The notes beneath the pieces were generated by a model. That model did no database searches. It was not told the origin of the DNA and saw nothing but the letters and a program-made list of their open reading frames with translations. 19,173 bases of DNA from positions 1 to 19,173 of the forward strand of contig JAFGOA010000077.1 in assembly GCA_016926735.1 (NCBI GenBank), written 5' to 3'. Positions 1-19,173 of the stretch are shown here, piece by piece. Made by a program: the position numbers and the translations under genes. Numbering within the stretch: position 1 is the stretch's first letter; every line of letters starts with the position of its first letter. This stretch comes from Promethearchaeota archaeon. Its GTDB lineage: Archaea; Asgardarchaeota; Lokiarchaeia; Sigyniarchaeales; SOKP01.

Positions 1-417
1 AAAAAGGGAGTATATTCATCTCTAATTATCACAAGTATTTCATTTCTACTTTTTCTAATACCTGTACATATGATAGGCAATGTGCATATCCCATATATAA
101 TTCTTATTATTTTTGCTGGAATCGTTGGATCGACAAATGGTTGGAGAAAAAGCGCATTTTCTGCGGTTATCGGCCAAATCTCAACACAATATCCTGAGGC
201 TGATAGTACTTATTTTGCTACGTGTAATTCTTTTACAAATGGAGGTACGATATTAGGATTATCAATAACAAGTATCTTACTTGGAACTCTACAGGGATTA
301 GATGTATACATGACATTTTCAATTATATTTATCTTTATGATACTTGCGTCAAACATAACTATTATTCCTTTTATGCTCATGGACTCCAAAGATTATGAAT
401 TAGAATCTCAAAAATAA
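1..417 (+). CDS. C-terminal part of a probable MFS transporter (5' end outside the window)
   Basis: The frame is open from base 1 (KKGVYSSLIITSISFLLFLIPVHM...), so ATG 70 is probably internal. There are about four hydrophobic segments with small-residue-rich helices (SAFSAVIGQIS...STYFATCNSFTNGGTILGLSITSILLG), resembling the last helices of MFS carriers. Confidence 0.65.
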   Translation, partial: KKGVYSSLIITSISFLLFLIPVHMIGNVHIPYIILIIFAGIVGSTNGWRKSAFSAVIGQISTQYPEADSTYFATCNSFTNGGTILGLSITSILLGTLQGLDVYMTFSIIFIFMILASNITIIPFMLMDSKDYELESQK

Positions 418-577
418 GTCTTTTTTATAAATTAAAAATAGAGATTATTCCCTTTTTTTTTATTTTCCAATTCATTATATTTGTTTCAATGAGAGCTTTT
501 ATTCTAATATAATAAATTTTATAACTTTTTACTTATTTAAGTCATCACTTAGATAAAATTTAGAATATTTAGGGTGC

Positions 578-1756
578 TTGAAAATTCGGATTGAATATGC
601 TAACAGAATTGGTAGATTACCAAAATATATTTTTGCTGAAATTGAGGAGCTAAAATTAAAAAAAAAAAAAGAGGGTCTTGATTTAATTCTTTTAGGAATA
701 GGTGATCCAGATATACCAACACCAGATTTCATTCTTGATGAAATGGTTACCCAATCTAAAATTCCTGAAAATCAAAATTATCCAACAAGTATGGGGGAAG
801 GTTTTTTTAGAGAAGGAGTAGCAAAATGGTATAAAACTAGATATAATTTAAATTTTAATGCAGAAACTGAAATAACAAATGTATGTGGAGGAAAAGAAGG
901 AGTAGCAAATATAGCGAGAGCTTTTATTAATCCTGGAGATGTAGTTCTTTGTCCAAATCCTGGATATCCTGTTTATGAAAATGGAGCAACAAAATTATGT
1001 GATGGAGAACCTTATATAATGCCCTTAAGAAAAGAAAATAATTTTCTCCCAGACTTAGAAGAAATAGATACTAAAATATTAAAAAAAGCAAAATTAATGT
1101 ACCTTAACTATCCAAATAATCCTACCGGTGCTGTTGCTCCAAATGAATATCTTAAAAAAGTAGTAGATTATGCCGAAGATTATAATTTTATCATAGTTTA
1201 CGATAATCCATATTCTGAATTTACTTATGATGATTATCTCGCTCCATCTTTATTAGAATTTAGCACAGATCATATTGAAATTAACAGCGCTTCAAAAATG
1301 TTTTGCATGACAGGATTTAGATGTGGATGGGCAGCAGGAAATGATTTTGTTATTCAAGGTCTCAGAAAAATTAAATCACAAATAGATTCAGGGTGTCCTA
1401 TTTTTATACAAAAAGCAGTAATTAAAGGATTAGGAGAATATAAAAATGAGAAGAAGCCTGAAGTTGTTGCTAATTTTGTAAAAATCTATGAAAAGAGAAG
1501 GGATGTTTTGGTAAACGGATTAAATAAATTAGGATGGAAAGTAGAGAAACCTAAGGCAACCTTTTATATCTGGACTGAAATCCCTAGTAATAATAAAAAT
1601 AGTATGGAATTTACGAAGAAATTAATAGATGTTGGAGTGGTAATTACCCCAGGAATCGGATTTGGAAAGCATGGAGAAGGTTTTGTTCGATTTGCTCTTA
1701 CTCAATCAATTGAAAGAATTGAAGAAGCCTTACAGAGAATAGAAAAAGTATTATGA
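578..1756 (+). CDS. dapL: Class I/II PLP-dependent aminotransferase, probably LL-diaminopimelate aminotransferase
   Basis: Motifs LPKYIFAEI, LGIGDPDIPTP, GGKEGV, PNPGYPVY, YLNYPNNPTG, DNPYSE, SASKMFCMTGFRCGW (PLP lysine), PKATFYIW and TPGIGFGKHGEGFVRFAL. The exact start is uncertain (TTG 578). Confidence 0.85.
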   Translation: MKIRIEYANRIGRLPKYIFAEIEELKLKKKKEGLDLILLGIGDPDIPTPDFILDEMVTQSKIPENQNYPTSMGEGFFREGVAKWYKTRYNLNFNAETEITNVCGGKEGVANIARAFINPGDVVLCPNPGYPVYENGATKLCDGEPYIMPLRKENNFLPDLEEIDTKILKKAKLMYLNYPNNPTGAVAPNEYLKKVVDYAEDYNFIIVYDNPYSEFTYDDYLAPSLLEFSTDHIEINSASKMFCMTGFRCGWAAGNDFVIQGLRKIKSQIDSGCPIFIQKAVIKGLGEYKNEKKPEVVANFVKIYEKRRDVLVNGLNKLGWKVEKPKATFYIWTEIPSNNKNSMEFTKKLIDVGVVITPGIGFGKHGEGFVRFALTQSIERIEEALQRIEKVL

Positions 1757-1905
1757 TTTTTAATAAAAATAAGGATGATATATTTAATTAAACTCTTTTT
1801 TTATAACTATTCAATAATTTCCCATATAACCTTAAATAAGAAAAAATCTATTTTTTATTATATAATAACCAATAATTTAATAAAAACAAATTTATAAATT
1901 CAAAA

Positions 1906-2526
1906 TTGGTGATCAAATTAACAAGAGTTATAAACATACAAACCCCTATTAAAAAATATGCAAATTCAAGAAAAACAGCATTTCTTATTACAGATTCATT
2001 CAATCAAATTTATCACTGCTATTCCAATAAAGGAATAATCTTTGGAGATCTTTCAGATGAAGTAAATATTTTTGGAATTAAAAAGGGTAACTATAGAATT
2101 AAAATTAAATATCTTGAAAATCTTAATAAGGAAGTTACATATGATTTGCAGACCAAATTTAAAGATATATTATTCTATCTTAGTATAGTATTATTTATAG
2201 CTGTAATTGCTCTTTTTATATCATTTGTAGGATCTTCTGGATATTATTATTATTATTATTCTCCTTTGACTACATCATTAATTCCCTACCTTATAATAGG
2301 AGGAATAATTTTAATTGTTGCCCAAGTAAAACCGAAAAATGAAAGAAAATATTTAAGAGAATTAATAATGATGAATCGAAAGATAGATCTTGATGGACGT
2401 CTATTAATCGAAGAAAAATCTTCAATAGCAAAGAAATCAGTACCTCAAGCTAGATTTTGTACAGAATGTGGGCAAGAGGTGGATTCAAAATTAAAATATT
2501 GCACATTATGTGGTAATAGACTCTAA
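1906..2526 (+). CDS. Membrane protein with two TM helices and a C-terminal double zinc ribbon
   Basis: Soluble, probably beta-rich N-terminus; hydrophobic ILFYLSIVLFIAVIALFISFV and LIPYLIIGGIILIVA; C-terminal FCTECG-x8-YCTLCG. Start is TTG 1906 or GTG 1909. Confidence 0.8.
   Translation: MVIKLTRVINIQTPIKKYANSRKTAFLITDSFNQIYHCYSNKGIIFGDLSDEVNIFGIKKGNYRIKIKYLENLNKEVTYDLQTKFKDILFYLSIVLFIAVIALFISFVGSSGYYYYYYSPLTTSLIPYLIIGGIILIVAQVKPKNERKYLRELIMMNRKIDLDGRLLIEEKSSIAKKSVPQARFCTECGQEVDSKLKYCTLCGNRL
2242..2259 (+). repeat. (TAT)6 microsatellite encoding six tyrosines
   Basis: tattattattattattat, in frame, in the loop between the two TM helices. Confidence 0.9.
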
Positions 2527-2541
2527 TTTTCTTTTTTTTTT
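2527..2541 (+). terminator. Oligo-T archaeal-type terminator candidate
   Basis: T4-C-T10 directly after the stop codon at 2526. Confidence 0.55.
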
Positions 2542-3038
2542 CCTACTATATTTATATCCATTATAATCTATAATTTAATTTATATGATGAAAATGATCTA
2601 TATTACATATACTAAAGATTTTGAAAGAAGTAGAAATAAAACATAATTAGTACTTATTATAAGATATCAAAATCTAATTTATTATAAAATGAATTTTAGT
2701 CGTGATTATTTTAAATATCCCTCTTAATTTTCTTTCTATATTCAGAATTGTCCCATATACATTTAAAGAGAAAATTATACAAACAATAATTATGATATTT
2801 AACACTTCCCAAGGAAATTGTCATAAACAACCTAAATGCAAAGATGAAAATAGTATATATTATTATATTAGAAACTTGTTCAATAGAATGCATTTTTTAA
2901 AAATTATTCAGAGATATAGAAAGCTTAACAAAATAATATTTGATGATTTTAAATATTGTTATTTCAAATCAATTATTTTTTCACGATATATTTATAATAG
3001 TGATTTTTTATATAGATTCATAAGTTATTTTTTTTATA

Positions 3039-3044
3039 AAGGTG
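3039..3044 (+). promoter_or_regulatory. Shine-Dalgarno-like site
   Basis: AAGGTG ends 9 nt before ATG 3054, which favours that start over GTG 3042. Confidence 0.55.
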
Positions 3045-3053
3045 CGAAAATCA

Positions 3054-3974
3054 ATGGAGAATCATACAGATAAAAAAATAGAGAGAGCAACAGAGATAGT
3101 TTGGAAGTTTTGGTGGTTTTGCGTATATCTTTTAATTTTACCATCAATTGTTATGGCAATTTCTTTTTTTATATGTAATAATTTTTTTAATAATTTTTCC
3201 TATGTATTATCTTTATCATTTTTCTTCTTTTTTATAGCTCAATTTATTTTTTTTAGATTCTTTGATAAATATCGAAAAAATCCTTTTTTTGGGACACAAA
3301 AAGTAAATTTTACCGCAAAATTAGGTATTATTTTTATAACACCCCTTATTTCTATGATTATTTCTATTTTATTTACCATAATAAATCTTACATCTATAGA
3401 ATTTCAATTAATTCCATTAATATATTTAGTGTGTATTTATCCTGTCATTTTTTTTTATTTAAGAAAGATGCCAATTCTATATTATAATTCAGAATTAGAT
3501 TCATTTATAAATATTAAAAAAAAATACTCTATAAGAGAAGTTTTTAAATATATAATTCTGATAAATTATATTTCCAATATTATCTTCTTTGCTTTCAATT
3601 ATAGCACAATTTATATCTCGACAGGAATTATTGTCGTGCTTAATCTTATATTTTTCTTAATAACAATGATATATACAAGACAAGAAAGAAAACTTTTCAA
3701 CGAAAATACAAGATTAACAGAAGAAGAACAAAAAAAAAATACTATAAACTATGATAAAAAAATTACAAATTCTCTTCTGAGTGAATTTTTCATTTTGATT
3801 ATTATTATAATTGGTCTAAATGTATATTTTTTTTTATTAGATAGTACAATCTCTTTTAAAGATTTAATTCCTTTTATCATTACATTCTTTTTAATATGTA
3901 TATTATATCTAAAGGCGATAATAATAACGTCTATATATTATAAAAATCAATTTCAAAACCTTAGAGGCGTCTAA
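3054..3974 (+). CDS. Uncharacterised polytopic membrane protein (~306 aa, about 8 TM helices)
   Basis: Helical hairpins separated by Lys/Arg-rich loops; N-terminal KKIERATEIVWKFWW. It ends 3 nt before the giant ORF, in the same frame. Confidence 0.85.
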   Translation: MENHTDKKIERATEIVWKFWWFCVYLLILPSIVMAISFFICNNFFNNFSYVLSLSFFFFFIAQFIFFRFFDKYRKNPFFGTQKVNFTAKLGIIFITPLISMIISILFTIINLTSIEFQLIPLIYLVCIYPVIFFYLRKMPILYYNSELDSFINIKKKYSIREVFKYIILINYISNIIFFAFNYSTIYISTGIIVVLNLIFFLITMIYTRQERKLFNENTRLTEEEQKKNTINYDKKITNSLLSEFFILIIIIIGLNVYFFLLDSTISFKDLIPFIITFFLICILYLKAIIITSIYYKNQFQNLRGV

Positions 3975-3977
3975 TCA

Positions 3978-6900
3978 ATGGAAAAAGAAGAAATATATAA
4001 TAAATCAACAATCAAATATCAAAATATTAACGCAATACTCACTTTCATATTATTAGTAACACTGATATTAATCTTATATATAAGTAATTTAAATTATCTG
4101 AATTTTATTTCTATACCTTTATTCTATATTATTATCTTTACAGAACATCATTATGGATATATTCAAAAGAAAAATATTGAAGTATTATATTTTATCTTAA
4201 CCATAGTTTCTTTAGGATATATTAGCTTCTTTATAATTCCAAATTCAATCTTTATTATCATTAAAATTTTAATCTTTACAATATCCATCTATTTTTCCTT
4301 AGAAATATTTAAACAAATAAATCTTTTTTTAGATGAGAAAGTAATTATTTGGCAAAATCTACTTTCAGTAATTGCATTCTTTTTAATTTCATATTCAATA
4401 TATCCGGCGATAATTGCGGAAGATGTTCTAAAGATATTAAATCCTGATGAATTATTAATAACAAGAATTCTGATTTTTCTAATCTTTTTCTTTTTCACAT
4501 TATTAATATCATTATATAGATTAAATTCCACATTCTTCAAAAATAAATCTTCAAAAATAATAAAATCAGCAATTATTACAAACTTTCTCGTATTAAATTT
4601 AGTGTTTGTATTATTTTTAGATTTTAGGACCTTCAATATTATAGATCGAAACTATTTTATCTCTTTTTCATTGTTTTCAGCTGTTATTTTCATTGTGATG
4701 TTTATATTGTTTGTCTATATTAATTTTATTTTTAAAGTTTTAAAAGAAATTACAGTAATTTTTTATCGAAGTATATGGATTCTTTTTCCATTGATTATTA
4801 CTACCTCAGCAATTACTTTTTGTATTCCCTTAATAATTTCTGAGAAAATAGATACCTTATTAATTACGCTCATTATACTAATGCATACTTTTATTTTATC
4901 TTGTTCTATACAAATTTTATTAAGATATGGTAATAAAATAGGTAAAATTTCACAAAAAAGGTATAATGAATTTGGAAAGATGACATTAATTTCAATAAGT
5001 ATTGAAATTTGTATAATTACCTTTCTTTTATCTTATATTGTTTTACAATTAGATTTAATTATATCTTTATTTTTATCATCATTGGTATTGGTGGCAATAG
5101 TTGCAATTCTGAATCGATATTATAAAAAATTATTAGAAAAATATGAAATTATCACATTCTCAATTAATCTTCTGTATTTAATTTCCATTATATTCTATTA
5201 TTCTCTATTCTTTACTCTTAATTCCGCTTATGTATACATTGTTCCTGGAATATTAACAAGTTTCTTTTTTAGTTTTTTTATTTTATATCTTATTTTTAAA
5301 AATATAAGAGCAAAATTTCTTAAAAAACTCTTAAAATGTGATTATATTATATTATCACTTTTTATAATATTAATTCCTACAGCAGAAAGTATTGAATTGA
5401 TTCATTTGGGGGTATATGTTGATCATATTACCACACTAAATTTAACAATCTATATTTTTTATATAATGCTTTTTGTTATTCATCTGATATCAAGAAAAAA
5501 AGAATTAAAACCTAAAAAATTATTATTGAAATCTGAAATCATAATAGGATTTATTTTAGCAGGAACTACAATCTTTTATTATCTATTTTTAATAATTCCA
5601 GGGCAATATATAAGAATAATCGTACCATTGATCATTTCTCTTTGTTATGTTTACATGCTTCTATTGATTACTCATAAAGAAGAGATTTTTAATAATCAAT
5701 TGATTCAAATTCTAATCGTTTTGGATATGCTAATATTAATTGGTCTTAGCGTGTCTTTACCATCATTTATAAATTTAGAATTAGAATTCTGGGATTCTCT
5801 CGGAGTTATTAATACTATAAATTGTAGTCTGTATATTTTTCTCATAGAACTTTTTATATTTTATTTCTTATCCAAAAAAAGATTATCTGGAAAATTTTCT
5901 TCTCCTATTCAAAAGTTAATAATTTTTATATGCTATATTTTAGCAGGAAGTACTATTTTCTACTATTTATTTTCAATAATTCCTGGAGAATATATAAGAA
6001 TTATAGTCCCATTGACAATCTCCCTATGTTATCTCTACATACTTTTAATAATTACTCATAAAAAAGATATTTTTAACAAACAAGCAATTCAAATTTTAAT
6101 CGTTTTGGATATGCTAATTTTAATTGGGCTTATAGTGTCATTACCAACATTTATAGGATTAGAATTAGAAATAAAAGATTCTCTTGGATTTATTAATACT
6201 ACTAATTTTAGTTTATATATTCTTTTTTCGGTTCTTTTCATATTTTATTTGATATCTAAGAAGAGATTATCAGAAAAATTCTCTTCTCGACTTAAAAAAG
6301 TTCAGATGATTATTTGTTATATTTTAGGTGGAACTACAGTATTTTATTATTTATCTTATATTATTCCAGGGCAATATATAAGAATAATATTACCATTAAC
6401 AATTACTTTCTCTTACTTATATCTTCTTCTTTTATTTTCACATAAAAAAGCTATTTTTAATAAAGAATTGGTCCAAAAATTCATCCTTTTAGATATTTTA
6501 GTTTTAATATGCTCAATAATACTCATTCCTACATTTATTCAACTTGAATTAACGACAATAAATAACGCCGTGGATGTAAAATATATTTTTATTTTCTCCC
6601 TATTATTATTATTTTTGTTTTTAAAATTTGCAGAATTCACAAGTGATAAATTAAATTTACGATCAATAATACTATCATATATTAAAATAGCTCTTATTCT
6701 ATCTTGGTTCTTAATTTGTTTATCTGGAGAATTTATTATCTATAACTATTTTGATATTCAACTACTCTTGGATTCTTATTTAATAGGAATTCTAATAAGC
6801 AGTATTTCTATTATTTCTTTTCTTATTTTTAGTAGTTATGTTATTAAATTAGTTAAGAATTTGGGAAAATTTTATAATTTTATCGAAAAAATACAATTAT

Positions 6901-9900
6901 CAGAAAGAACATTTAGAGTACAAAAGGCTTTAAAACTAGTATATATTTATGGAATACTTGTTAGTATTTCGCTTATTTTGAGTTCTTCAATTTTATATAT
7001 TAGTCTAATATTTGAAGATATGATTATTTTAGAGATTTTTAATCTTATTATATTTTCGAGTTTCTTCTTCATTTTATTGCATCCATTGTTTATTCTCTAT
7101 AAAGATAATGTAAATTTGCCTCAAATAAATCAGATGATAAAGAAATTTTCTCCTATATTTTTAATTATAGTCATAGAAATAATATATTCAGAAATTTTCT
7201 GGATTCTATTATCTTATGATATAATTCAAATTCTACTATATTTTTCAAGTATCGTTCTTATTACCTTTTTATATATTATTAATAAATCTAAATTAATAAA
7301 CTCAAAATTCTTGAAGATATACTTTTCTTTATTTATAGAAATTATATTAATATGCTTGAGTATCATATATAATGATTTAGAATATTTTATTGTTGGATTT
7401 ATAGTTTTATATTTACTTATCTCTTTAGAAAGACCTGATGATATGAGATATAAAGCTATTTTGTATCTTTCTGTAAGTATTATTGGTTTTCTAAAGATAA
7501 TTGAAGTACTAGAACGTGCAGACATTTTAGAAAGTATTTTAGAGCTTCCGTTGAGTATATTTATGATAATATATCTTATGAATTTTAGTGTGATTTTACT
7601 CATTTCAATGAGTCTAAACTATAAAAAACAGAATTATATTGAAAAATATATGTTATTTGGATTTACAGCAGGTAGCTTATTTTTCTATATTCTAAGCTTT
7701 ACACCAATACTATTGATTTATGATATCACTATTAGTTCTATGGTTTTACTTTTCTTTGTTATTGTTGATTTTTATCTTAATGAGAATCCTGTGTACAAAG
7801 CTTTCCTTAGACCTTGGTTTGTTTTATTATTTTTTAATCTAACTAGTTGGATATCATATTCCTTTCTTTTTATTGATCCTAATTACGATATCTATAACAT
7901 AATTTTAACATTTACACTGACATTTAGCATTACTTCCCTTTCGTTTGTATTATTGAACAACAATCTTCCTGATAAACTCAGAAAACCGACCTACATAATC
8001 TCACTTATTATTGTATGTCTAATGACTCCTATCTTTATTTATATGTTATTAATTTCCTATTTTGGCCTCTTTGCTGGAGATGTAATAATGATTATAATTC
8101 TTTTAAATATAATGATTCTTTTATTTTATTTCTCGATTGGTATATATCATTGGCAAATTTCTTGGGTAATATGGAAAATAGGTTGGAAAATATGGTTTTC
8201 AGTGCCTTTAATCAATTTTTATCTAATTTATAAAAATGTTGTTGGTTTGGATTTATTCACTGAAGCCGTCAATTTATTTGGATATTTTAGAATAGAAGGA
8301 TCTCTAATTATAACGATAATAATTTGTTCATTAATGTATCTTCCTGTTCTTTATTCTGCAATAAGAAAATATTTTACTATTATTATTATGGCTGTTTGGG
8401 GGGAATCTTTAGCACTAACTCTCTGGGCAGGTCAAAATCTATTCAAGGATGATTTAATACTTTCAAATCTATTTTTTGGGCTTGCTTCTTTATTTCTTTT
8501 AGCACCTATATTGTTAAAAAAAAGATATTGGAAAGTTTTATCTTTACTTTGGTTATTATTAATAATATTAAATATAGGTTTCTTAACATTCTTATTATAT
8601 TCTATGAATTTAACTACAGAATTAGTTATTTCAATTGATATTATTGCATTAGGAATATTTCTAATGGTATATTCATTCTTTCCGAAAGTCAGGAATTATT
8701 TGGTCTTTTTAATAATTTCTTATTCAATAATCTTTGGAGGAATATATCTTTTAATATATTTTATACTCTTTTATTTAATCAGTGATCCTATATTATCTTT
8801 TAATATCGCTTCTTTATTCATCTCAGGAGCATTGTTAAGTTCAAAGTACTTTCAATTAAATCAGAAATTAATAAGAGGTCTAATTTCAATTTTAGTGCTT
8901 TCAAACTTATCTTGTTTAACTTACATTTACCTGAATATGTTCCCAAATATGGAAATACTATCCATAGCATCAGCTTTAACAACAGGTTTAATTTCATTGT
9001 TAATTTTTAATCATTTTAACTATATATTACGATCAATTGATTTTGCGTTCTTATGGATATTATTAGGATGTAGTATATCATTTTTGTCAACCTCTGCTTT
9101 ATATTTACTTATTCCTAAGAATATATTTCTCATATCCGCCATTTCATGTTTTATAGGTTTTCTATTCATTCAAAGAATTATGAAGGATATAAAATATCTT
9201 CTTATCTATTTATATCCAATTCCACTATCTTTTCTATTCCTATCCACATATGATTATTTTCAAATATTTAATATCTTTATAGTAATTCTTTTTCTTCTGA
9301 TATATCTTATTTCTCTTCAAATTTTAATTACAATTTTTTATCAATTATCAATAAAAGAAAGAGAAAACCCTAATGGCCCTATTTATAAATATGTTGAGAA
9401 TTTAAGTAAAGTTAAGCTTATTCATTTATTATGTTTTACTTTTAATTCACTTTACATTTCTTTATTAATTTCATTGTTTTGTCTCAATATTTTCTATTAT
9501 CAAATAATATCTTTTTTTATAATTTATCCCATCTTGAATATTCTTATCTTATATTATTTAAAAATAAATAGCGAATATTTTTCATTTAAGGGAATCCAAT
9601 CATTATTAAAAATATTTGGATCATTATTTTTTTCAACTATTCCATTTTCAGTATCAAGTTTAGTTACTTATTTCTTTATGGAAATTAATTTTCCTCTCAT
9701 TTACACAATACCTTTAATTTTTATAATCTTTAATGGAATACTGTTTTTAGAACTTAACTTGAATAATTATGCAATAAAATTCTTTATAGGTAATACAAAT
9801 AAATATTTCATTTTATTATCCATATTTTTTTTAACTAATTCAATCGCAGTATTATTTTTAATATCATTATTATCTTTTTCTAATTTAGAAATTCTCTCTC

Positions 9901-12227
9901 TATGCCTAATGTTCTTAATTTCATTACTAGGATTAAATCTATTATCTTTAAATATCTCTGAAAGATTTTTATCACAACAAAATGTAATCTTTAATAAATT
10001 TCATAATTTATTGTCAATTTTAAGTTATATTTTAATTATTGGAGTATTTTCAAGTTTTCTATCAGAAGGTACATTATTTTTCTTATCTGATCTGAAATTT
10101 ATGGAATTTAGCTATTATCTTCTATTTATATGTTATTATGCAATAGTACTATATTTTATTTTATCAATTATTAAAATTATAAAAGAAGAAAAATTATATC
10201 TAATAGCTTCAATTTCTTATTCAATCTTCCAAATAACACTTACTCTTAATATTATAAATTATGGAATAGTTTATGAAAATATTTCATTAATACTAATAAA
10301 TTCCATAGTTTTCTTAAATCTTGTACTTTCTTATCTTTCTATCATACTACTTAATATTTTTAATATCAAATTTAATTATAATTATATTTCAAATAAACTC
10401 CAGAGATTTTTATCTAACATCATCTATGTATATGTAAATGTTTTACTCTTTTCTATTTTATTTTGTTATTTTAATATCTACATAAGTCTTTGTGCTTCAA
10501 TTGGAATGTATATAATAATTATAATCGTTGATATAATATTTTTTAAACAAATTAGTAATAACAAAGGATTATTATTGCTTATACCGCTGATAATATTTTT
10601 TTCCATTACATTAATCCTCGTTCTATATCAATATTTTATATTTCCAATTGTTTATTTTAAATTATCATTTCTATGCTTAGTTTCAATCCAGTTTATAACC
10701 AACTATTTATATTTGATATATAAAATATTAAAAATCAGAAATAATACAATAGATAGTAAAATTAAATTGTCCTATATTGAGAATTGGGATAAAAGAAGAA
10801 AAATGATAATAGGAATATGCTTATATATTTCACTTATCATCTTTATTCAAGATTTAATAGGATTGCTTGAGATTTCATATCAATTGTTTATTATTGGAAT
10901 CATTATTTTTTCTCTCTCATTTATTGATGATTTTACTTTTGATTTTCTGTATGGTGTGAAAGAATACGTTAAAGTAATATCGTGGATAATAATAATGATT
11001 ACTTCTAATTCATTTATATTTACTGTTGTCCCTATTGTTATTTTTCAATCATTTATTATAAGGATTCCAATTTTTATTCTAATTATAGATTTAGAATTGA
11101 TATTTTTATTATACATACTACAACATTGGAATTACTTTAAGAAAAATAAACATTCTTTTATGTTATTTTTCTATCAAATTCTATCATTTGATATTGCTTC
11201 ATTTCCCCTATTTTATCTAAATGTAGATCCCATTTTAGACCTTAATCTATTAATCCTTTCATTGATAATTATAGTCTCTTTATTAAATGCAATAAGAATA
11301 ATAAAGGATTACAAGAATGATAAAATAGATAAAATAAATCGTTCTTTATTATTTACGCTAATAAATCTAATTTGTATAGATTTATTTATTCTATTTGAGG
11401 TATTTTTAAGCCCAGAATATATTATATTCAATATTTATTTAAATATTAATATTGCATTAATTCTTCTATTGATTCTATATGCAATTTTCTTTAAAATATT
11501 TACACAAAAATTATTAAAATCTCGCTTTATTTTTTGGTTATTGATATCTATTTTCATTGGTACAATTATCTTTCAAACAACATATTATTTCAATTATTTT
11601 CCATTTATCTCCAGTTTTTCATTTATGATTTTTTCAATATTTTTATTTCCATTTATTTTTCTTATGGAGAAATTAAAAGAGATCTTTAATAATTTTGTTG
11701 AAAAAATCAAGGAATTTATTATTTTAATTGAAAATAAGTTTGTAAATCTATATAAGAATATAATTTCTTTCCTGAAACATAATTGGATTATTATTTGGTC
11801 TATCATCTCTGTTTTCACAGGAATTATTATATTTTTGCTATTAGGTCTTTTTATTGTTCAATATTGGGTTTATTCATTTATTATTTGTATAGGGTTAGTC
11901 TTTTTTATGATCTTTTATAATATATCTATAAAATCATCTGAGGATAATCCCGGAAAATTACTTAAATACCGTATTATCTATTTAAGTAGTGGATGGTTAT
12001 CAATAATAGGGATAATTCTTAGTTATATTGAAGCAGAATTCTATATAATTACAGTTTTATTATCTTTTACAATATTAGGTGCGATATTTCTCCCTTATAT
12101 TTATTATAAAGAGAAAAAAGAGAAAATATCTATAAAATGGCGATTTTATTCAACTATATTTTTTATAATTATATTAATAATAACTATAGCATTATTTTAT
12201 TTCCAATTTATGTCAAATTATTTTTAA
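3978..12227 (+). CDS. Giant uncharacterised polytopic membrane protein (2749 aa)
   Basis: 8.25 kb uninterrupted ORF in very AT-rich DNA; SD-like GAGGCG at 3964-3969; I/L/F/Y-dominated hydrophobic segments alternate with short basic loops over the whole length; no recognisable soluble domain. Confidence 0.92.
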   Translation: MEKEEIYNKSTIKYQNINAILTFILLVTLILILYISNLNYLNFISIPLFYIIIFTEHHYGYIQKKNIEVLYFILTIVSLGYISFFIIPNSIFIIIKILIFTISIYFSLEIFKQINLFLDEKVIIWQNLLSVIAFFLISYSIYPAIIAEDVLKILNPDELLITRILIFLIFFFFTLLISLYRLNSTFFKNKSSKIIKSAIITNFLVLNLVFVLFLDFRTFNIIDRNYFISFSLFSAVIFIVMFILFVYINFIFKVLKEITVIFYRSIWILFPLIITTSAITFCIPLIISEKIDTLLITLIILMHTFILSCSIQILLRYGNKIGKISQKRYNEFGKMTLISISIEICIITFLLSYIVLQLDLIISLFLSSLVLVAIVAILNRYYKKLLEKYEIITFSINLLYLISIIFYYSLFFTLNSAYVYIVPGILTSFFFSFFILYLIFKNIRAKFLKKLLKCDYIILSLFIILIPTAESIELIHLGVYVDHITTLNLTIYIFYIMLFVIHLISRKKELKPKKLLLKSEIIIGFILAGTTIFYYLFLIIPGQYIRIIVPLIISLCYVYMLLLITHKEEIFNNQLIQILIVLDMLILIGLSVSLPSFINLELEFWDSLGVINTINCSLYIFLIELFIFYFLSKKRLSGKFSSPIQKLIIFICYILAGSTIFYYLFSIIPGEYIRIIVPLTISLCYLYILLIITHKKDIFNKQAIQILIVLDMLILIGLIVSLPTFIGLELEIKDSLGFINTTNFSLYILFSVLFIFYLISKKRLSEKFSSRLKKVQMIICYILGGTTVFYYLSYIIPGQYIRIILPLTITFSYLYLLLLFSHKKAIFNKELVQKFILLDILVLICSIILIPTFIQLELTTINNAVDVKYIFIFSLLLLFLFLKFAEFTSDKLNLRSIILSYIKIALILSWFLICLSGEFIIYNYFDIQLLLDSYLIGILISSISIISFLIFSSYVIKLVKNLGKFYNFIEKIQLSERTFRVQKALKLVYIYGILVSISLILSSSILYISLIFEDMIILEIFNLIIFSSFFFILLHPLFILYKDNVNLPQINQMIKKFSPIFLIIVIEIIYSEIFWILLSYDIIQILLYFSSIVLITFLYIINKSKLINSKFLKIYFSLFIEIILICLSIIYNDLEYFIVGFIVLYLLISLERPDDMRYKAILYLSVSIIGFLKIIEVLERADILESILELPLSIFMIIYLMNFSVILLISMSLNYKKQNYIEKYMLFGFTAGSLFFYILSFTPILLIYDITISSMVLLFFVIVDFYLNENPVYKAFLRPWFVLLFFNLTSWISYSFLFIDPNYDIYNIILTFTLTFSITSLSFVLLNNNLPDKLRKPTYIISLIIVCLMTPIFIYMLLISYFGLFAGDVIMIIILLNIMILLFYFSIGIYHWQISWVIWKIGWKIWFSVPLINFYLIYKNVVGLDLFTEAVNLFGYFRIEGSLIITIIICSLMYLPVLYSAIRKYFTIIIMAVWGESLALTLWAGQNLFKDDLILSNLFFGLASLFLLAPILLKKRYWKVLSLLWLLLIILNIGFLTFLLYSMNLTTELVISIDIIALGIFLMVYSFFPKVRNYLVFLIISYSIIFGGIYLLIYFILFYLISDPILSFNIASLFISGALLSSKYFQLNQKLIRGLISILVLSNLSCLTYIYLNMFPNMEILSIASALTTGLISLLIFNHFNYILRSIDFAFLWILLGCSISFLSTSALYLLIPKNIFLISAISCFIGFLFIQRIMKDIKYLLIYLYPIPLSFLFLSTYDYFQIFNIFIVILFLLIYLISLQILITIFYQLSIKERENPNGPIYKYVENLSKVKLIHLLCFTFNSLYISLLISLFCLNIFYYQIISFFIIYPILNILILYYLKINSEYFSFKGIQSLLKIFGSLFFSTIPFSVSSLVTYFFMEINFPLIYTIPLIFIIFNGILFLELNLNNYAIKFFIGNTNKYFILLSIFFLTNSIAVLFLISLLSFSNLEILSLCLMFLISLLGLNLLSLNISERFLSQQNVIFNKFHNLLSILSYILIIGVFSSFLSEGTLFFLSDLKFMEFSYYLLFICYYAIVLYFILSIIKIIKEEKLYLIASISYSIFQITLTLNIINYGIVYENISLILINSIVFLNLVLSYLSIILLNIFNIKFNYNYISNKLQRFLSNIIYVYVNVLLFSILFCYFNIYISLCASIGMYIIIIIVDIIFFKQISNNKGLLLLIPLIIFFSITLILVLYQYFIFPIVYFKLSFLCLVSIQFITNYLYLIYKILKIRNNTIDSKIKLSYIENWDKRRKMIIGICLYISLIIFIQDLIGLLEISYQLFIIGIIIFSLSFIDDFTFDFLYGVKEYVKVISWIIIMITSNSFIFTVVPIVIFQSFIIRIPIFILIIDLELIFLLYILQHWNYFKKNKHSFMLFFYQILSFDIASFPLFYLNVDPILDLNLLILSLIIIVSLLNAIRIIKDYKNDKIDKINRSLLFTLINLICIDLFILFEVFLSPEYIIFNIYLNINIALILLLILYAIFFKIFTQKLLKSRFIFWLLISIFIGTIIFQTTYYFNYFPFISSFSFMIFSIFLFPFIFLMEKLKEIFNNFVEKIKEFIILIENKFVNLYKNIISFLKHNWIIIWSIISVFTGIIIFLLLGLFIVQYWVYSFIICIGLVFFMIFYNISIKSSEDNPGKLLKYRIIYLSSGWLSIIGIILSYIEAEFYIITVLLSFTILGAIFLPYIYYKEKKEKISIKWRFYSTIFFIIILIITIALFYFQFMSNYF
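5548..6551 (+). repeat. Intragenic tandem repeat, 384-nt (128-aa) period, about 2.6 well-conserved copies, with a diverged copy at ~5170-5547
   Basis: The equivalent Ala/Gly codons of ILAGTTIFYYL, ILAGSTIFYYL and ILGGTTVFYYL start at 5559, 5943 and 6327 (exactly 384 nt apart). IIPG(Q/E)YIRII(V/L)PL occurs three times, and IQILIVLDMLILIGL and SKKRLSxKFSS twice. Confidence 0.95.
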
Positions 12228-12443
12228 TTATCTAAAAGAAAAAACATAAAAAAAGGAATTGAAATAATAATATTGATGAAAGGAATTGCAAGTATTTAGA
12301 TATCTTTTGTCTTTTTTCTTATAATTATTGATAAAAATAGATAAAAAAAATAGTCGAAATAATTGAATAATTAAATAGAAGAGTTTGAGGAAAAAAAGAT
12401 TATTTTTTATAACAGTAATAATAAATAGAAAAGGGGTTACAAT

Positions 12444-14294
12444 ATTATAGAATTATTTAAATATATATATAAGAAATCTCCTATTGGACTAAGCATCTAT
12501 ACTAATCGAGGAAATTTAATTATTGCAAATAATTCTTATTTAAAAGTGTTTGGTGTTAATTTTGAACATGATATAAAAAAATTTAATCTTTTTGAAGATA
12601 TCGGAATTCCAAAAGAAATAATTTCAAATTTTAAGGAAAAAGGGAATAATATTTTTGAATATGTAATAAATACAAATCTAATTTATAAAAAAAGTAAAAT
12701 TATTACTCCAGATAAAGATAATTGTTATTTTAATTTTATAATTACACCTTTTATTTTTAAAAAAGAAAAAATTATTTACCTTCTCGTTCAAATTCAAGAT
12801 ATTACAGAGAAAAAACTTAGCGAAAATCTATTAATAGAGAATAACCAAATATTCAAATCAGTTGTTGAAGAATCAAGATCAGGAATATTTGTAGTAAATG
12901 ATAATTATCAAATAATTTATGCTAATAAAAAAAGTAGTGAGATCTTAGGAGAATCCTTAGAAAACCTAATAAATAAAGATTTTCGAAAATTTGTTTCAAA
13001 AAGAAATAGAGAAAAAATGAGTAATCTATATAGACAACAACAGAAGGGAATGATTATCCCTACAAACTATGAATTTAGTCTTACAAATAAAAAAGGAGAA
13101 ACAAGATATGTAGAATTAAATGTGGAAGTTATTAAAATTAGCAATAATCCTAAAACAATTGTAAAATTTATAGATAAAACAGAACAAATAAAAGCAGAAA
13201 AAGAATTAAGGGAGTCTGAAATTAAATTTAAAAAAATTTTTGAAATAATTCCAGATTTATTTTTTTTAGTAAAAAAAGATAGCACAATATTAGATTATAA
13301 AGGAGATTTAGACAATCTCTATTTATCACCAAAAGAATTCTTAAATAATAAAATATCTGAGCTTTTACCAGAAGATATTGCAAATCGTGCTTTAATTGGT
13401 ATTAAAAAAGCATTAGAAACGAAGAAACAACAAATATTAGAATATCAGCTCCCATTTAATGATGAAATTCGTTTTTATGAAGCAAGAATTTTATATTTTA
13501 AAGAAAATGAAGTTGTTATTTTTGTAAGAAACATTACAGATCGTAAAAAAACTGATAGTATTTTACAAGAAGAATATAAGAGGCTAAAAGAAATTGATAA
13601 TATTAGAAAAAATCTTATTTCTAGTGTATCTCATGAATTAAAGACACCAATTATGGCAATAAGTAATGCTTCAGAATTTCTCTTGGATGTTTTTGGAGAA
13701 AAATTAGGTCCAGAACCTTTAGAACTTTTAAAAATAATAAATTCAAATGAAAGGAGATTAGAAAGATTAATTAATGATTTACTTGATATAAGTCGAACTA
13801 GCTATAGTAAAATACAGTTAGATAAAAAAAAATGCAATATTAGTAATTTAATACAAAATATATCTAATGAAATGGATTATCTTATAAAAGAACGCAATTT
13901 ATCACTTACCCTAGACCTACTTAATATGGTTTATATTAGTATAGATATTATTAGAATCGAACAGGTTATAATTAATCTTCTCACAAATGCAATAAAAAAT
14001 ACTCCTCCAGGAGGAAATATACATATTACTATGAAAAAAATTAATGATTATCTTGAAATTAGGTTTATTGATACAGGTATAGGGCTAACTAAGGATGAAA
14101 TAAACAGACTTTTTACACAATTTGGAAGATTGGAACGATATGGTGAGGGTTTAGAATATCTTGATATAAAAGGTTCAGGATTAGGATTATATATTTCAAA
14201 AGAAATAATAAAAATGCATAATGGTGAAATTCAAGCGAAATCAAAAGGTAGAAATATGGGTAGTTCATTTATTATAAAAATTCCATTTGGATAA
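12444..14294 (+). CDS. Cytoplasmic PAS-PAS-PAS sensor histidine kinase (HisKA + HATPase_c); start probably upstream of GTG 12546
   Basis: H-box SSVSHELKTP, N-box EQVIINLLTNAIK, G1 DTGIG, F-box LFTQF, G2 GSGLGLYISKEII; PAC-type ends QDITEKK, IDKTEQ and RNITDRKK. The frame is open from 12429 and encodes a PAS N-terminus (LFKYIYKKSPIGLSIYTNRGNLIIANNSYLKVFG). The start coordinate is an inference. Confidence 0.88.
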   Translation: MIELFKYIYKKSPIGLSIYTNRGNLIIANNSYLKVFGVNFEHDIKKFNLFEDIGIPKEIISNFKEKGNNIFEYVINTNLIYKKSKIITPDKDNCYFNFIITPFIFKKEKIIYLLVQIQDITEKKLSENLLIENNQIFKSVVEESRSGIFVVNDNYQIIYANKKSSEILGESLENLINKDFRKFVSKRNREKMSNLYRQQQKGMIIPTNYEFSLTNKKGETRYVELNVEVIKISNNPKTIVKFIDKTEQIKAEKELRESEIKFKKIFEIIPDLFFLVKKDSTILDYKGDLDNLYLSPKEFLNNKISELLPEDIANRALIGIKKALETKKQQILEYQLPFNDEIRFYEARILYFKENEVVIFVRNITDRKKTDSILQEEYKRLKEIDNIRKNLISSVSHELKTPIMAISNASEFLLDVFGEKLGPEPLELLKIINSNERRLERLINDLLDISRTSYSKIQLDKKKCNISNLIQNISNEMDYLIKERNLSLTLDLLNMVYISIDIIRIEQVIINLLTNAIKNTPPGGNIHITMKKINDYLEIRFIDTGIGLTKDEINRLFTQFGRLERYGEGLEYLDIKGSGLGLYISKEIIKMHNGEIQAKSKGRNMGSSFIIKIPFG

Positions 14295-14347
14295 ACAACA
14301 ATTATTTCTTTTAAAAAATGTCTCATAGATTTTTTTTCTTCCAATTT

Positions 14348-14386
14348 TTTAGATATTCTTTGAATTCATTGTCGGAAATATCTAAA
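14348..14386. repeat. 10-bp perfect inverted repeat with 19-nt spacer
   Basis: TTTAGATATT (14348-14357) and AATATCTAAA (14377-14386); the spacer contains the palindrome TGAATTCA (14361-14368). Confidence 0.6.
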
Positions 14387-14588
14387 GAATTTTGAGATTC
14401 ATTTTTATTATGATAATCGATACTATCACTTACCTTTTTTTTAAAGGTCTTTTTCCAATCATAATATGAAACCTCTGATTTTGACATACGTTAATATTGA
14501 ATGATCATATATTTATTTTCAAAGAGGGTATTAATTTATTAATATCTCGATCATAACGTGTTAATTTTTTTTTTAGATAGAACAAAAA

Positions 14589-14622
14589 TTCAGAAAATCA
14601 GTGAGGTATTTTTTTTTTTATT
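14589..14622 (+). promoter_or_regulatory. Candidate promoter of the polB2 operon (TTCAGAAAAT motif plus TATA-like TTTTTATT)
   Basis: TTCAGAAAAT at 14589-14598 and TTTTTATT at 14615-14622, 30 nt before ATG 14653. The same arrangement is found upstream of the RadA-like gene. Confidence 0.35.
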
Positions 14623-14652
14623 TGATTTTAGACTATTGATCAAGAGTATTGT

Positions 14653-14925
14653 ATGGGTCGCACAATTCCTTCTTTTAGACCTGCATTAGAACATGAAATT
14701 GAGAGTTGGAAAGATTTTAAAAGAGCACTTAGACCAGAAGATCAAAAGGTTTTTGACAAATTAATGATTTTTGCTCGAATTCATGCGGATGCTGGTAGTT
14801 TTAGTGCTCGTCCAATACTATCGGAATTATTATTTATGTGTTTTGCAATCGAGCAGAATAAAAAAATCGAAGAATTAACAAAAAAAGTTAATGAATTAGA
14901 AGAAATAATAAGGAAAGATAAGTAA
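14653..14925 (+). CDS. Small alpha-helical PolB2-associated protein (arCOG07300-like)
   Basis: MGRTIPSFR...WKDFKRALRPEDQKVFDKL...ARIHADAG matches, from memory, the small family encoded beside archaeal polB2. It has a C-terminal coiled coil and its stop codon directly abuts the polB2 start. Confidence 0.8.
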   Translation: MGRTIPSFRPALEHEIESWKDFKRALRPEDQKVFDKLMIFARIHADAGSFSARPILSELLFMCFAIEQNKKIEELTKKVNELEEIIRKDK

Positions 14926-17331
14926 TTGTTCGCTCAAAAACAATTTGATGGATGGCTTCTTGATGTATCAACATATGATAGTGGAGTAATTCTTTGGGTA
15001 AAACATAAAGAAAATATAGTTAAAATTTATGATTTTTTTCATCCAGAATTTTATGCTGTTCCAAATAAAGGAATAGAAAACAATATCGAAAGACTAAGAT
15101 ATATTCTTGAGGGGCATCCTCATGCTAAGACTATAAAATTATATGAAAAATATGTTAAACTGGAAGACAATGAAAAATCAAATGTATTTGGATTTTCAGT
15201 AACAAAACCATCTGTTTTTAAAAAAACAATAGAGGAAATAAATCAAATTAATTTATTTACATTATATAATACTGATCTTCCACTTGCACAAATGTATCTG
15301 TATGTTAAGAATCTATTCCCGATGTCTTATTGCTGCTTTAAAGTAAAGAATAAGCTTAATAATAAAAATAAACAAGAAATATTAGAATTAATCTCCTTGG
15401 AGTTGAAGGATGACAATGAAAAATTATTCTATGATCTTCCTCCTCTAAAAGCTATATGGCTAAAGGTTAAAATTCGACATAAAGAAATACATCCATACTA
15501 TAATGATGTTCTTGAATATATTGAAGTTAGCTTGATTGAGAATGATAAAAATAATGTACCTAGAGCAGATGGATATAAAAAAAAGAAGATATTTATTGAT
15601 GAGGCAGATGAAGCAGAAACATTAAAAAAAGTAAGTACGATTGTAGAAAAGATTAATCCAGATATTATTTTAACTCAAAATGGTGATGAGTTCGTTTTTC
15701 CATATTTAGCTGCTAGAGCCTCTGTAAATCAAGTATCAAACGAACTATATTTTTCAAGAGATAAAACTCCACTAAAAAATTGTATTTTTGAATTATCTAG
15801 TAGTTCAGATCATTATATCTCATATGGTATCATTTTTCGCCGTTCTAAAACGCAAGTATACTTTAATGGACGATTTCATTTGGATACTACATCTTATGCT
15901 AGCTTACATTTTAGTGACGGTAATATCCCAGGAGTAATAGAAGTTGCACGAATTTCACGTGTTCCGTTGCAGAGACTATGTAGAATCACAATAGGGGGTG
16001 CTTTACAATCAATTCAATATTATAATTCATACAAACTCGATCATCTTATCCCTCCCTTTAAAAAGAGTCCTGAAGGGTTTAAGAAAAGCATAGAATTACT
16101 TTATAGCGATCGAGGAGGTCATATTTTTGAACCAAAAATTGGTATTTTTGAAAACGTAATTGAACTTGATTTTTCTTCGATGTATCCCTCTTTAATGGCA
16201 ATATATAATATATCCTCTGAGACCATTAATTGTAATTGCTGTAAAAAGGATGGTACAGGGATAAAAGTTCCAGGCTTGAACTTTCATATTTGTACAAAAA
16301 GACAAGGCATTATCTCAAAGTCTATAAAATTACCATTAGAAAAGCGTTTGAGATATAAAGAATATAATAAAAGTCATAATGACATTAGATACCAATTTAC
16401 AGATAAAGCTCTTAAATGGGTACTTGTTGTAAGTTTTGGATACTTGGGATTTAAAAATGCTCGATTTGGTAAAATTGAAGCACATCAAACAGTTTGCGCT
16501 TTTGCTCGTGAATTTTTACTTCGAGCTGCGGAAATTGCTCAAAAACATGGATGTGAAATTATTCATGGAATTGTTGATTCAATTTGGCTAAAAGACAGAA
16601 AAAATCGTTCTACAGAAGATTTTGAAAATATAACAAAAAAGATTGTTGATGAAATTACAGTTCATACAAATATTCCAATGAATTGGGAGGGACGATATAA
16701 TATTATTATATTTCTTCCATCTAAAGCAGAAGCAAATGTACCTGCACTTAGTCATTATTGGGGTATTAAAAGCAATGGCGAAATAAAAGTAAGAGGAATA
16801 GAAGTAAGACGAAGAGATATCCCAATAATAATAAAGAATGCTCAATATGATTTTATAAATGTTTTTAAAACAACAACTTCGGTTAAAGATTTTATGGAAA
16901 ATATTTCTCAAGCAAAAAAGATTCTTTATGAATATGCTAATCGTATTTTATCAGGAAATATATCCAAAAAGGAATTATCAATAAAGCAAAAGATCTCGAG
17001 GAAACCAGGAGAATATAAAGTGAATTCATATCAAGCAGTTGCATCAAAACAATTAGAACGATCTGGAGTTGTTGCATCAGCAGGTAAAAATGTGGAATAT
17101 ATCATTCTAAACGCAGAAGCAGATCCTAATTTTCCAGAAAAAAAAGTCATTCTTTCAGATCTTTATAATGAAAAACAACATCAATATGACAAAAAAAAAT
17201 ATATCGAACTACTAAAAAGATCTTTTGAAAATATATTTCCAATAAAATTTCCTGAAATTGAAGAGCTCTTAAATTTAAACTATAATCAAAAATTTCTACA
17301 AAGAAATTTAGAGAAATACATGAACAAATAG
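14926..17331 (+). CDS. polB2: Family B DNA polymerase, archaeal PolB2 (Dpo2-like) group, proofreading probably inactive
   Basis: Motif A ELDFSSMYPSLM, motif B KWVLVVSFGYLG, motif C HGIVDSIW (YGDTDS variant typical of PolB2) and KVRGIEVRRRD. ExoI lacks D-x-E (KAIWLKVK) and ExoII is NGDEFVFPYL instead of NGDxFDxPYL. Confidence 0.92.
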   Translation: MFAQKQFDGWLLDVSTYDSGVILWVKHKENIVKIYDFFHPEFYAVPNKGIENNIERLRYILEGHPHAKTIKLYEKYVKLEDNEKSNVFGFSVTKPSVFKKTIEEINQINLFTLYNTDLPLAQMYLYVKNLFPMSYCCFKVKNKLNNKNKQEILELISLELKDDNEKLFYDLPPLKAIWLKVKIRHKEIHPYYNDVLEYIEVSLIENDKNNVPRADGYKKKKIFIDEADEAETLKKVSTIVEKINPDIILTQNGDEFVFPYLAARASVNQVSNELYFSRDKTPLKNCIFELSSSSDHYISYGIIFRRSKTQVYFNGRFHLDTTSYASLHFSDGNIPGVIEVARISRVPLQRLCRITIGGALQSIQYYNSYKLDHLIPPFKKSPEGFKKSIELLYSDRGGHIFEPKIGIFENVIELDFSSMYPSLMAIYNISSETINCNCCKKDGTGIKVPGLNFHICTKRQGIISKSIKLPLEKRLRYKEYNKSHNDIRYQFTDKALKWVLVVSFGYLGFKNARFGKIEAHQTVCAFAREFLLRAAEIAQKHGCEIIHGIVDSIWLKDRKNRSTEDFENITKKIVDEITVHTNIPMNWEGRYNIIIFLPSKAEANVPALSHYWGIKSNGEIKVRGIEVRRRDIPIIIKNAQYDFINVFKTTTSVKDFMENISQAKKILYEYANRILSGNISKKELSIKQKISRKPGEYKVNSYQAVASKQLERSGVVASAGKNVEYIILNAEADPNFPEKKVILSDLYNEKQHQYDKKKYIELLKRSFENIFPIKFPEIEELLNLNYNQKFLQRNLEKYMNK

Positions 17332-17335
17332 AGAA

Positions 17336-18091
17336 CTATTCAATCCAAGTATTTAAAGTTGTATTTCTCGATCTTTTAGCAAGATTTCTCTTTGGTATAC
17401 ACGTTTTCCATTTCACAATTCGATGTTCTGATAGAAAAGGATGTTGAACAAGAGTGTATTCCACATATCTCTCTTCATTGTTCACTAATACTAACACATT
17501 TCCAAAGTGAGAAAGTATTTTTCCTCCTTTTGGTCTAAAAAAAGAAGATTTGTGTAGAGGTGCTGTGATGATAATCAAAGGATCTGTTTTTGATAGTATT
17601 TTTTTTATACCTCCAATCATTTTTAATAAATCTTCAAATGTTTGCTTTTCGTAATTTTGAAGAAGATCTGTAATCCCAGAGATTAAAACAACCTTTATTT
17701 CTTCGAGTTTAGCAAGTTGATTTTCTAAGAGCTCAACCATTTGATCCCAAGTGAATGCTCGTGCAATAACTATATTTTCTAGGACTTTTCGAGGAGATAA
17801 ATTGTGTATAACAGAAAATTTACTGATATTATAAGGATTAAAACGATTTTTACCATCAACAAAAGCAACTTTAATACCTTCACCCATTCCTCCATTTGAT
17901 GAGGATTGTTGAACGATAACAGAAGTATATAGGAGAATGTTTGTTACTACTTTCTCGTCTCCATATAGTAAATAAACCAAATTTCTATGAAAACCACCGT
18001 TTAAAAGTTTGTCTAAAGTAACATCTCCCGTTGAAATAGGAGAGTAATGACTGTTATTCTTATGTACCCCAAATCCTGATTTAAAGTGCAT
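17336..18091 (-). CDS. RadA/Rad51-like RecA-fold protein with degenerate Walker motifs (ImuA-analogue)
   Basis: ISTGDVTLDKLLNGG, FVDGKNRFNPY, LENIVIARAFTWDQM and GGKILSH are RadA-like. Walker A reads YGDEKVVTN and Walker B reads VVLISGI; there is no N-terminal HhH domain. ATG 18091 is preferred to GTG 18127 because the extension is a T-run. Confidence 0.85.
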   Translation of the reverse strand: MHFKSGFGVHKNNSHYSPISTGDVTLDKLLNGGFHRNLVYLLYGDEKVVTNILLYTSVIVQQSSSNGGMGEGIKVAFVDGKNRFNPYNISKFSVIHNLSPRKVLENIVIARAFTWDQMVELLENQLAKLEEIKVVLISGITDLLQNYEKQTFEDLLKMIGGIKKILSKTDPLIIITAPLHKSSFFRPKGGKILSHFGNVLVLVNNEERYVEYTLVQHPFLSEHRIVKWKTCIPKRNLAKRSRNTTLNTWIE

Positions 18092-18114
18092 TATGAAATG
18101 TAATACAGAAAAAA

Positions 18115-18147
18115 AATAAAAATGCACAACGCCGACAATTTTCTGAA
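18115..18147 (-). promoter_or_regulatory. Candidate promoter of the RadA-like gene (TTCAGAAAAT motif plus TATA-like TTTTTATT)
   Basis: On the minus strand, TTCAGAAAAT at 18147-18138 and TTTTTATT at 18122-18115, 23 nt before ATG 18091, consistent with a leaderless transcript. Confidence 0.35.
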
Positions 18148-18426
18148 ACGCTCTTTTATAAAGACTTAGGATTTCAATATTTCCCGATAAAAGATTGAAA
18201 TTATTATTTAGGTGATATTTTTTATATAGGGAGAGAGATGATTGGAAGTAAAAATAAAATTATAAGATAGTTTATATTTAAAAACTTTTATGATATGTTT
18301 ATAGTTAAATATAAAGAATTTCTTCATTATATTAAAAATAGTATTATAATTTCATTAAACTTTAATTAAGTTAATTTTATATTATTATTAAAACGAATGT
18401 TGCACTTATAAGGAATACTATTTATC

Positions 18427-18972
18427 ATGTCAGAAAAAAAATCTTTCATTTATAAAATCTGTATAGTAGGAGATGGAGGGGTTGGAAAGACCTCTTTGGT
18501 GTTACGTTATTGTGAAGATGCATTCAAAGATAACTACATAATGACGATTGGATCTAATTTTTCTACAAAGAGTGTAGTTCTACCAGAGTATCCTAATTAT
18601 GATATAAAATTACAATTATGGGATTTAGCTGGTCAAAAACATTTTAGTTTTGTACGTCCTCCCTTTTATCGTGGAGCAACAGGTATTATATATGTTTATG
18701 ATTTAACTAGACGTAGTTCATTTGCAAGTATGGCAAATTGGAAAGAAGAAGTTGAAAAAGTAATTGGACTAAAATCAAGTATAATCGTTGGAAATAAATT
18801 AGATCTTGCTGATGATAATCATAGAGAGATTGGAGCTCAAGATGGAGAAGCATTAAAAGCAGAAATGAATGCACTCTCTTATTATGAAACAAGTGCAAAA
18901 GATGGAATTAATGTCGAATCTATCTTTAGAGATATTACTCTAGGTATCTTAAAGGATTTTAATAAGATATAG
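18427..18972 (+). CDS. Rab-like small GTPase (Ras superfamily)
   Basis: G1 GDGGVGKT, G2 TIG, G3 WDLAGQ, G4 GNKLD, G5 ETSAK; RabF-like IGSNF, KLQLW, FYRGA and YVYDLT; no C-terminal Cys prenylation motif. Confidence 0.95.
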   Translation: MSEKKSFIYKICIVGDGGVGKTSLVLRYCEDAFKDNYIMTIGSNFSTKSVVLPEYPNYDIKLQLWDLAGQKHFSFVRPPFYRGATGIIYVYDLTRRSSFASMANWKEEVEKVIGLKSSIIVGNKLDLADDNHREIGAQDGEALKAEMNALSYYETSAKDGINVESIFRDITLGILKDFNKI

Positions 18973-18989
18973 AGTACTTCTTATCAATA

Positions 18990-18999
18990 TTTTTTATTT
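18990..18999 (+). terminator. Oligo-T terminator candidate
   Basis: T-rich run about 17 nt after the GTPase stop codon. Confidence 0.35.
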
Positions 19000-19173
19000 A
19001 ACTAATTAATTTAGAAAAAAACAATAAATTATTCATATATATAATTTTTTCAGGAAAGATCTTATCATTCACAAATAATGTCTATCTATTGTTTCAACTA
19101 TTTACTGAAATCTTATAAAGACCTATAATTATTTATAAAAATCTAAAAATCATTACTCTTTTGGGATTTAAAT

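Follow-up and report, generated by a model that had tools for sequence, protein, structure and literature searches.

Piezo channels, with 38 transmembrane (TM) helices per chain, are very large proteins built mostly of such helices, in which a blade of tandem 4-helix units lies beside a better-conserved, non-repetitive C-terminal part, an extracellular cap and an intracellular beam. DUF2339 (PF10101), a group of bacterial multi-span membrane proteins with function not known, is also repetitive, all-helical and without soluble domains. For Omnitrophota, the preprint's description is of giant proteins ('Archaeovorin' type) of >30,000 amino acids (aa), with numerous predicted TM helices and many soluble domains between them (bioRxiv 10.1101/2023.11.21.568195). 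The protein reported here, P0001, is encoded in a window of 19,173 nucleotides (the whole stretch of DNA that was analysed). It shares with Piezo the very large chain of mostly TM helices, the presence of tandem 4-helix units (four of 128 aa, 2–6 in relatives, known from sequence only) and a better-conserved non-repetitive part beside more variable repeat arrays. Unlike Piezo, it has more than twice as many helices, neither cap nor beam, its conserved part in the centre of the chain, a second, 8-helix type of repeat, and a family that is archaeal and confined to one order. With the Omnitrophota giants, compared by description only and as far as the preprint describes them, it has in common that it is a very large prokaryotic metagenome protein with many predicted TM helices; it differs from them in having no soluble or recognisable domain.

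The open reading frame (ORF) of P0001 (3978..12227, + strand, ATG start) was present with the 2749 aa originally claimed. Hydropathy was calculated after Kyte and Doolittle (KD) in 19-residue windows and gave 81, 74 and 66 non-overlapping hydrophobic segments at thresholds of 1.6, 1.8 and 2.0, respectively. Helix density was alike along the whole chain, and the longest low-hydropathy stretch comprised 33 aa (residues 2246–2278). AlphaFold2 (AF2) models were obtained for residues 1141–1880 (core; pLDDT 84, pTM 0.65), with 24 membrane-length helices vs 21 hydropathy segments, and for residues 1881–2749 (C-terminal, 869 aa; pLDDT 82, pTM 0.45), with ~27 membrane-length helices vs 25 hydropathy segments. 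The C-terminal model contained 28 helices in total and no globular domain; in 24 of these helices a 17-residue window was hydrophobic (KD ≥ 1.5). Calibrating the hydropathy counts on both models yielded ~85–88 helices for the 2749-aa ORF. P0001 is thus predicted to be an all-membrane giant of ~85–88 TM helices without a soluble domain, which bears out the original prediction on both points, the 80–85 helices as well as the missing soluble domain. An N-terminal module (N-module), encoded by a separate 310-aa membrane ORF in the same frame (3042..3974, + strand; 8 KD segments), lies outside the earlier coordinates, so that the N-module and the main chain together amount to roughly 93–96 TM helices; the loops of the two are very short, and neither has an extramembrane domain longer than ~35 residues. 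Lys + Arg totals of the loops alternated at 118 vs 58 (lag-1 autocorrelation −0.57, matched by 0 of 2000 shuffles), and in the core loops the identical alternation was seen across 60 family sequences. This loop-by-loop alternation is the positive-inside rule, the Lys/Arg-rich loops being cytoplasmic.

P0001 is organised as a unique, strongly conserved 24-helix core with flanking 4- and 8-helix modules in tandem and in variable number. The chain opens with a conserved membrane region (residues 1–367; 3978..5078, + strand), matched by blastp in ~47 of 90 homologues, in which E56, Q126, Y180, N249 and W267 are nearly invariant. It is followed by a tandem array of four 128-aa units with 4 helices each (5079..6623, + strand; residues 368–498, 499–625, 626–753 and 754–882, with four KD segments apiece), detected by TRF (period 384 nt, 2.5 copies, 5552–6508), by hhalign (probability 95–100% between units) and by HMM. 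The repeat of 4 helices per 128 aa that had been proposed is therefore real, but as a local four-copy array of just 515 of the 2749 residues and not as the building block of the whole protein. Using a two-round HMM built from the window protein's own units, 2–6 tandem copies were found in 45 of 95 family proteins; stand-alone copies were limited to 2 short matches, probably fragments. Two units of ~255 aa with 8 helices each (residues 1878–2134 and ~2139–2375; 9609..11102, + strand) were recognised by hhalign (98% probability for 1878–2116 vs 2139–2375, 72% for 2001–2239 vs 2269–2500), by the unit HMM (1–5 copies in 80 of 95 family proteins) and by AF2 (8 helices within 1882–2127), with a third, weaker copy further along. 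Copy numbers of both module types differ between lineages.

The core itself (residues 1141–1880; 7398..9617, + strand; 24 TM helices, no internal repeat) was covered by blastp in 85 of 90 homologues, as compared to 16–55 for the flanks, and is still recognisable at 20–22% identity. Among 60 core sequences 14 columns were invariant, and W1399, P1410, N1413, P1456, W1474, F1489, P1510, W1518, W1525, F1535, P1569 and Y1582 were the same in 60/60 and present in P0001. The most conserved element (residues 1392–1464; 8151..8369, + strand), described from invariant columns, AF2 secondary structure and loop charge, begins with a predicted Trp-ladder helix (W1392, W1396, W1399, W1403, W1406), kinked at two invariant positions, P1410 and N1413. 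Next come an outer loop that is short and acidic and holds a β-hairpin (1428–1440), and a return helix kinked at the invariant P1456. A re-entrant loop at 1396–1464 was considered and rejected: family-wide, the loops carry 1.2 K+R before the element, 0.42 K+R (2.1 D+E) in its middle and 2.9 K+R after it, and this in/acidic-out/in pattern points to two full Pro-kinked TM helices. Towards the C-terminus, a 39-residue amphipathic helix (residues 2563–2601; 11664..11780, + strand; helix 683–721 of the C-terminal model) has a best 17-residue KD of 0.99, too weakly hydrophobic for membrane spanning; E2564, among its first residues, is conserved in 46 of 47 sequences. Ahead of the last helix lies the cytoplasmic juxtamembrane motif E-K-I-S-I-K-W-R-F-Y (residues 2712–2724; 12111..12149, + strand), with E2712 and R2722 invariant in 47/47; all C-terminal tails that could be read to the stop codon (29/29) end in the E..KWRFY motif plus one helix. 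Buried conserved acidic residues were E1476 (51/60), E2373 (44/47) and D2468 (39/47), and 18 conserved N/Q/S/T lie at least 7 residues deep in core helices. E2152 and H2311, buried and conserved through most of the family, are replaced by Y and F in P0001 and its genus, hence these two residues are not essential. The invariant residues are for the most part aromatics (W, F, Y), P, N or G, a bias that suits a role in packing or at the lipid interface no less than a conduit.

Known relatives were searched for with sequence and structure. Scanned with hmmscan against Pfam-A, full-length P0001 matched 0 families at E ≤ 0.01, and the scan of 60 core (E ≤ 1), 47 C-terminal and 17 N-terminal (E ≤ 0.1) family segments gave single-member noise only; neither PF10101 nor the Piezo Pfam models matched P0001 or these segments. 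NCBIfam likewise returned no match, and two profiles against the PDB sequences returned 0, in agreement with the earlier statement that no Piezo homology is visible. Foldseek, applied to the core and C-terminal models, gave nothing at E ≤ 0.001, so that the proposed structure search ended without a significant match for two confident models; the best hits (E 0.6 for the core, 0.04 for the C-terminal model) were soluble α-solenoids (TPR/HEAT) at TM-scores of ~0.1, and such rows carry no weight because of their E values of 0.04–3 and TM-scores of ~0.1. The best VIA-align Z scores, 9.3 (127 aa, rmsd 3.8) and 9.8 (78 aa, rmsd 2.7), are within the tool's noise range for helical models, and no Piezo chain was among the Foldseek or VIA-align matches listed for the two models. 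No channel, transporter or scramblase was found to resemble the protein in sequence or fold, the structure searches covering residues 1141–2749. Leads from the ESM Atlas, which included unnamed bacterial clusters scoring 0.92 and 0.76, were dropped because recognition was low; the nearest named cluster for the core, DUF2339, scored 0.82, below the lead threshold, with the family assigned on 46% of its members. Judged from these comparisons, the family appears to have no known relatives or fold.

Homologues formed 90 clusters of 1.5–3.75 kaa, all equally hydrophobic, and 209 positions held an identical residue in at least 80% of 91 alignment rows. ORFs were intact at 20 of 20 fetched loci (2540–4908 aa; genomes with 24–34% G+C). 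An exhaustive hmmsearch with the core profile over 1.84 billion proteins returned 62 matches, most of at least 1,000 aa with the core well within the longer chain, the remainder short and probably fragments. All source names given for homologues were Lokiarchaeota, Promethearchaeota, Hodarchaeota or Thorarchaeota, in support of the Asgard origin that the original prediction had called probable. Concerning the phyletic distribution, carriers made up 114 of 153 genomes of one Lokiarchaeia order, and none of the 246 genomes from the rest of the phylum had the gene. Several genera within the source organism's own taxonomic family lack it; by profile search it was not found in 5 near-complete genomes (92–99%) of that family, and is therefore dispensable. 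P0001 carries the invariant core residues and the C-terminal E..KWRFY motif by which the family is defined. The family is undescribed and restricted to one order of Lokiarchaeia; no description was present in the openly available main texts searched.

The best overall explanation, held tentatively, is that of a genuine split giant membrane gene whose product, with its core and arrays, acts within the bilayer as a conduit; the mechanism by which conduit and arrays would work together is put forward with slightly more reserve. With low confidence, the core would be the functional centre, where a small polar species or lipid head groups pass through or are bound, as suggested by the buried E1476, E2373, D2468 and N1413, the many Ser/Thr/Asn/Gln and the Pro-kinked Trp-ladder hairpin. 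The variable arrays would make up an extensive periphery within the bilayer, determining the footprint and linking the core to the condition of the membrane. Such an arrangement might, at low confidence and by analogy, be termed Piezo-like in layout only.

Somewhat less probable, and on balance doubtful, is a pure intramembrane scaffold or platform without transport or catalysis, which would occupy and organise a large membrane patch (~85–95 nm2 at ~1 nm2 per helix, our own estimate). It could, if this doubtful reading held, make the membrane stiffer, bend it or partition it, or else tether partners in the cytoplasm through the few conserved elements that are exposed, the candidates being the Trp/Lys interfacial helix start, the amphipathic helix 2563–2601 and the C-terminal KWRFY motif. 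The numbers of module copies (2–6 and 1–5) and a length of 2.5 to 4.9 kaa suggest that size itself is the adjustable parameter, and the predominance of W, F, Y, P, N and G among the invariant residues, the missing soluble domains and the missing partners in cis are in line with a scaffold. In the published glycoproteome of a cultured phylum member, as far as that account extends, there was no evidence of S-layer proteins (PMC11284389). A membrane-intrinsic support is conceivable there. The sole Foldseek resemblances, non-significant for both models, are to soluble α-solenoids and would fit, but these rows are weightless. Against the scaffold stands the 24-helix core, since its recognisability at 20–22% identity and its buried conserved Glu, Asp, Asn, Ser and Thr argue for a specific activity; the lack of the gene in several genera of the same taxonomic family also counts against the scaffold. 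To our knowledge, purely structural polytopic proteins are rare and small, which was also counted against this reading.

An extension of the conduit, in which a ~95-helix mesoscale intramembrane machine of a hitherto undescribed kind, made of one polypeptide or its two-chain equivalent, would combine a polar-lined gated conduit (for ions, solutes or lipids) with expandable 4-/8-helix ribbons that sense or impose tension or curvature, is considered unlikely. If true, archaea would have arrived at the Piezo principle independently, with a protein more than twice as large, and there might be a link to the envelope of these cells, which lack a wall and form protrusions.

More unlikely still is an activity on lipids or glycans, as an intramembrane enzyme or a translocase (polymerase, flippase or lipid-modifying), with the active site in the core and the Trp-rich element binding sugar or head groups. 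The Trp ladder, together with conserved Asn, Asp, Ser and Tyr close to the membrane interface, would suit such an activity, as would a family-4 glycoside hydrolase (GH4) gene that immediately precedes the giant gene, in the same orientation, at 8 of the 16 loci from the taxonomic family; GH4 is, however, missing from the window, from its genus and from 4/4 sister-family loci. GT-C, Wzy, MurJ, MOP or other Pfam/NCBIfam matches were not obtained, such folds are absent from the structure matches, and conserved charged residues as candidate catalysts are few, with two of them variable within the family. As a functional clue, the operon context was rejected in general: the order MFS, aminotransferase, GH4, giant gene, then PAS kinase or ABC system (some loci also carry PolB farther downstream) is kept only inside the taxonomic family and was treated as inherited synteny, the neighbours in sister-family loci being entirely different, and no conserved operon partner was found among the loci compared across the two families. 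An ORF for a Zn-ribbon protein at 1906–2526 was likewise dropped as a clue, its conservation being limited to the same genus.

The gene is split at the end of the N-module. While the ORF at 3978–12227 is real, the gene unit begins further upstream than predicted, at a GTG (3042) or at an ATG (3054) which aligns with residue 1 of several homologues, the closest included, and is interrupted by an in-frame TAA (3972..3974, + strand), the next codons being TCA and the ATG that opens the 2749-aa ORF. By blastp, the N-module corresponds to residues 1 to ~300 in 54 of 90 homologues (74% identity to P0002), and it occurs as a separate overlapping ORF in loci of two other genera (L014, E 3e-35; L016, E 2e-30). 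An independent Logan contig from run X1, possibly the source sample, spans 3042–12043 with 0 differences. Short strain contigs (X2, X3) were of ~94–96% identity, none of the pieces listed bridging position 3972, and in G159, a sister genome of 89% completeness, the TAA junction was not found by searching the DNA. A fragment of that genome (L062) was seen to diverge where its contig ends, apparently an artefact of assembly. When the N-module was co-folded with residues 1–680, an ipSAE of 0.37 (runs 0.32–0.40) was obtained, with 0.00 for the best of 3 controls, 100% contact agreement between runs and a partner pLDDT of at least 66. In the benchmark, 116 of 157 solved complexes and 2 of 215 mismatched pairs attained the ipSAE mark; passes scoring ≤0.60 were 18 of the 157 solved complexes and both passing mismatches. 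The predicted complex lends weak support to a pairing of N-module and main chain. The gene is probably functional as two chains, and the two polypeptides would be expected to assemble like the fused homologues.

Alternatively, the TAA could signal the beginning of gene loss in the source genome. The corresponding reading, a young pseudogene in which a nonsense mutation at 3972 unlinked the N-module and the locus is heading for loss, would be compatible with the CAG (Gln) found at the aligned codon in the closest relative (L002), with the loss in some genera and with the absence from the 5 near-complete genomes. It is regarded as very improbable in view of the ATG two codons past the stop, the natural gene boundary at this junction in two other genera and the 9.2 kb of the gene unit without any other stop or frameshift. 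The ratio dN/dS was 0.16 for the N-module and 0.19 for the remainder vs L002, 0.23 vs the G159 fragment (93% identical; 1107 codons, dS 0.16) and 0.19–0.21 vs the genome G158 (3055 codons); the window copy deviates from the family consensus at 41 of the 209 positions, on par with intact genus relatives (40 and 39). Variant codons among the strain contigs were synonymous in 21 of 39 cases (random expectation 21%). Judged by these substitution patterns, the giant gene is under purifying selection, as the dN/dS check suggested in the original prediction indicates (~0.2).

P0001 is almost certainly a genuine protein-coding gene and the founding example of a novel family. Its composition is 20.0% I, 17.3% L, 10.8% F, 5.2% K and 1.6% R, and it is present in one copy in the source genome (completeness 99.3%). 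GRAVY was +1.17 vs −0.25 to −0.37 in the genome's other ORFs of at least 2,000 aa, one of 11,376 aa; among open frames with GRAVY ≥ 0.9 the runner-up in length had 847 aa. The metatranscriptome X18 (same study) contained no match to the giant gene and is uninformative either way. That the hydrophobic frame is no gene at all and a by-product of extreme A+T richness, for which its 21.4% G+C (local DNA ~21%) vs 26.2% genome-wide, its 48% of I+L+F and the A+T-rich codons of Ile, Leu, Phe, Tyr, Asn and Lys could be quoted, has a negligible chance and is counted as already refuted, since stop codons are likewise A+T-rich (~1 expected per 10 codons from base composition, our own estimate, which makes a 2749-codon open frame impossible by chance), conservation extends across the family down to 22% identity with W, P and N invariant, dN/dS and the loop K+R alternation are those given above, the remaining giant ORFs of this genome encode hydrophilic proteins, so that the hydrophobicity is no side effect of A+T richness, and the homologue P0084 has a GRAVY of 0.96 despite 37% I+L+F and 20% A+G+V.

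If the helix count holds, P0001 has by far the most TM helices in one chain, more than twice the number in Piezo, with almost nothing outside the bilayer, which raises the questions of how such a chain is inserted and folded and of what a protein can do wholly in the membrane plane. Natural variation offers ready experiments: 2–6 and 1–5 module copies, fused vs split N-modules, and carriers vs non-carriers in one taxonomic family. The carrier order includes closed, single-contig genomes, which may bring the protein within reach of proteomics, cryo-ET and cryo-EM. Asgard membranes and the Asgard cell envelope are central to ideas on eukaryogenesis, and a lineage-specific protein covering tens of nm2 of membrane would be a concrete new object for these questions.

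The ATG-initiated frame of 2749 codons at 3978–12227 (+) lies in DNA of ~21% G+C, a composition at which stop codons would be expected about once in ten codons (arithmetic estimate), so that it is not a product of chance. Ile, Leu and Phe make up 48% of the encoded protein (window protein), Lys 5.2% and Arg 1.6%. A Kyte–Doolittle scan in 19-residue windows yielded 81, 74 and 66 non-overlapping hydrophobic segments at thresholds of 1.6, 1.8 and 2.0, respectively, and the longest stretch of low hydropathy was 33 residues (2246–2278). Lys + Arg of successive loops alternated (0, 4, 0, 6, 0, 7, and so on; totals 118 vs 58) with autocorrelations of −0.57 at lag 1 and +0.44 at lag 2, each equalled in 0 of 2000 shuffles. 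This alternation is the positive-inside rule and shows that the hydrophobic segments truly span the membrane in alternating directions. GRAVY was +1.17 vs −0.25 to −0.37 for the other ORFs of at least 2,000 aa in the genome (11,376, 4,461, 3,998, 2,529, 2,207 and 2,040 aa); of the 1433 open frames that reach 300 aa, 33 had values of at least 0.9, the next-longest being of 847 aa. Hydrophobicity as an effect of A+T-richness was ruled out, since the other giant ORFs of the genome have negative GRAVY. The 11,376-aa frame (GRAVY −0.37) starts at about 34015 on the + strand of contig C69 of the same genome (G000); this and the 4,461- and 3,998-aa frames represent giant soluble or surface-type proteins, unrelated to the giant membrane gene.

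AlphaFold2 models were calculated for the core, residues 1141–1880 (60-sequence alignment; pLDDT 84, pTM 0.65), and for the C-terminal part, residues 1881–2749 (47-sequence alignment; pLDDT 82, pTM 0.45), and both were all-helical except for one small β-hairpin. The core model contained 24 membrane-length helices, confirmed by strict in/out alternation of the mean K + R per loop over 60 sequences (2.5, 0.17, 2.6, 0.17, 3.3, 0.15, and so on). In the C-terminal model there were 28 long helices, 24 of them with a 17-residue window of KD ≥ 1.5; helix 2563–2601 was amphipathic and non-spanning. Hydropathy segments numbered 21 in residues 1141–1880, 25 in 1881–2749, 34 in 1–1140 and 8 in a preceding 310-aa module (N-module). 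Comparing model helices and hydropathy segments by region, about 85–88 helices are predicted for the 2749-aa chain and about 93–96 for the whole unit of N-module plus chain. The 80–85 helices of the original prediction thus stand, as does its all-membrane protein devoid of a soluble domain.

The N-module is a membrane ORF at 3042–3974 (+), in frame with the giant ORF and separated from its ATG solely by a TAA (3972–3974, +) and one Ser codon. Of 90 homologues, 54 begin with this module (blastp; their residues 1 to about 300), and the other 36 gave no match at E ≤ 1e-3. The closest relative, locus L002 (68% identical overall), carries CAG (Gln) at the codon aligned with the TAA. At loci L014 and L016, the giant ORF comes without the module, and a separate module ORF (E 3e-35 and 2e-30 to the window N-module, blastp) lies directly upstream and overlaps its start. 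The giant gene unit is therefore larger than the ORF of the original prediction: 3978–12227 (+) was confirmed as a frame, and was too short as the extent of the gene, to which the N-module belongs. Because the module is fused in homologues and separate in L014 and L016, the junction is a natural fission point. The two-ORF state in the window is plausibly functional, in view of a dN/dS vs L002 of 0.16 for the N-module (0.19 for the rest of the unit) and an ordinary count of consensus deviations at the 209 best-conserved positions (41 in the window protein; 40 and 39 in intact relatives of the genus). A Logan contig of sequencing run X1 spans 3042–12043 with 0 differences; X1 is possibly the source sample and hence not independent. 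Co-folding of the N-module with residues 1–680 gave an ipSAE of 0.37 (best of 3 controls 0.00). Among solved complexes 116 of 157 passed the ipSAE mark, as did 2 of 215 mismatched pairs; at scores ≤0.60, it was passed by just 18 of the 157 complexes and by both of these mismatches. Contacts agreed by 100% between runs, with a partner pLDDT of at least 66, which hints that the two parts may pair. Three family proteins (P0005–P0007) carry a zinc-ribbon insert inside the N-terminal module, at residues about 138–220.

Conservation varied along the chain: blastp coverage among the 90 homologues was 85 at residues about 1250–1750, about 55 at 2250–2700, about 47 at 50–600 and 16–20 at 600–1100. Profile–profile comparison of 250-residue windows revealed two repeat systems: a 128-aa unit of 4 hydrophobic segments in four tandem copies at residues 368–882 (inter-unit probability 95–100%), and a ~255-aa unit of 8 helices at residues 1878–2116 and 2139–2375 (98%; third copy 72%). 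By HMM, 2–6 tandem copies of the 128-aa unit were present in 45 of 95 family proteins (2 in 18, 3 in 15, 4 in 11 and 6 in 1), and 1–5 copies of the 255-aa unit in 80 of 95. No internal repeat was found in the core by profile–profile comparison. The architecture combines a core that is fixed with arrays of modules that can expand, and hardly any of it lies outside the bilayer. Most conserved in the core is a hairpin at residues 1392–1464, whose first helix opens on the cytoplasmic side with Trp 1392, 1396, 1399, 1403 and 1406, a 4-3-4-3 spacing that places this ladder on one helix face. The helix is kinked at invariant P1410 and N1413 and is followed by a short acidic outer loop with the β-hairpin and by a return helix kinked at invariant P1456. 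Deep intrahelical acids are conserved at E1476 (51/60), E2373 (44/47) and D2468 (39/47), along with 18 deep intrahelical Asn, Gln, Ser or Thr in the core; E2152 and H2311, kept in most members, are Tyr and Phe, respectively, in the window's genus. Conserved exposed elements are few and all cytoplasmic: the Lys- and Trp-bearing start of the ladder helix, amphipathic helix 2563–2601, and an invariant E2712...K-W-R2722-F-Y motif before the last helix.

Purifying selection was found at dN/dS 0.19–0.23, namely 0.23 vs a 93%-identical fragment from genome G159 (1107 codons, dS 0.16, unsaturated) and 0.19–0.21 vs genome G158 (3055 codons, dS about 1). In contigs of related strains (runs X2/X3), 21 of 39 changed codons were synonymous vs 21% expected at random, counted on the best-supported 40 of 409 differences. 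The same residue occurred in at least 80% of 91 aligned rows at 209 positions, and 25 columns were invariant among 46 diverse members. The G159 fragment (L062, contig C131) diverges abruptly in its last about 150 bases and meets a stop roughly 50 bases short of the contig terminus, which has the look of a chimera or misassembly there and not of a genuine truncation.

A word-indexed search returned 90 homologue clusters of 1534–3754 aa (best 67% identity over 100% of the query), named only as hypothetical, membrane or zinc-ribbon proteins and, where a source was named, only from Lokiarchaeota, Promethearchaeota, Hodarchaeota or Thorarchaeota MAGs. All 90 were equally hydrophobic (GRAVY 0.96–1.24, 40–100 segments), a few having a hydrophilic insert of 40–80 residues. 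An 800-aa query taken from the core had matches in 115 of the phylum's 400 genomes, counting G000, all within the window's own order of Lokiarchaeia (families f1 100/134, f2 1/1, f3 11/14, f4 2/4), with no match in the 246 phylum genomes outside it; the proposed Asgard origin is borne out, and the phyletic distribution is that of a single order. Exhaustive hmmsearch of 1.84 billion representatives with the core profile gave only 62 proteins at E ≤ 0.001, of which 60 also passed E ≤ 1e-10, with no tail of weaker, more distant matches; most were at least 1,000 aa (up to 4,905 aa) and had the matching core deeply embedded in a longer chain, and the remaining short ones are probably fragments. Five genomes of the same taxonomic family, 92–99% complete, gave no profile match, so that the gene is not universal there. 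It is single-copy in the window's genome (99.3% complete), and 20 of 20 fetched loci held intact giant ORFs (2540–4908 aa; DNA 24–34% G+C). Homologues in the sister family are much longer (L018, L020 and L021, 3940–4908 aa); the closed genome G138, which holds L020, has two copies of 3146 and 4908 aa. The giant protein, an integral membrane protein with about 90 helices, is under selection, single-copy and restricted to one lineage.

Gene order in the taxonomic family was MFS transporter, class I/II aminotransferase, family-4 glycosidase and giant gene, followed 3′ either by a PAS histidine kinase or by a solute-binding protein plus a pair of permeases and, further downstream in some loci, DNA polymerase B. 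The glycoside hydrolase (about 440 aa) lay directly upstream in the same orientation in 8 of the 16 loci from the taxonomic family (L004, L006–L009, L011, L014, L015) and was absent from the window and its genus. Since the neighbours at four sister-family loci are wholly different (PhoU, SPFH, acyltransferases, histidine biosynthesis genes), this order was read as inherited synteny without functional meaning. Directly downstream in the window is a PAS/PAS/HisKA/HATPase histidine kinase (12546–14294, +), with a similar kinase at or near this position in L002–L005 and an ABC solute-binding and permease set in other genera. A 90-aa ORF (14653–14925, +) without Pfam match ends exactly where a family-B DNA polymerase ORF (14926–17331) starts. 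It recurs beside PolB, with 74–86% identity, in 5 related loci (L002, L003, L013, L014, L015) and may represent a small conserved protein associated with PolB. Upstream, a 206-aa protein (1906–2526, +) combines hydrophobic segments with a zinc ribbon at its C-terminus; its conservation is limited to locus L002 of the same genus (54% identity). A fragment-sized Rad51/RadA-like ATPase ORF (263 aa, 17336–18127, −) and a Ras-family small GTPase (181 aa, 18427–18972, +; Ras E 2e-46) are both typical of Asgard genomes.

Pfam-A gave 0 matches at E ≤ 0.01 for the whole window protein and single-member noise only for 60 core, 47 C-terminal and 17 N-terminal segments; NCBIfam gave none above noise for the window protein and 5 homologues, and two family profiles gave 0 matches at E ≤ 1 among PDB sequences. 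Foldseek against the PDB reached E 0.6 (core model) and 0.04 (C-terminal model), and every row was a soluble solenoid of the TPR/HEAT type at a TM-score of about 0.1. VIA-align against 48,161 chains gave best Z-scores of 9.3 (core; 127 aa, rmsd 3.8) and 9.8 (C-terminal; 78-aa helical hairpin, rmsd 2.7), within the range common for helical models according to the tool. Recognition by ESM Atlas was low for the core and residues 1–1140 (unnamed clusters 0.92 and 0.76; DUF2339 0.82). No description of the family was found in full-text literature, nor a mention in the parts seen of a survey devoted to lineage-specific families in archaea. A preprint about giant genes, as far as seen, says no more than that Asgard archaea rank first among archaea in proteins over 10,000 aa (bioRxiv 10.1101/2023.11.21.568195). 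The nearest analogue in layout is Piezo, with tandem 4-helix units and a better-conserved non-repetitive part; membership fails, as a sequence match and the cap domain are missing, and the likeness is architectural only, as had been proposed. The family is far from any known kind of protein. The original interpretation is partly supported, its undescribed, all-membrane and Asgard elements holding.

We infer that the giant protein acts inside the membrane or across it. Polytopic proteins that are large and lack soluble domains are mostly channels or transporters, and for this reason, together with the buried carboxylates and dense buried polar residues of the core, a core conduit with arrays at its periphery was tentatively ranked first. 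A pure scaffold or platform, ranked second and rather doubtful, is favoured by the varying number of modules and by invariant residues that are aromatic, Pro or Gly in character; an enzyme acting on lipids or glycans inside the membrane, ranked third, is improbable, and the dispensability of the giant gene in some genera speaks against conduit, scaffold and enzyme alike. The giant family would matter to the study of membrane proteins and of the Asgard cell.
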